A stretch of DNA of 64,000 bases from an uncultured delta proteobacterium (GCA_963792965.1 CAWBYW010000007.1:32001-96000); one strand, 5' to 3'; positions 1-64,000 are shown, numbered from the stretch's first letter. The notes: generated by a model not told the origin, from the letters alone. Translations and numbers: made by a program.

Positions 1-210
1 TTCGGTGGTACCGTTCGCTATTTTGAATTTCTTCGCGGAGTCGACAATGTCAATATCCATCTCCCCGAACATGTTCATAATGTCGTCGAGCTGATCCGGG
101 TAGAGATCGGGGGGGAGGAGGTCGTTGACTTCATCGTAAGTGAGAAATCCTTTTTCCTTTCCTAAATTAATGAGCTGCTTGACCTCATCAATTCCGGAAT
201 TCTTCGCCAT
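1..210 (-). CDS. rpoD: RNA polymerase primary sigma factor RpoD, 5' part (runs off the window start)
   Basis: Manual translation from ATG at 210: MAKNSGIDEVKQLINLGKEKGFLTYDEVNDLLPPDLYPDQLDDIMNMFGEMDIDIVD, which is sigma70 region 1.1. SD GAGGTG; directly downstream of dnaG. Confidence 0.93.
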   Translation of the reverse strand, partial: MAKNSGIDEVKQLINLGKEKGFLTYDEVNDLLPPDLYPDQLDDIMNMFGEMDIDIVDSAKKFKIANGTTE

Positions 211-214
211 AAAA

Positions 215-1987
215 TCACCTCTTTAAGTTTTTTGTATAGTCCATCTTTTTTCTTAACAGCTCGGCGTCCAGCTCCCCGGACGGTTCCTCCTTCAACCGCA
301 GGTTGATTTCCCTGGATTTTCGCCCGAGCTCTTTTTTTTCGAGGCACCATATGCAGTTTCTGGCGATCTCAAGCGCCTCGGATTCGTCCTGGATCTCGTC
401 TACGTCAATGAACGAAAGCCCGATGAGCTCTTGTCGTATACCCGTATCGCCGACGGTATCTAAAAGTGATGAGAGGGAAAGGGACTGTCCGCCCCGTGTC
501 GATTCATAGATCTTCTGTATCAGTCCCCTGATCACGTCTTCCTCGAAGAGACCCAGGTGCCGCTCGTTGAAACCCGCCTGGAGGAGGACCCCGGGGAAAT
601 TGGCCGCGATCTTGAAAAGGCGAGACTCCATTGCCGGGGGACGAAAGTCCTTCGGGACAATCTCTTCAGTTGCACGTCCTTTTGTTTGCGTGACTCCTTT
701 CTTTAAAAGGGAATTGACTTTCTCGACGACTGAGTGATCTCTGATTCCCAATCGCTCAGATACTTTCGCGACGTATTGGTCACGGTCTTCATCGGATCGC
801 TTAACAGAAATAATTCTAGCGGACTCCTCAAGAGCGAGCGAGATATCCTTTGATTTTGTCAGGTCATATCGTTCAAAAATACGTTTCAAACAAAAATTAT
901 AAATCTCCTCGGCACCATCAATCGCGTCATAAAAAGCCGCCGTTCCATTGTTTCTTATGAAGTCATCCGGATCCTCTCCAGTTGATAGAACCGCTGCTCT
1001 TGCGAAAATATCTCCGCCGGCGAAGAGGGGTAGTGTCCTCTCGGCCGCCTTGATCCCCGCTTCATCCGGATCAAAGAGGAGCACCACCTCCCGCGTATAG
1101 CGACCCAGGAGCTTCAGGTGATCCTTTGTGAGGGCCGTGCCGAGGGTCGCGGCAACGTTCCTTATCCCCGCCTGAAAGAGGGCGATCAGGTCAAAATATC
1201 CCTCTACGATGATGGCGTGCCCCGACTTCCTGATCTCCTCTCGCGTGATGGAGAGCCCATAGAGGACCTCGCCTTTGTGGTAAATGGGGGTCTCCGGTGA
1301 ATTAAGGTATTTCGGCTCTCCCGCGCCGATGATCCTGCCGCCGAAACCGACGCATCGCTCCCGGTGATCCCGGATCGGGAAGATGATCCGATTACGGAAG
1401 CGATCATACGCACCCCGATCACTCTCACCCACGAGACCCGCCAGGGCCAAGATCTTGGTGCTATGCCCCATATGACGGAAGTGTGAGATCAGGGCATCTG
1501 TTCGGGCGGGGGCATAGCCTATCTGAAAGAGGAGGAGCGTCTCTTTGTCAAGCCCCCGTTTCTTGAGATAGTCGATCGCTCCCTTCGCCTTGGGAGTCTT
1601 AAGGTTCTCCGAAAAATAGTTACGGGCATCCTCGTTGATCGTATAGAGCTTGGTAATTCGGTCGTCCCTCTTTTCGCCGGCTTCGGCGCTTGTCACGACT
1701 CGGATCCCGCATCCATCCCCGAGCTCCTTGACGGCGTCAGTGAACGACATCCCTTCTATTTCCATCAGGAAGGTGATGGCGTTTCCCCCCTTCCCGCAAC
1801 CGAAGCATTTATAGATTCCCTTTTCGGGGTTAACGGAAAAAGAGGGGGTCTTCTCCGCATGAAAGGGACACAACCCCACGAAATTGCGTCCCGCCTTCCT
1901 CAGTGGGACGTACTTGCCGACGAGACTCAGGATATCCGTTCGATCCCTGATCTCATCGATAGTCCTTTCAGGTATCCTTCCCGGCAT
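215..1987 (-). CDS. dnaG: DNA primase
   Basis: CHC2 zinc finger CPFHAEKTPSF...CFGC, then DRFRNRIIFPI, KYLNSPET and Toprim motifs VEGYFD and FDPDEAG. Start chosen at MPGRIPE (1987). Confidence 0.96.
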   Translation of the reverse strand: MPGRIPERTIDEIRDRTDILSLVGKYVPLRKAGRNFVGLCPFHAEKTPSFSVNPEKGIYKCFGCGKGGNAITFLMEIEGMSFTDAVKELGDGCGIRVVTSAEAGEKRDDRITKLYTINEDARNYFSENLKTPKAKGAIDYLKKRGLDKETLLLFQIGYAPARTDALISHFRHMGHSTKILALAGLVGESDRGAYDRFRNRIIFPIRDHRERCVGFGGRIIGAGEPKYLNSPETPIYHKGEVLYGLSITREEIRKSGHAIIVEGYFDLIALFQAGIRNVAATLGTALTKDHLKLLGRYTREVVLLFDPDEAGIKAAERTLPLFAGGDIFARAAVLSTGEDPDDFIRNNGTAAFYDAIDGAEEIYNFCLKRIFERYDLTKSKDISLALEESARIISVKRSDEDRDQYVAKVSERLGIRDHSVVEKVNSLLKKGVTQTKGRATEEIVPKDFRPPAMESRLFKIAANFPGVLLQAGFNERHLGLFEEDVIRGLIQKIYESTRGGQSLSLSSLLDTVGDTGIRQELIGLSFIDVDEIQDESEALEIARNCIWCLEKKELGRKSREINLRLKEEPSGELDAELLRKKMDYTKNLKR

Positions 1988-2174
1988 ACCCCACCCCCAC
2001 CTTCCTTTCGGCCTTCGGATCTTGTGAATCAGAAAATCCGAATGGCGGCCTTTTATGCTCCTCAAGGAAGGCCTCCGAATTCCCCGCCTTCCGATCAGAG
2101 ACCCGCATCTATCCGCCCGGAGGCTCTCACGCACGGCGTCTCGCCGTGCGCTGACGCCGCCCTGATCTCACTCG

Positions 2175-4516
2175 TCAGGACAGCTCCACGGTGGTCACCC
2201 CGTCGTTGACCCCGCCGTACTTCATCCCCTTCACGTGCGAATGGTCCTTGAGGTAATTCCTAATACCTTTCTTGAGCCTGCCGGTTCCCTTGCCGTGGAT
2301 GATCTCAAGCTCGGCCAGGCCGACGAGGATCGCGTTATCTATCGCCTTGTCGACGACGGGGATCGCGTCCTCGACGGTGAATCCAATGATGTTAATCTCA
2401 GTCTTAGGCTCACTATATTGCTCGTGGTAGGCGCCCCCCCTTTCTCCGGCACGGGCAGCATCTCCTTCTTGAGCTCCCTGATATCTACCGAGACTTTCCT
2501 ACCCCCGAACGCAACGTCAGCCCGGTCGGCGTCCCGCGAAAGCAGCCTGCCGACTACCTTGGAGCCTTTCAGCGATACCGCGTCCCCGACCGAAAGCTCC
2601 TGAGGGGACGAGCTATCACGAACGGGCTCGGGCACCTCATTGATGAGCGCGCGCTTGGTGTCGTGGAACTCCCCATGGATTTCTCCCTTTTTGATCTGCG
2701 CACTTTCCATCCGAGAGAATATCTCCCTGAAACGCTCCTCGTATCGCTTGACGGTCTGGCTCACCTCTCGCCTGAAGGAATCGATGATCTCGTTTCGCTT
2801 CTCGTTGATGACCTCCACGAGCCGCCCCAGCTCATCGGTCAGCGCGGCCTGCCGCCCCTTGATCTCGGTCAGTGAGGCGCGCTGTGATTCAACCGCCCGG
2901 CGCTCATGCTCGAGCTTCGTGATGAGGCCCGTCAGCTTCTTTGACTCCTCGGAGAGGTTCTCCTTTGCCTTTGCGATGACTTCGGCGGGGAGCGAAAGGG
3001 CTTGAGCCACCGCAACGGCGTTGCTGCCCCCCGGGGTGCCGTAGTGGAGCGTGTAGAGCGGGGTTTGGCTCCTCTCGTCAAAGACGACCGAAACATTTAT
3101 TGCATCACCGCGGTTCAGCGCGTATGTCTTCAGTATATTTAGATGTGTGGTTACGAGAATCGTTGCTCCACGGTGGAGCAGGTAATCGAGGGACGCCATG
3201 GCCAGAGCGCTCCCCTGGTCGGGGTCCGTCGCAGACATGATCTCGTCGATGAGGACAAGCGAATCTTTGCCGGCGTCCGAAAGGATATACTTGAGCCGGT
3301 GAACCTTTGCGGAGAAGCTCGATAGCTTTCCTTCGATATCCTGCTCATCGCCGATATCGGCAAAGACGTCGGAAAAGACGACCGCGCGGCTCCCCTCGGC
3401 GACCGGTATCGGGATACCGGTCATAAACATGAGGGAGAGGAGCCCGAGGGTCTTGAGGGCGGCGGTCTTGCCGCCCGTATTGGCCCCCGAAAGGATAACG
3501 AGTCGCTTGTCTCCGCCGATCATCACGTCAATGGGGACGGCCTGATTTGAGAATTCATGAACCCCGCTGCGCGTTCCGCTGTGAAGGAGAAGTGGATGAC
3601 GGGCCGAGATAAACGATACCTTCCCGGAATCGTCGATTTCGGGGGCCACTCCGCCGGAGGCTTCGCCGAAAAGCGCGCGGGCGGCGAGCATATCGATCCC
3701 GATGACGATGCGGTGATTTTCGCCGATCGCCTGACGGACCTGCCTGATTTCGGCAGAAATTCTCTTTAAGACCCTGATCTCCTCGTCCTTTTCCTCTTTG
3801 GTGAGGGAGGAGAGCTCGTTGTTTCTTTCCATGACGGCCAACGGCTCGATAAAGAGGGTCTGGCTCGACTGAGACCGGTCGTGGACAATGCCCTGGATCC
3901 TCCCCTTATACTCGGACTTGACCGGCAGCACATACCGCCCGTTCCTTTGGGTGACGATGGGCTCCTGCAGGGCCTCCTTAGCGGTGGAGGAACTCATGAC
4001 GGCAAGGAGCGCCTTGTTGAGCTCGTCCCGCGCATTCCTGATCTTGCCCCTGAGCTCCCTGAGCCGCTCGCTTGCCCCGTCAAGGATCTCTCCCTGGGGT
4101 CCGATGGCCGATTCGACCTGCGACTCGATTCGCTTCATGACCGTAATCGGGTCTACAAGCGAGGCCGCCAGCGGATACCGCTCGGAAAGTCGGGACAGGA
4201 ATGACTTGATCTTTCTCTGCCCCGAGAGGTTGGAGCCCACGTCGAGTATCTCGTGGGAGGAAAGGTACGCTCCCTCCACCGCGAGCTGGCCAATAAGGGG
4301 CGAGACGTCGCTGATACCGCCGAACGGGAGTTTTCCCTCAACGGACCCGATCTCGCGGATCTCTTTCACGGTCATCTGGGTCCTGGAAACAACGCCGCCG
4401 TCGGTGAGGGGAAAAAGGCTCAGACAGCCCTCAGCTCCCGGGAAGGTGGAGGCGAAGTCCGCGAGAATCTTCAGGATTTTCGGGTATTCCAGAACCTCGA
4501 GTGTGCGGTTGTCCAT
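2175..4516 (-). CDS. mutS2: Endonuclease MutS2; the C-terminal Smr domain is out of frame at a G7 run (2434-2440)
   Basis: LEVLEYPKI start, GIVHDRSQSSQTLFIEP, P-loop SGANTGGKT, DIGDEQ, LIDE. The Smr domain (EINIIGFTVEDAIPVVDKAIDNA...IIHGKGTGRLKKGIRNYL...VELS, stop at 2175) lies in the adjacent frame. Confidence 0.92.
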
Positions 4517-4625
4517 CTGCACTTTCTGTGAATGAAAGGCGCACTGCGGGTCCTCTTCCCGTTTCGGTTCGAGGCTCCGTCGCCCTCCTTCATCAAGAAG
4601 TTCTGCTCTCGAAGACGAAGTGTGT

Positions 4626-5078
4626 CTATAATGAGGAAAGTTTCTCTTTCACCAGCTCGCTGACGGTCTTTCCGTCCGCTCTTCCGGTGACATCGGCCAT
4701 CAGGAGTTTCATGACCTTTCCCATGTCCTTGGGACCGGCGGCGCCGGACTCGGACACGGCCTTATCGACGAGCGCCGAAAGCTCTTCTCCGGTCAGCTGC
4801 TGGGGGAGGTAGGCCTTCAGAATCGCCATCTCCGACTCCTCCTTCTTGGCCATGTCTTCCCGTCCGCCTTTTCTGAACCCCTCAATGGCTTCCGCGCGGG
4901 TCTTTATCTGAGAGTTCACCGCCTGTAAGAGCTCCTGCTCGGTGAGCTCTCCGATCTTTTCTACCTCGCGGTTCTTTATGGTGGCTTTGAGCATCCGGAT
5001 AACGCTGACGCGGATGGTATCTTTCTTCTTCTGGGCTTCTTTGAGGTCGTTGTCGAGTTGTTCTTTGAGAGAAGGCAT
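4626..5078 (-). CDS. yqeY: GatB/YqeY domain protein
   Basis: SLKEQLDNDLKEAQK...IRMLKATIKN...GREDMAKKE...YLPQQL...DMGKVMK...ADGK, the YqeY pattern. Usual position upstream of mutS2/dnaG. Confidence 0.92.
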   Translation of the reverse strand: MPSLKEQLDNDLKEAQKKKDTIRVSVIRMLKATIKNREVEKIGELTEQELLQAVNSQIKTRAEAIEGFRKGGREDMAKKEESEMAILKAYLPQQLTGEELSALVDKAVSESGAAGPKDMGKVMKLLMADVTGRADGKTVSELVKEKLSSL

Positions 5079-5109
5079 CGTTTCCTCGGTCCATTACTCA
5101 AATTTACTC

Positions 5110-5137
5110 ATTATAACAAATACTCTAATCTTGTCAA
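5110..5137 (-). promoter_or_regulatory. sigma70 promoter for yqeY-mutS2-dnaG-rpoD
   Basis: Minus strand TTGACA-16nt-TATAAT with an extended TG, both hexamers at full consensus, 31 nt before the yqeY ATG. Confidence 0.8.
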
Positions 5138-5444
5138 TACTTTTCATCGTTTTGGCTTACTTTTCCCCCTCTTTTCTCCCTCCTATCACCTCATTTTGGT
5201 TTATTCAGGTCAAATCCGGCCTCCTTTCTACCAAAATTGACGATAATAAGGCATGAAGCCACCCACTCGATATGGGCGTCTGCCCCGCCGCGCCGAGATC
5301 GACGGCCGTCCACTCTTCCGGACCGAGTAGAGTCCCCTGCTAAGATCGCACGGGACTGGTGCGTAAGACCATCGGATGCTCAATCCTTTGACTTGTCGTC
5401 CGGGATATGATAATAATGAGTCCTCTCGGAATATGGAGGCTCAT

Positions 5445-6749
5445 GTGCAATTCTGGAAAAAGGATACGGAAACGATCGGGCGCGGAAAGCTCGAAAAAGA
5501 AACCACAAAAGGGCTCAGGCTGACGATCGCGCGCGCCCTGCGCACACCCTACTACGCCAAGCTCCTGACGGATCTCGGGCTGTCGGAAAAATCGATACGG
5601 AATCCCGGCGATATCGAAAGATTCCCCTTTACCGATAAGACCGCGCTGCGCCGGAACAACCTGTACGATTTCCTGGCGGTTCCCCTTAGGGAAGTGATCC
5701 GCATGCACTCGTCGTCCGGGACAACGGGCAGGCCCGTGGTCGTCTTCCATACGAGGTATGACATCGACCAATGGGCCGACCTCGTGGCGCGCTGCCTCTA
5801 TATGACCGGTTTTCGGGACACCGATATCTTTCAGAACATGATGGGATACGGGCTCTTCACCGGCGGGCTCGGGTTTCATTACGGCGCCGAGCGAGTCGGG
5901 GCGCTCGTGATCCCCGCGGGCTCGGGGAACTCGAAGAGACAGATCATGCTCATGAGGGAGTACGGCACCACCGCGCTCCATATCATCCCGAGCTACGCGC
6001 TCCACCTGGCCTCGGTGTTCGAGGAAGAGGGTGTGGATCCGAGGCGTGATACTCATCTGAGGTATGCTTACGTCGGGGCCGAGCCGCATTCGGAGGAATC
6101 GCGTAAAAGAATCGAGGAATTCTATGGGGTTGACGCCTTCAACTCATACGGGCTTTCGGAAATGTGCGGCCCCGGTGTCGCCTTCGAATGTCCCGAAAAA
6201 GCGGGAATGCACATATGGGAAGACCGGTACTTCGTCGAGGTGATAGATCCGAAGACCGAAAAACCCGTTGGGCCGGGGGTAGAAGGGGAGCTTGTGTTGA
6301 CGACGCTCGACCGCGAGGCGATGCCGATGATACGCTACCGGACGCGGGACCTCGTGAAGCTGTTTGCCGATCCGTGCCCGTGCGGGAGGACCCATCGACG
6401 CATCGGCCGCATCACGGGCAGGACCGACGATATGCTCATCATCAAGGGAGTAAACATCTTTCCCGTTCAGGTCGAGCGGGTCCTCATGGGGTGCGAGGGG
6501 GTAGGATCAAACTTTCTCATCGAGCTTGAGACGGCCGATCATATCGACCAGATGACCGTGCGCGTCGAGGGTGATCAGGCCCTTTTTTCCGGCGACGGCA
6601 AGAAGGTCCCGGGCCTTGAAAAACGGATCGTGGCGGAGCTGAAGTCCGAGATCCTGATCACGCCGCGCGTTCGCGTCGTACCTCCGGGAAGCCTTCCGGC
6701 CGGCGAGGGAAAGGCCGTCCGGGTCGTCGATAAGAGGGACAAGGGATAG
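5445..6749 (+). CDS. paaK: Phenylacetate--CoA ligase family protein
   Basis: RMHSSSGTTGRP, GYGLFTGGLGFHYGAE, NSYGLSEMCGPG, PMIRYRTRD, GRTDDMLIIKGVNIFP, GKAVRVVDKR. GTG at 5445 follows GGAGG; ATG 5433 is an alternative start. Confidence 0.9.
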   Translation: MQFWKKDTETIGRGKLEKETTKGLRLTIARALRTPYYAKLLTDLGLSEKSIRNPGDIERFPFTDKTALRRNNLYDFLAVPLREVIRMHSSSGTTGRPVVVFHTRYDIDQWADLVARCLYMTGFRDTDIFQNMMGYGLFTGGLGFHYGAERVGALVIPAGSGNSKRQIMLMREYGTTALHIIPSYALHLASVFEEEGVDPRRDTHLRYAYVGAEPHSEESRKRIEEFYGVDAFNSYGLSEMCGPGVAFECPEKAGMHIWEDRYFVEVIDPKTEKPVGPGVEGELVLTTLDREAMPMIRYRTRDLVKLFADPCPCGRTHRRIGRITGRTDDMLIIKGVNIFPVQVERVLMGCEGVGSNFLIELETADHIDQMTVRVEGDQALFSGDGKKVPGLEKRIVAELKSEILITPRVRVVPPGSLPAGEGKAVRVVDKRDKG

Positions 6750-6914
6750 GAGAGATCGCTGATGGTCGGGTGCCGGTCCCTTGGCCTGGGGCCGCCTGAG
6801 ACGGTCATGCCATTTCCAGCGGTTTCCGCGGGCCGTCTGCCGGCCGCTTCACACGGGCAGAGCGGATCTGCCCGGAGCTTGCCCTCATCTAACCAATTAC
6901 GCACAGGTGTACCT

Positions 6915-7877
6915 ATGGGCCATATTACCGATGTGGCGGGGATCTCCGTGGGACATGTGACCGATGCGGTCCATCATACCGGGGTGACCGCGGTCCTCTT
7001 TTCTCACGCGATGCCGTGCGGCGTAGATGTGAGGGGCGGGGGGCCGGGAACGCGGGAGACCGATGCGCTGGGCCCCCTCGGCCTTGTGGAGACCGCCGAT
7101 GCCGTCGTGCTTGCCGGGGGCAGTGCGTTCGGGCTGGACGCCGCCTCGGGGGCGATGAGATGGCTGAAGGAGCGGGGGAGAGGCGTGCAGACCGGGTTCG
7201 GCAACGTCCCCATCGTTAGCGCGGCGGTAATCTTTGACCTGCCGGTCGGAGGCGGAAAGGTTACCCCCACCGAGGAATGGGGATACCGGGCCTGCGAGGC
7301 GGCGTCCGAAAACGATTCTTCCCGCGGAAACGTCGGCGCGGGGACGGGGGCCACCGTAGGGAAGCTCTACGGCATGGAGTGGGCGACCAAATCGGGCCTG
7401 GGCTCCGCCTCGGTGACCGGAGCGGGCGGGCTGATCGTGGGGGCGATCGCCGTCGTCAACGCGCTCGGGAGCATCATCGACCCGGAAAGCGGCTCCGTCA
7501 TCGCGGGGACATTGGCACGCGACAAAAAGTCATTTGCCGATCCGCGCGCGCTTATCCGTGAGGTATCGTATCCTTTTGTGCCTCCCGGCTCCTCGACCAT
7601 CATAGCCGTGGTCGCCGTCTCGGCGCGGTTCAGCAAGCTCGATATGAGCCGGATCGCCCGGATGGCCCACGACGGAATAGCACGCGCAAGCCTCCCGTCT
7701 CACACAATGCTCGACGGCGATACGATCTTTGCGGTGTCCGCGGGGGCCAGAGAATATGTCGATGTGTCGATCTGTGGATCATTGGCGGCTCTGTCCATCG
7801 AATATGCCATTGCCGACGCGGTCAGGAGCGCAGATAGCGCGGCGGGACTGCCCGCCGCCCGTGACATCGCCGAATGA
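6915..7877 (+). CDS. P1/S58 family peptidase (DmpA/NylC-like self-cleaving amidohydrolase)
   Basis: HITDVAGISVGH, DVRGGGPGTRETD, LAGGSAFGL, GNVGAGTGA, AHDGIARA..PSHTMLDGDTIFA. Confidence 0.88.
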   Translation: MGHITDVAGISVGHVTDAVHHTGVTAVLFSHAMPCGVDVRGGGPGTRETDALGPLGLVETADAVVLAGGSAFGLDAASGAMRWLKERGRGVQTGFGNVPIVSAAVIFDLPVGGGKVTPTEEWGYRACEAASENDSSRGNVGAGTGATVGKLYGMEWATKSGLGSASVTGAGGLIVGAIAVVNALGSIIDPESGSVIAGTLARDKKSFADPRALIREVSYPFVPPGSSTIIAVVAVSARFSKLDMSRIARMAHDGIARASLPSHTMLDGDTIFAVSAGAREYVDVSICGSLAALSIEYAIADAVRSADSAAGLPAARDIAE

Positions 7878-7906
7878 TGCGGACGCGCGGCGCAGAAACG
7901 TTTTTC

Positions 7907-7935
7907 TTGACAAACAGGGGGGATCTTTATACAGT
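7907..7935 (+). promoter_or_regulatory. sigma70 promoter for the DUF1015-methyltransferase pair
   Basis: TTGACA-17nt-TACAGT, followed by a GGAGG SD before TTG 7963. Confidence 0.6.
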
Positions 7936-7962
7936 TATTCATTTACCATATGGAGGCGTGCG

Positions 7963-9250
7963 TTGGCAGTCGTAAAACCTTTCCGCGCGGTTCGCTATAA
8001 CGAGCGTCTCCTCAAATACGCCGAGAATTTGATGGCCCCCCCCTATGACGTCATCTCTCCTGAACAGCAGGAATTGTATTACGACCAGAGCCCTTTTAAT
8101 ATCATCAGGCTTATCCTCGGCAAAGAGTTCCCGGGCGATAGTGAAGGCTACAATCGCTACACCCGCGCCCGCGATTTCCTCGATAATTGGCAGCGTGACA
8201 AGATACTCGTCACGGACGACGAGCTGTCGCTCTACGGATACTCCCAGATATATCGCGAGCCGACCGGTAGGACGGTCAGGCGGGATGGGTTCGTGGCGCT
8301 CCTCTTCATCGAGGAGTGGGAGAAGGGGAGCGTCTTCCCGCACGAGCGGACCTACTCGGGGCCGAAAGCCGACCGGCTCAGACTCGTCAGGGCCACGAGG
8401 CACCAGATGAGCTTCATTTTCTCTCTCTACTCCGACCCGCCTGGAGAGACGGCCCCGCTGATTAAAGGGATCAACGAATCCCCGGAGGTTACCCGGTATC
8501 TGGACGAAGAAGGGGTCGAGCATATCTTCACGCGCTGTACCGATCGTGAGATTCACGCTGCATTGAGCGCCACGATGAAAGACAAGAAGGTCTTCATCGC
8601 CGACGGCCATCACCGGTACGAGACGTTCCTTGCCTTCCGAGATGAGCTCGATCGTCAGGGTGTTAAGGCAGACGGGCATCGCTGGGCGATCATGTACTTC
8701 GCTCCCCTGGAAGGAGACGCTATCACAATCCTCCCCTGTCACCGGATCATATCGACGGCCAAGCCCATCAACGAGCCGGCCGTCGTAAAAGAGCTCGGGC
8801 GCTTTTTTACCGTCGAGACGTATGATGCGTCCGACCGGAACGCCGCCCTTTTCATCGAAGCGCTCGAGCACAAGGGGAAAGGGAGCTTCGGCTTCTATAC
8901 GGGACGAGACCATTATTATCTTTTGACGCTCTCCGATCTCACACCGGACGGATCACTTCTTTCCCGCCGATATGAGAGATGAGATCAAGAATCTCGACGT
9001 ATCCACCCTTCACCATGTTATCATCGCCGGGATTCTCGGGCTTACGGAACCCTCCATCGACTACTCCCATGACGCCCGCCATGCCCTCGGGCAGGGCCGC
9101 CGGGGTAAATCGGCCGTCTTCCTGGTCAATCCGACCGGGGTCCAAGAGGTCAAGGAAGCGTCCCTTCTCGGGGGGCGTATGCCGCAAAAGAGCACCTACT
9201 TCTACCCCAAGCTCGCCTCGGGCCTTGCGCTCTATCGGATGGTTACCTGA
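7963..9250 (+). CDS. DUF1015 family protein (one frameshift near 8945)
   Basis: VKPFRAVRY, APPYDVIS, FPHERT, IADGHHRYET in the first frame; LDVSTLH...RMPQKSTYFYPKLASGL in the second frame (ORF 8972-9250). Confidence 0.85.
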
Positions 9251-9262
9251 CGGAACGTCGCC

Positions 9263-10000
9263 ATGTCCGCATCGTGTGCGCCGGATCAGCATATCGAGTA
9301 TCCCCTCACGATCCATCAACCCCCGAAGGGTTATCGGTATAGCCTTGACCCTTTCCTCTTGGCCTCTTTTACCACCCTCAAGAAACGCGAGAGGATCCTC
9401 GACCTTGGCTCAGGCGTGGGGATCATCGGACTGCTGTTGGCTACGCGCTATCCCGACTGCACGATCCAGGGGATCGAGATACAGCGGCGACTCTTTGACT
9501 TTGCCGTCCGAAATGCTGAGGAGAATCGTCTCGACGAAAGGGTAGTCAACACCCTCGGCGACTTTCGGAGGATAACCGACTACTTTGGGCGTGCTTCCTT
9601 TACCTCGGTGATCTCTAATCCCCCATACCGTCCCCTCGGGACGGGACGGAAAAATCTCGACGAAGAGAGCGCCTGCGCCCGCCATGAGCTCACGGGGGGG
9701 CTCGCTGACGTCGCCAAAGCCGCGGCCGCCGTCATCGAGCCGGGAGGGAAGCTCTTTCTCATCTACGGCGCGCAGAGGGCCGCAGACCTCTTCGGCGCTC
9801 TCAGATCGTCTGGTTTCGAGCCGAAACGTCTGAGATTCGTTCATGCGCGCCGGGAGAGCCCCGCTCAGATGGTAATGATCGAGGCCCGACTCGGCTCGGG
9901 GGTAGAGATGGTGGTGATGCCCCCGCTCTTCGTATGGAAAGCCCCGGGCATCTATACCGATGAGGTCCGCCTGGCGTTAGGCGGGGGGACGGGTAAATAG
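9263..10000 (+). CDS. tRNA1(Val) (adenine37-N6)-methyltransferase-like SAM-dependent methyltransferase
   Basis: HQPPKGYRYSLDPFLLASF, LDLGSGVGII, ISNPPY, ARHE, EPKRLRFVH. Confidence 0.85.
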   Translation: MSASCAPDQHIEYPLTIHQPPKGYRYSLDPFLLASFTTLKKRERILDLGSGVGIIGLLLATRYPDCTIQGIEIQRRLFDFAVRNAEENRLDERVVNTLGDFRRITDYFGRASFTSVISNPPYRPLGTGRKNLDEESACARHELTGGLADVAKAAAAVIEPGGKLFLIYGAQRAADLFGALRSSGFEPKRLRFVHARRESPAQMVMIEARLGSGVEMVVMPPLFVWKAPGIYTDEVRLALGGGTGK

Positions 10001-10119
10001 CTATTGACACCGGGGCTGTAAAATGCTTAAATTACAGAAAACGAAACTCAATGGATGTAGTGGCGTAGGGCGAGGGACAAGGGATGGACGGACCTCTCTC
10101 GTAAGACGGCAAGGCGTGT

Positions 10120-11496
10120 ATGGCCCAGGAACTCAAACAAGAACTGAGACTGACCCAAAAACTGGTGCTCACGCCCCAGCTGCAGCAGGCTATTAAACTG
10201 CTGCAGTTGACGCGCCTGGAGTTGGTGGAACATATCAATCAGGAGTTGACGGAAAACCCGGTGCTGGAGGAGGTAATCGAAGGGCCCGATACGGAGTCCG
10301 AAGATTCTCTGATCGACCAGATGATCCGGGAGGATTCGTTCAGCGGCTATGACGAGGGCGAGTCGTCATCGGGGTTTACCGATGCCGACGAAAAGCAGCG
10401 TTTCATAGAGAATGTCTGTCTTGAGAAGACATCGCTCATGGATCATATCATCTGGCAGCTCAGGATGAGCGATCTGCACGCCAGGGACGAGAAAATTGGG
10501 ACGGAAATCGCCGGCAACCTGAATGAGGATGGGTACCTGACGGCCTCGGTTGAAGAGATCGTCGAGAAGCTTGGCGCAGATGTGTCGTCGGTGGAGCGCG
10601 TGCTCACCAAGATACAGAGCTTCGATCCCGTGGGGGTCGCGGCACGGAGCCTGGCGGAGTGTCTCCTGATACAGGCCCGGCACTTTGGGGTTGACTCGCC
10701 AACGGTGTACACGATCATCGAGCACCATCTGTCGCAGCTCGAAAAGAGAAACTACGGCGCCATCGCCAAGAAGCTCGGTGTCTCAACAAGCGAGGTCCTC
10801 CAGGCGGTCGAGGTCATCACGGGGCTCGATCCGAGGCCGGGACGGGCGTACACCACCGATGAGCCACAATACATTTTCCCGGATATTTTCGTGTATAAGG
10901 TCGGCGATGAGTATGTCATCTCGCTCAACGACAACGGACTCCCGAGGCTCAAGATCAGCTCGTTTTACCGGAGCATGTTGACGGGGGCGCGGGAGATCAC
11001 CCCGGCCACCAAGGACTTCATAAAAGATCGAATCAAATCGGCGACGTGGCTCATCAAGAGCATCCACCAACGACAGCGCACCATCTACCGGGTGAGCAAG
11101 AGCATCGTTGAGCGTCAAAGAGAGTTCCTTGAAAAGGGCGTCAGTCAGCTGAGACCGATGATCCTCAAAGATGTCGCCAGAGAAGTGGGCGTCCATGAGT
11201 CCACCGTGAGCCGGGTTACCAACGGAAAATATATGCACACGCCGCGGGGAGTTTTCGAGCTCAAGTATTTCTTCACGGGCAAGGTCTCTTCCTCCCGGAG
11301 CGAAGAACAGTCGGTGGAAAGCGTCAAGGAGAGGATCAGGGAGATCATCGCCCATGAAGACGTACGAAAGCCGATCAGTGATCAAAAGATAGCGCAGGTG
11401 CTGAACCGAGAGGGAATCTTCGTGGCCAGGAGGACCGTGGCAAAGTATCGAGAGATATTGGGTATCTTCTCCTCGAGCTCTCGAAAAAGGATCTAA
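10120..11496 (+). CDS. rpoN: RNA polymerase sigma-54 factor
   Basis: Region I LTPQLQQAIKLLQL, HTH VHESTVSR, RpoN box ARRTVAKYRE. Confidence 0.97.
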   Translation: MAQELKQELRLTQKLVLTPQLQQAIKLLQLTRLELVEHINQELTENPVLEEVIEGPDTESEDSLIDQMIREDSFSGYDEGESSSGFTDADEKQRFIENVCLEKTSLMDHIIWQLRMSDLHARDEKIGTEIAGNLNEDGYLTASVEEIVEKLGADVSSVERVLTKIQSFDPVGVAARSLAECLLIQARHFGVDSPTVYTIIEHHLSQLEKRNYGAIAKKLGVSTSEVLQAVEVITGLDPRPGRAYTTDEPQYIFPDIFVYKVGDEYVISLNDNGLPRLKISSFYRSMLTGAREITPATKDFIKDRIKSATWLIKSIHQRQRTIYRVSKSIVERQREFLEKGVSQLRPMILKDVAREVGVHESTVSRVTNGKYMHTPRGVFELKYFFTGKVSSSRSEEQSVESVKERIREIIAHEDVRKPISDQKIAQVLNREGIFVARRTVAKYREILGIFSSSSRKRI

Positions 11497-11512
11497 AGTA
11501 AAGGAGGTCTTC

Positions 11513-12076
11513 ATGCAGGTATCCGTCACGTTTCGCCACATGGATAATTCGGATGCGCTGAGGAAATATGCTGAAGATAAGATCGGGCGGCTCAAAAAGT
11601 ATGTCTACAGCCCCGTCGACGCATCAGTCGTCTTGTCGGTAGAGAAGCACCGGCAGATTGCCGAGGTCGTGATCAACGCCGAGAGGATGACCATCAAGGG
11701 GAGGGAGGCGACCGACAACATGTATTCTGCTATCGATATCGTCATGGAGAAAATCGAAAAGCAGATCAAGAAACACAAAGAGCGTCTGGTAAGCCATAAG
11801 ACCGAAAACGTCAGGGTTGGTGTCGAAACGGTCATGAAGGAAATCGAGAGCGAACAGGGGCAGGAGGAGTACGACGAAGAAGAGGAAGAGGCAAGCATTA
11901 TCACCAGGACCATTAATTCCAAGCCGATGACCGTCGAGGAAGCGGCCATGCAGCTTGATATGTCCAACTCGGAATTTCTTGTCTTTATTAACGCCGATAC
12001 CAAGGAGATGAACGTCATCTATCGTCGCAAAGATAATCACTACGGTCACATCATTCCGAAAACAACCAACGTTTGA
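11513..12076 (+). CDS. hpf: Ribosome hibernation promoting factor, long form (RaiA/HPF)
   Basis: MQVSVTFRHMD...NMYSAIDIVMEKIEKQIKKHK and C-terminal domain KPMTVEEAAMQL...NVIYRRKD; follows rpoN. Confidence 0.94.
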   Translation: MQVSVTFRHMDNSDALRKYAEDKIGRLKKYVYSPVDASVVLSVEKHRQIAEVVINAERMTIKGREATDNMYSAIDIVMEKIEKQIKKHKERLVSHKTENVRVGVETVMKEIESEQGQEEYDEEEEEASIITRTINSKPMTVEEAAMQLDMSNSEFLVFINADTKEMNVIYRRKDNHYGHIIPKTTNV

Positions 12077-12091
12077 GCCTTGGGGCAACTT

Positions 12092-12550
12092 GTGAAAATC
12101 ATGGATGTTATTGACCCGGACCTCATCAGTGCGGATCTCAAGGCCGGCAACAAGCGGGAGGCGCTGGAGGAGTTGGCTCGGATGGTCGCGAGAAAAGAGG
12201 GGCTGGACATCACAACGCTGGTCCCGATCCTCGAGGAGCGGGAGAAGCTCGGCAGCACCGCTGTCGGTGACGGCTTCGCGATCCCCCACGGCAAACTGAG
12301 AGGGCTCAGGAGACTTGTCGCCTCGTTCGGCAGGTCGGTCGAGGGAATCGACTTCGATTCAATCGACGGCCAACCCACCCACCTCTTCTTCCTCTTGATG
12401 GCGCCCGAGAACACCGCCGGGATGCACCTCAAGACCCTGGCCCGTATTTCGCGTCTTCTCAAGGATAGGAAAATCAGGGCGCGGCTTATGGACTGTGCGA
12501 CGGCGCAGGATATCTATCGGGTGATGCGGGAGGAGGACGAAAAATTCTGA
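12092..12550 (+). CDS. ptsN: PTS EIIA(Ntr)-type protein
   Basis: EREKLGSTAVGDGFAIPHGK with the phospho-His, FDSIDGQPTHLFF, HLKTLARISR. Confidence 0.92.
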   Translation: MKIMDVIDPDLISADLKAGNKREALEELARMVARKEGLDITTLVPILEEREKLGSTAVGDGFAIPHGKLRGLRRLVASFGRSVEGIDFDSIDGQPTHLFFLLMAPENTAGMHLKTLARISRLLKDRKIRARLMDCATAQDIYRVMREEDEKF

Positions 12551-12583
12551 CGGGGCGCCCCGTGCGGCGTTGACAGTAACTCT

Positions 12584-13081
12584 GTGGAAATAAAGACAAT
12601 TCACGGCACCCTGGTGAGGATGATGGCCAGGGGAATTTTGCTTGTGGGGGAGAGCGGATCGGGAAAAAGCCGTCTCGCCCTTTCTCTTTTATATGAGGGC
12701 GCGCGGCTTGTCGCCGATGACGTGGTGGAGCTTACTTCCTCATCCCGCTGGACGATGGGGCGGGCGCCGGAAAAAATCAGAGGACTTATCGAAGTCAGGG
12801 GCGTGGGGATCATCGATGCCACAAGGACATTCGGCCGTCCCTTCGTTCTGGATGAGTCGCCTATCGATGTGGCGGTGCTCCTGACCGATCGTGACAGCGG
12901 CGAAAGAACGAGCGCCGGGGCGGATATAGGTACGATGAACCTTCTCGGGCGCGACATTCCCGAGATTCGAGTGGGGGCGGATATAGACGCGCACGGTCTG
13001 ATGTGCGCGGTCTCCGACTTTATCCTCGGAGGGTCACGAGGGAGCGGGAAAATAGACGGTCTCCTCGGCGGCTCCGAATAG
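12584..13081 (+). CDS. hprK: HPr kinase/phosphorylase, short form (C-terminal kinase domain only)
   Basis: IHGTLV...GESGSGKS...LVADD...GLIEVRGVGII; no N-terminal domain. Confidence 0.85.
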   Translation: MEIKTIHGTLVRMMARGILLVGESGSGKSRLALSLLYEGARLVADDVVELTSSSRWTMGRAPEKIRGLIEVRGVGIIDATRTFGRPFVLDESPIDVAVLLTDRDSGERTSAGADIGTMNLLGRDIPEIRVGADIDAHGLMCAVSDFILGGSRGSGKIDGLLGGSE

Positions 13082-13951
13082 TGGGGAAGAGCTATCAGGC
13101 TCGTTATTATCACAGGATTATCGGGTTCGGGCAAGAGCACGGCCATCAGGGCACTTGAGGACATCGGCTTTTTCTGCATCGATAATCTGCCGGTGGTGTT
13201 ATTGCCGAAGGTGCTGGAGCTCACCTCCCAATCCCGCTGGGATATCAACAAGGTCGCCGTGGTAATGGACATGCGGGAAAAGATGTTCTTCTCCGAGTTT
13301 CCGACCGTATTCAAGAAGCTTGAGAAGCGGGGCGAGGAGTACCAGATTATCTTCCTTGAGGCGCGCGATGATGTCATCATGAGACGCTACAAGGAAACCC
13401 GGAGGCTCCATCCCATCGGGGGGGAAGACCCCGCGGCCGGCATCAAGAGGGAGCGCGAGCTGTTGAGGGAAGTGAGGGGAGTTGCGCACCGGGTCATCGA
13501 AACCTCGGACCTCAATCCCCATCAGCTCAGAGAGATCATCTTCGACTACTTCAAGGAGGCGATGACTCAAAAACGCCTCAACGTCACGATCATGTCGTTC
13601 GGATACCGATACGGCACGCCTTCGGATGCCGATATCGTCATGGATGTACGGTTCTTGCCTAACCCGTATTTTGTCGAGGAGCTGAAGTTACTGTCCGGCC
13701 TCGATCGGAAGGTAAGGGAGTTCGTCCTTGAGAAAGAGGAGACGCGGGGGTTCCTCTCGCGATTCGAGGAGCTTATGCGTTTTCTCCTTCCCAATTATAT
13801 CCGGGAAGGAAAATCATACCTGACGGTGGCGGTGGGCTGCACCGGTGGGATGCACCGCTCCGTCGTCATCGCCGAGGAGCTCTCCCGGATACTCGGTGCG
13901 GGGGGTGGGTATACCATCAAGATCACCCATCGGGATATCAATAAATCATAA
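13081..13951 (+). CDS. rapZ: RNase adapter RapZ (YvcJ family P-loop protein); start codon anomalous
   Basis: The frame from 13082 reads RLVIITGLSGSGKSTAIRALEDIGFFCIDNLP, then RRYKETRRLHP, SFGYRYG, DVRFLPNPY, GCTGGMHRSV. Confidence 0.93.
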
Positions 13952-13968
13952 CGAAAGGTGACTGACAC

Positions 13969-14373
13969 ATGGTAGGGATTGTCATCGTGTCCCATTTAAA
14001 CTTGGCGTCGGAGCTCCTCAAGACGGCCGAACTCATCGTGGGGAGGATACCGGCCTCCAAGGCCCTGTCGCTTGACCCGAAAAAGGACGTCGAGATCCTC
14101 AGAAAAGAGATCCAGAGCTCCATCAAGGAAGTCAACAGCGGCCAAGGGGTGATCATATTAACCGACATGTTCGGGGGCACCCCGTCAAACCTTGCCCTCA
14201 CTTTCCTCGGAGAGTTCGTGGAAGTAGTGTCCGGTGCGAACCTTCCCATGCTCATCAAGATCGCCGCGGAGCGCGAGGGGAAGAACATCAGGGAGCTTGC
14301 GCTTAATGCCAAAGAATACGGCAGAAATAATATTAACGTCGCCACCGAGTTTCTGAGCAAGAAGGGGCAATAA
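13969..14373 (+). CDS. PTS mannose/fructose-family EIIA
   Basis: IVIVSH, LTDMFGGTPSN, GANLPML. Confidence 0.92.
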   Translation: MVGIVIVSHLNLASELLKTAELIVGRIPASKALSLDPKKDVEILRKEIQSSIKEVNSGQGVIILTDMFGGTPSNLALTFLGEFVEVVSGANLPMLIKIAAEREGKNIRELALNAKEYGRNNINVATEFLSKKGQ

Positions 14374-14375
14374 GA

Positions 14376-14867
14376 GTGGGCATCGTACTGGTCCGGGTTG
14401 ATAGTCGTCTCATTCACGGGCAGATCCTCGAGGCCTGGATCCCTTACACCAAGGCGGGGGCGCTGGTCGTCGTCGACGATGAGGTCGAGAAGAACCTCCT
14501 GAAACGCTCCGTTATGGAGATGGCGGTTCCAAGCAACATAGAGGTCTCCTTCTACACGGTCCGAGAGGCCGTCGACAGCTACGTGAACGGGGGATTCAGC
14601 AGGAAACGGATCATCATCTTGTTTTCCAATGTTCACGATGCAAAGGCCGCCTACGACTCCGGCTTCCTGTTCGACAGCCTCAATCTCGGCAATATGCACT
14701 ATTGCGACGGAAAGGTACAGGTGAGCTCGAACCTGTGCGTGGGCATTGACGATACCGACGCGATCGTGGATCTGTGCCGCCTCGGGGTTACCATCGATAC
14801 CCGTTCGGTCCCCGGGGAAAAGAAGATGGAGGTCAAGAAACTTGTGAAAAAGGTCAGGAGAGAGTAG
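14376..14867 (+). CDS. PTS mannose/sorbose-family EIIB
   Basis: VRVDSRLIHGQ with the phospho-His, LNLGNM. Confidence 0.92.
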   Translation: MGIVLVRVDSRLIHGQILEAWIPYTKAGALVVVDDEVEKNLLKRSVMEMAVPSNIEVSFYTVREAVDSYVNGGFSRKRIIILFSNVHDAKAAYDSGFLFDSLNLGNMHYCDGKVQVSSNLCVGIDDTDAIVDLCRLGVTIDTRSVPGEKKMEVKKLVKKVRRE

Positions 14868-15574
14868 TGGGGGGGGCCGGCCTCTTCATCACGATAGCGG
14901 TCTCGTCAATCGTCGGGGGCCTGTTGCACCTGGACCGGACCGCCGCGTTTCAGTTTCTTATATCCAGACCGCTGGTCTCGTCCACGGTAATGGGCCTGCT
15001 TCTCGGTGATCTGAGGACGGGTCTCCTTATCGGGATGGTGCTGGAGCTGTTGTGGATCGGTATGCAGCCGCTGGGCACGGCGCTGCCCCCGGACGACACG
15101 ATCGTCGCGGTGGCGGCCCCCGCCGCGGCCATCATCGCCGGTCGGCTCCTTGGAGGAATCGGAACGCCGCTCATAGGGCTTTCGGTCCTCATTTCTCTCC
15201 CCTTATCTGCGGTGGGGAGGCTGGTGGATATCGAGCTGAGGAGGCTTAATCGCGTCTTCCTCCGGAATGCCAAGAAGGCGGCACGTGAGGGAGACATCGG
15301 TGGGGTGGAGAGACAGAGCATATGGGGCCTGTTATCCTTTTTTCTCTTTTTTTCGCTCTTCTCGTTATTGGGCATCTTATTCGTATGGCTCTCGACGTGG
15401 CTGATTTATCCCTATATTCCTGACACTATCCGCAGCGCGTTGGGCTATATCTTTTGGTCTTTGCCGTTTTTCGGCGCCGGAGCCGTGCTGAGCCGGGAGA
15501 GGGCATGGTTGCGGTTCAGCGTCGTATTTGGGGCGTCATACGTGTTGCTCTATGTCATTGGGAGGACGTGGTGA
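14867..15574 (+). CDS. PTS mannose-family EIIC
   Basis: LDRTAAFQFLISRPLV, GMVLELLWIG..PLGTALPPD; hydrophobic. GTG start overlaps the EIIB stop (TAGTG). Confidence 0.88.
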   Translation: MGGAGLFITIAVSSIVGGLLHLDRTAAFQFLISRPLVSSTVMGLLLGDLRTGLLIGMVLELLWIGMQPLGTALPPDDTIVAVAAPAAAIIAGRLLGGIGTPLIGLSVLISLPLSAVGRLVDIELRRLNRVFLRNAKKAAREGDIGGVERQSIWGLLSFFLFFSLFSLLGILFVWLSTWLIYPYIPDTIRSALGYIFWSLPFFGAGAVLSRERAWLRFSVVFGASYVLLYVIGRTW

Positions 15575-16311
15575 GACCCACGCTGGCCAGGATATTCTTC
15601 AGAAGCTTCCTGATCCAGAGCTGCTGGAACTATGAGGGGATGCAAAATGTCGGTTTTGCCTTCAGCATCTCGCCGCTTATCAGGAAAATCGCTCGGGATA
15701 AGAAACAACGGGCAGCCTTATTGGGGCTCTCGCTTGAGTACTTCAACACGCACCCCTACCTCGCCTCGGGGATTCTCGGGGCGGTCGCCTCGGTGCAGGC
15801 GGAAGGCGGGAAGGGGGCTGCCGAGGAGACCAGAAAGATAAAGGACACCCTTTCCAATCCGTTCGCGGCAATCGGAGATACGCTTTTCTGGTCGACGTTG
15901 AAACCCCTCTTTTCGATCACGGCCATCGTCACGGCTTTTCTTGGGAGCACGCTTTCGCCGGTGCTTTTTCTTGTACTATACAATCTCTTTCATCTCTGGA
16001 TACGGACCGAAGGGTTTATTGAAGGGGTTCACCACAAGATGGGGATCATGAACTATGTGAAACGTCTCGATATTCCCCGCTTATCCATCAGATTGAAGAC
16101 TCTTACCATCGGCATCCTCTCGATCTTCGCAGCGGGACTGGCCTATTTTTCTCCGTTCAGATGGGAAGTCGGGGTTATCGGGGAATTCAGGTTTCTTTTG
16201 ATTCTCCCGATCTTCCTGGTGGCGTTTCTCGTGCGGAAGGGTGTGGGAATCCTCACCCAGATCTATATCTTTGCGTTCTTGGCCCTTGCGCTCTTTGCGA
16301 TTGTCGGTTAA
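15568..16311 (+). CDS. PTS mannose-family EIID
   Basis: RSFLIQSCWNYEGMQNVGF, YFNTHPY, PFAAIGDTLFW. Confidence 0.92.
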   Translation: MVRPTLARIFFRSFLIQSCWNYEGMQNVGFAFSISPLIRKIARDKKQRAALLGLSLEYFNTHPYLASGILGAVASVQAEGGKGAAEETRKIKDTLSNPFAAIGDTLFWSTLKPLFSITAIVTAFLGSTLSPVLFLVLYNLFHLWIRTEGFIEGVHHKMGIMNYVKRLDIPRLSIRLKTLTIGILSIFAAGLAYFSPFRWEVGVIGEFRFLLILPIFLVAFLVRKGVGILTQIYIFAFLALALFAIVG

Positions 16312-16333
16312 CCTCAAGCGGGATAGCGTGGAT

Positions 16334-16642
16334 ATGCCCGAGTTTCATAAAAAAGGGGAAGGAAAGACACCAGAGATGTTTTCGGAGGATTTTCAGATCA
16401 TAAATAAGCTCGGCCTGCACGCGCGAGCGGCGGTGCTCTTCATCAAGGCGGCAAACTCCTTTCAGGCCACAATCACGGTGGCCAAGGACGGGGTGGAAGT
16501 GAACGGCAAGAGCATCATGGGCATTCTCATGCTCGGCGCGACGCAGGGGAGCACGATTACCGTGGCGGCAGACGGTCCTGACGCACGGAAAGCGGTAGCT
16601 GAGCTGGGAAAGTTGATCGCCAGTAAATTCGGAGAGGAGTAG
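16334..16642 (+). CDS. ptsH: Phosphocarrier protein HPr
   Basis: NKLGLHARAA (His15 equivalent) and VNGKSIMGILML (Ser46 equivalent). ATG 16376 is an alternative start. Confidence 0.94.
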   Translation: MPEFHKKGEGKTPEMFSEDFQIINKLGLHARAAVLFIKAANSFQATITVAKDGVEVNGKSIMGILMLGATQGSTITVAADGPDARKAVAELGKLIASKFGEE

Positions 16643-18418
16643 ATGCCTCAAACGAAAGAGATACGACTCTTTGGGATCGGCGTTTCTTCGGGAATCGTCA
16701 TCGGAAAGGTCTATTTCATCGATCGTACCAAGGTAAAATATACCGTCCGGCACATTAGCAAAGACGGTGTTTCGTCCGAGGTCGATCGTTTTCACAAGGC
16801 CGTCGACGAGTCTCGGAATCAGCTTTCGGAAGTCGCGTCACGGATTCCGGGGGACCATTATGAGGAATTCAAGCATATCATAGACGCCCACTTCCTCATC
16901 CTTCAGGACAGGATGCTGATCGACGATACCGAGAAGATCATCAAGGATGAGGGCGTCAACGCCGAGTGGGCCCTCAATATCCAGCACGAGAAGATTAGCC
17001 GCTTTTTCCAACAGCTCAATGACGAATATCTCTCCGAGCGAATGGGGGATGTCGACTATGTCGTTGAGCGGATCATGAGAAACCTCGTCGGTAAGGAGCA
17101 GGAGAGCATCACCGAGATCACCGAAGATGTGATCGTAGTGGCCCACGACCTGTCGCCTGCCGACACCGCACAGATTGACCGTAACGTCATCAAAGGGTTT
17201 GTCACCGATATCGGCGGCAGGACATCGCACACCGCTATCATGGCCCGTTCCCTCGAGATCCCCTCGGTCGTGGGGCTGGAGACGGTGAGCCAGCTGGTCA
17301 AGAGCGGCGACTGTATCATCGTAAACGGCACAACGGGAGAGGTCATCATCAATCCATTGCCGGAGGTGCGGGCCCAATACGAGCAGCAGCTCAAGATATA
17401 CCAGGACGAGGAGCGGGAGCTGTTGACCCTTAAAGAGCTTCCCTCGGTCACGACCGACGACTATCGCATTTCCCTGATGGCCAATATCGAGATGCCCCAC
17501 GAGATCCAGTCGATCAAGGAACACGGTGCCGAGGGCATCGGGCTCTATCGGACCGAATTCATATACCTCAACCGGAGGAGCCTCCCGACCGAGGACGAGC
17601 ACTTCGAGGTCTATAAATACGTTGTAGAGAACATCAAGCCGAAGGTCACGATTATCAGGACCTTTGACCTCGGCGGAGACCGCTTCCTCTCTCCGGTCGA
17701 TCTCGCCCAGGAGATGAACCCGGCGATGGGGCTGCGCGCCATCCGGTTCTGTCTTAAGGAGGCCGATATCTTCAAAGACCAGCTCCGCGCGATCCTCAGG
17801 ACGAGCGCCTACGGGCCGGTCAAAATCATGTTTCCCATGATTTCGGGCGTAGAGGAAATCCGGCTGACCAAGATGATCCTCGAGGAGTCGAAAGACGATC
17901 TCCGCGCCCGGGGCGTGCCGTTTGACGAGGAGATCGAGATCGGGTCCATGATGGAGGTCCCCTCGGCAATGATCATCGCCGATCTCCTGGCCAAAGAGGT
18001 CGACTTCTTCTCCATCGGCACCAACGACCTGATCCAGTATTCGCTGGCCATAGATCGGGTCAATGAACACGTCAATTATCTCTACGAGCCGCTGCACCCC
18101 GCCGTCCTGAGGATGATCAGAGAGGTCGTCGCGTCGGCGCACGCGCGGGGGATCAAGGTCGCCATGTGCGGCGAGATGGCCGGCGAGCCGCTCTATCTTC
18201 CGATACTCGTGGGGCTCGGGCTCGACGAACTTTCGATGAACGCGCTGTCGATACTCCGGGTGAAGAAGATCCTGAGAAACATGTCCTATCAGGAGTGCAA
18301 AAGGATCACGGAGGAGATCCTCACCTTCTCCACGGCGCGCGAGATAGACCGTTACGTGTTTATTGAGATGAAAGAACGATTCCCGGGCATATTCTCCGAT
18401 GAGCATCTCACGCACTAA
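16643..18418 (+). CDS. ptsI: PEP-protein phosphotransferase (enzyme I)
   Basis: GGRTSHTAIMAR, GIGLYRTEF, EMNPAMGLRAIR, DFFSIGTNDLIQY, MCGEMAG. Confidence 0.96.
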   Translation: MPQTKEIRLFGIGVSSGIVIGKVYFIDRTKVKYTVRHISKDGVSSEVDRFHKAVDESRNQLSEVASRIPGDHYEEFKHIIDAHFLILQDRMLIDDTEKIIKDEGVNAEWALNIQHEKISRFFQQLNDEYLSERMGDVDYVVERIMRNLVGKEQESITEITEDVIVVAHDLSPADTAQIDRNVIKGFVTDIGGRTSHTAIMARSLEIPSVVGLETVSQLVKSGDCIIVNGTTGEVIINPLPEVRAQYEQQLKIYQDEERELLTLKELPSVTTDDYRISLMANIEMPHEIQSIKEHGAEGIGLYRTEFIYLNRRSLPTEDEHFEVYKYVVENIKPKVTIIRTFDLGGDRFLSPVDLAQEMNPAMGLRAIRFCLKEADIFKDQLRAILRTSAYGPVKIMFPMISGVEEIRLTKMILEESKDDLRARGVPFDEEIEIGSMMEVPSAMIIADLLAKEVDFFSIGTNDLIQYSLAIDRVNEHVNYLYEPLHPAVLRMIREVVASAHARGIKVAMCGEMAGEPLYLPILVGLGLDELSMNALSILRVKKILRNMSYQECKRITEEILTFSTAREIDRYVFIEMKERFPGIFSDEHLTH

Positions 18419-18443
18419 TTCGTCGCGGCTCCAATCATTTCGC

Positions 18444-18472
18444 TTGACATAACCCGTTTGAAATTATATATA
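18444..18472 (+). promoter_or_regulatory. sigma70 promoter for metK-ahcY
   Basis: TTGACA-17nt-TATATA in an AT-rich spacer; GGAGG SD before the metK ATG. Confidence 0.6.
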
Positions 18473-18546
18473 GAAATATTTACTAAAGAACGTCAACTCT
18501 TCTCCTCAAGTATATAAGGCTCAGAAGATAACCGGAGGTATCCGTT

Positions 18547-19716
18547 ATGTCTATGACAGATTTTCTTTTTACGTCCGAATCGGTGACGGAAGGCCACCCC
18601 GATAAGGTTGCCGATCAGATCTCCGACGCCGTTCTCGACGCGATCATCAGCGAGGATAAAGATGCCCGGGTCGCGTGCGAAACCCTTGTAACCACCGGGC
18701 TTGCCATTATCGCCGGCGAGATCACCACAACCGCGTGGGCGGACATGCCGCAGATCGTCCGCAATACCATAAAAGAGATCGGGTACACGAACGCATCGAT
18801 GGGCTTTGACTGGGAGACCTGCGCCGTGCTGACCTCTATAGATAAGCAGTCGCCGGATATCTCCCAGGGCGTCACCCCCGGCAAAGGACTCCACAAAGAG
18901 CAGGGCGCGGGCGACCAGGGCCTCATGTTCGGGTTTGCGTGCGACGAGACGGCGGAGCTGATGCCGATGCCGATCGTCTATGCCCATAAGGTGTGCCGCA
19001 GGCTTGCCGAGGTCAGGAAGAACGGGATGCTCACGTTCCTCCGTCCCGACGGAAAATCTCAGGTAACGATTCAGTATATCGAGAATCAGCCGGTTCGGGT
19101 GGACGCCGTCGTTGTCGCCGCGCAGCATAATCCCGACGTGAAATACGAGACGCTGAGAGAGGCGATTATCGAGGAGGTCATCAAGAAGGTCATCCCAGAG
19201 CATTTGTTGGACAAGAAAACGAAGTTCTACGTCAATGAGACAGGGCGCTTCGTTATCGGGGGTCCGCAGGGTGACTGCGGGGTGACCGGACGCAAGATCA
19301 TCGTCGACACCTACGGGGGGCAGGGAAGCCACGGCGGCGGCTGCTTTTCGGGAAAAGATCCCTCCAAGGTGGACCGCTCCGGGTCCTATATGGCCCGCTA
19401 TGCGGCAAAAAATATCGTTGCCGCGGGGCTCGCCAGAAAGTGCGAACTCCAGGTGGCGTACGCCATCGGTAAGGCCGAGCCGGTTTCCTTTATGATCAAT
19501 ACCGAAGGGACGAGCGTCATCCCGCCCGACCATATCGCGAAGATCGTTCAGGAGGAGTTCGACTTTCGGCCGGCGGCCATGATCGAGAAGCTCGACCTCC
19601 TTAAGCCGAAGTATAAAAGAACGGCGGCCTACGGCCACTTCGGGCGTGAGGAGGCGGGCTTTACCTGGGAGGAAATCGACATGGCCAAGCGGCTGAAGAA
19701 GGCGGCGGGAATCTGA
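18547..19716 (+). CDS. metK: S-adenosylmethionine synthetase
   Basis: [64 protein letters not shown]. Confidence 0.97.
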
Positions 19717-19862
19717 GCAACCTGCGATTGGGCATCGGACGGGCGCGAACGCGCACGCCGCAACAGGATATTCGAGGCGCTTTCATATCCCGGGTGCGGC
19801 GGGCGAGGACCGGTTGGCGGTTCTCTCTCAGTGAAGTGAGGGTTTGAATAAGGAGAATAGAC

Positions 19863-21128
<1,266 letters not shown>

Positions 21129-21176
21129 GCATCGGGATGCGCCGGGCCACCGGGAAACGGTAATTGAGAGAAGTAC

Positions 21177-21204
21177 ACGGGGCACGAAGATGCCCCGTTC
21201 TTTT
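21177..21204 (+). terminator. Rho-independent terminator after ahcY
   Basis: ACGGGGCA-CGAAGA-TGCCCCGT, an 8-bp stem, followed by TCTTTT. Confidence 0.75.
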
Positions 21205-21227
21205 GGGCAAAACCTGGGACTCGTTTT

Positions 21228-22143
21228 ATGACGACCAAGAAGGGCGTTATCGCCGATCTCCTCCTTGTACTCATCTGCGTCTTTTGGGGGATGTCGTTTA
21301 TCATGGTGAAGCTCGCCATCAAGGAGCTTGACCTGTTCTGGTTTATTTTTCTCCGCTTTGCCCTCGCGGCGGCGGCGCTGCTGGTCGTTTTCGCCGGCCG
21401 GCTCAAAAGATACAACTGGCCGGTCTTCCGCGACGGATTCATCCTCGGGTCCGTCAACTTCATGACATTTTTTTTGCAGACAACCGGGCTCAAATTCACG
21501 TCGGCGTCCAATGCGGGGTTCATCACGGGGCTGCACGTGATCCTGGTCCCTTTCATCCTGGCGGTCTTTTTCAGGCGGATGCCGGCCGTCACCGCCACGA
21601 TCGGGGCGGTGCTGGCGGCCGTGGGGCTCTCGCTCATCACGGTCGGCGACGACCTCTCGATTAACAGGGGCGACATCTGGGTGCTCGCCTGTTCGGTCAG
21701 CGTGGCATTTCACGTGATCCTGACGGGGTGGTATGCGGTAAAGCACGATGTCTATCTGGTGGCGGTTACACAGCTCATCGCGATGACCTTCTGGGCGGGG
21801 TGCTCGGCCGCTGTACGTCGGCCATGCGCCGACGTCACTTTCCACGTACGTGATTATCGCGATCGTCTTTCTCGGGCTCGTTGCCACGGCCTTCAACTTC
21901 ACGGTGCAGACCTGGGCACAGCAGTACACCTCGCCGACGCGGGCGGCCGTGATTTTCACCACGGAGCCGGTCTTCTCGGCCTTCTTCGCCTGGTGGTGGG
22001 GCGGCGAGCTCCTCAAGAGCCGGGGCTACTTAGGTGCGGGATTGATTCTTGTGGGCATTATCCTTTCCGAGCTCAAATCCCGGGAGTGGCGGGAGGAGGA
22101 AAAGATCGTCGGAAAGGGGCCGAAGAAAGAGGAGAAGGGGTGA
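21228..22143 (+). CDS. EamA/DMT family transporter (frameshift near 21800-21850)
   Basis: FWGMSFIMVK, LQTTGLKFTSASNAGFITGL, GDIWVLAC; the second frame has QTWAQQYTSPTRAAVIFTTEPVFS. Confidence 0.85.
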
Positions 22144-22564
22144 CCAGGCGGGGCCGACGCCGCTCCGTCCAGAATCGAGCACCCTTTAGTATATCGTTTT
22201 GTAAGGAGCTCAGAGGGCTCCGTCATTTATCGAGCACCGTCACGATACGTGAGCCGGCCGGCCATCAGTAGCGCCCCTCCCTGAGTCGACAACATGGTAC
22301 TCCCAGCGCCCCTGCCGGAGCCCCCGTGCCTCTCCGCGAAACCGTTGTCATTATAGAAGGCCTCGGCTCTTTCAACGTCGCAACGGCCGCAACCGCCTCG
22401 ACGGCGCAGAGGTCGTCCTTTGAGAGCTGAATTTAGCGACGGCAAAGGTCATCTCTCATTAATCCTGCAGATACGTCGGATTTGTCGACGAGTTGGGCCG
22501 AAACGTCGGACGACTTTCAACGCTTTGGATACTACATGCCCGGGTATCGTATGTGAAGGATTGA

Positions 22565-22593
22565 TTTACTTTTTAGGGGTTTTCTGGTATACT
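22565..22593 (+). promoter_or_regulatory. sigma70 promoter with extended -10, probably giving a leaderless transcript
   Basis: TTTACT-17nt-TATACT with TG; the ATG at 22601 is 7 nt past the -10 and has no SD. Confidence 0.55.
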
Positions 22594-22600
22594 AATTTAA

Positions 22601-24406
22601 ATGAACGAATTGACACTAATACGACAACTTGAGCGGCTGTTGGATCGAACGCTCGAGGGGCAGAGGGTCGAAGAGAAGGATCTCGTCGGCCTTTCCTTCG
22701 AGGAGCGTCTGTGGCTCATCCAGCGGTCGCCCGTGCGGACAAAGGCCAACCTTATCATCTCTTCCCCCGACCCGGTCAAGCTCCTCAAGAAGCTCTCACC
22801 CCAGGAGATATACCTGACGCTGAAGGAATCGTGGGGAAATGACGCCGCGATCATCCTGGAGATGACCCCCCCGGACAAGATCGTCCGTCTGTTGGACATG
22901 GATATCTGGAGGCATGATCGAATCGACTTCGTCAAATTCACGGAGTGGCTCCAGCTCCTCTCCGAGGGGGGCGATCGGATCCTCACCAAGAGCCTCTTCT
23001 CCCTCGACGAGGCGCTCCTTGTGCTCTTTTTCAAGGAGATCATCGAGGTGACGCCGCGGAACCTTGATCAGGACCACCTCGAGTTCGCTGACGGAGGTTG
23101 GTACAGCTTTGATTACTTCTACTATTTCAGGCCGGTCAGTGAGGAGATAGACTTCGACTTCGTCTCCAATCTCCTCATGCAGTTTTTCGAATATGAGCCC
23201 GAATACTATAAGGTGATCATGGAAGGGGTCATGGGTGAGCTTCCCTCACCGACCGAGGAGGAAGCCTATCAGCTGCGCACCTCGCGCATGTCCATGATCG
23301 GTTTTCCGGAGTTCTTCGAGGCCCGGGAGCTCTTCCTGTTTGAAGATCCCGAGAAGATCGCCCGGGAGATCAAGGCGGAGACGGGAAAGATCATTTATCT
23401 CAACGAGCAGCAGGCACGGGAGCTCCCCCCGCACTATTGGCTCATCCCAGACAAGAGCGGCGGTTTCTTCGAGGATCTTATGGATGACGCTGCCGACGTT
23501 GCCGAGGACGCCTGTCTCTTCTGGGAGCTTTCCTACCTGGTGCACAAGTTAGTGGCCGCGTCAGGGGGGGATCTGTCGGATACCGAGGAGCTGGTCGCGT
23601 CGTGTCAGACGGCGCGTGACTACATCAATCTCGGCCTCGAATATCTGGAGGGCGACATCGCTGACGAGGGTAGGAGGATTATCCGAGAGGTCTATCTTCA
23701 GCGGATTTTCCGGCTCGGGTATATGCTTGCCCTCGGGCTCAAGAAGAAAGGCGATCTCCTGATTTCGCGCCTCGGGCAGGTCGTTGACCCGTCCCTGTGG
23801 GGTGAATCCTCGGAAAGGGTGATCAACGGGCTTGTGGGAAAACGGCCGCTCTTCTACCGGGGTCTGGTCGACGGCACGGACGGCTACCGCAATTTCAGGA
23901 CGCTGGCCGATATCAAGGCCGTTACGGATTTTCTCGGAGGGCTCTCGGCGAGAGTCTACCTCATTTCACGGATTATCGAAATCCCCGACGATGTCAAGCC
24001 ATGGTTGATCAAGAACGCGAAGCTCCGAGACTGGGGGCCGGGTCATCTCTTCATGACGGGATGCGTGCGGGCATGTCTGACGGGAGCGTGGGAGGTAAAA
24101 CCGCTTTCAGCCGGTGAGGTAAGGGCGTTTTCGGATCTGTTGAGGAATAATCACGCCGTCCCCGACGGCGCCCTCAACGAGGTGGAAAAGATCATCAAAG
24201 AGATGGCTCAGCACGAGGGGGAGGATTTTGCGGCCCATGCCGTGGCGTTTGTCAGAGAGGCGTATGAGGGGTTTGTCCGGGAGCTGGCGGCGATCCAGGG
24301 GCCCGGGGGTATCGATGCGCGCTTTATTACGGGCGTCATCCTCTCGGAGCCGTCGCAGCAGGGAAAGAGGGGTGCCGCTGAGATAAAAAAATCCCCCTCG
24401 TCCTAA
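22601..24406 (+). CDS. Conserved deltaproteobacterial protein, DUF6178-like
   Basis: 601-aa acidic helical protein. Segments EIYLTLKE...LLDMDIWRHD and EEEAYQLRTSRMSMIGFP..EA resemble DUF6178 as I recall it (not searched). Confidence 0.65.
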   Translation: MNELTLIRQLERLLDRTLEGQRVEEKDLVGLSFEERLWLIQRSPVRTKANLIISSPDPVKLLKKLSPQEIYLTLKESWGNDAAIILEMTPPDKIVRLLDMDIWRHDRIDFVKFTEWLQLLSEGGDRILTKSLFSLDEALLVLFFKEIIEVTPRNLDQDHLEFADGGWYSFDYFYYFRPVSEEIDFDFVSNLLMQFFEYEPEYYKVIMEGVMGELPSPTEEEAYQLRTSRMSMIGFPEFFEARELFLFEDPEKIAREIKAETGKIIYLNEQQARELPPHYWLIPDKSGGFFEDLMDDAADVAEDACLFWELSYLVHKLVAASGGDLSDTEELVASCQTARDYINLGLEYLEGDIADEGRRIIREVYLQRIFRLGYMLALGLKKKGDLLISRLGQVVDPSLWGESSERVINGLVGKRPLFYRGLVDGTDGYRNFRTLADIKAVTDFLGGLSARVYLISRIIEIPDDVKPWLIKNAKLRDWGPGHLFMTGCVRACLTGAWEVKPLSAGEVRAFSDLLRNNHAVPDGALNEVEKIIKEMAQHEGEDFAAHAVAFVREAYEGFVRELAAIQGPGGIDARFITGVILSEPSQQGKRGAAEIKKSPSS

Positions 24407-24442
24407 TCAGATCATACCCGATAACGAGGGGGAGATTTTTTT
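24385..24442. terminator. Bidirectional terminator between convergent genes
   Basis: A7-TCCCCCTCGT ... ACGAGGGGGA-GA-T7: an inverted repeat flanked by A and T tracts. Confidence 0.75.
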
Positions 24443-24444
24443 GC

Positions 24445-24708
24445 CTACTCGGTTTGGATTCTGTCGACATTCGCCCAGGGTACTTCCACAAGGCCGTAGT
24501 CCTGGGTTAGAAACATCACCGTTCCCGTCGGGTGCTCACCAAAGGCGACGCCCTCGGTTCTGCTTTTGTACCACAGCACTTTGTGATATGTGGTGCCGTC
24601 CTTAAGGAGCACCGCATATCCCCCGTGGGTGATGACGCCGTATCCGATGCAGCCCGCCAGGCTTACGGTGAACAGGAGGAAAACAAACAAGGCGATCGTT
24701 TTCTTCAT
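24445..24708 (-). CDS. Small hypothetical lipoprotein (87 aa)
   Basis: MKKTIALFVFLLFTVSLAG-C lipobox; small beta-rich mature part; G-rich SD. Confidence 0.75.
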   Translation of the reverse strand: MKKTIALFVFLLFTVSLAGCIGYGVITHGGYAVLLKDGTTYHKVLWYKSRTEGVAFGEHPTGTVMFLTQDYGLVEVPWANVDRIQTE

Positions 24709-24790
24709 GGGTTCCCCCCCCAATAAATGTGCTAAAATTATCCTACTTTTCGGTACTTGCTGTCAATATAAAACGTTTTCTAAGGGCCTG

Positions 24791-24808
24791 CTGTGATTTT
24801 ACTCACAG
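24791..24808. promoter_or_regulatory. CRP/FNR-family (CRP/HcpR-like) operator palindrome
   Basis: CTGTGA-TTTTAC-TCACAG, a perfect TGTGA-N6-TCACA, in a divergent intergenic region. Confidence 0.6.
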
Positions 24809-24893
24809 AGAAGGGGTAAAACGGGGCTTTTCGCGGGTCTGTTCGTCGATCGGTAGCGTCTTTTCCCAAGAAAACGGTTCATGTAGGGGGTTC

Positions 24894-27530
24894 ATGAAGG
24901 GGGAAAGGTCTTTCTTAGGCACGACCGTCAAGAGGGTCGCGCTCATATCCGCACTGGCCGCCTTCGTGGCATCAACGGCCACGGTCATCGTTTTCTTCTT
25001 TTCCTTTCGGGAAGAGCTGATCACGAACGCCGTGCGACGGATCGTGGAACAGACCGTCGGGTATCGGGTATCCCTTGTGGGGATACGACCCGTCTCGCTT
25101 AACGCGGTTTCCGTCGACGATATCGACCTTGTGCTCGGCTCTACCACCATTTCCTCGGGACCGACGGTACTGGGATTTCGACTCGGCATCAGCCCGCTCG
25201 TGTCCGTACGAAAGGTTTCGATGGAACATCCCTCTATCTCACTTGACCTGTCAAAAGAAGGAACGGGGAACGGTGCCGATATCATCAACCGCCTTATGCG
25301 GATGGACATCGATATCGCCGGGGGCGATCTCGCGATAATCGAAAAAGGGAAGCGCTATAGACTGGTCGGCCTCGATATGAGCTATACGCACGGCCTGTTC
25401 GGAAAAAAGCTTTCTCTGTCCGGGTCCGCGCGTACCGAGGGGAGCGCAGATGGAGCGATCCTCGGCGGGCCTTTTTGGGTCCAGATGCGCGTGACGGGCG
25501 ACTATCCGAAGATTACAGCGCGGGGAACGATAACGACGCGGCGATCGGGCTGGCGGATCGATAACTACCTTTTTTCGTGGGGGCAACTCGACGCCCGCGT
25601 CTCCCTTGATGAGGTTGGTCTGGAGGCGACCGATGCCAGGGTTACGGATTTTTCCTTGGTCGAGGAGAAGGTCGGCCTGAAGCTCGACGGAATCAGCGGC
25701 ACGGGCGCGATGAAAAACGAGAACAACGGCCCGTTCACCTTACGTGATGTGAGGCTTTCGGCACCTCGCCTCGGTGATGTCTCGCTTGACCTGATAGTCA
25801 ACGAGGACGGAAGATGGAAAGTGGGGGCGTCGTCCGATTCTCTCACGTTATCGTCCGAGAGTGTGCGGAGGCTGGGCCACTTCGTCCCTGATTTCTTTTA
25901 TGGCTGGGGAGCAAAGGGGAGGGTGCGCGGCGCGCTCACGATGGGAACCGTCGACACCGAGGATGGGAGTATCGCCGGAAACCTCGATGCGACCCTGATT
26001 GACGCCGGATTTTCCTCACCGGATTCGCTCTACCTCGGGGAAGGGGTTTCCGGGAATGTCGTGCTCCGGTTCAGAGATGACGTTAAGGGCGGATTTTCGT
26101 TCGAAGCCAACGCTGTCGCCCACGATTTCCAGCTCCTTCTGGCCGATTTCTTCATGAACTTCAAAGACACGAGGATTTCGGCATCACTGGAAGGAACGCT
26201 CGTCAATCCGGGAGAGGTGAAAGACCTTGACTGTGAGCTCGCGATCCCCAATGTCCTGTCGTCCCGTGTTGCGGGTGACATCGACTACAGCGGTGCGAAA
26301 ACGAGGGTGAACCTCACCTGCGCGGCGCGGGCGCTGGACTTAGGAAAGGCCTTTGACCTCTTCTTGAGGGAATTCTTCAGGAACCGCGCCCCGTCCCTCT
26401 ACACGGGGCAGATGATGGGGTCGCTCTCTTTTCGAGGAGCAATCGCGGGGGACCTGTCCGCGCCCAAAGTCAGCGGATATGCCGCGATCGAGGGCGCATC
26501 GATCGACCTTCCCGATATCGGTACAAAGATCGAAGGGCTCGAGGCCGCCGTCCCCTTTTCGGTCGACCTGTCGAGCTCGGTCCTGGGCGACACGTCCCCA
26601 CGGTTTGAGCCCCGCGACTTCGGCACGATCGCCTTTTCGCGCGCGGTCGTCGGGGGCGTGGAGATCGGGGAGACCGCATTTTCGCCCGCATTGGTAAACA
26701 ACGCCCTCTCCTTTAAGGATGAGGTAAGGCTTCCGATTTCCGGCGGCTCGATCAAGGTCGGAGGTTTTGCGGCCAAAGATATCTTTAACGAAAACAGGAC
26801 GGTGAGCCTCTCTCTCGATATTGAGGGTGTCGATATCGCCCGGATGTTCCCGAAGGAAAGGGCCGTCAATTTGGAGGGGGGGCTCTCCGGCAATCTCTCC
26901 GAGGTCAGGGTCGCGGACAAAAAACTGTTTACTTCGGGAGGGCTTACTGCTACAATATTTGGAGGGAAGGTGACGATAGGGAATATCTGGGGAGAAAACG
27001 TCTTTGACGCGGGAAGACGGCTCGGGTGTGACGTGGCGTTTTCAGACCTGGATCTGGGCATGCTGACTCAAACCATCGACGTGGGCAAGGTCACCGGGAT
27101 CGCGGAAGGACGGATAGCCGGCTTGACTTTCTCGTACGGGGAACCGGAGCGATTTGTGTTTGATTTCTCTACGGTCGAAAAACGAGGGGCAAGAAAGCGG
27201 GTCAGCGTCGATTTTGTCGATAAGCTCACCATCCTCGGGTCCGGATCGAGCCTCCTCTCGGGGGTTTTAGGAGGCGCCGTCAAGCGTTTCATTCATGAAT
27301 ATAACTATTCAAAGATCGGCATTCATCTCGAGCTTAAAGATGACTACTTCACGTTGAGGGGAACAATCCACGAGGGGAATAAAGAATATCTCATCAAACG
27401 CAGCGGCCTTACCGGTATCGACGTTATCAACCAGAATCCTGATAACAAGATCGGATTTAAAGATATGATGAAGAGGCTGGAGAGGATCAACGTGAAAAAC
27501 ACCAGTGATATCAGGATAGAAACACGCTAA
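24894..27530 (+). CDS. YdbH/AsmA-like inner-membrane-anchored beta-rich envelope protein
   Basis: One N-terminal TM (ALISALAAFVASTATVIVFFFSF), then about 850 aa of amphipathic beta strands. Immediately followed by a YnbE/YdbL-like gene. Confidence 0.7.
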   Translation: MKGERSFLGTTVKRVALISALAAFVASTATVIVFFFSFREELITNAVRRIVEQTVGYRVSLVGIRPVSLNAVSVDDIDLVLGSTTISSGPTVLGFRLGISPLVSVRKVSMEHPSISLDLSKEGTGNGADIINRLMRMDIDIAGGDLAIIEKGKRYRLVGLDMSYTHGLFGKKLSLSGSARTEGSADGAILGGPFWVQMRVTGDYPKITARGTITTRRSGWRIDNYLFSWGQLDARVSLDEVGLEATDARVTDFSLVEEKVGLKLDGISGTGAMKNENNGPFTLRDVRLSAPRLGDVSLDLIVNEDGRWKVGASSDSLTLSSESVRRLGHFVPDFFYGWGAKGRVRGALTMGTVDTEDGSIAGNLDATLIDAGFSSPDSLYLGEGVSGNVVLRFRDDVKGGFSFEANAVAHDFQLLLADFFMNFKDTRISASLEGTLVNPGEVKDLDCELAIPNVLSSRVAGDIDYSGAKTRVNLTCAARALDLGKAFDLFLREFFRNRAPSLYTGQMMGSLSFRGAIAGDLSAPKVSGYAAIEGASIDLPDIGTKIEGLEAAVPFSVDLSSSVLGDTSPRFEPRDFGTIAFSRAVVGGVEIGETAFSPALVNNALSFKDEVRLPISGGSIKVGGFAAKDIFNENRTVSLSLDIEGVDIARMFPKERAVNLEGGLSGNLSEVRVADKKLFTSGGLTATIFGGKVTIGNIWGENVFDAGRRLGCDVAFSDLDLGMLTQTIDVGKVTGIAEGRIAGLTFSYGEPERFVFDFSTVEKRGARKRVSVDFVDKLTILGSGSSLLSGVLGGAVKRFIHEYNYSKIGIHLELKDDYFTLRGTIHEGNKEYLIKRSGLTGIDVINQNPDNKIGFKDMMKRLERINVKNTSDIRIETR

Positions 27531-27551
27531 CTGCACGGGGAGGATTGTATC

Positions 27552-28133
27552 ATGATAAGGAGACTTGTACCGGCCACCGTTATTATGATTCTGCTGGTGA
27601 CGGCGTGCGTCACGGTGAACATATACTTCCCCGCCGAGGCGGTGAAGAAGGCGGCCGATGAGATCGTCAACGGCGTCTACGAAAAGGGAAAAGACAAGGG
27701 GAAAGATACAAAACCGGAGGGATCCCTGGAAGGGAGATATATGCTGGCCGGGATTTTCACCGACACCGCGTGGGCGCAGGTCGATATCAATATCTCCACG
27801 CCGGCCATCCGGGCAATCCGCTCCTCCATGGAAGCGCGCTTCGGCCAGCTCAGCCCCTACTATAACGGCGGCAACATCGGCATCACGAACCGGGGATATC
27901 TTGAGATCAGAAATCAGGCCGGCCTTGATATCGGGGCGGTGGGCAACCTCCGGGGCCTCGTGGACGCGGAGAACGGCGATCGGGCCAGGCTCTATCAGGA
28001 GATCGCGACGGCCAACAACCTGGGCTCGGCCTCTATCCCCCAGATCGAGCAGCTCTTTGCGCAGAGCTGGCAGAACCAGGCCGGCCCCGGCTGGTGGGTC
28101 CAGGGGGGCAACGGTTCCTGGGTAAAGAGGTAA
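27552..28133 (+). CDS. YnbE-YdbL (DUF1318)-like lipoprotein
   Basis: Lipobox LVTA-C, then VTVNIYFPAEAVKKAADEIV; C-terminal GNIGITNRGYL...VDAENGDRARLYQEIA...FAQSW...PGWWVQ...GSWVKR. Confidence 0.8.
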   Translation: MIRRLVPATVIMILLVTACVTVNIYFPAEAVKKAADEIVNGVYEKGKDKGKDTKPEGSLEGRYMLAGIFTDTAWAQVDINISTPAIRAIRSSMEARFGQLSPYYNGGNIGITNRGYLEIRNQAGLDIGAVGNLRGLVDAENGDRARLYQEIATANNLGSASIPQIEQLFAQSWQNQAGPGWWVQGGNGSWVKR

Positions 28134-28139
28134 TGAATA

Positions 28140-28358
28140 ATGCCCATATTTGAATTTGTCTGCGGCGGCTGCGGGCACGAGTTCGAGGAGCTGGTGATGT
28201 CCCGGAGCTCCGAAGTGGTCTGCCCGAAGTGTTCCTCAACAGAAGTAAACAAGCAGATGTCGGTCTGCGCGGTCAAGAGCAGCACGAAGTTCACTTCGAC
28301 CTCATCGGGCGCCGGCTGCGGAAGTTGCGGGTCGAAAAATTGCGGCAGCTGCCATTGA
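28140..28358 (+). CDS. FmdB family zinc-ribbon protein
   Basis: MPIFEFVCGGCGHEFEEL...CPKC, with a C-terminal CGSCGSKNCGSCH tail. Confidence 0.9.
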   Translation: MPIFEFVCGGCGHEFEELVMSRSSEVVCPKCSSTEVNKQMSVCAVKSSTKFTSTSSGAGCGSCGSKNCGSCH

Positions 28359-28380
28359 CGATACGTCAGGGAGGCCTGGG

Positions 28381-29880
28381 ATGATGAGTTTTAGAAAGGC
28401 TGTCTCCCTCCTTTTGTTCTTCCTCATCCTTTTCTCCGTCCCATCCTATCTGCGCGGCGAGGAAACAAAACGTCAGGGAAAGGTTCGAGAGCCCGCAGTG
28501 GCCGGCTCTTTCTATCCCTCGGACCCGAAAGAGCTCCGGTCGATGATCGAGGGATTCCTCTCGGAGGCGCCCCGGACCACGGTGCCCGGAAAAACCATCG
28601 CGATCGTCTCCCCCCACGCCGGCTATATCTACTCGGGGAAGACCGCCGCGGCGGGGTATAAGACGCTGGAGGGGCTCTCGTTTGATACCGTCATCGTGAT
28701 CGGACCGAGCCACCACTATGCCTTCGACGGGGCGGCGATCTACGCGGACGGACCGTACCGGACGCCGCTGGGCGACGTGCCGCTCGACACCGCGTTAATC
28801 GATGCAATCAAGAAGAGCGGCGAGGGGATCACGACCGACCCGGTCTTCCAGGAGACGGAGCACTCGGTCGAGGTCGAGATACCCTTCCTGCAGGTGGTGC
28901 TCGGGAATTTCAAGCTTGTCCCGATCGTGATGGGGAGCCGTAATTTGGCGGCGTGCGAGGATCTCGCACAGGCCATCGCCGGTGCCGTGGGGACTAAAAA
29001 GGTCCTGATCGTGGCGTCCTCGGACCTCTCGCACTACTATCCGAGGGATGTGGCGAAAAAGCTTGACGGGGTCTTCCGGAGTTTCCTGGCGAAAAACGAT
29101 CCTGACGGGATGTATGACTCGTTTGTCACGAAGAAGAGCGAGGCGTGCGGAGGCGGTCCCGTTGTGACGACACTCCTGGCTGCAAAGTCGCTCGGATCGA
29201 CGGGGGTCGTTGTGACAAAATACGATGACAGCGGGACTGAGACCGGAGACACCAGCGCCGTCGTCGGCTACATGTCGGCGGTCGTCTACGGGCGGGGAGG
29301 CCCGCCGGCGGGCGAGGGCGATACGGGCGGGGGACTGCTTTCCGCCGCCGAAAAGAAGAAGCTCTTGTCCATCGCGCGCACGAGCATCGAGTGCGGCCTC
29401 ACGGGGAAAGACTTCCCGAATTTCGGAGTAAGCTCTCCGGCGCTCAAGGAGATGGGGGCCGCATTCGTGACGCTGAAAAAGAACGGGGATCTCCGGGGAT
29501 GCATCGGCTATATAGAGCCGATACTTCCGCTCTGGGAGACGGTGAAGGAAGTCGCGGCGGAAGCGGCCTTCCATGATCAACGCGTTTCCCGGAAGCTGTC
29601 GAAAGATGAGCTCAAAGATATCACCATCGAGATCTCGGTACTGTCCAAGCTCAGCCGATCAAGAGCGTCGAACGAGATCGTCATCGGGAGAGACGGGGTG
29701 CAGATTCGCAAGGACGGCAGGTCAGGCATCTTTCTCCCCCAGGTGCCGGTCGAGCAGGGCTGGGGCCTGGACGAGTATCTCCAAAACCTCTGCGAAAAGG
29801 CCGGGCTCATGCCTAACGACTGGAAACAGAAGGATGCCCGGCTCTTTACTTTTACGGCGGACGTCTTCTCGGAGGAATAG
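28381..29880 (+). CDS. amrB: AmmeMemoRadiSam protein B (Memo-like) fused to protein A (AMMECR1-like), with an N-terminal signal peptide
   Basis: Memo motifs REPAVAGSFYP, PHAGYIYSG, GPSH, EHSVEV, ASSDLSHY, EACG, VVGY. AMMECR1 motifs GAAFVTL...LRGCIG, EISVLS, GIFLPQV, LCEKAG. Hydrophobic leader MSFRKAVSLLLFFLILFSVPSYLRG. Confidence 0.92.
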   Translation: MMSFRKAVSLLLFFLILFSVPSYLRGEETKRQGKVREPAVAGSFYPSDPKELRSMIEGFLSEAPRTTVPGKTIAIVSPHAGYIYSGKTAAAGYKTLEGLSFDTVIVIGPSHHYAFDGAAIYADGPYRTPLGDVPLDTALIDAIKKSGEGITTDPVFQETEHSVEVEIPFLQVVLGNFKLVPIVMGSRNLAACEDLAQAIAGAVGTKKVLIVASSDLSHYYPRDVAKKLDGVFRSFLAKNDPDGMYDSFVTKKSEACGGGPVVTTLLAAKSLGSTGVVVTKYDDSGTETGDTSAVVGYMSAVVYGRGGPPAGEGDTGGGLLSAAEKKKLLSIARTSIECGLTGKDFPNFGVSSPALKEMGAAFVTLKKNGDLRGCIGYIEPILPLWETVKEVAAEAAFHDQRVSRKLSKDELKDITIEISVLSKLSRSRASNEIVIGRDGVQIRKDGRSGIFLPQVPVEQGWGLDEYLQNLCEKAGLMPNDWKQKDARLFTFTADVFSEE

Positions 29881-29884
29881 CATC

Positions 29885-31099
29885 ATGAGTCGGGAAGGGA
29901 AATCCAAGGAAGAAACCGGAAAAAAGCGATTTTCCCGCAGGGCATTCCTGGGGACGGCGTCGGTCTGCGCCCTCGGCGTGTGCGCCGCGGGACTCCCGTC
30001 TTACGCCCGTGCGGAGGAAATCGGAAAGAGCCAAGATAACGATGAGATCGGCTACCCCGCGCGCGGATTCATGACGCCGAGGGAATCGCCCCTCTACATG
30101 CCGCTTGGCAATGGTGCGATCATGTGCCTCCTCTGCCCGCGGGGCTGCACCGTGGCGGAGGGAAAGCGCGGCCATTGCGAGGTGCGGGAGAACCGGAAAG
30201 GGAAATATTACAGCCTCGTATACGGCAACCCGTGCGCCATCCACGTGGACCCGATCGAGAAGAAGCCCTTTTTCCACCTGATACCCGCCACGACCTCCTT
30301 TTCCATAGCCACGGCCGGGTGCAACTTCGACTGTAAATTCTGCCAGAACTTCGATATCTCTCAGGCCGTCCCGGAGGATACCGACAACTATCGGCTAACC
30401 CCCGCTGCACTCGTCAAGGAGGCGAAATCCTCGGGATCGGCGTCGGTCGCCTATACCTACGTGGAGCCGACGATCTTCTACGAGTATATGCTCGACTGCG
30501 CAAAAGCCGTCAAGGCGGCGGGTCTCATCAACGTCATGCACTCAAACGGCTTCATCAACCCCGGGCCGAGGAAGGAGCTTGCCACGTACCTGACGGGCGT
30601 CAACATCGACCTCAAGGGGTTCACCGAGGATTACTATGCGTCGATGAGCGAGGGGAGGCTTGCCCCGGTGCTCGACTCGATCAAGGGGTACAAGAAGGCG
30701 GGGGTGCACGTAGAGCTCACGACGCTTGTCGTCCCCACGAAAAACGACGACATCGGGACTATTACCAAGATGTCAGAGTGGATCAGGGACGAGGTGGGCA
30801 AGGAGACGCCGCTCCACTTTTCGAGGTTCATCCCCCTGTATAAGCTCAGGAATCTGCCGGACACCCCCGTGGAGACGCTGGAGGCGGCGCACGACGCTGC
30901 GAAAAAGGCCGGCCTTGAGTACGTCTATATCGGCAACGTACCGGGCCATAAGTACGAATCCACCTACTGCCCGAAATGCAAGGAGATCCTCATCTACCGC
31001 ATGGGCTACTTCGTCGGCGAGGTAAAGATCAAGAACGGGAAGTGCAAATTCTGCGGCTACCCGATCGCGGGGATCTGGCAGCTGCCGAAGTCGGCGTGA
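29885..31099 (+). CDS. amrS: AmmeMemoRadiSam radical SAM enzyme with a twin-arginine leader
   Basis: CLLCPRGC...GHCEVREN, VDPIEKKPFFH, GCNFDCKFCQN (CX3CX2C), AYTYVEP, NIDLK, PLHFSRF, YVYIGN, CPKC..CKFC. Leader SRRAFLG...ARA. GGAGG SD before ATG 29885. Confidence 0.93.
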   Translation: MSREGKSKEETGKKRFSRRAFLGTASVCALGVCAAGLPSYARAEEIGKSQDNDEIGYPARGFMTPRESPLYMPLGNGAIMCLLCPRGCTVAEGKRGHCEVRENRKGKYYSLVYGNPCAIHVDPIEKKPFFHLIPATTSFSIATAGCNFDCKFCQNFDISQAVPEDTDNYRLTPAALVKEAKSSGSASVAYTYVEPTIFYEYMLDCAKAVKAAGLINVMHSNGFINPGPRKELATYLTGVNIDLKGFTEDYYASMSEGRLAPVLDSIKGYKKAGVHVELTTLVVPTKNDDIGTITKMSEWIRDEVGKETPLHFSRFIPLYKLRNLPDTPVETLEAAHDAAKKAGLEYVYIGNVPGHKYESTYCPKCKEILIYRMGYFVGEVKIKNGKCKFCGYPIAGIWQLPKSA

Positions 31100-31215
31100 C
31101 GCGGCAGCCGGGATTGCCGCCACGATCAGGAATATCTGGCTTCTTTCCTTGGGGACCCCCGACGTTTCCCGGCCGTCCGTATCGAGCCCTCAAACGACTT
31201 CATAGAACAATAATC

Positions 31216-33510
31216 TCACGCTCTCTGCTTTATCCGCATCGCCCCAATCCCTGTGGCCGCGGCCGCGCAGAGGTTTGCGGCGCATACCAACAGCACCGTT
31301 GCCACAAGACCGAAGATGGGAATCATGACGACCGAGGCCGTCAGTGCGCCGATCGATGCCCCCAATAGGTTGGTGCCGTAGACAAGCCCGCCTGACGACT
31401 CCGCCGAAAACCCGGACCAAGAAAGGGCGCGAGACGCCGTCACGAAGTGAAAGCCACACAGAATCCCGCAGAGCATATTCAGGAAAGAAAAGAAGAGATC
31501 GAGCCCGCTCACCAGCCCCGCCGGCGCGTACGTCGAGAAGAAATAGAGGACGGCGATAATCAGAAGGCTCAGGGCGGCGTAAAGGAGCTGGATGACGACG
31601 AGCGTCCGCCACGGCCGGCGTATGCGGTCGACGGCTCTGCGCGCGGCGGCCGTCCCCGCAAAAAGCCCGACCATGAAGGCGCTCACGATCAGCCCAAGGC
31701 TGAAGTAGACGTATCCGTAGAAGGTCTGGAAGGCGATAATAATGACGACCTCAAGTGAGATCTCTGAAAGGCCCGAGGTCAGGGCCGCCGGGGCGAGCGT
31801 CATGAAGGAGGACAATCCGGCCCTGCGGCGGACAAGGCCGAGCGCGCCGATATAGCAGGTCGTGATAAGCAAGAGCGTAACGCCGGGCCACGCCGGTTTA
31901 AGGCTCGAGAGCCGGCCGAGAAGGATCTTAGTCCCCGGTGAAAGCGAGAAGCTCCAGAGGATCATGTCGTAGAGGTAGGAGATCGGCGCGAGGTCCGTAT
32001 TGAGACGGTTACCGGAGGCGTTGTTGATGCTGTCGTTGACATATTTGATTCTTTCTGGGCTGAGCTTATAGGGGAGGTAATACTCCGTGACGTAGCTATT
32101 GATGATCTTTCGCGCTTTCATGCGTGCGATGAGGAGGGCGGGATCGACAGTGATTCGTCCCGGGTCGGCCGATGCCAGAAAATATGCCGTTTCCCCGGGG
32201 ACAACCGCCGTGTGGGGGAAGACAGCGCCGAGCGTGAGCGCGATGCTCCTCAGAAACGAGGCCAACGCCGGACTGATGATCTCCTCCGAGGAGCCGACCG
32301 AGATCGAAAAGACGCCCCCGGGCGACAGCACCCTTCTTGTCTCCATGAAGAACTCGCGGGTGAAGTACCGGTTGATGCGGGCGCTGACGGGATCGGCCAT
32401 GTTCACGATGATGACGTCGTAGCGCTCGTCGGTCTTCTTAATAAAGAGGCGTCCGTCCGTGTGGATGACGCGAACACGTTTATCCCCGAGGGGCCTGACC
32501 GCCTCCGGGGGCAGGCGCCTCTTGCCGAGGTCGACGAGGGACGGATCGAGCTCAACGTAATCGACGCGCGCAACCGAGGGGTGCTTGAGTATCTGGGTCA
32601 GGGTCGAAGAGATCCCTCCACCGACCAGCAGCACGCGCACGGGCCTCGGATGCATCAGCATGGGGTAGATGACCCGCTCCTCCGTGGTCATCAGATCGGG
32701 GTAGGTAAACGAGAGAACCCCGTTGTCGTAAAAGGTGATCTGGCTTTGGGCTTTCGTCACGGTGATGTTGCCATAGATCGAGTCGATGGACTCGAGAATC
32801 GAAAAGTCCTTCCACTGAAACCGCCGCGTCATCTCTTCGATGTCGGGGACGGGGGATAAGAGCTGGGTGAGAAAAAAGACCGAAACCACCGCAGAAAAGA
32901 GAATAGTAATGCCTCGTCGGTCGATCACCGAGAAGAAAAATGCCGCGCAGGACAGAAATAAGGCGATAATCCATGATATGGACAGTGCATCGAAGTATCG
33001 GATGAGGACGAGGCTCGTGATAATGCCGCCGACCGACGAGCCGATGGATTCCATCAGATAGATTGTGGCCGGCCGTGTGCCTGATCCTTCCTCTTTTGTA
33101 TCGGCGGCCGCCGCGCGGATGAACAACGGGAACAGGCACCCCGAGAGGAGACAGAAGGGCATGAGGACTACACCGACGACGAGGATCATAGCGCCCATCC
33201 CGACGATCTCACCCTGCGATATCCCCATGAGGCCCTTACTGATGCGGGCAAGCGCAACGGTCAGCGGGAGCAGGAGACCGAGGATGAGGAGGAATATTGG
33301 GAGGGCACGGGGGCGGACAGGGGCCTTCCCGGCGATGACGGTGCCGAGGTAGCCGCCGGCCGCCGTCCACAGGAGCCATGTCAAAAGGCAGATACCCGTG
33401 GAGAGCTCGTTGCCATAAAAGAGGACCATGATCTCCCGCATGAGGATGATCTGGCCGGCAATTGATGCGACCCCGAGCATGATCGCACCGCTGTGTGCGC
33501 GTTGGTTCAT
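31216..33510 (-). CDS. Polytopic fused MFS-like/spermidine-synthase-fold protein
   Basis: About 7 TM, then a Rossmann SAM domain ([39 protein letters not shown]), then about 7 TM that echo the first bundle. Confidence 0.85.
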
Positions 33511-33700
33511 TGAGCTCTCTCAGGTTTTTTTATTGTATCATGGATTGATGAAGGGCCGGGGAAAAACATCCGGCCGATGGGGAGAAGATCAACAATTACC
33601 CTTGCAAAAAAGGACAGAATATGATAACTATTCACCTTTAAGCGGAACAGCGGGCCGAAGGCCGGCAGAGAGTACGAGTGACGGAGAAGACAGATCGACG

Positions 33701-36196
33701 ATGAAAAAATATGAACCGGCCGCCTTAGAGGCGCGGTGGCAGAAATACTGGGAAGATAAGAAAGTATTCAGGTCCTTAGAGGACCCGAAGAAAGAGAAAT
33801 ACTACGTGCTGGAGATGTTTCCCTACCCTTCAGGTCGGATTCACATGGGGCACGTGCGCAATTACAGCATCACGGACCTGGTCGCCCGCTACAAGATGAT
33901 GCGGGGCTATAACGTGTTGCACCCCATGGGGTGGGACGCCTTCGGGATGCCCGCGGAAAACGCCGCCATCCAGAAGGGGATGCACCCCGCCGCCTTTACC
34001 TACGAAAACATCGACTACATGAAAAAGCAGCTCAAGGCGATGGGCTTTTCGTACGACTGGGACCGCGAGCTTGCGACCTGCGACCCTGAATATTACCGGT
34101 GGGAACAGTGGCTCTTCCTCAAGATGCTCGAGGCGGGGCTCGCCTATCAGAAGAAATCCTTCGTCAACTGGTGCAATGTCTGCCAGACGGTGCTCGCCAA
34201 CGAGCAGGTCATCTCAGGCCGGTGCTGGCGGTGCGACAACGAGGTGACCCAGCGGGAGATCAGGGGCTGGTTCTTCAAGATCACGGAATACGCCGAGGAC
34301 CTTCTGGAGTACCTGGAACGGCTACCCGGCTGGCCCGAGCGGGTCCTCACCATGCAGAGAAACTGGATCGGCAAGAGCTTTGGTGCCGAGATCAGGTTCC
34401 CGCTGAAAGACAAGGAGGGTTTCATCCCGGTCTTCACGACGCGTCAGGACACCGTCTTCGGGGCGACCTTTATGGTGCTGGCCCCGGAGCATCCGCTCAC
34501 CATCGAGCTGTCGCGGGGGACCCCCGAGGAGAAGAAGGTTGACGCCTTCGTCGACCGGATGCTCAAGACCGACAAGATCAAGCGCTCGTCGGAGGACTAC
34601 GAAAAGGAAGGCGTCTTCGTCGGGGCTTACTGCAAAAACCCCTTCACCGGGCGCGAGATGCCGGTCTTTGCGGCGAACTTCGCCCTCATGGAGTACGGCA
34701 CGGGGGCCGTCATGGCCGTCCCGGCCCACGACGAGAGGGACTTCGAATTTGCTAAGAAATACAGCCTGCCCGTCATCGTCGTCATCACACCTGAAGAAAA
34801 GGCACTCGTCGCCGAAAAGATGAACGAGGCTTACGTCGAAGACGGGATCCTCGTCAACTCCGGCCCCTTTGACGGAATGCGGAACCGCGCCGCCATGGAC
34901 GCTATTATCGACGAGCTTGAAAAGCGGGGACTCGGGAAACGTACGGTCAACTATCGGCTGCGAGACTGGGGGATTTCCCGCCAACGCTACTGGGGGGCGC
35001 CGATCCCCATCGTCTACTGCGAGAAATGCGGCGTTGTGCCGGTACCGGAAGCGGATCTGCCGGTGCTCTTGCCGCTCGACGTTCAGGTCACGGGGCAGGG
35101 GGGATCGCCCCTGGAGCAGTACGAGCCGTTCGTGAAGACCCAGTGCCCGATATGCAAGGAGCCCGCGCGGCGCGAGACCGATACGATGGACACCTTCGTC
35201 GAATCGTCGTGGTACTACGCCCGGTACTCCTGTCCGGACTATGATAAGGGGATGGTCGAAAAGAAACGGGTCGACTACTGGCTTCCCGTGGACCAGTATA
35301 TCGGGGGCATCGAGCACGCGATCCTGCATCTCCTCTACTCCCGGTTCTACAGCCGCATCATGGAGCGCTTCGGTCTGGTTACGTATAAAGAGCCGTTCAC
35401 CCGGCTCCTCACCCAGGGCATGGTGATCAAGGAAGGGGCCAAGATGAGCAAGTCGAAGGGAAACGTCGTCGACCCGGACGATATGGTGAAAAAGTACGGG
35501 GCCGATACGACGCGTCTCTTCATGCTCTTTGCGTCGCCTCCCGAAAAAGAGCTCGAGTGGAGCGATCAGGGGATAGATGGATCGTACCGATTCCTCGGCC
35601 GACTCTGGCGGATCATCGCCGACAACATGACGCTTATCGGTAAGGTCAAGGGGCCCTCCGGAGACGGGAGGGTGGGGATGACCGATCGGGGGATCAGGTT
35701 GCGCCGTAAAACACACCAGACCATCAGAAAGGTGACGGAAGACATCGAGGAGCGCTTTCATTTCAATACCGCCATCGCCGCCGTCATGGAGCTCGTCAAC
35801 GAGATGTATGCCTTTACCGCCGACACACAACCGATCGGTGGTGCGGACGCGGCCGTATTCAAAGAGGCGGCCGAGGCCGCCGTGCTGTTGCTTTCTCCCG
35901 CGGTCCCCCACATCTCTGAGGAACTATGGGAGATACTCGGCCACCGTCCCTCGATCGTCAGGGAAAAATGGCCGACGTTCGACGAACGACTTGCGAAAGA
36001 GGACGAGATCACCATCGTCGTGCAGGTCAACGGCAAGGTGCGCGGCAGGCTGCTCGTCGGGGCACAGACTCCGGATGACGAGATCAAACAGCAGGCGCTG
36101 GCCGACGAGAAGGTGATGGGATTTATCGAGGGAAAGGATATCCAGAAGGTGGTGGTTGTGCCCAAGAAGCTCGTGAATATCGTGGTGGCCAAGTAA
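33701..36196 (+). CDS. leuS: Leucine--tRNA ligase
   Basis: [13 protein letters not shown] (HIGH), [45 protein letters not shown]. Confidence 0.97.
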
Positions 36197-36224
36197 GGCG
36201 AAACACGCTCCGGATGATAGAGGT

Positions 36225-36260
36225 GCCGCGCGGGCACGGAGAGTGCGCGCGGCGGTTTTA
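36225..36260 (+). terminator. Putative intrinsic terminator or attenuator between leuS and lptE
   Basis: GC-rich hairpin GCCGCGCG...CGCGCGGC followed by GGTTTTA. Confidence 0.5.
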
Positions 36261-36304
36261 TTCGATACACTTTTTCAGCCGTTAAACCGGCATGGGGTCA
36301 TGCT

Positions 36305-36829
36305 ATGAACACCATACAAAAAACGGTGAAGGTTTGCATCACCCTTGTGGTCGTCGGCGCCCTCTGTGGGTGCGGTTATGCCATTGTCAACACGAAGGCG
36401 CAGCTCCCGCCGGACGTCAGGAAGGTCTATATCCCGTCATTCATTAACCTGACGGACGAGCCGAGTATCGGGGTCATCATGTCCTCCGCGCTGATACGCG
36501 AGATACTGAAATCCGGGGCGCTGGTTCCGGTGGCCAAAGAGGACGCGGATGCCGATCTGATCGGGACGGTTAAGTCGATCAACTATTACAACCGTGTATA
36601 TAACGCGAACGATAAGGCCGTCCTCGTGACGGCGACCGTGGACGCGTCGGTCAAGCTCATGAAAAAGAGCGGGGAAGTAGTCTGGGAAGTCCCCGATCTC
36701 GTCTACAGCGATGATTTCACTATTGGGAGTACCATGCTTGTGCTTGACGCGGACAAGGAATTAGTCCTTGAGTCTATCGCCAAGGAAATCGCGATGGAAT
36801 TTCACGATCGGCTCGTATTTGGATACTGA
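36305..36829 (+). CDS. lptE: LptE family lipoprotein
   Basis: Lipobox LCG-CGY, VYIPSFINLTDEP; conserved leuS-lptE-holA order. Confidence 0.8.
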   Translation: MNTIQKTVKVCITLVVVGALCGCGYAIVNTKAQLPPDVRKVYIPSFINLTDEPSIGVIMSSALIREILKSGALVPVAKEDADADLIGTVKSINYYNRVYNANDKAVLVTATVDASVKLMKKSGEVVWEVPDLVYSDDFTIGSTMLVLDADKELVLESIAKEIAMEFHDRLVFGY

Positions 36830-36940
36830 TCTCCTTCCTTGCGGGAGGGCGATCGGGGTGACGTCTTTCGGGATATTCGGGCTCGATCGGGAAGGAGCTC
36901 ACTGTCCCGGCGGACGTAGGGAAATCTATCTTCGCATTGG

Positions 36941-38017
36941 ATGCCGATGACACGGTTATACGCGTCTCTTAAAGAGCTCGACCGGGACTTAAAGGACGGG
37001 AAATTTAGCCCCGTCTATTTTTTTTACGGCGAGAACGATTTCCTGATCCGTGAATACGAGGAACGTCTGTCCGGGGCGGCGCTTGCGGGTGGAGGGTTGT
37101 TCGGGGAGCTGTTGTGCAGCGTTTTTTACGCCGGCGATAATACGGCGACCGAGGTATTGAACGCGGCCATGACGATCCCCATGGGTGGGGCGCGGAAGGT
37201 TATCGTCTTGCGGGGGGCCGAAAAACTCAAGGCCAAGGAAGCCGATGCGATCGTCACCTACGCGAAGGATCCGTCTCCGAGGACAATTCTCCTTATCGTT
37301 GCGCGGGGTATAGGGAAGGGAAAATGGGTTTCGGGGATTGCCGCTCCGCCCGGGGACAAGCTTACGGAAATTGCCAAGCAAAGCGCGACCGTCTTCTTTG
37401 CCAAGGCCAGAGAAGTCGACGTACGCGAGTGGGTGATCAAACGGTTCCAGGCGGAGGGCAAAGAAATCGATCATGAGGCGCTTGACGTTATCATCGATTT
37501 CATCGGGCAGGATCTCTCGGCGGTATCGATGGAGGTCGAGAAACTCCTCATATACTTAGGGGAAGCCGGGCGGGCAAGCCTTTCGGACGTGGAGGAGGTC
37601 CTTCCCTATCTTCGCGTGCATACGGTCTTCGAGCTGACCGACGCACTCTCGAGGGGAGACCTTGCGGCTTCCGTCGAAATGCTGCGGGAGGTAATGTCCG
37701 AAGGGGCCGAATACACGCAGGTTCTCTCAACGATACGCTGGCACTTTATGAGGCTGTGGACACTGAAGGTGATGCTGGATGAAGGAGTTCAGGAGGGGAC
37801 GATTTCCAGGGATCTAAGAATACCGTCGTTTCGTCTTGCGGAGTATGTATCGCAGGCGCACAGGATCCCGCACGAGATACTCCGCAGGGTTTTTCGGGAG
37901 TTCTATAAAACCGACAGGCTGTTAAAATCGAGGTCCGGAAAAGGCACAGTGGTGATGGATAAGATGGTTCAGGACATCACCGCTATGATGCGGACAGGGC
38001 GTTATACTTCCGCGTGA
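36941..38017 (+). CDS. holA: DNA polymerase III delta subunit
   Basis: PVYFFYGENDFLI, EVEKLLIY, VFELTDAL, DRLLKS; sits between lptE and rpsT. Confidence 0.9.
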   Translation: MPMTRLYASLKELDRDLKDGKFSPVYFFYGENDFLIREYEERLSGAALAGGGLFGELLCSVFYAGDNTATEVLNAAMTIPMGGARKVIVLRGAEKLKAKEADAIVTYAKDPSPRTILLIVARGIGKGKWVSGIAAPPGDKLTEIAKQSATVFFAKAREVDVREWVIKRFQAEGKEIDHEALDVIIDFIGQDLSAVSMEVEKLLIYLGEAGRASLSDVEEVLPYLRVHTVFELTDALSRGDLAASVEMLREVMSEGAEYTQVLSTIRWHFMRLWTLKVMLDEGVQEGTISRDLRIPSFRLAEYVSQAHRIPHEILRRVFREFYKTDRLLKSRSGKGTVVMDKMVQDITAMMRTGRYTSA

Positions 38018-38252
38018 GGCGCGATATCTTGCGGGAGGCGTTCCTCTTGTGGATAACACCCTTGGACGCCGCCTTGCTGATGTAGCTTGAGGCAAGCCTC
38101 AGGTTCTCTTTTGCGGCGTCGGAGTTCTTCTCCTCGACGGTCGTGAGGAATTTTCTGATGAAGGTCTTGATGCTGGTTTTCACATGCCGATTTCTTGCTT
38201 TTCGTTTTTCGCCCTGCAGCATCCGTTTAACGGCAGACGCATGATTTGCCAA
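37983..38252 (-). CDS. rpsT: 30S ribosomal protein S20
   Basis: MANHASAVKR...RNRHVKTSIKT...KAASKGVIHKRNASRKISRL. Confidence 0.96.
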   Translation of the reverse strand: MANHASAVKRMLQGEKRKARNRHVKTSIKTFIRKFLTTVEEKNSDAAKENLRLASSYISKAASKGVIHKRNASRKISRLTRKYNALSAS

Positions 38253-38330
38253 ATCCTGTTTACTCCCTCAATAAAGGTAATTTGTTACTAATACATCTTA
38301 GAGGGTTATTTTGTCAAGGAAATTCTGAAT

Positions 38331-39911
38331 ATGTCTGAAAATTCCCATATGGTCAGGGCCGCAGGCGTCGTCGGAGCGGGCACCCTTGGTAGCCGTATCT
38401 TAGGCTTCATCAGGGACATGGTCATCGCGTTCTTCTTTGGGACGACGGACGCCGCCGACGCCTTCTTCGTAGCCTTCACCATCCCCAATCTGCTCAGGAG
38501 GCTCTTTGCCGAAGGCACCATGACGGTCGCGGTCATTCCCGTCTTTACGGAGAACCTCATCCATAACGGAAAAGAGGAGGCGGTACGAATCGCGCGTATC
38601 ACCATGACCTTTATGGCGATCATACTGACGCTTGCGGTCATTGCGGGGGTCATCTTTTCTCCCGAGATCCTCACGATATTCGCCCCGGGGTTTATACCGA
38701 ATCATGCGAAATGGGAGCTGACGGTTATGCTGACGAGGGTGATGTTTCCCTATATGCTCCTCATATCGCTCTCGGCCCTTGCAATGGGGGTTCTCAACAG
38801 CATGGGCCACTTCTTTTCACCCTCGGCGTCGCCGATGCTCTTTAATCTGGCGATGATCGTTTCGATGCTCGCTATCAGTCCATTCCTGAAGACCCCTATC
38901 CTTGGTCTCGCCCTCGGTGTTGTCATCGGGGGCGTGCTCATGCTGGCGCTGCAGGTACCGTTTCTTATGCAGAAAGGGGTTACTTTTCGGCCCGATTTTC
39001 ATTTCAATCATCCGGCCGTCAAGACGATCCTCAAGCTGATGATCCCGGCGATCTTCGGCGCCTCCATCTACCAGGTCAATGTCGTGGTGGTCAGGTTGCT
39101 CGCCTCCTTTCTGCCGGCGGGGAGCGTCTCTTACCTCTACTACGCCGACAGGCTTGATCAGTTTCCCCTCGGGATCTTCGCCGTAGCCCTCGGAACGGCA
39201 ATCCTCCCCACGATGAGCCGCATGGCCGCGGAAAAGAGGCTGGATGACCTCAAGCGCACCTTCATCGATGGGCTGTCGATGACCCTCTATATCACCATAC
39301 CGGCGGCGGCGGGCCTGGCAATCCTGTCGGTCCCGATCATCAGCGCTCTGTTCTTTCGGGGCGAGTTCAATTACACCTCGGTCCTCATGACGTCACGCGC
39401 CCTGGTTTTCTTTTCCCTCGGGCTTCCCTTCGTCGCGTCGATCAGGGTGCTGGCCAACGGCTTTTATGCCCTCAAGGATACGGCTACCCCCGTAAAGATC
39501 GGAATCGTCTCGATTATCGCCAACATCCTCCTTTCCGTTATCCTTGTGGTCCCCCTTGCCCATGCCGGGCTGGCGCTCGCGGTCTCCCTTGACGCCCTAT
39601 TGAACGCCGTGTTGCTCCTGGTCGTCTTTCGCAGGGTCATGGGGAGGCTCGGCCTCAAGCGACTCCTCATATCGATGACGCGAATGGGGGCCGGCTGCGT
39701 CGTCATGGCGACGACGGCCTGGTGGATCGCCGGATTTACCCGGTGGGACGTTACGGGGAGGAGCGCGGAGAAGACCATCGTGCTGACCGTCGCGATATTA
39801 GGCTCGCTCCTTGTCTACGGGGTCGTGACCCGGCTCATGGGCTCTCGAGAGCTGATGGCGATCGTCGGGCCTTTTATCAAGAAGTACAGAGGAGACAAAG
39901 AGGATCTATGA
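38331..39911 (+). CDS. murJ: Lipid II flippase MurJ
   Basis: SRILGFIRD, DAFFVAFTIPNLLRRLFAEG, YYADRL.QFPLG, FYALKDTATP. Confidence 0.95.
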   Translation: MSENSHMVRAAGVVGAGTLGSRILGFIRDMVIAFFFGTTDAADAFFVAFTIPNLLRRLFAEGTMTVAVIPVFTENLIHNGKEEAVRIARITMTFMAIILTLAVIAGVIFSPEILTIFAPGFIPNHAKWELTVMLTRVMFPYMLLISLSALAMGVLNSMGHFFSPSASPMLFNLAMIVSMLAISPFLKTPILGLALGVVIGGVLMLALQVPFLMQKGVTFRPDFHFNHPAVKTILKLMIPAIFGASIYQVNVVVVRLLASFLPAGSVSYLYYADRLDQFPLGIFAVALGTAILPTMSRMAAEKRLDDLKRTFIDGLSMTLYITIPAAAGLAILSVPIISALFFRGEFNYTSVLMTSRALVFFSLGLPFVASIRVLANGFYALKDTATPVKIGIVSIIANILLSVILVVPLAHAGLALAVSLDALLNAVLLLVVFRRVMGRLGLKRLLISMTRMGAGCVVMATTAWWIAGFTRWDVTGRSAEKTIVLTVAILGSLLVYGVVTRLMGSRELMAIVGPFIKKYRGDKEDL

Positions 39912-40466
39912 AGATTCCACACGCGCTCATCGAGACGAGGCTGGGCTGGGCGGGTTTGGTCGCCACCTCGGGGGGTATCGTTCGCTCCGCGCTGCCGACG
40001 AGGACTCGGGAAGGGGCGTTGCGGCAACTTGAGGTGCCGGCGGAGATTGTCGGTCGGTTGGTCGAGCCCCCTCAGGATACCGTGGATCTCATCTCGGCCT
40101 ATTTCCGTGGGGAGCCGGTCGATCTTCTCGGGGATCCCATTGGATCTTACCGGCATCACGGCTTTCAACCGGCGTGTCTACGACGTCCTGCTGACGATCG
40201 GCCGCGGACAGGTGATGACCTATAAGCAGGTCGCCGGGCGCGTCGGTAACTCAAGAGCCGCCCGGGCGGTCGGGGGCGCCGTCGGCCAAAACCCGGTCCC
40301 CCCCATTATCCCGTGCCACCGGGTGGTGGGAACGAGCGGGGATATGGTCGGCTTCTCGCGCGAGGGAGGCCTTGCGTTGAAACGGCGGCTCCTGGCGATG
40401 GAGGGCGTGGCCTTCCGGGGCGATCGGGTCGATCCGGCGGCTCTTACAGCTGTCCAAGGCCTTTGA
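39908..40466 (+). CDS. ogt: Methylated-DNA--protein-cysteine methyltransferase (frameshift near 40127)
   Basis: N-terminus MKIPHALIETRLGWAGL in one frame; TAFNRRVY...TYKQVA...RAVGGAVGQNP...IPCHRVV (active-site Cys) in the next frame. Confidence 0.88.
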
Positions 40467-40511
40467 AAGTACGACCCTTTGACGATCCGATGAGGTCAAG
40501 AGGAAAAGGAT

Positions 40512-42032
40512 ATGTTCAGAAAGGCGCTGCTTGATCCGAATACCTTCTGTGTCAACTGGGAGCTGATCCCCGGAAGGGGCTCCCGTGAGCGGCAGCAGGA
40601 AGAGGTGATGCGGTTTGCCGAAGCGGCCGCCCGGTCAAAAAAGATCCACGGCATCGGGCTGACCGATAACCCGGGGGGGGGACCCGCCATCTCGGCGGAG
40701 TTTATGGCGGCCGAGATCGTAAAGCTCGGCATCGAGCCCCTCGTTCACTTTGCCTGCCGCGATAAAAACCGCACTGAGCTGGAAAGCATGCTCTACGCCC
40801 TGTCACGGTGCGAGGCCGATAATCTGCTCATCCTTTCGGGCGACTATCCGACGGACGGGGGCTTCGGGGTCGCGAGGCCCGTCTTTGACGTCGACCCCGT
40901 CCACGTGCTGACATTAACCCGGCGGATGAACGCGGGGCTCGCCTATCAATACATGGGCAAGACGCTCACCCTCCCGCCGACCGACTTCTTCTGTGGGGCG
41001 GCAGTCTCCCCATTCAAGAGCACCGAGGCGGAGCTGATGGGACAGTACTGGAAATTGAAGAAGAAAATCGACGCGGGCGCACGCTTCGTTGTTACCCAGG
41101 TCGGCTACGATGCCCGCAAGCTTCATGAGCTCCTGACCTGGTTGAAAACCGGTGGATACGATATCCCGGTGCTCGCAAATATCTTTGTGCTCACCTATCC
41201 CGCCGCCAAGGCGATGCGCGAGGGGAGGGTGCCGGGCTGCGTGGTGACAGCCCGGTTGCTTTCGATGATCGAGGGAGAGAGGAATGCGCCGGATAAGGGG
41301 AGGGCGGCGCGCCTCACGAGGGCCGCCAAACAGTATGCGATCGCCAAGGGCATGGGATGCGCCGGGGCGCACATCGGGGGACACGGGGTAAACCCGGAGA
41401 TGGTGCTCGAGGTCATCGAGCATGGAGAGGAGCTTTCCCGCGATTGGGAGCGGTACGCAGGAGAATTCGACTTTCCTCAGGCGGGCGGTTTCTATTTCTT
41501 TACGAGGAATAATCGGAGCGGCTTGAACACCGACACGCCGTCCGTGAGGAATCAGAGGCCCGTCTATCCCCCCGGTTACTATTTCTCCCGGGCGGTCCAT
41601 CTCGCCCTTTTCGAGAGGAGGAGCCCGCTTTTCTTTTTGATGCGCCTGGGCGCAAAGGCCGTCGATTCGTCGAGGATCCTCACGGGCATTTTTGCGACGC
41701 TTGAAAACATTACGAAGGTGCTCCTCTACGAATGCCAGAACTGCGGTGACTGCGCCCTCTTCGACTGCGCCTATCTCTGCCCCATGTCGCAGTGCCCCAA
41801 GGGGCAGCGCAACGGGCCCTGCGGAGGCTCGTCGGAGGGATGGTGCGAGGTCTATCCGGGCGAGAAGAAATGCATCTGGGTGAGGGGATACCTAAGGCTC
41901 AAAGGGACGGGCAGCGAGGGTTCCATGGCGGACAATTACGTCCCCCCCTGCGACTGGGCGCTCTGGCGTACGTCGTCGTGGCTCAACTATTTCCTGGGCC
42001 GTGACCATCTCGGCAAGAAGATCGCCGGATAG
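40512..42032 (+). CDS. metF: Methylenetetrahydrofolate reductase fused to a C-terminal MetV-like Cys-rich domain
   Basis: TDNPGG, HFACRDKN, LSGDYP, KKKIDAGARFVVTQVGYD; C-terminal CQNCGDC...CPMSQCPK..RNGPCGGS..GWCEV...CIW. Confidence 0.85.
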   Translation: MFRKALLDPNTFCVNWELIPGRGSRERQQEEVMRFAEAAARSKKIHGIGLTDNPGGGPAISAEFMAAEIVKLGIEPLVHFACRDKNRTELESMLYALSRCEADNLLILSGDYPTDGGFGVARPVFDVDPVHVLTLTRRMNAGLAYQYMGKTLTLPPTDFFCGAAVSPFKSTEAELMGQYWKLKKKIDAGARFVVTQVGYDARKLHELLTWLKTGGYDIPVLANIFVLTYPAAKAMREGRVPGCVVTARLLSMIEGERNAPDKGRAARLTRAAKQYAIAKGMGCAGAHIGGHGVNPEMVLEVIEHGEELSRDWERYAGEFDFPQAGGFYFFTRNNRSGLNTDTPSVRNQRPVYPPGYYFSRAVHLALFERRSPLFFLMRLGAKAVDSSRILTGIFATLENITKVLLYECQNCGDCALFDCAYLCPMSQCPKGQRNGPCGGSSEGWCEVYPGEKKCIWVRGYLRLKGTGSEGSMADNYVPPCDWALWRTSSWLNYFLGRDHLGKKIAG

Positions 42033-42191
42033 TGGCGCGGCCGAACAAAGCGCGGAGATGCCCGGCCTCGGGAGGCTATCGGAAGAATTGACGCCTCGGC
42101 TCTGTTTAACGCGTTGCGGCCGACGCTGTCGTGATGATCACGGGATGATCAAAGCGAGGCGCGGCGCGGCGTAAACGGCTAAACCCGGATA

Positions 42192-44645
42192 TCAATCCGA
42201 TCCCTCAAGCTTCAAATCGGTTTCCTTACCGCTTGCCGTCTCTATGGTGGCTCGCGTCCCGTCGGTCACGATGGTCACCGCTCCGTCGAGGTCCGTTCTA
42301 TAAACGCGTGTGCCGGTAGATTTGAAACGCTCCAATACGCTCTTCTCCGGGAATCCGAAAGGATTCTCGAACCCGCATGAGACTACCACCGCCCCGGGCC
42401 CGACAGCTTTCAGAAAGTCGAGGGAATTTGCGCCCGACGAGCCGTGGTGCGGGGCCTTCAGGATTGTCGCCGAGAGCCTTTCCCCTCGCGCGATGAGCCG
42501 CTCACTGCCGCGCTCTTCGATGTCTCCGGTCAGAAGGATCGAGAACAGCCCATAGGAAAGCCTGAAGACGAGCGATCGGTCGTTCTGATCGGTCGGCGCT
42601 CCTCGGATCCCGCGCGGAGGGTTGAGGAAGTGGAGCGACACACCCCCGACTTCCCGGTCGGCTGTTTTCGCGTCGAGGATGACGACCGGTACACCGTGCG
42701 CGGCCGCCGATGAAAGGAGCACGGAGATCTCGCCCGACCGCTCGGCTCCCCTCGGGATCCAGAGCCGACCGACGTGAAAATTTTCCATAATGTACGGCAA
42801 ACCGCCGGCATGGTCCATCTCGGGATGGGACAGGATAAGATAATCGACGCGCCGGATTCGCTCGTGGAGGAGATAGGGCGCCACGACGCTCCGGCCGGTG
42901 TCGAAGTCGCCGCCGAAAACGCCTCCTCCATCTATCAGCATTGTTTCGCCGTCGGGCAGCTGAATCAGGGCTGAGTCTCCGTTGCCGACCGAAAGACACG
43001 TTATCGAAAGATCGCCGGGTCGGCATCGGTGCCACGTCCATGCCGCCGCGTCCACGAGGAAGACGACAAGGACCGCCACGATGATGGGTTTTGCCCACCG
43101 TTTCCCTTTGACGGCGAGGTATAACGACGCCACGAGTCCGTAATAGAGCGCGATTTCAAACAAGGTGGGTGGAACGATGATAAAGCCCGTCGGGAACAGA
43201 CCGTCGGTCCACAACACGGCCGTATCGGCCAGGGACGCCGTCCACGCGGCGATAAGATTCAGGAAATATGAAACGTCGGGAACGGTGAAGATAAACGGGA
43301 CCGAGGAGAGCGAGAGCGCCGTGGCGGCAGGTCCCAGGAGCGGCACAACGATGAAGTTCAGGGGGAGCGCGAAAGGGGAAACCCGGAAAAAGTAGTACGC
43401 CGCAACGGGGAAAATCCCGATCATCGCGGCAACGGAGACGGCGGTAAACTGGGCGAAATGGTAGAGCGCACGGGTAAAGAGGCCGGGCCGCACCCCTTCG
43501 ACGGGAAACATCCTCCGACGAAACGGATCGACCATCGGCGGATAGAGGATGATGATCGACAGGACGGCGATAAACGAGAGGACAAAGGAGGGATCGAAAA
43601 GCGAGGCCGGGAGGGCGATCAGGATGACGAGGGCCGCAAAGACCAGGGTATTGATGAGCTGTTGTTCCTTTTCGGCCAGGATCGACAGCACGAAGACGGC
43701 GATCATGAGCGTCGCGCGCAGCACTGTGATCTCCAGTCCGGCAAGAAGGGTATATGCCACGACGGGGATAAACGACAACAGCGCGGCCGATTTCCGCACC
43801 GAGTGCCTGAGGGCAAATCGACCGCAGCGCACGAGCATCCACCAGGCGCAGAAATAGCCGAAGAAGAAGACGATTCCTACGTTGGACCCTGATATAGCAA
43901 GGACATGCCCCACCCCGGTCCGGTAGTATGCGGAAAGGAGATCCTCGGGGATATCACCCCGCTCCCCGAGGACAAGCGCTTTGAGAATGGCCCCCTCAGG
44001 GGTGGGAAAGTTCGTATCGTAGAAGAGGCGGGTGCCGTCCCGGACACGCGCAACAAGGCCGAGAGGGGAAAGGCGGGTATTTTTCGAGATCACGAGCCGG
44101 TTATGATCCTCTACGAAAGAGGTGACCGATATTCCTTTCCCCTTGAGATAGAATTCGTAATCGAACCCGCCGGGGTTGTTGAAGTTATGGGGCCGTTTGA
44201 TTCTTCCGGTGAAAATGACGGCGTCTCCGAGCGAGACCCCGGGCATCTTCTCACCGACGGTCAATGCGAGCCTCCCGTCGACGGGCCGCCACCGGGCCCC
44301 ATTCTTTACCTTCATATCGGAGAGGACGAGGCGAGTGGCGTCCGGCTCCGTCTCGGGCGCGGCCGCCACGATACCCGATATCACCAGCTTCTTTTTACCG
44401 GCATAGCTCGTGACCGCATCGGGGGTCTCTTCGGTGTTTATTCTCAGGTTGATGAGGATAAGGCCGATCGAGAAGAAGAGCAGGACCACGCACGATATAA
44501 AAAGGCGAGGGCGCCTGGTAACACACGATAGAACCAGGAAAGCCCCCGCCGCAGAGAGGGAAATCGTGAGAGGGATTGATACGAGAGCCCCCAACCCGAT
44601 CCCGGCCATAAGAGCCAGGGTCATGATGGGGAGGGGGTGCTTCAT
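42192..44645 (-). CDS. comEC: DNA internalization competence protein ComEC/Rec2
   Basis: NPGGFDY, GVGHVLAISG, SFVLSF, and a metallo-beta-lactamase domain (SVGNGDS, LSHPEMDHAGG, LTGDIE, PHHGS, YRTDLDGAV). Confidence 0.93.
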   Translation of the reverse strand: MKHPLPIMTLALMAGIGLGALVSIPLTISLSAAGAFLVLSCVTRRPRLFISCVVLLFFSIGLILINLRINTEETPDAVTSYAGKKKLVISGIVAAAPETEPDATRLVLSDMKVKNGARWRPVDGRLALTVGEKMPGVSLGDAVIFTGRIKRPHNFNNPGGFDYEFYLKGKGISVTSFVEDHNRLVISKNTRLSPLGLVARVRDGTRLFYDTNFPTPEGAILKALVLGERGDIPEDLLSAYYRTGVGHVLAISGSNVGIVFFFGYFCAWWMLVRCGRFALRHSVRKSAALLSFIPVVAYTLLAGLEITVLRATLMIAVFVLSILAEKEQQLINTLVFAALVILIALPASLFDPSFVLSFIAVLSIIILYPPMVDPFRRRMFPVEGVRPGLFTRALYHFAQFTAVSVAAMIGIFPVAAYYFFRVSPFALPLNFIVVPLLGPAATALSLSSVPFIFTVPDVSYFLNLIAAWTASLADTAVLWTDGLFPTGFIIVPPTLFEIALYYGLVASLYLAVKGKRWAKPIIVAVLVVFLVDAAAWTWHRCRPGDLSITCLSVGNGDSALIQLPDGETMLIDGGGVFGGDFDTGRSVVAPYLLHERIRRVDYLILSHPEMDHAGGLPYIMENFHVGRLWIPRGAERSGEISVLLSSAAAHGVPVVILDAKTADREVGGVSLHFLNPPRGIRGAPTDQNDRSLVFRLSYGLFSILLTGDIEERGSERLIARGERLSATILKAPHHGSSGANSLDFLKAVGPGAVVVSCGFENPFGFPEKSVLERFKSTGTRVYRTDLDGAVTIVTDGTRATIETASGKETDLKLEGSD

Positions 44646-44650
44646 TTCAT

Positions 44651-46543
44651 TTAGGCGTGATTGACCGAGATCACCTCATCCACCGCGTATCGCTTGATTT
44701 TCCTTGTAGAAGTCTTGGGGAACTCCTCGTCACGGATCATGAACTCCTTTACCCGCTTATAGTCGGCGAGGTTCGCGGAATACTTCTTGATCTCCGACCG
44801 GATGAGGTTATAGACGTCCTTTTTCGTCAGCTCCTTGATGTTGTTCTGCTTCGCATAGGCATCCAACGCATCCTGATTGAGATAGACGACCGCCCTGACC
44901 TCCTCGTCGGTCGTGCCCGCCTTGTGGGCGTAGATCATGGCCTCTTCGATGTATGGGCTCTTGACGAGTTCCGTCTCCACTTCCTCGGGGTAGATGTTCT
45001 TGCCGTTGCCGGTGACGATGAGGTTCTTCATTCTTCCCATGACGAAGAGAAAATCGTCCTTGTCCACGTAGCCGAGGTCGCCCGAGTGGTACCAGCCGTC
45101 GGTGAGGGCCTCTTTCGTGGCCGTGGGACTATTATAGTAGCCCTTCATGACGTTGGGGCCTTTGATCCAGATCTCACCGACGCCGTCTTCGTTGGCGTTA
45201 TCGATCTTGACCTGAACGTTGGGCATCACCTTGCCGACGGATCCGAGGCGGTCTCCGCCGACCTTGCTGTTAACCGCGACCAGCGGCGCAGTTTCGGTGA
45301 TCCCGTATCCGTTGTAGATGTTGAGGCCGAGACTTCGAAGCCCTTTCTGCAGCGCGGGGTCGAAAGAAGCCCCTCCGGAGATGAAGGTGATGTTGCCGCC
45401 AAGCTCCTTTTTAATCTTCTTGGCGACGATGCCCCGGGTGACGGGATTGCTGTTCATAATGCGGCCGGCGATGCTTGCTCTGATCTTCTGGGTCATCCGG
45501 GTGTAGAGGGCCTGGAAAAGGACCGGGACGCCGAGGAAAAAGTTGGGCTTGATCTCGTTGAGATTTTGCGCCACCTTGAGAAGCGATTCGGCAAAGGCGA
45601 CGGTTCCGCCGAGGTAGAGGGGTGCCAGTACCCCGCAGGTCGACTCATACACGTGGTTGATCGGGAGCACCGACAGGACGCGGATGTTATCGTCCAATTG
45701 CATGAGGTGCTGCACGCCCATAAAGTTCGTCACGAGATTCTTATTGGTGAGCATGACGCCCTTGGATTTCCCGGTCGTTCCCGAGGTATAGAGAACCGCG
45801 ATCGTGTCCTCATAACCCATCTTCCTTTCGACGAATTCTTTGTTGCCGAACAGCTCATCGAAATAGACGATATCGGGGGTCTTCCCCGTCGCCGAGGATA
45901 TACCGCGTGAGAACTCGAGGAACTGGTTTTGCTTCTCGATGATGAGGCTGTCTTTTTTTACCTTGAGGGTCTTGACCTTTTCCTCGAGGCCGAGCCAGAG
46001 CTTTTCGATCTGTTTAATCTCGAATTCGTGTTCCTTCTTGATTTTATGAACGAGGGAGAGCCACGCCTTCTCGATGTTTCGCATTTCGGCTTTGAGCTCT
46101 TTGGGCATGGAGACTTCCCGCGGCGCGTCGGTGATCAACACGATTTTCTTGAGGTCCGGCAGAGATTCGCAGATCTCCTCAACCTTGCCGAGGTATTCCT
46201 TGGTGACGATGATGAACTTCGATCCGCTGTCGGTAAGGATATGGCGGATCTCCTGCGCCTTCAGTTCCTTATCGACGGGAACGACGATCCCCTTGTTGGT
46301 GACGATCGCAAAGTAGGATATCACCCATTCAGGGCAGTTGTGGGTCAGGAGGGCGACCCTGTCACCCTCGTCCATCCCCATCTTGATGAGGCTCGTGCCC
46401 AAGTCCTTTACCATGACAAGGAGGTCCTTGTACTTGACGGATACCCATTGGTTGGACACTTTTTTCAAAAGGGCGTCTTTTTCGGGGAATCGTTTAGCGG
46501 AGTTTTCCAAGATGTCTTTCAAGGTGAGTGTGGTGCTATTCAT
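44651..46543 (-). CDS. fadD: Long-chain fatty acid--CoA ligase (AMP-binding) with a helical insertion
   Basis: YTSGTTGKSKG, SVLPINHVYE, GYGITET, GPNVMKGYY, WYHSGDLG, GKNIYPEEVE, PKTSTRKIKR. Confidence 0.88.
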   Translation of the reverse strand: MNSTTLTLKDILENSAKRFPEKDALLKKVSNQWVSVKYKDLLVMVKDLGTSLIKMGMDEGDRVALLTHNCPEWVISYFAIVTNKGIVVPVDKELKAQEIRHILTDSGSKFIIVTKEYLGKVEEICESLPDLKKIVLITDAPREVSMPKELKAEMRNIEKAWLSLVHKIKKEHEFEIKQIEKLWLGLEEKVKTLKVKKDSLIIEKQNQFLEFSRGISSATGKTPDIVYFDELFGNKEFVERKMGYEDTIAVLYTSGTTGKSKGVMLTNKNLVTNFMGVQHLMQLDDNIRVLSVLPINHVYESTCGVLAPLYLGGTVAFAESLLKVAQNLNEIKPNFFLGVPVLFQALYTRMTQKIRASIAGRIMNSNPVTRGIVAKKIKKELGGNITFISGGASFDPALQKGLRSLGLNIYNGYGITETAPLVAVNSKVGGDRLGSVGKVMPNVQVKIDNANEDGVGEIWIKGPNVMKGYYNSPTATKEALTDGWYHSGDLGYVDKDDFLFVMGRMKNLIVTGNGKNIYPEEVETELVKSPYIEEAMIYAHKAGTTDEEVRAVVYLNQDALDAYAKQNNIKELTKKDVYNLIRSEIKKYSANLADYKRVKEFMIRDEEFPKTSTRKIKRYAVDEVISVNHA

Positions 46544-46586
46544 CTATGGAGTCCTCTAAAAAATGTATGGTTTATTGAATGGAAAG

Positions 46587-46615
46587 ATGATAGATCAATT
46601 TTCCTCATAAATCAA
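46587..46615 (-). promoter_or_regulatory. sigma70 promoter for fadD-comEC
   Basis: Minus strand TTGATT-17nt-TATCAT in an AT-rich spacer. Confidence 0.5.
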
Positions 46616-46648
46616 TACCAAAATCGTGAAAAGAAAGGTAAATTTGGA

Positions 46649-48484
46649 CTATCGGTCGGGATGAGGATTAAAATAGTCCCGAATGGATCGGGCGACGGAC
46701 TCGGTAATGCCGGGGACCCCGGTGAGCTCTTCAATCGAGGCGTCTTTGATATCGGCCACGCGGGAAAAGTGAACAAGCAGGGCGCGCTTCCGCTTCTGGC
46801 CGATGCCCGGTATCTCGTCGAGTGCCGATGCCACGCCGCGCTTCTGGCGCAGTTTTTTATGGTACTCAATGGCAAATCGGTGGGCCTCGTCGCGCAGCCG
46901 CATCAAGAGGAAAAGGGCGGATGAATTCCCCTTGGCGACCAGCGGGTTTTTTCTTCCGACCAGATAGACCTTGTCGAGCTCGGCCTTGTCCTCCCGCTCT
47001 TTGGCGATGGAGATAACGGGGATGTCCGTGACGTCGAGGTCTTTCAGCACCGAATGGGCGATGCTGAGGTGGCCCTTTCCCCCGTCGATGACGATCAGAT
47101 CCGGGTGGTTTTCCGGGGAGAGCCTCTTTATCCTCCGCCTCAATACCTCCTCCATCATCGCGTAGTCGTCAATACCCGCGACCCCTTTAATTCGAAAACG
47201 ACGGTATTCCTTCTTGTCGGGCTCTCCCTCGGAGAAGACGACCATCGACCCGACGGCATTCGTGCCGGAGATGGTGGAGATGTCATAACACTCCATCCTC
47301 TTCGGAGGAGAGGTAAGCCCCAGCCGTTGTGCGAGGACCAACAGCGATTGTTCCCGGCTCTCCTTTGACTGCTTGTAGGTCATGTACGAGCTTTCAGCGT
47401 TCTTGTTTGCCATGCCGACGAGGTCCCTGAGGATCCCCCGCTTGGGAACACGCAGCTCGACGGGGGCGACACTCCCGAGCCATTGATGGACGAGCTCGGG
47501 CTCCGGTATCTCGGTCGGCAGGAGTATCTGGGGCGGCACGTAGTCCTTGGCGTGGTAGAACTGCTCGATGAAACTCTGGATCGCCTCGCCATCCTCGGAA
47601 AGGACGCTCGTGAAGAGCCCGTAGCGGCTCCCCGTGAGGCGTCCGCTCCGCACGAAGAGGACCGATATCCCGAGGCTGGTCCCCTCGCGATAAATGCCGA
47701 CGACGTCCCGGTCCGTCGTGTCATTCGATACGACCTTTTGGACCGACACCATCTTCCTGATAGCCGCGATGCGGTCACGGATGAGCGCCGCCTCCTCATA
47801 GCGCATGTCTTCCGAGAGGAACGCCATCAGGTCGGTCAGGTTATTGACGAGCTCTTCATCCTTCCCCTTGAGAAAGAGGATGGTCTGTTCGATATTCTTC
47901 TTATACTCTTCCTGAGATATCTTGTTCACACACGGCCCCGTGCACTGGTCGATCTCATAATAAATACAGGGGCGGGTCCGGTTCTTGAACTTGAAATCGG
48001 TACACTGCCTGATCCGAAAAGTGGAGGAAAGCCACTTGAAGCTCTTCCTCACGGCCTTTGCGTCGGTGTAAGGTCCAAAGTAGAGGGCGCCGTCGCGCTT
48101 CATTGACCTCACGAGGGTAAATCGGGGAAATTCCTCCCTTGGGTCGATCCGCAAGCTGAGGTAGTTCTTATCGTCTTTGAGGGTGACGTTGTATTTCGGT
48201 CGGTGTTCCTTGATGAGGGTCGCTTCGGTGAGGAGCGCTTCCACCTCGGTGTCAGTCACGATGATATCGAAGTCGGCGATCTGGCCGGTCAACTGCCGTG
48301 TCTTCGGGTCTTTGGGGGCGTCGCGAAAATAGTAGAGTACCCTCTTCTTGAGGTCGCGCGCCTTACCGACATAGATCACCTTAGAGGCCCGGTTCTTCAT
48401 GATGTAGACGCCCGGCGCGTTGGGGAGGCTGTCGAGTTTCATCCCCAGCGGGCCCGCGTCCATTCTTTGGCTCGTTTCAATCAT
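46649..48484 (-). CDS. uvrC: Excinuclease ABC subunit C
   Basis: GIY-YIG motif PGVYIM...IYVGKARDLKKR, YEEAALIRD, ECYDIS, DDYAMM, IDGGKG, RDEAHRFA, HhH IPGIG. Confidence 0.97.
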   Translation of the reverse strand: MIETSQRMDAGPLGMKLDSLPNAPGVYIMKNRASKVIYVGKARDLKKRVLYYFRDAPKDPKTRQLTGQIADFDIIVTDTEVEALLTEATLIKEHRPKYNVTLKDDKNYLSLRIDPREEFPRFTLVRSMKRDGALYFGPYTDAKAVRKSFKWLSSTFRIRQCTDFKFKNRTRPCIYYEIDQCTGPCVNKISQEEYKKNIEQTILFLKGKDEELVNNLTDLMAFLSEDMRYEEAALIRDRIAAIRKMVSVQKVVSNDTTDRDVVGIYREGTSLGISVLFVRSGRLTGSRYGLFTSVLSEDGEAIQSFIEQFYHAKDYVPPQILLPTEIPEPELVHQWLGSVAPVELRVPKRGILRDLVGMANKNAESSYMTYKQSKESREQSLLVLAQRLGLTSPPKRMECYDISTISGTNAVGSMVVFSEGEPDKKEYRRFRIKGVAGIDDYAMMEEVLRRRIKRLSPENHPDLIVIDGGKGHLSIAHSVLKDLDVTDIPVISIAKEREDKAELDKVYLVGRKNPLVAKGNSSALFLLMRLRDEAHRFAIEYHKKLRQKRGVASALDEIPGIGQKRKRALLVHFSRVADIKDASIEELTGVPGITESVARSIRDYFNPHPDR

Positions 48485-48499
48485 ATGACACCCGCTATT

Positions 48500-48528
48500 A
48501 TTATACGCTCCTGGAGGAGAAGAATCAA
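48500..48528 (-). promoter_or_regulatory. sigma70 promoter for uvrC
   Basis: Minus strand TTGATT-17nt-TATAAT. Confidence 0.6.
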
Positions 48529-48646
48529 ATCGGATGATAGGTGCCGGAAGAGCCGGAATGACGGTTTATTTTTTTCACAATGAGCTTGAAAAATATGAAA
48601 ATATGGTATACTCGTGTCGTCTGAGGGGATGCTCGGAGGGTACGCC

Positions 48647-49489
48647 ATGATGCTCCAAAAGACGCTTATGCGATCGGCCGCGCGGCTTATTATGATTTGC
48701 GCATCCGTTTCGATCTGCCTGTTTTCCCTCTCATCGGCAGGCGAAGAAGGAATCGGGGTGACAAGAGTCGGCTTTGTCGAGGGTACCGCCTCCCTGAAAC
48801 ATAAGGGGACAGGATACTGGGTCAGGCTTTCCGAAGATCAGGTAGTCCGAGCCTGGGACGAGATCGGAACCGGCGGCGACGGATCGGTGGAGCTCTTGCT
48901 GCCGGACGAGAGCGTGGTCAAGGTCGGGCCGAATACCCATGTCCTGGTCAAGGAAGCCGGGATGGTGGAGGTAACGAAAAGGGCGACGAATATCTTCGAG
49001 CTTTTCGTCGGAGAGATCCGGGCGGTCGTGGCGCCCTTGGTCAATTCCGAGTCGGAGTTTACCATCGAGACGGAAAACGCGACCGTCGGGGTACGGGGAA
49101 CGGACTTCGGCGTCTCCCACGATCGGACGACAAAGGAGACCGACGTGCTGTGTAACGACGGAAACGTGGAGCTGAGGCCGAAGGAAGTGGTCATGAAGGG
49201 ACTGGGCCCCATCATCGTGAGGGGAGACGAGGGGATCAGGCTCGTCGCCGGCAGAAGGCCCGACAGGCCGGCAGTATGGGTCAGGGAGCGAAGGGAGCGA
49301 TTCTTCAGGGGACTGGACTTCAAGGGGAGACGCACGAGGGACATCATGGAGCGTCGCTTCAGGAGGCTTGAGTCGGGAGGCTTCAGGGTCATCGAACGGG
49401 TCAGGGAGGGAGACGATAAAGCGGAATCGGTCGGCGATAGGATCAGGTTTGGGACCGATCGGCTCATTAACAGGTTCAGGAGTCATTAG
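48647..49489 (+). CDS. Exported FecR-domain protein
   Basis: Signal peptide, then DEIGTGGDGSVELLLPDESVVKVGPNT, FTIETENATVGVRGTDFGV, VLCNDGNVEL; Arg-rich C-terminal tail. Confidence 0.8.
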   Translation: MMLQKTLMRSAARLIMICASVSICLFSLSSAGEEGIGVTRVGFVEGTASLKHKGTGYWVRLSEDQVVRAWDEIGTGGDGSVELLLPDESVVKVGPNTHVLVKEAGMVEVTKRATNIFELFVGEIRAVVAPLVNSESEFTIETENATVGVRGTDFGVSHDRTTKETDVLCNDGNVELRPKEVVMKGLGPIIVRGDEGIRLVAGRRPDRPAVWVRERRERFFRGLDFKGRRTRDIMERRFRRLESGGFRVIERVREGDDKAESVGDRIRFGTDRLINRFRSH

Positions 49490-49552
49490 ATGCCGGTGCG
49501 CGGGCGGGCTACGGCCGCCTTTTGCTCCAGGGGGTCTCTCATGGGGTCTTAC

Positions 49553-51124
49553 ATGAATCAGAATCAACTCTCAGGCTCGCCCTTTGATCCTTCGTACGAC
49601 GTAATCGTTATCGGATCGGGCATGGGGGGGCTCTCGGCGGCGGCGAAGCTTGCAAAAGAGGGGGTAAAGGTGTTGCTCCTGGAGCAGCATAACCTGCCTG
49701 GAGGATTTGCCACATCATTTCGCCGCGGACGTTTCGAATTCGAGACCTCGCTCCATATTCTGACGGACTACGGTCCCGAGCAGAATAAGGGGTTCGTCCG
49801 AAAGCTCTTCGAGGACGAGCTCGAGCTCGGCCTTCCGATGGTGCGCGTCACCGAGGGATACCACCTCATCCTCACGGAAGAGGGGATCAATGTCGATGTC
49901 CCGTTTGATATGGACGGGTTTATCGATGTCGTGGCCGGCGAGGTCCCGGGGAGCCTGAAACCGCTCAAAGAATATATGAAACTCTGTCAGGAGATCGGGC
50001 GCGCCATCGACTACATCGCGGAGGCCGACGGCAAACCCGACCCGATGGTGCTCATGCGCGACCATAAGACGTTGCTCGCCACCGCGGGGTATACGGCCCA
50101 AAAGGTAACAGACTCGTTTCATCTTCCGAAGAAAGCCCTCTCGATACTCGGCGTCTTCTGGCCTTATATCGCGATCCCGTTTAACCGGATGTCTTTTACG
50201 ATCTGGGCGACCGCGATCAATTCCGTCCTCACCCGGGGCTGTTACGTCCCCACGATGACCTCGCATCAGATATCGACGGCCCTTGACCGCAAGATCAATG
50301 ACCTCGGCGGCCAGACGGAATACAATACCCGCGTCGAAAAGATCCTCGTCGAGGGCGGGAGGGTCGTCGGCGTGGAGACCTCGCGCGGCGAGCGGATAAG
50401 GACCGACTGGATTATATCCAACTCTTCGCCTAATAACGTCTACGGGCGGCTCATCCACCCTCAAGAGGAGGTGCCTCGGGGCGCACGGAAACTCACCTCC
50501 GCGCGGCGGCTCGGGATATCGCTCATGTGCGTATACCTCGGGCTCGATCGGCCCGCCCACGAGCTTAAACTGGACCACCACGAGTACTACTTCGCTCCCG
50601 ACATGGACATCCAGCGCGCCTACGACCTCGGTAACACGCTGGTACCCCATACCGACACCTCGGCCCTCTGCCCGAACAACGTGATCGCCGACGCGTCACC
50701 GCCGGGCACCTGTGAGCTGATCCTCAACCAATCCTACGGACCGGAGGTATGGGGAGAGGTGAAGGCCGAAGAGTACATTGATACGAAGCGACGTTTCGCC
50801 GAGGCCGCGATCGGTCGGGTCGCACAGGCGCTCGGCTCCGATCTCGCAGACCATATCGAGGAGATCGAGATCGCGGCGCCCCAGACGTTCTGCCGTTATA
50901 CCGGGTCCTTCAAGGGCGTCGTCTACGGATATGAGCAGGACGCGTGGGACTCGGTGATTGCCCGGGCGCTGTCTCTGCCGATGGAACAGTACGTTGACGG
51001 ACTCGAATTCGTTGGAGGACACGGGATGCTTGTCCAGGGATTTTCGGCGGCCATCAGCACGGGGAGACTGGCGGCGCTCTCGGTACTCGGCAAGATGAGG
51101 CAGCAGACAAAAAAGATCGGTTGA
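49553..51124 (+). CDS. FAD-dependent oxidoreductase, phytoene desaturase/retinol saturase (CrtI-like) family
   Basis: YDVIVIGSGMGGL...LEQHNLPGGFATSFRRGRFEFE, MCVYLGL, APQTFCRYTGSFKGVVYG, GLEFVG. ATG 49541 is an alternative start. Confidence 0.85.
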   Translation: MNQNQLSGSPFDPSYDVIVIGSGMGGLSAAAKLAKEGVKVLLLEQHNLPGGFATSFRRGRFEFETSLHILTDYGPEQNKGFVRKLFEDELELGLPMVRVTEGYHLILTEEGINVDVPFDMDGFIDVVAGEVPGSLKPLKEYMKLCQEIGRAIDYIAEADGKPDPMVLMRDHKTLLATAGYTAQKVTDSFHLPKKALSILGVFWPYIAIPFNRMSFTIWATAINSVLTRGCYVPTMTSHQISTALDRKINDLGGQTEYNTRVEKILVEGGRVVGVETSRGERIRTDWIISNSSPNNVYGRLIHPQEEVPRGARKLTSARRLGISLMCVYLGLDRPAHELKLDHHEYYFAPDMDIQRAYDLGNTLVPHTDTSALCPNNVIADASPPGTCELILNQSYGPEVWGEVKAEEYIDTKRRFAEAAIGRVAQALGSDLADHIEEIEIAAPQTFCRYTGSFKGVVYGYEQDAWDSVIARALSLPMEQYVDGLEFVGGHGMLVQGFSAAISTGRLAALSVLGKMRQQTKKIG

Positions 51125-51137
51125 GAGGGGAGCCTTC

Positions 51138-52364
51138 ATGAATACCTTTTCGTTTCTCTGGGGCATGACGAGGACCGCGGGCGTCCTGATAGAGCGGGCG
51201 ACGAGAAAAGCGACCGCAGCCACGCGGATGGACATGAGAGATCCTGTGCGGGAAACGGTCGCGGCGCTTCATCCGCCGCGCCTGTCCCTGATCATCGATG
51301 AGGTCATAGAGCAGAGCAATTCCGCCCGGACGTTTCGGCTGGTGGCCGCGCCGAGCTCGGACGTTTCAGTTCCCCTTTTCCGGGCGGGACAGTATCTTTC
51401 CATCAAGGCCGAGCTGAACGGGTCACGGATCAGCAGACCCTATTCGATTTCGTCGGCGCCCTTTGAGACAAAGGGAAAGAACGGCGGTCCGGGATATTAT
51501 GAGATTACGGTGAAGCGCCAAGAAGACGGTTTCCTGACGCCGTTTATCTGGGAGCGCTGGAAGAGGGGGTTTACGGTTGAGGCAACCGGCCCCCACGGGG
51601 AATTCTACCATGAGCCGATCAGGGACGGACGCGAGCTTGTCGCCATTGCCGGCGGATCGGGCATCACGCCCTTTCTCTCAATGGCGCGACAGATCGTTCA
51701 CGATAAGGACGATGTCCGTCTGACGGTGCTGTATGGGATACGAAAGCCGGCCGACGCGCTGTTTGCCGACGAGCTCGGGAGGCTTTCGGCGGCGCATCCG
51801 GATAGGCTCACGGTCTGTTACGTCGTGAGCGAGCCGGACGGGAGCGAGACCTGTGCGACGGGGTTCATCGACGCGGCGCTGATCGGAAGCGAGGTCGGGG
51901 ATGTCGCCGGAAAGACGTTCCTGGTCTGCGGTCCACAGGCGCTTCACGCGTTTTTCGCGGGAGAAAGCAAGAAGCTGAAGATTGCGCCTCGTCGCGTCAG
52001 ATGGGAGGCCTCGGGTGGAGGCAGGGAAGTCACGACCCATACGAATTTCCCCAAGACGGCGAGGGGAAAGACCTTCAATCTCACGGTTCATCTCGGGAAG
52101 GCTCACCTGACCGTTGGCGCGCGGGCAGACGAGCCGATCCTCGTGGCGCTGGAGCGCTCCGGCATTGCCGCCGATTCACGCTGCCGGTCCGGAAGCTGCG
52201 GAATCTGCCGATCCCTGCTCGTGTCGGGTGAGGTCTTCATCGATCCCGAGGCTGACGTGCGGCGCAGGGCCGACAGGGCGTTTGGATATATCCACGCGTG
52301 CTCCACTTATCCGGTAGGCGATTGCGAGATCAAAATACCGCTGTCCGAGGCCCTGGTGGGATGA
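51138..52364 (+). CDS. FAD/NAD(P)H ferredoxin reductase with a C-terminal [2Fe-2S] domain
   Basis: FRAGQYL, RPYSISS, GPHGEF, IAGGSGITPF, VCGP, CRSGSCGIC...HAC. Confidence 0.88.
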   Translation: MNTFSFLWGMTRTAGVLIERATRKATAATRMDMRDPVRETVAALHPPRLSLIIDEVIEQSNSARTFRLVAAPSSDVSVPLFRAGQYLSIKAELNGSRISRPYSISSAPFETKGKNGGPGYYEITVKRQEDGFLTPFIWERWKRGFTVEATGPHGEFYHEPIRDGRELVAIAGGSGITPFLSMARQIVHDKDDVRLTVLYGIRKPADALFADELGRLSAAHPDRLTVCYVVSEPDGSETCATGFIDAALIGSEVGDVAGKTFLVCGPQALHAFFAGESKKLKIAPRRVRWEASGGGREVTTHTNFPKTARGKTFNLTVHLGKAHLTVGARADEPILVALERSGIAADSRCRSGSCGICRSLLVSGEVFIDPEADVRRRADRAFGYIHACSTYPVGDCEIKIPLSEALVG

Positions 52365-52507
52365 GTTGGAGACGCTGAAAGTCAGTTTATCGAGGCATCA
52401 ACCCTGATGCCGGCGATGCATATCCAAGAGGCTTCAATAGCGTCATTCCGTTGCCGGGCTCCCCTTGTGAGTCGGTCGAGTTCCACTCCGTCATTACCGA
52501 CAAGGCC

Positions 52508-52536
52508 TTGACTTTTACCCTATTACTTGATAATAT
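52508..52536 (+). promoter_or_regulatory. sigma70 promoter for tatA
   Basis: TTGACT-17nt-TAATAT with an extended TG. Confidence 0.6.
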
Positions 52537-52561
52537 CTTAATCTGATAGGAAGGAAGAGAA

Positions 52562-52783
52562 ATGTTTGATTTGGGAGCTCCGGAGCTTATCCTTATTTTG
52601 GTAATAGCTCTTGTGGTCTTTGGAGGCAAGCGAATTCCGGAGATCGGGGAATCGCTCGGCAAGGGAATCAGGAACTTTAAGAAGGGCCTTCAGAGCATCG
52701 ACGAGGATGACAAGATCAAAGAGATTGCGGGCCCGTATGAAGCGAAAGAAGAGGCCTCGCGTCCTGCGGACGAAGGGAAGTAA
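52562..52783 (+). CDS. tatA: Twin-arginine translocase TatA/E subunit
   Basis: MFDLGAPELILILVIALVVFGGKRIPEIGESLGKGIRNFKKGL. Confidence 0.93.
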   Translation: MFDLGAPELILILVIALVVFGGKRIPEIGESLGKGIRNFKKGLQSIDEDDKIKEIAGPYEAKEEASRPADEGK

Positions 52784-53138
52784 GTCCACGGCGCGGCGTT
52801 CTTAGATACGGCTCTTACCTTTCCCGAACTTAAGTAGGATCGGACCTGAATTTAGGTTCTTGAGGTTCCAAGGTGAAGGTTTTTCTCAAGGTCTACCTTT
52901 CTATGGGTTTTGGTGCTCCTGAGCTTTCTTACGTCGATTGTGCAGCATAGTCTTTCGGATACGGTTCTCGATATCTAATATCACTACGTCTTTCTCCCGC
53001 CGTCTTCTGTTCACCACCGCGAATGCCGCCGCCTGGATTGAAAGGTGGCCTGGCAAAGCCCGACCCGACATCACACTCAGGAACGAATTTCCCCCCGAGA
53101 CCGACTTCAAAACAGAAGTCCGCTGAGTGACCACAGGC

Positions 53139-54422
53139 CTATTCAACAAAAGAGTGTTTCAGATTCATGACGTCTCGGTAGGGGACCACCCCGAGCAGGT
53201 GATCGGTCTCGTCCATGATCGGCAGGGCGCGCAGGCCGTATCGGGTAAAGGTCAGGGAGGCTTCTTTCAGGGTGCTTTCCGGGTCCAGGCTGATGATATT
53301 CTCGACCATGACATCCCGTACGGAGAGATCGGGGTCAGATTCAATAAGCTCCTTGAAATCGATGATCCCGAGCAATTTACCGGTATCGTCCAGGACGTAG
53401 AGGTACATGATTACGTCCTTGCCCTTGGCCAGGGCGTAGAATTCCTGCTGGACGGCGCCGATCGTCGTGTCCGGCGGGATCTTGATGTAGCCGGATACCG
53501 CATAGTTAATGATCTTTTCCTCCTGTCTTTTCAGGATCGCCCGGATCTTCTCGGCCTTTTCCGTTTCTATCAGCTCAAGAAGCGTGTTTGTCTCATACCA
53601 CGGGAGGACCGCCAACGTGTCCGCGGCCTGGCCCGGCGTCATTTCGTCTATCAGCTTGGCCACCTCATCTTTTCTCAACGTCTCGATCAAGTCCCGTTGC
53701 ACATGAGGGTCCAGCTCTTCCAGTGTGTCGGATGCGTGCTCGGTATCCAGCTGGTTAAATACCGCCACCCGTTGGTCGTGCTCGAGCTCTTCGAGGATAT
53801 CGGCCATATCGACGGGGTGAATGTCGGCTACTTTTTCCTTCAGGATGTTGAGCCGCACGTCGCCCCTGAAGCTGCTGATGTGGGACGGCAGCGGTTGAAT
53901 GTAATTCCAGGAAATCGTCTGCTCCCTGACTTTTTCGGCCAGCTTGTATATAAAATCGGCCAGACGCTTGAGGCCTATCCGCCTCAACAGGCCGTAGCTG
54001 CTCAGATCCACATCCGTCACGTAAAGCTTGCCGCTCCTCTGGATAAGCTTTATGTCGTATACTACCTCAACTTCCCGGCCCTCCATGTCGAGGACCTTCT
54101 TGTCCATGATATGGTCTTTGAGCAGGACCATCCCCTTCTGAGGCTGTCCTTCATAGTTTTCCAGTCGCTCGTTATAGAGGTCCAGATTAATGATGACCTC
54201 CCCGACGCTCATGGATTTAACCTTCGCCCAGGGTATCAGGAGCGACGGGTCTCCGAACGGGCGGGTCACCAGAATATGGGTGACTTCCGGGAAATTACCG
54301 TTTTCCTTGATGACGATATCGGTCATCCTGCCTATTTTCCTCGAAAAGAGCATGACCTTCGCGTTGGTCATTTGGCTGAGGAAAAAGACCTGTTCTTGAG
54401 GTTTCTTATTTCTCGTTTCCAT
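53139..54422 (-). CDS. Soluble PRC-barrel + MgtE_N + CBS domain protein (MgtE-like without membrane domain)
   Basis: PRC-like N-terminus (IMDKKVLDMEGR..VVYD), MgtE_N repeats HPVDMADILEEL...ASDTLEEL...AADTL, CBS pair YLYVLDDTGKLLG and LPIMDETDHLLGVV; no hydrophobic segment. Confidence 0.85.
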   Translation of the reverse strand: METRNKKPQEQVFFLSQMTNAKVMLFSRKIGRMTDIVIKENGNFPEVTHILVTRPFGDPSLLIPWAKVKSMSVGEVIINLDLYNERLENYEGQPQKGMVLLKDHIMDKKVLDMEGREVEVVYDIKLIQRSGKLYVTDVDLSSYGLLRRIGLKRLADFIYKLAEKVREQTISWNYIQPLPSHISSFRGDVRLNILKEKVADIHPVDMADILEELEHDQRVAVFNQLDTEHASDTLEELDPHVQRDLIETLRKDEVAKLIDEMTPGQAADTLAVLPWYETNTLLELIETEKAEKIRAILKRQEEKIINYAVSGYIKIPPDTTIGAVQQEFYALAKGKDVIMYLYVLDDTGKLLGIIDFKELIESDPDLSVRDVMVENIISLDPESTLKEASLTFTRYGLRALPIMDETDHLLGVVPYRDVMNLKHSFVE

Positions 54423-54434
54423 TTTTCAACCAGC

Positions 54435-54647
54435 CTATCTCAGCAGGGTAAAGAATTTATAAAAGAGTATCCCCATGAGTAGCAAGAGATACACCCGCAG
54501 AAAGAAGAGCGAAAGCTTGGCGAAGGGCGTCATCGTGATGCGCGGCTTGGCATACCTCCTGTTGATTTCGAGTATCCGGTCGAAGAAATGGTTCTTTAAA
54601 AAAAGATAGAGGGGATTTTCGAGCAAATATTTCAGAATTCTTCTCAC
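54435..54647 (-). CDS. Small single-pass membrane protein
   Basis: GTG start after AGGGAG, 14 nt after the transporter stop; C-terminal TM LSLFFLRVYLLLLMGILFYKFF. Confidence 0.7.
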   Translation of the reverse strand: MRRILKYLLENPLYLFLKNHFFDRILEINRRYAKPRITMTPFAKLSLFFLRVYLLLLMGILFYKFFTLLR

Positions 54648-54661
54648 GGCCGGGCTCCCTA

Positions 54662-55930
54662 TTAAAATAATCCCGGAAACAGCGCGCTTATCCCATACAG
54701 TGTCGACAGGACGATGATCGTGACGACGATGAAAAGATTAATGATATTCTGTGCAAGCGTGTTTTTGAACTGGCCCATGATCTCCTCATTGTTCAAAAGG
54801 AGGAGCAGAAAGACGAGCGCGGCGGGCAGGAGGGTCACGGCGATCACCTGGACGAAGAGGGTGATCAGGACCAGCGGCGCCTTCGGGATGAGGACGACGA
54901 TGCCCGCCGTGATCAATGTCAAGGCGTAGAAAACGTAAAACCAGGGCGCCTCCCTGATCCTGTTGTTTAGGGAGTGCGCCCATCCGAAGACTTCCCCGAA
55001 CGCCCATGAGCTGGCCAGCGAAATGCAAATGGCGCCCAGGAAACCCGCGTCAAACAGGCCGATGGTCAGAAACGTTCCGAGGTACTTATCATGTTCTTCC
55101 AGAAGTATCTTGCACGCCTGTGCGGCGCTGTCGATTTCTATCCCCCTCAGGACGGTTCCGGTGACCACGACGATAAAAACGGCCACCACCACCGTGAAGA
55201 TCGAACCGATAAGGGTATCGAGCTTTCCGAGACGAATATCCTTTTCGCCCATGCCCTTATCAACCACCGCGCTCTGCTGGAAGAAAATCATCCAGGGGGC
55301 GATAGTGGTGCCGATGTTCGCCATCAGGAAGAAGAACATCTCGTTTGAAAATCCGCCGGGGAATCGGGGAATCATTCCCTGGCGAAAGACCTCGGAGACC
55401 GAGGGATGTACGATAAACGCGCTCGGTATATAGATGAGGTTCAACGCGCAAAAGAGGAAAGCGATCTTTTCCCACGTCCAGTACCGCCCTTGAAGCACCA
55501 TTATCGCCATGATGATAGAAACGACCGCTATCGTGACGACTGGAGGAACGCCGAATATGCTCAGCGCGGCCGTCATGCCGACAAATTCCGTAACGAGGGT
55601 CAGCCAGTTGACGAGGATGAGGTCCAGAAGAGTAAACCAGCCCCAGAACGATCCGAAGGCGTCAAAGATCGCCTCGGCGAAGCCCCGCTTTGTCACCGCC
55701 CCGAGGCGCACCGTCATTTCCTGCACGAAGTAGGCGACGGGAAGCAAAAGGAGCAGGAACCAAATCAGGTCATAACCGTATTTTGCCCCCGTGGCGCTGT
55801 AGGTCGTGATACCGCCGGCGTCGTTATCGGCCAGCATCACGATGATACCGGGGCCTGAAATGAGCAGGAACAATCTGATCGATTTGATGAATCTACGATA
55901 GTTGTAGAATAATCTTGCCCAGAAATTCAT
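54662..55930 (-). CDS. Nramp-related divalent cation (probably Mg2+, NRMT-type) transporter
   Basis: GPGIIVMLADNDAGGITTYS, VQEMTVRLGAVT, TEFVG, ANIGTTIAPWMIFFQQS; about 11 TM. Confidence 0.87.
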   Translation of the reverse strand: MNFWARLFYNYRRFIKSIRLFLLISGPGIIVMLADNDAGGITTYSATGAKYGYDLIWFLLLLLPVAYFVQEMTVRLGAVTKRGFAEAIFDAFGSFWGWFTLLDLILVNWLTLVTEFVGMTAALSIFGVPPVVTIAVVSIIMAIMVLQGRYWTWEKIAFLFCALNLIYIPSAFIVHPSVSEVFRQGMIPRFPGGFSNEMFFFLMANIGTTIAPWMIFFQQSAVVDKGMGEKDIRLGKLDTLIGSIFTVVVAVFIVVVTGTVLRGIEIDSAAQACKILLEEHDKYLGTFLTIGLFDAGFLGAICISLASSWAFGEVFGWAHSLNNRIREAPWFYVFYALTLITAGIVVLIPKAPLVLITLFVQVIAVTLLPAALVFLLLLLNNEEIMGQFKNTLAQNIINLFIVVTIIVLSTLYGISALFPGLF

Positions 55931-56025
55931 ATGCTGCGAGACACCGATAGAAAGTTTTGATTTAGGACATTCCGCACCGGCCGAAGTGCGCCGGCCGGCC
56001 TTCCCGGTCACGACACATTTCTATA

Positions 56026-56053
56026 ACTCTATCACAAAAACAACCATTGTCAA
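56026..56053 (-). promoter_or_regulatory. sigma70 promoter for the transporter operon
   Basis: Minus strand TTGACA-16nt-TAGAGT with TG. Confidence 0.5.
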
Positions 56054-56191
56054 TTCAGAAAAACTCACTGATATCAGATGATTACGGACTTCCGCGTCTG
56101 AGGAATCGCCATGAACCCGACAGACAGCCGTCGTTACCTATAAAACGGGTAATGAAAGGCAGAAAAAACGTTCCGGCGGGGTGGCAGGCAA

Positions 56192-56220
56192 TTGACATTT
56201 ATAAAGGTCTGGGATATTAT
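56192..56220 (+). promoter_or_regulatory. sigma70 promoter for the SnoaL-like gene
   Basis: TTGACA-17nt-TATTAT. Confidence 0.65.
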
Positions 56221-56271
56221 ATTAAAATATCGAAGAAAAGAGATAAAAATAGGCTTGACAGGAGGGCTGAA

Positions 56272-56769
56272 ATGAAAAGACCGTCTGTGCCGTTTTGTCT
56301 CATTGTCGCGTTCTTCTTTTGCCTCACGTTCGGGGCATATGCAGCTACCGAAAAACCTACCACCGATAGCGACACCGGTAAACAGCAGCTGGAAGCCAAC
56401 AAGAAGCTCGTGCTTGAATTCTATGATCTGGCGTTCAATAAGAAAGACCTGAGCAGCGTCGACAAATACCTCGATGAGAACTACATTCAGCACAACCCCC
56501 AATTTCTCACCGGCAGGGCCGGTTTTGTGAAAGGGGTTACGGACTTGCTGAAACAGTACCCGAACTGGAAAACCAGCTTCAAACGGGTTATCGCTGAGGG
56601 TGACCTTGTCGTTGTTCATTGCTGGGCCCAGCCTGACTCGACCAATCCAAAGGATAGGGGGCTGGCCATCATCGATATCTTCCGGATCGACAACGGGAAG
56701 GTCATGGAGCATTGGGACGTCATCGAACCGGTACCAGAAAAATCCGCCAACGATAATACGATGTTCTGA
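56272..56769 (+). CDS. Exported SnoaL/NTF2-like protein
   Basis: Signal peptide ending AYA; ANKKLVLEFY, YIQHNP, RVIAEGDLVVVH, AIIDIFRIDNGKVMEHWDV, NDNTMF. Confidence 0.88.
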   Translation: MKRPSVPFCLIVAFFFCLTFGAYAATEKPTTDSDTGKQQLEANKKLVLEFYDLAFNKKDLSSVDKYLDENYIQHNPQFLTGRAGFVKGVTDLLKQYPNWKTSFKRVIAEGDLVVVHCWAQPDSTNPKDRGLAIIDIFRIDNGKVMEHWDVIEPVPEKSANDNTMF

Positions 56770-57127
56770 GTGCCGGCATACGACGATCGGCCGTATGGGG
56801 TGAGGGTCCCAAAGAAGGGAGCATGCCCGCTGGAACGCGTGTATCATGGTGGGAGGCCCAAGCGTCGGAAGACGGATGTGGCTCGCTGCCGTTTTTTAGA
56901 GGGCGCCGCAACGCATATCGCCTGAATCGTATCCCTCTCTCGATAGTGACAAGCAGACGCTCGGCCGGCCAGACCGGCTATGGGTCGGGTAAGCGATTGG
57001 GACACGGCGCTCTATCGTCAACGGGTGCCGGCCTGTGATCGTCGTCGCCAAGCGCGGAGATTTGTGGACAAAGGGGCCACGGCGGGGCCGAGATTCGTTC
57101 AAAACAGAGGGACAGAAGGAGGTGTCT

Positions 57128-57598
57128 ATGATCTCATTGAATGTGAACGGGAAAAAGTACACAGTGGATGTTGATCCTAAGATGCCGCTCCTTTGGGTGG
57201 TCAGGGAGACGCTCGGACTCATGGGCACAAAGTATGGCTGCGGAATGGGAGTCTGCGGCGCGTGCACCGTCATCATCGATGGAAACGCGGTTCGCTCGTG
57301 CATCACGCCGGTTTCAACGGCAGCCGAAAAGGAGATCATAACGATCGAGGGTATCTCGGGCGAGGTGGGCCATCCTGTCCAGCGGGCTTGGATCGCGGAA
57401 GATGTGCCGCAGTGCGGCTATTGCCAGTCCGGCCAGATCATGCAGGCCGCGGCGCTGCTGGGGAAAAATCCAAAGCCGACCGACGTCGATATAGACAGGG
57501 CGATGTCAGGCAACATCTGTCGGTGCGGCACCTATCAGAGGATTCGCAAGGCCATTCATACGGCATCCGAGATCATGGCCGAGGGAGGTAAGAAATGA
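57128..57598 (+). CDS. (2Fe-2S) small subunit of an isoquinoline 1-oxidoreductase-like (IorA/CoxS) molybdoenzyme
   Basis: [16 protein letters not shown]...[20 protein letters not shown]. Confidence 0.92.
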
Positions 57599-59757
57599 GC
57601 GAGATTATCGATAAGGATCGCCGCGACTTTATCAAGGCGGGACTTGCGGTTGGAGGGGGGCTGATCATCGGCTTCCACCTTCCGCTCGGCGCTCCGGGCA
57701 GTGCGGCGGCCGCGACGACGCCGTCGTTTGCGCCGAATGCGTTTATCCGCGTAAACCGTGACGGGACGGTTACCTTCATCATCAATAAATCGGAGATGGG
57801 GCAGGGGGTCTACACGGCGCTTCCGATGCTCATCGCCGAGGAGCTTGAATGCGACTGGCGCTCGATACGAGTGGAGCCCGCGCCGGTAGAGCCCGCGTAC
57901 AACCATGCCCTCTGGGGGATGCAGTCTACGGGGGGGAGCACCAGCACGTGGACCGAATGGGACAGGCTGTCGAGGGCGGGAGCCGCCGCACGGATGATGC
58001 TGGTAGCTGCGGCCGCAAAAATATGGAAGGTAGACCCGGCGACGTGCCACGCCGAAAAAGGCCGGGTGATCCACGAGAGCGGCAAGTCGCTCGGCTACGG
58101 GGAGCTGGCCGACGAGGCCTCGACTATGACGATTCCCACGGATGTCCGGCTCAAAGATCCGAAGTCGGACAAAATCCTCGGTAAGCCGCTGTTGCGACTC
58201 GATAATCCCGTGAAGGTCAACGGGACGGCAAAGTTCGGTATCGACGTGACGTCACCCGACATGTTGACGGCCGTTATCGCACACCCGCCGGTTTTTGGCG
58301 GAAAGGTATCAAGCTTCAAGGCCGATAAGGCCAAAGCCGTACCGGGCGTGAAGGAGGTCGTGGAGGTGCCGTCGGGCGTGGCGGTCGTGGCAAACGGTTT
58401 CTGGGCGGCGAAACAGGGCCGCGAGGCCCTCGAGATCACGTGGGACGAGGGGAAATGGGCGGCGCTTTCAACTGAGGAAATGCGTGGGCAATACATGAAG
58501 CTTGCCGCAACTCCCGGCAGCGTCGCGCGGAAAGAGGGGGATATCGATAGTGCCCTGGCCAAGGCGACCAGACAACTCAGCGCGGAATACGAAGTACCGT
58601 ACCTTGCGCACGCGTGTATGGAGCCGCTCAATTGTTTTGTCGATCTCAAGAAGGACAGGTGCGAGATCTGGACGGGGACGCAGGCCCAGACAGGGGATCG
58701 AGACGCCGCCGCCAGGATAACGGGTCTGAGGCCGGATCAGGTCAGCCTTCACACCACGTTCCTCGGCGGGGGATTCGGTCGCAGGGCGAACCCCCAGTCC
58801 GATTTCGTGTCACAGTCGGTAGAGGTGGCCAAGGCCGTGAGGAAGCCGGTCAAGGTTATCTGGAGCCGTGAGGACGACATGAAGGCGGGATACTACCGGC
58901 CCATGTGGTACGACCGGCTGGCCGCGGGCCTCGATGGAGAGGGGAGGCTCACGGCGTGGCGGCACACGATCGTCGGACAGGCGATCCTTGCCAACACTCC
59001 GTTCGAGGGGGCGATGGTGAAGGACGGAATCGACGTGACCTCTGTCGAGGGGGCTCAGGATATCGCGTACGCGATACCAAATATTCTCGTCGATCTCCAC
59101 TCCCCGAGCTATCCCGTGACGGTTCTCTGGTGGCGGTCGGTGGGACATTCCCATACTTCATTTGTCGTCGAGAGTTTCATGGATGAGGTTGCCCACGCCG
59201 TGGGCAAGGACCCGTTCGAGTTTCGGCGCGCCCTTTTGAAGGATCAAGGGCGTCACCGGGGGGTGCTGGAGCTGGCCGCAAAGAAAGCGGGCTGGGGAGC
59301 GCCGCTTCCGGCCGGGCGCAGCCGGGGAATCGCCGTCCACGCGTCGTTCGGCAGCTTCGTCGCAGAGGTGGCCGAGGTCTCGGTCAGCCCGGAGGGGGAA
59401 GTGCGGGTCCATCGGGTCGTCTGCGCGGTTGACTGCGGCAGATTCGTGAATCCCAACATCATCGCTGAGCAAATGGAATCGGGCATCGTCTTCGGCCTGT
59501 CGGCGGCCCTTCATGGGGCGATCACCTTGAAAGACGGGCGCGTGGAGCAGAGTAATTTTAACAATTACCCGGTGCTGCGCATGAGCGAGATGCCGGTAGT
59601 GGAAGTCCATATTGTGCCGAGCACCGAGCATCCGGGAGGCATCGGAGAGCCGGGAGTCCCTCCCATCGCCCCGGCGGTCGCAAACGCGATCTTCGTGCTC
59701 ACGGGAAAGCGCATCCGCAGGCTGCCGATTCAGGCGGAGGATCTGAGGACGACGTAG
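57595..59757 (+). CDS. Molybdopterin-binding large subunit, xanthine dehydrogenase family (IorB-like), with a Tat leader
   Basis: DRRDFIK leader, [41 protein letters not shown]; ATGA overlap with the small subunit. Confidence 0.92.
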
Positions 59758-59813
59758 GCGACCCGGAGCTTTGATTTCGACACGGGGACACGGGTTCACA
59801 GAAGGACGTATGT

Positions 59814-60656
59814 ATGGATATCTATGAGGAAATAACACGGCTCAAGAAAGACGGCAGGTCGTGCGCCCTGGCCACCATCGTCCAGTCTCATGGCTCATCG
59901 CCCCGAAAAGAGGGGACAAAGATGCTGGTGAGGGACGACGGCTCGACTGCGGGGACGCTCGGCGGCGGATGTATGGAACAGGGGGTAATCGAGCTCTCCC
60001 GCGAGGCGATGAAAGATGGATCGGCCCAGACTGTCGAGTTCAATCTGACCGGCAAGCACGGTACGCTCGCATGCGGAGGACAGCTGCTTGTTTTTATCGA
60101 GCCGATACTGCCCGATCCGCATCTCGTGGTCCTCGGCGCGGGGCATGTCGGAAAGGCGCTGGCCACCATCGCATGGTTTTCGGGTTTTCGGGTTACGGTC
60201 ATTGACGACCGGGATGAGTTTGCGAACAAGGACAATATACCGTATGCGCATGATATCGTCGTAAACGAATTCACCGAGCCGTTTTCAGGGATCACGGTGG
60301 GCCGCGATGCATACGTCGTTATCGCGACGAGGGGGCACGATCATGACCTCGATGCCCTCAAGGCGGTGCTGGCGGGGGAGGCCCGGTACGTGGGGCTCGT
60401 CGGCAGCAAGCATAAAAGGGCCGTCCTTTTCTCGTCTCTCAGGCAAGCCGGGTTCTCCGAGGCCGTTACCGGCAGGGTCACAACGCCTGCCGGCATCTCC
60501 ATCGGATCGGTGACACCCGAAGAGATCGCGATAAGTATTGTGGCGCAGATCATTGAGCAGAGGAGGAAAAATGCCTTACCCGATCTCGGCCATTCTTCTT
60601 GCGGCGGGATCGTCCAGAAGGATGGGGCGGCCAAAACAACTTCTCCCTCTCGGTGA
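59814..60656 (+). CDS. xdhC: XdhC/CoxI family Moco maturation chaperone
   Basis: GSSPRKEGTKM, GTLGGGCME, CGG, GAGHVG, DDR, TRGH, YVGLVGS, TPEEIAISI. Confidence 0.9.
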   Translation: MDIYEEITRLKKDGRSCALATIVQSHGSSPRKEGTKMLVRDDGSTAGTLGGGCMEQGVIELSREAMKDGSAQTVEFNLTGKHGTLACGGQLLVFIEPILPDPHLVVLGAGHVGKALATIAWFSGFRVTVIDDRDEFANKDNIPYAHDIVVNEFTEPFSGITVGRDAYVVIATRGHDHDLDALKAVLAGEARYVGLVGSKHKRAVLFSSLRQAGFSEAVTGRVTTPAGISIGSVTPEEIAISIVAQIIEQRRKNALPDLGHSSCGGIVQKDGAAKTTSPSR

Positions 60657-61230
60657 AGAGCCGGCGGTCGTCCACTGTCTGCGGAGTATAACAGGAGCGG
60701 GGATCGAAGATATCGTCGTCGTGGTCGGATCTGGAGGCGATGAGATATTGAAAGCGATCGATGCGTTCCCGGTGACCGCCGTGAGAAACGAGATCCCGGA
60801 GGCCGACATGGCCCGGTCTGTGAGGCTCGGGCTGGATAAGGTGGGCAACGGTGCTTTTAGCGTATTCGTCTGCCTGTGTGACCATCCGCTCGTCCGTCCG
60901 GAGACGCTGGTCGCTCTGAGCCTCTATCAGAGGGAGAGGCCGGATGCCATTGTCATCCCCTGTTATGGAGGACAAAAAGGACATCCGACGCTTTTCCCAC
61001 GCCTCTTTCTTGAGGAGATCGGGACCCTCCCCACGCTGCGTCACATCATAAGGCGGCACCGCGAGATGGTGAGCGTACTTGATGTCGATGACGAAGGAAC
61101 GGTGCTGGATATGGATACGTGGGAAGGAGTACCAGCGAATTCTGGAGCGCGTACGGGCCTCGAAGGGCCGATAGACATGTCTAGGGGAGCCGGCTTGAAG
61201 CCGGACGGAGCGGGAACATCCCTGTTTTGA
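60571..61230 (+). CDS. mocA: MocA-like Moco cytidylyltransferase (probable frameshift near 61126; natural end about 61174)
   Basis: ILLAAGSSRRMGRPKQLL, DHPLV, GHPTLF, DMDT. The usual ending EEYQRIL lies in the adjacent frame. Confidence 0.8.
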   Translation: MPYPISAILLAAGSSRRMGRPKQLLPLGEEPAVVHCLRSITGAGIEDIVVVVGSGGDEILKAIDAFPVTAVRNEIPEADMARSVRLGLDKVGNGAFSVFVCLCDHPLVRPETLVALSLYQRERPDAIVIPCYGGQKGHPTLFPRLFLEEIGTLPTLRHIIRRHREMVSVLDVDDEGTVLDMDTWEGVPANSGARTGLEGPIDMSRGAGLKPDGAGTSLF

Positions 61231-61240
61231 GGAGGTTTCC

Positions 61241-62308
61241 ATGCACGAGAAATCCTCTGAAAAGCTCGCTACACGGTTAAAGAAGATTCCGGTGAAGGAG
61301 GCGGTAGGCACCGTGCTCGCCCACGACATCACCGAGATACGCCCCGGCAGGTTTGCGGGTCGGGCGTTTAAGAGGGGACATATCATCAGGGAAGAAGATT
61401 TGTGCCACATGCAGCGGCTCGGCAAGGAGCATCTCTTCATATTTGACGTGGCACCCGACGAGATGCACGAGGACGATGCCGCATACGAGTTGGCGCGTGC
61501 CCTCATGGGAAAGGGAGTCAGGATAAAAGGCGGGCCAAAGGAAGGGAAAATTCATATCGTCGCGGAACGTGATGGTCTCTTGAAGATAGAAAAGCGGGCG
61601 CTTTTGGACTTTAATATGCTCGGCGATGTCATGTGCGCGTCGCTCCACAATAATACGGTGGTGAGCAAAGGACAGATCGTCGCGGGAACGAGGGCGATTC
61701 CCCTTATCGTGAAAAAGGAGATCGTCGGGGCAGCACTTCGCATCGGCAAGAAAGCCGAGGGGATCGTTCAGGTCCACGAGATCAGGAAGCCGAAGGCGGG
61801 CGTGGTCATCACGGGCAACGAGATCTATTTCGGCAGGGTGCGAGACGCGTTTTCGGCGATCGTCACGGAGAAGATAGAGGCGCTCGGCGGCCGGATCGTC
61901 GGGATGTACCGCGCTCCCGATGATGAATCGGTGATCGAGAAAAGGCTGAGAGAGCTGATCTGTGCCGGGGCGGACCTATTGATTACGACAGGCGGAATGT
62001 CCGTCGATCCCGACGATGTGACACGATTTGCGATACGAAACCTTGGGGCCACCGACATCACCTACGGCTCTGCGGTCTTGCCGGGGGCGATGTTTCTTGC
62101 GGCGTATCTCGACGGCAGCCCGCCCATCCCTGTACTCGGCATCCCGGCCTGCGGCCTCTGGGCAAAGACAACGGTCTTTGACCTTGTCCTTCCGAGGATA
62201 CTGGCGGGCGAGAAGATAGGGAGAAAGGAGCTGGCCGAGCTCGGCCACGGAGGGTTGTGCTTGAAATGCGAGTCGTGCAACTATCCGGTCTGCCCGATGG
62301 GAAAGTAA
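61241..62308 (+). CDS. Molybdopterin-binding MoeA-like protein
   Basis: AVGTVLAHDIT, MHEDDAA, GTRAIPL, ITGNEI, TTGGMSVDPDD, YGSAVLPGAM, GHGGLCLKC..C.YPVCPMGK. Confidence 0.87.
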   Translation: MHEKSSEKLATRLKKIPVKEAVGTVLAHDITEIRPGRFAGRAFKRGHIIREEDLCHMQRLGKEHLFIFDVAPDEMHEDDAAYELARALMGKGVRIKGGPKEGKIHIVAERDGLLKIEKRALLDFNMLGDVMCASLHNNTVVSKGQIVAGTRAIPLIVKKEIVGAALRIGKKAEGIVQVHEIRKPKAGVVITGNEIYFGRVRDAFSAIVTEKIEALGGRIVGMYRAPDDESVIEKRLRELICAGADLLITTGGMSVDPDDVTRFAIRNLGATDITYGSAVLPGAMFLAAYLDGSPPIPVLGIPACGLWAKTTVFDLVLPRILAGEKIGRKELAELGHGGLCLKCESCNYPVCPMGK

Positions 62309-62345
62309 GGAGTCGCTGAGCCCGAGGCGCTCCTGCATGGCGGGA

Positions 62346-62367
62346 CACCTTCCCTGCAAGGAAGGTG
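62346..62367. terminator. Hairpin between the convergent moeA-like and uvrB genes
   Basis: CACCTTCC-CTGCAA-GGAAGGTG, an 8-bp stem; no adjacent T tract. Confidence 0.4.
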
Positions 62368-62463
62368 ACGCGCAGGTGACTTCTTTCGGGATGATCGGGT
62401 CGGCAACTTCACGTGGGCGGAACCATAAGATCCTACTCGGAGATAGTGCGTTGCATCCATGGC

Positions 62464-64000
62464 TCACATGAACATCTCGTCCTTCTCCATCTCCAGGATC
62501 CTATCACGGATCTCGGCCGCCTTCTCGAAGTCGAGGTCGTGGGCGGCCTTGCGCATCTGTTTTCTGAGCTTCTCGATGTAGCGCTTCAGCTCGTGCTGAG
62601 ACTTAAACTTCAGCTCTTCCTTTTCCTCTCTCTGGACGGTATAGTAGTCCTGCTCGTAGATCGAGGTGAGGATCTCGCTGATCTCCTTCTTGATCGTGGC
62701 GGGGGTGATATTATTTTCGACGTTATACTCATTCTGGATCTTTCTCCTCCGATTTGACTCCGCGATGGCCGCCTCCATGGAGCGCGTGACGACGTCGGCG
62801 TACATGATGACCGTCCCGTCCAGGTTCCGTGCCGCCCGGCCGCTCGTCTGGATGAGGGAGCGCGCCGACCTCAGGAAACCCTCCTTGTCTGCGTCGAGAA
62901 TCGCCACCAGCGACACCTCCGGGATATCGAGCCCCTCCCTGAGCAGGTTGATACCGACGAGCACGTCGAACTTTCCGAGTCTCAGGTCCCGTATGATCGC
63001 CACCCGTTCCAGTGTCTCCACCTCCGAGTGGAGGTAGCGCGTCCTGATCCCAAGGCTTGCGTAGTACTCCGTCAGCTCCTCGGCCATCCGTTTTGTCAGG
63101 GTGGTCACCAGGACGCGGTTTCCCGCCGCCACCTGTCTCTTGATCTCGTCCAGGAGGTTATCGACCTGGTGCAGCGCCGGCCGCACCTCCACGCGCGGGT
63201 CCATCAGCCCCGTAGGGCGGATGATCTGCTCCACCACCACGCCGCCCGATTTTTTCAGCTCGAAATCAGCCGGGGTGGCCGATACGTAGACCGTCTGGTT
63301 GGTCATCGCCTCGAACTCATCGAAGGTAAGGGGGCGGTTATCCAGCGCCGAGGGAAGGCGGAACCCATACTCCACGAGCGTCCCCTTGCGGGAGCGGTCC
63401 CCCCGGAACATGCCGCCAATCTGCGGGATCGTGATATGTGACTCGTCCAGGAAGATGAGCCACTCCTTGGGGAAGTAGTCCAGGAGCGTTGGCGGGGGTT
63501 GACCGGGGAGCCTGCCGGTCAGGTGGCGCGAATAGTTTTCGATCCCCTGGCAGTAGCCGATTTCGCGCATCATCTCCAGGTCGAAACGCGTGCGCTCATC
63601 GATCCGCTGGGCCTCCAACAGCTTATTGTTGTCACGAAAGAACTTGACGCGCTCGGCGAGTTCCTCCTGGATCGTCTCGACGGCGCGCAGCATCAGCTCC
63701 CTCGGGGTGACATAGTGGCTGCCGGGAAAGAGCGTCACTTCCGTCAGCTCGGACGTGACGCGCCCGCGCAGGGGATCGATGTAGGCGATCCGCTCGACCG
63801 TATCGCCGTCGTACTGGACGCGGATGGCTCGGGCGTCCTCGTAGGCGGGGAAGATTTCGATGGTGTCACCCCGGACACGGAACGTTCCCCGCGAAAAGTC
63901 GATGTCGTTTCGGTCGTACTTGCTCTCGACCAGAGACAACAACAGCTCGTCCCGAAAAAAATTCTCCCCGACGACAAGCCTCACGACCATGTCGGCATAG
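62464..64000 (-). CDS. uvrB: Excinuclease ABC subunit B, 3' part (5' end lies beyond the window)
   Basis: [69 protein letters not shown]-terminal FEKAAEIRD. Confidence 0.97.

Follow-up and report, generated by a model that had tools for sequence, protein, structure and literature searches.

A candidate periplasm-facing AmmeMemoRadiSam system with a fused MFS/spermidine-synthase-like membrane protein in an uncultured delta proteobacterium

The AmmeMemoRadiSam system comprises the AmrA, AmrB and AmrS families (TIGR04335, TIGR04336 and TIGR04337), and to our knowledge its function has not been established. As far as we know, all radical SAM enzymes reported to date work in the cytoplasm, and we know of neither SAM nor a low-potential reductant in the periplasm. 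In the literature, we found no report of a radical SAM enzyme outside the cytoplasm and no paper on an exported AmrS system. Fe-S proteins exported by the twin-arginine (Tat) route include hydrogenase small subunits, NrfC and reductive dehalogenases. In spermidine synthases, selection of decarboxylated SAM depends on the acid in GGG[D/E]G, and the first Asp of D-x-x-D-P is catalytic. No paper was found on the fused MFS/spermidine synthase family (NF037959).

The window, i.e. the whole stretch of DNA analysed, is 64,000 nucleotides long and comes from an uncultured delta proteobacterium (GCA_963792965.1 CAWBYW010000007.1:32001-96000). It contains the following features:

28381..29880, plus strand: amrBA, encoding an AmrB-AmrA fusion of 499 aa
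28381..28458, plus strand: predicted Sec-type signal peptide of AmrB-AmrA, 26 residues
29885..31099, plus strand: amrS, encoding an AmmeMemoRadiSam-type radical SAM enzyme of 404 aa
29885..30013, plus strand: predicted Tat signal of AmrS, 43 residues, with the motif S-R-R-A-F-L-G and the end A-R-A
31216..33510, minus strand: gene for a 764-aa membrane protein (here MEM), convergent to amrS and matching NF037959

The three reading frames lie where the earlier note had placed them. By computed family membership, residues 36-302 of the amrBA product are AmrB (TIGR04336, 269.9 bits against a cut-off of 26; Memo-like) and residues 327-496 are AmrA (TIGR04335, 163.1 bits against 99; AMMECR1-like); PF01875 and PF01871 also match. 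AmrS scored 347.9 bits with TIGR04337 (cut-off 220), the match beginning at about residue 74, and is matched by PF04055; its next-best profiles were YjjW activase, PflA and NrdG. The cluster motif CNFDCKFC (CX3CX2C) is intact, with C146, C150 and C153 invariant in the alignment of 14 homologues. Eight further Cys residues are invariant among these 14 leader-bearing sequences.

The N-terminus of the fusion protein is MMSFRKAVSLLLFFLILFSVPSYLRG, and its ATG is preceded by GGGAGG. The n-region carries R5 and K6 and is followed by a 14-residue hydrophobic core, with a predicted cut after LRG. The Sec-like character proposed in the earlier note holds for this leader, which has two Met residues and not one as was given there. 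For amrS, the listed reading frame (29573-31099) is open upstream; the start taken is the ATG at 29885, which has GGAGG 8 nt before it and lies only 4 nt after the amrBA stop. The AmrS leader runs from FSRRAFLG through TASVCALGVCAAGLP to SYARA; its core is moderately hydrophobic, and its c-region holds a basic residue. The consensus, the mild core and the A-x-A end are all present, and the leader reads as a typical twin-arginine signal, as had been proposed. The hydrophobic maximum (Kyte-Doolittle, best 10-residue window) is Sec-like in AmrB-AmrA (3.25) and Tat-like in AmrS (2.18), given a median of 1.94 (range 1.25-2.67) in the Tat class and of 3.2 (range 2.8-3.7) in the Sec/TM class, these classes being defined by our own rules (motif, core hydrophobicity and A-x-A end). 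A tatC gene (TIGR00945, 223.6 bits) is located on another contig of the same genome (G000:C9:214939-215661).

The leaders are conserved features. Each of the AmrS homologues listed, 120 in number at 55-100% identity and with the protein of the window counted in, has an N-terminal extension, which is beyond chance, and the leader pair is RR in 91 and KR in 29. At 80 related loci from many phyla, classified by a script with 10 calls then corrected by hand, the AmrS leader was of Tat type in 54, of Sec/TM type in 17 and absent in 9. The 17 Sec-like or anchor-like leaders complicate the export reading, as they fit poorly with an Fe-S enzyme, which they would export unfolded. The AmrB-type neighbours bear a Sec or lipoprotein leader at 36 of 38 related loci, the remaining two being interrupted by the contig end, and several AmrB-AmrA partners have lipoboxes. 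Stand-alone AmrA genes at three loci (L011, L015 and L039) are without a leader, which complicates the export reading. With leaders conserved on both AmrS and AmrB-AmrA, a start-codon artefact, named in the earlier note as a way in which its reading could fail, is not borne out.

The computed tree of 142 AmrS cores (FastTree) shows that leader-bearing AmrS forms a distinct clade. A single split (support 78) separates all 103 leader-bearing and 10 leaderless proteins from 29 leaderless ones, and the leader state changes 4 times on the tree, compared with a mean of 34 (minimum 28) for shuffled labels. Besides its exported AmrS, the window's genome encodes two leaderless AmrS paralogues elsewhere.

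The membrane protein encoded opposite amrS is organised as follows:

32926..33510, minus strand: first MFS half of MEM, helices 1-6, residues 1-195, N-terminus predicted cytoplasmic
31894..32847, minus strand: central domain, residues 222-539, spermidine-synthase fold, predicted to face the periplasm and predicted AmrS docking site
31216..31893, minus strand: helix 8 and second MFS half (helices 9-14), residues 540-764 and stop, C-terminus predicted cytoplasmic

MEM scored 63.2 bits with the NF037959 model 'fused MFS/spermidine synthase' (cut-off 40). In Pfam, at E up to 0.001, only PF01564 was matched (residues 282-404) and no MFS model. The AlphaFold model (pLDDT 86.4, pTM 0.88) has a 7 + 7 helix layout, in which a 12-helix MFS fold of two 6-helix halves holds an insertion of helix 7, the spermidine-synthase-like domain and helix 8; this agrees with the earlier description of a SAM-fold domain between two membrane bundles. 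The halves proved homologous to each other in hhalign (probability 99.0%, E 6.7e-18; 0.1% in controls against the central domain). The model aligned with the DHA1 exporter SotB over 359 of 366 residues (Z 29.0, rmsd 3.9) and with VMAT2 (Z 28.7), VAChT (Z 28.3) and many further MFS chains, and the label 'MFS-like' used in the earlier note now has structural backing in this model.

The computed charge topology supports an outward-facing central domain. Over 25 homologues, the mean K+R content of the loops assigned to the inside is 2.2, 2.3, 2.3 and 2.0 before the domain and 3.0, 3.6, 2.6 and 1.5 after it, and that of the alternate loops is 0.1, 1.0, 0.0, 0.0, 0.6 and 0.0. This clean alternation and the 7 + 7 helix model favour the orientation predicted earlier, which depends on helices 7 and 8, where confidence in the model is lowest (pLDDT 53-70) but which are the most hydrophobic segments of the alignment.

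Exported AmrS/AmrB-AmrA and MEM co-occur at three levels, as the earlier note had anticipated, with the reservation that related genomes are not independent, so that all the counts given here overstate the statistical weight. In the neighbourhood, MEM stands beside AmrS at 54 of the 112 exported-clade loci and at none of the 28 loci of the other clade, often abutting AmrS on the same strand at related loci, and where Tat-type loci extend at least 5 kb to both sides, it is present in 20 of 25. In the window's genome, the one MEM adjoins the exported AmrS and none is near the two leaderless paralogues. At the genome level, MEM occurs in all 11 verified Tat-AmrS genomes among G001-G100 (background 44/101), and at least two AmrS copies were counted by hand in 39 of 43 MEM-positive and 10 of 57 MEM-negative genomes. 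In the family to which the window belongs, five genomes have exported AmrS together with MEM, and three lack the two.

Modelling of the complex also links the two proteins. Mature AmrS was placed on the MEM domain with an ipSAE of 0.68 (0.66-0.69 in three runs), the best of three controls reaching 0.17; 116 of 157 solved complexes come up to the pass mark, as do 2 of 215 mismatched pairs, counts that hold only roughly because our own alignments were used. At least 83% of contacts agree between the runs, and the partner pLDDT is at least 83. These computed models support docking of AmrS on the MEM domain.

We suggest the following scheme for the system. The AmrB-AmrA fusion would leave the cytoplasm unfolded via Sec, and AmrS would receive its Fe-S clusters in the cytoplasm and then be exported in folded form via Tat. 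At the outer face of the cytoplasmic membrane, AmrS would dock on the outward domain of MEM. MEM itself may be an MFS transporter shaped like a cation exporter (DHA1/VMAT-like), with a degenerate spermidine-synthase domain inserted. Its substrate would be SAM or some other adenosyl compound, moved across the membrane and then kept next to AmrS by the inserted domain, an arrangement that could make reductive SAM cleavage possible outside the cytoplasm. Finally, AmrS and AmrB-AmrA would modify an envelope substrate; its 'non-nucleic-acid' nature, proposed in the earlier note, follows solely from the extracytoplasmic location.

Actual export, transport of SAM, the source of electrons and the substrate are inferred in this scheme, the parts of which are not equally firm. 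It is quite probable that the AmrBA/AmrS/MEM module is extracytoplasmic, and fairly likely that MEM is a physical partner of AmrS. On balance, we lean slightly towards the combined reading, in which we are dealing with an AmmeMemoRadiSam variant that faces the periplasm, MEM carrying SAM or an adenosyl compound to AmrS. Taken separately, SAM delivery is a tentative assignment for MEM. Somewhat more doubtful, though possible, is a self-contained outer-face machine, in which MEM would be a dedicated SAM exporter whose domain hands SAM to docked, Tat-exported AmrS, and AmrS and the Memo-AMMECR1 protein would modify an envelope lipid, glycan or protein. If true, radical SAM chemistry outside the cytoplasm would be seen here for the first time, and a first handle on the role of the Memo/AMMECR1 families would be gained.

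The central domain of MEM consists of an N-terminal beta domain and a Rossmann domain; its closest solved relative is Thermus thermophilus SpeE (1uir/3anx, profile E 1.2e-41), and the TM-score against 1uir, normalised to the target, is 0.75 (Z 31.2). Among 25 homologues, the adenosine-binding residues are kept at E320 (21/25), D352 (25/25) and D365 (25/25). Position 300 is an acid (D or E) in none of the 25, the window having GGGISS where Thermus SpeE has GGGEG. At position 370, 17 of the 25 have N and 2 have D, the window having N370 (VNMADP) where Thermus SpeE has DLTDP. Both acids by which aminopropyltransferases are defined, that of GGG[D/E]G and the first Asp of D-x-x-D-P, are missing from MEM, and its scores fall well short of the speE equivalog cut-offs (TIGR00417, 95.1 against 249.55; PRK00811, 109.8 against 260; PRK03612, 164.8 against 472).

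An extracytoplasmic module in which MEM is no SAM conduit may be considered. The outward domain would then be a group-transfer enzyme that uses an exported adenosyl donor on a lipid or envelope polymer, or MEM would be a membrane scaffold or the protein substrate of a PFL-activase-like AmrS. This reading agrees with the resemblance of AmrS to activating enzymes that act on protein substrates (YjjW activase, PflA and NrdG). Also, the predicted AmrS interface includes residues 154-167, directly behind C146/C150/C153, where a substrate is expected, and on MEM the interface (residues 252-274, 406-417 and 472-497) avoids the nucleotide-pocket residues. In addition, MEM frequently stands alone, since 33 of the 48 MEM loci in the window's phylum lack an AmrS within 7 kb. 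That MEM is not restricted to the AmrS system, that only 9 of 31 Tat-AmrS loci of this phylum have MEM within 8 kb and that one genome (G085, 97% complete) has MEM with a single, leaderless AmrS also weigh against the preferred scheme, as does the position of the interface on MEM. However, the group-transfer variant meets the missing catalytic residues at positions 300 and 370, the membrane part, a full MFS fold built from two homologous halves, goes far beyond the needs of an anchor, and SAM would still have to be available outside for any SAM-dependent enzyme that faces outward. We consider this explanation rather unlikely, and SAM or adenosyl transport by MEM is kept in the preferred scheme.

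The 10 leaderless AmrS proteins inside the exported clade, whose partners bear leaders, complicate the export reading: nine of them adjoin exported AmrB/A or MEM, and modification before export fits them equally well as the main explanation. According to this alternative, the radical SAM step is cytoplasmic and draws on cytoplasmic SAM and reductant, its target being, for instance, AmrS itself, a cofactor bound to AmrS or AmrB-AmrA in its unfolded state; folded AmrS would then be exported solely for a structural or carrier role. SAM and electrons would no longer be required in the periplasm. An analogy is provided by anaerobic sulfatase-maturating enzymes, whose action precedes export by Sec. 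However, the conserved association with a transporter that bears an outward SAM-type domain and the predicted AmrS-MEM docking would be left unexplained. The same is true for the membrane redox genes beside Sec/TM-type AmrS, a gene of DsbD_2 or NosR/NapH type being present at 15 of these 17 loci. Furthermore, the Tat leader is kept at 54 of 80 and at 31 of 60 sampled loci, and a cytoplasm-only enzyme needs none. Purely pre-export chemistry is, in our opinion, distinctly unlikely.

Finally, a membrane-tethered but otherwise ordinary AmmeMemoRadiSam set, with N-termini that are anchors or start artefacts and a cytoplasmic MEM domain, would agree with the cytoplasmic location of radical SAM enzymes described so far, the low model confidence of helices 7 and 8 and leader classes defined by our own rules, yet it is highly improbable in view of the Shine-Dalgarno sequences before both leader-including starts, the conservation of leader class across phyla, the lipoboxes on several AmrB-AmrA partners, the leader charges on the N-side, the K+R alternation that places the MEM domain outside and the DsbD_2-type genes, passing reducing power outward, that accompany the Sec/TM-type class.

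In the preferred extracytoplasmic scheme, AmrS would need electrons as well as SAM. No obvious electron conduit was seen beside the AmrS cluster in the window, which counts against the scheme. At 16 loci, Tat-type AmrS is directly preceded by a DUF362 gene, and a Tat leader was read on one example. As for SAM metabolism, metK (18547-19716), an N-terminal piece of ahcY (19863-20666) and an MTHFR-like gene (40512-42032) are present near the cluster, as had been noted. The functional hint that was seen in them did not hold: no metK/ahcY/metF-type gene is among the 25 neighbour clusters listed for the 80 related loci or among the 16 listed for 48 MEM loci, and metK and ahcY seem to be close by through coincidence.

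When compared with the models for fused MFS/spermidine synthase (NF037959) and for membrane-bound polyamine aminopropyltransferase (PRK03612), MEM shares the spermidine-synthase fold and passes NF037959. It differs in falling far below the speE equivalog cut-offs, in lacking the two motif acids and in having its domain between two MFS halves, predicted to face outward. With DHA1 exporters and vesicular amine transporters (SotB 6kki, VMAT2 9kqa, VAChT 8zmr and NorA), it has in common the 12-helix fold of two homologous halves (Z 26.8-29.0 over 353-359 aligned residues, identity only 10-13%), and a common fold does not show a common function. Unlike these transporters, MEM has two extra helices and a 318-residue domain, predicted outward, in the position of the cytoplasmic loop. 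AmrS resembles Tat-exported Fe-S proteins in its S-R-R-x-F-L motif, mild core, A-x-A end and many invariant Cys residues, whereas its cargo part is a radical SAM enzyme, which would need SAM as co-substrate after export. As in the AmmeMemoRadiSam system, the three families score above the curated cut-offs, their genes are adjacent and the radical SAM motif is intact. In contrast to that system, every product here carries a predicted export signal, AmrB and AmrA are fused, and AmrS groups in a clade apart, which has a genomic link to an MFS/spermidine-synthase-like membrane protein.

The three genes take up window positions 28381-33510 and are arranged as follows.

28381-29880, + strand: amrBA, an AmrB-AmrA fusion of 499 aa (TIGR04336, TIGR04335, PF01875, PF01871)
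ATG at 29885, in a frame open from 29573, + strand: amrS, 404 aa (TIGR04337, PF04055)
31216-33510, - strand: MEM, a membrane protein of 764 aa convergent on amrS (NF037959; PF01564 at residues 282-404)

The fusion consists of a Memo-like AmrB part (residues 36-302; TIGR04336, 269.9 bits; PF01875 match) and an AMMECR1-like AmrA part (residues 327-496; TIGR04335, 163.1 bits; PF01871 match). Its N-terminus reads MMSFRKAVSLLLFFLILFSVPSYLRG, and GGGAGG lies upstream of the start. AmrS, the radical SAM enzyme, reached 347.9 bits against TIGR04337 (cut-off 220) and also matched PF04055. The TIGR04337 match starts at about residue 74, and the residues ahead of it include ...KKRFSRRAFLGTASVCALGVCAAGLPSYARA. 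The amrS start codon stands 4 nt from the amrBA stop, with GGAGG 8 nt upstream. Based on the most hydrophobic 10-residue window (Kyte-Doolittle), the AmrB-AmrA leader reads as Sec-like (3.25), and the AmrS leader reads as the milder sort expected of a Tat signal (2.18). The tatC gene was found in the genome. A promoter and terminator scan of window positions 28100-33750 gave nothing useful.

Directly upstream of amrBA lie genes for a 933-aa protein (24729-27530) and a 193-aa protein (27552-28133), the latter having a hydrophobic stretch at its N-terminus. No NCBIfam model matched either of them at E up to 1e-25, and both are missing from the recurrent neighbours listed for related loci. The same genome also encodes two AmrS paralogues and an AmrB, all three leaderless, as well as a stand-alone AmrA lacking a long N-terminal extension, and no MEM was found near any of them. 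It should be noted that one of these AmrS paralogues (G000:C7:227952-228924) and the leaderless AmrB (G000:C5:71769-72559) are spread over two frames, by frameshift or assembly error.

The leaders recur among homologues. All of the 120 best AmrS homologues in a protein collection (the window's own included; 55-100% identity, 373-435 aa) carry an N-terminal extension with a hydrophobic stretch, with RR in 91, typically as SRRxFLK, and KR in 29, for example TKREFLK. The twin-arginine leader that the earlier note had read on AmrS is upheld by its hydrophobic maximum, by the GGAGG before the ATG and by these RR/KR motifs; the Sec-like leader claimed for AmrB-AmrA agrees with its own maximum and with the GGGAGG before the leader-including start. 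In addition, one genome per species was scanned with an alignment of 14 of these 120 AmrS proteins. At least 600 stretches matched, and the best 80 loci were kept, from Thermodesulfobacteriota, Omnitrophota, Bacteroidota, Planctomycetota, Acidobacteriota, KSB1, Ignavibacteriota, Latescibacterota, some archaea and others. Stop-to-stop reading frames were called in them and searched with pieces of the window's proteins. Leaders were classed by a script under our own rules, with 10 corrections by hand (to Tat: L015, L022, L037, L039, L044, L065; to none: L048, L058; to Sec/TM: L029, L067).

Leader classes of AmrS in the best 80 loci
Tat-type: 54 loci
Sec-like or anchor-like (Sec/TM), very hydrophobic and without a Tat motif: 17 loci
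None: 9 loci

Hydrophobic maxima set the classes apart, with a median of 1.94 (1.25-2.67) for Tat and 3.2 (2.8-3.7) for Sec/TM. An AmrB-type gene was present in 38 of the best 80 loci, and 36 of these carry a Sec or lipoprotein leader, the other two being cut by a contig end. Several have a lipobox, e.g., LVPGC in L013 and PLGC in L026; in L027, another AmrB, 5.4 kb off, has no leader. A leader is absent from three stand-alone AmrA proteins that adjoin Tat-type AmrS (L011:458-1138, L015:96-752, L039:12602-13168), which could be co-exported with AmrS via Tat as signal-less partners.

A FastTree phylogeny was built from 142 AmrS cores, comprising the best 80 loci, 60 control loci, the AmrS of the window and one of the two leaderless paralogues in its genome; the other, which is frameshifted, was left out. 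One split (support 78) places 103 leader-bearing and 10 leaderless proteins on one side and 29 leaderless proteins on the other. This tree requires 4 changes between the exported and the leaderless state; with shuffled labels the number averaged 34 and was never below 28. The exported proteins group together as a clade. Its 10 leaderless members (L026, L032, L048, L059, L072, L083, L094, L095, L097, L098) adjoin an exported AmrB/A or MEM in all cases except L048; their leader may have been lost, or they may leave the cytoplasm together with a partner or do their work prior to export.

MEM accompanies this clade. Among the best 80 AmrS loci, many of them on short contigs, a MEM-like gene was present at 33/54 Tat-type, 8/17 Sec/TM-type and 3/9 leaderless loci. 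Of the 25 Tat-type loci with 5 kb or more to either side, 20 have MEM and 17 have AmrB-AmrA. The genes often abut on the same strand in varying order (L071, L085, L087, L079, L069). The control loci came from a TIGR04337 search of 301 genomes of the window's phylum, including that of the window itself, of which 284 were positive; 60 were chosen from the 150 matches listed by open-frame length as the sole criterion, and 8 kb was fetched on each side. MEM lay within 8 kb of 9 of the 31 Tat-type AmrS genes and AmrB/A adjoined 10; for the 29 leaderless genes the counts were one (L098, where a lipoprotein AmrB-AmrA is also encoded) and 4. By clade, AmrS has MEM as a neighbour at 54/112 exported-clade loci versus 0/28 of the other clade.

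Of 101 genomes of the phylum searched with a MEM profile, 44 have the gene, in one or two copies each; the window's genome has one. Among 48 MEM loci from the phylum (7 kb flanks), 15 contained AmrS (14 Tat-type, 1 leaderless) and 33 did not, which makes the adjacency frequent but not obligatory. No recurrent neighbour of those 33 loci appeared among the clusters listed. All 11 genomes with a verified Tat-type AmrS (among G001-G100) have MEM, in 7 of them not within 8 kb of the fetched Tat-AmrS locus. By a hand count, at least two AmrS copies occur in 39/43 MEM-positive versus 10/57 MEM-negative genomes; G085, which has MEM and a single, leaderless AmrS, is an exception. Within the window's own family, exported AmrS and MEM are both present in five genomes (G000, G054, G125, G157, G247), in G157 as fragments at contig ends. 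In G012, G091 and G217 (99, 93 and 88% complete), two leaderless AmrS types alone were found and MEM is absent. We give no p-values, since related genomes are not independent. The cross-genome check set out in the earlier note came out in its favour, with exported AmrS, exported AmrB/A and MEM co-occurring at the neighbourhood, genome and family levels.

The leuS gene (window 33710-36196) adjoins MEM here, and the 48 MEM loci include 5 with the same arrangement (L156 and four others), 4 of them with no AmrS nearby. It is probably a conserved local gene order without functional meaning. A meaning had also been sought in the nearness of metK, ahcY and metF. These genes are present in the window, but none is among the 25 neighbour clusters listed for the 80 AmrS loci or the 16 listed for the 48 MEM loci, and we rejected the link as coincidence. 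The ahcY reading frame (window 19863-20666 and 21228-22271) matches positions 1-139 of the 416-position model only and appears split or frameshifted; the break may be an assembly error, the genome being 89% complete.

Further candidate partners were found at other loci. Tat-type AmrS is directly preceded by a DUF362 gene (PF04015), often with an overlap, in 16 of the best 80 loci (L025, L034, L035, L039, L041, L046, L047, L050, L051, L055, L056, L065, L073, L074, L076, L089). A Tat leader was read on one example (L047), and on its sequence DUF362 is a second kind of putatively exported partner. The Sec/TM-type AmrS (L013, L017, L018, L020, L027-L030, L033, L036, L038, L042, L045, L067, L080-L082), mainly from Omnitrophota, Elusimicrobia and Planctomycetota, are accompanied by a DsbD_2/CcdA-like membrane redox gene at 15 of 17 loci, versus 1/54 Tat-type and 1/9 leaderless loci; part of this link may come from shared ancestry. 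According to Pfam searches of eight representatives of these partners, the redox protein is found either by itself or as a fusion with FMN_bind and Fer4_5, a NosR/NapH-like arrangement. DsbD_2/CcdA-like proteins send reducing power outward, which fits an outside location of AmrS. The loading of Fe-S clusters into an AmrS with a Sec-type leader is not accounted for by the export reading. Neither a DUF362 nor a DsbD_2-type partner is present in the window.

MEM matched NF037959, "fused MFS/spermidine synthase", with 63.2 bits (cut-off 40) and scored far under all speE equivalog cut-offs. In its AlphaFold model (25 homologues; pLDDT 86.4, pTM 0.88), seven helices are followed by a mixed alpha/beta domain and another seven helices. 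The central domain is predicted to have a spermidine-synthase fold (1uir, target-normalised TM-score 0.75, Z 31.2), and its profile matches SpeE of Thermus thermophilus (E ~1e-41). The modelled membrane part resembles SotB (Z 29.0, 359/366 residues, rmsd 3.9), VMAT2 (Z 28.7), VAChT (Z 28.3) and NorA (Z 26.8), values far in excess of the chance level for helical bundles (Z ~13). Homology links helices 1-6 with helices 9-14 (hhalign probability 99.0%, E 6.7e-18, 181 columns), against 0.1% for each half compared with the central domain as a control. No Pfam MFS family matched at E up to 0.001, and Foldseek against the PDB gave spermidine synthases alone among the matches listed; the MFS fold came from a broader structure search. 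Taken together, the fold match and the homologous halves make MEM a 6 + 6 MFS protein, as its description as "MFS-like" had anticipated, in which, according to the model, helix 7, a 318-residue domain and helix 8 stand in place of the usual cytoplasmic linker.

Averaged across the 25 homologues, the inside-assigned loops have K+R counts of 2.2, 2.3, 2.3 and 2.0 before the domain and 3.0, 3.6, 2.6 and 1.5 after it, and the alternate loops have 0.1, 1.0, 0.0, 0.0, 0.6 and 0.0. Under the positive-inside rule, this alternation would place the central domain outside; together with the 7 + 7 helix model, it supports the earlier claim of an outward-facing domain between two membrane bundles. In the model, the placement hinges on helices 7 and 8, which have its lowest confidence (pLDDT 53-70) yet are the most hydrophobic segments of the alignment.

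The glycine-rich loop of the synthases (GGGEG in Thermus SpeE) is retained in MEM, but position 300, its acid (E in Thermus SpeE), is acidic in none of the 25 homologues. E320 is retained in 21/25 homologues, and D352 and D365 each in 25/25. Position 370, the first Asp of D-x-x-D-P (DLTDP in Thermus SpeE), is N in 17/25 and D in 2/25. The retained residues are, we assume, those holding the adenosine part in spermidine-synthase structures, and the lost ones presumably those responsible for choosing decarboxylated SAM and for activating the amine acceptor. This loss implies that MEM is not a canonical aminopropyltransferase. Judging from these residues, the domain may bind an adenosyl compound, possibly SAM itself, against which nothing in MEM speaks. 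At the end of the domain, an N-x-D-x-x-P motif (residues 504-509; window 31984-32001, - strand) is invariant in 25/25 homologues and in the alignment pairs with TDQNP close to the C-terminal end of Thermus SpeE.

A complex of mature AmrS (residues 45-404) and the MEM domain (222-539), each with an alignment, was predicted with a score of 0.68 (0.66-0.69 in three runs), against 0.17 for the best of 3 controls. The pass mark is reached by 116/157 solved complexes and 2/215 mismatched pairs, counts that hold only roughly here because our own alignments were used. The runs agreed in at least 83% of contacts, with a partner pLDDT of at least 83. A pass by memorisation seems unlikely, as no solved structure pairing these two folds is known to us. 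The prediction supports binding of AmrS to the MEM domain. Binding would require the two to share a compartment; the Tat leader on AmrS and the orientation that the charges give for MEM, two independent lines, point the same way. The predicted interface comprises residues 117-123, 154-167 and 316-331 of AmrS and 252-274, 406-417 and 472-497 of MEM. In the model, AmrS residues 154-167 follow directly on the cluster motif and the MEM side lies clear of the nucleotide pocket; from this geometry, it is possible that MEM is a substrate or scaffold of AmrS.

The above results are most simply accounted for by an AmmeMemoRadiSam module that is located outside the cytoplasm and has MEM as its partner in the membrane. 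As to the role of MEM, we tentatively favour, as a possibility short of probable, that it would supply SAM to the exported AmrS. An exported radical SAM enzyme needs SAM, MEM is shaped like a cation exporter, and its predicted outward domain resembles a SAM holder whose catalysis has been lost.

Radical SAM enzymes need SAM and a low-potential electron and, to our knowledge, are regarded as strictly cytoplasmic. A large AmrS clade that spans many phyla, bears export signals and is accompanied by exported proteins and by a transporter with an outward SAM-type domain would, if real, overturn this assumption and imply SAM export. The Memo and AMMECR1 families, with the human members MEMO1 and AMMECR1, have no established function that we know of. 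An envelope-located version narrows the candidate substrates, and a membrane complex of AmrS and MEM, which is testable, would offer a way into the function of both families.

Searches of titles and abstracts found nothing on exported, periplasmic or secreted radical SAM enzymes, although Burroughs et al. 2019, reportedly the key comparative study of Memo-AMMECR1 systems, was outside their scope and may bear on this or already cover secreted forms. Likewise, titles and abstracts held nothing relevant on SAM export to the periplasm by an MFS exporter and no paper about AmmeMemoRadiSam by name; a search for literature on the MEM-type MFS/spermidine synthase family found none. AMMECR1, radical SAM and Memo were mentioned together in one passing sentence of a single paper, and a passage of PMC10924467 is unrelated to exported radical SAM enzymes.

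For annotation, "spermidine synthase" is the wrong name for MEM-type proteins: MEM and spermidine synthase have the fold in common, but MEM is without the residues that define the activity.
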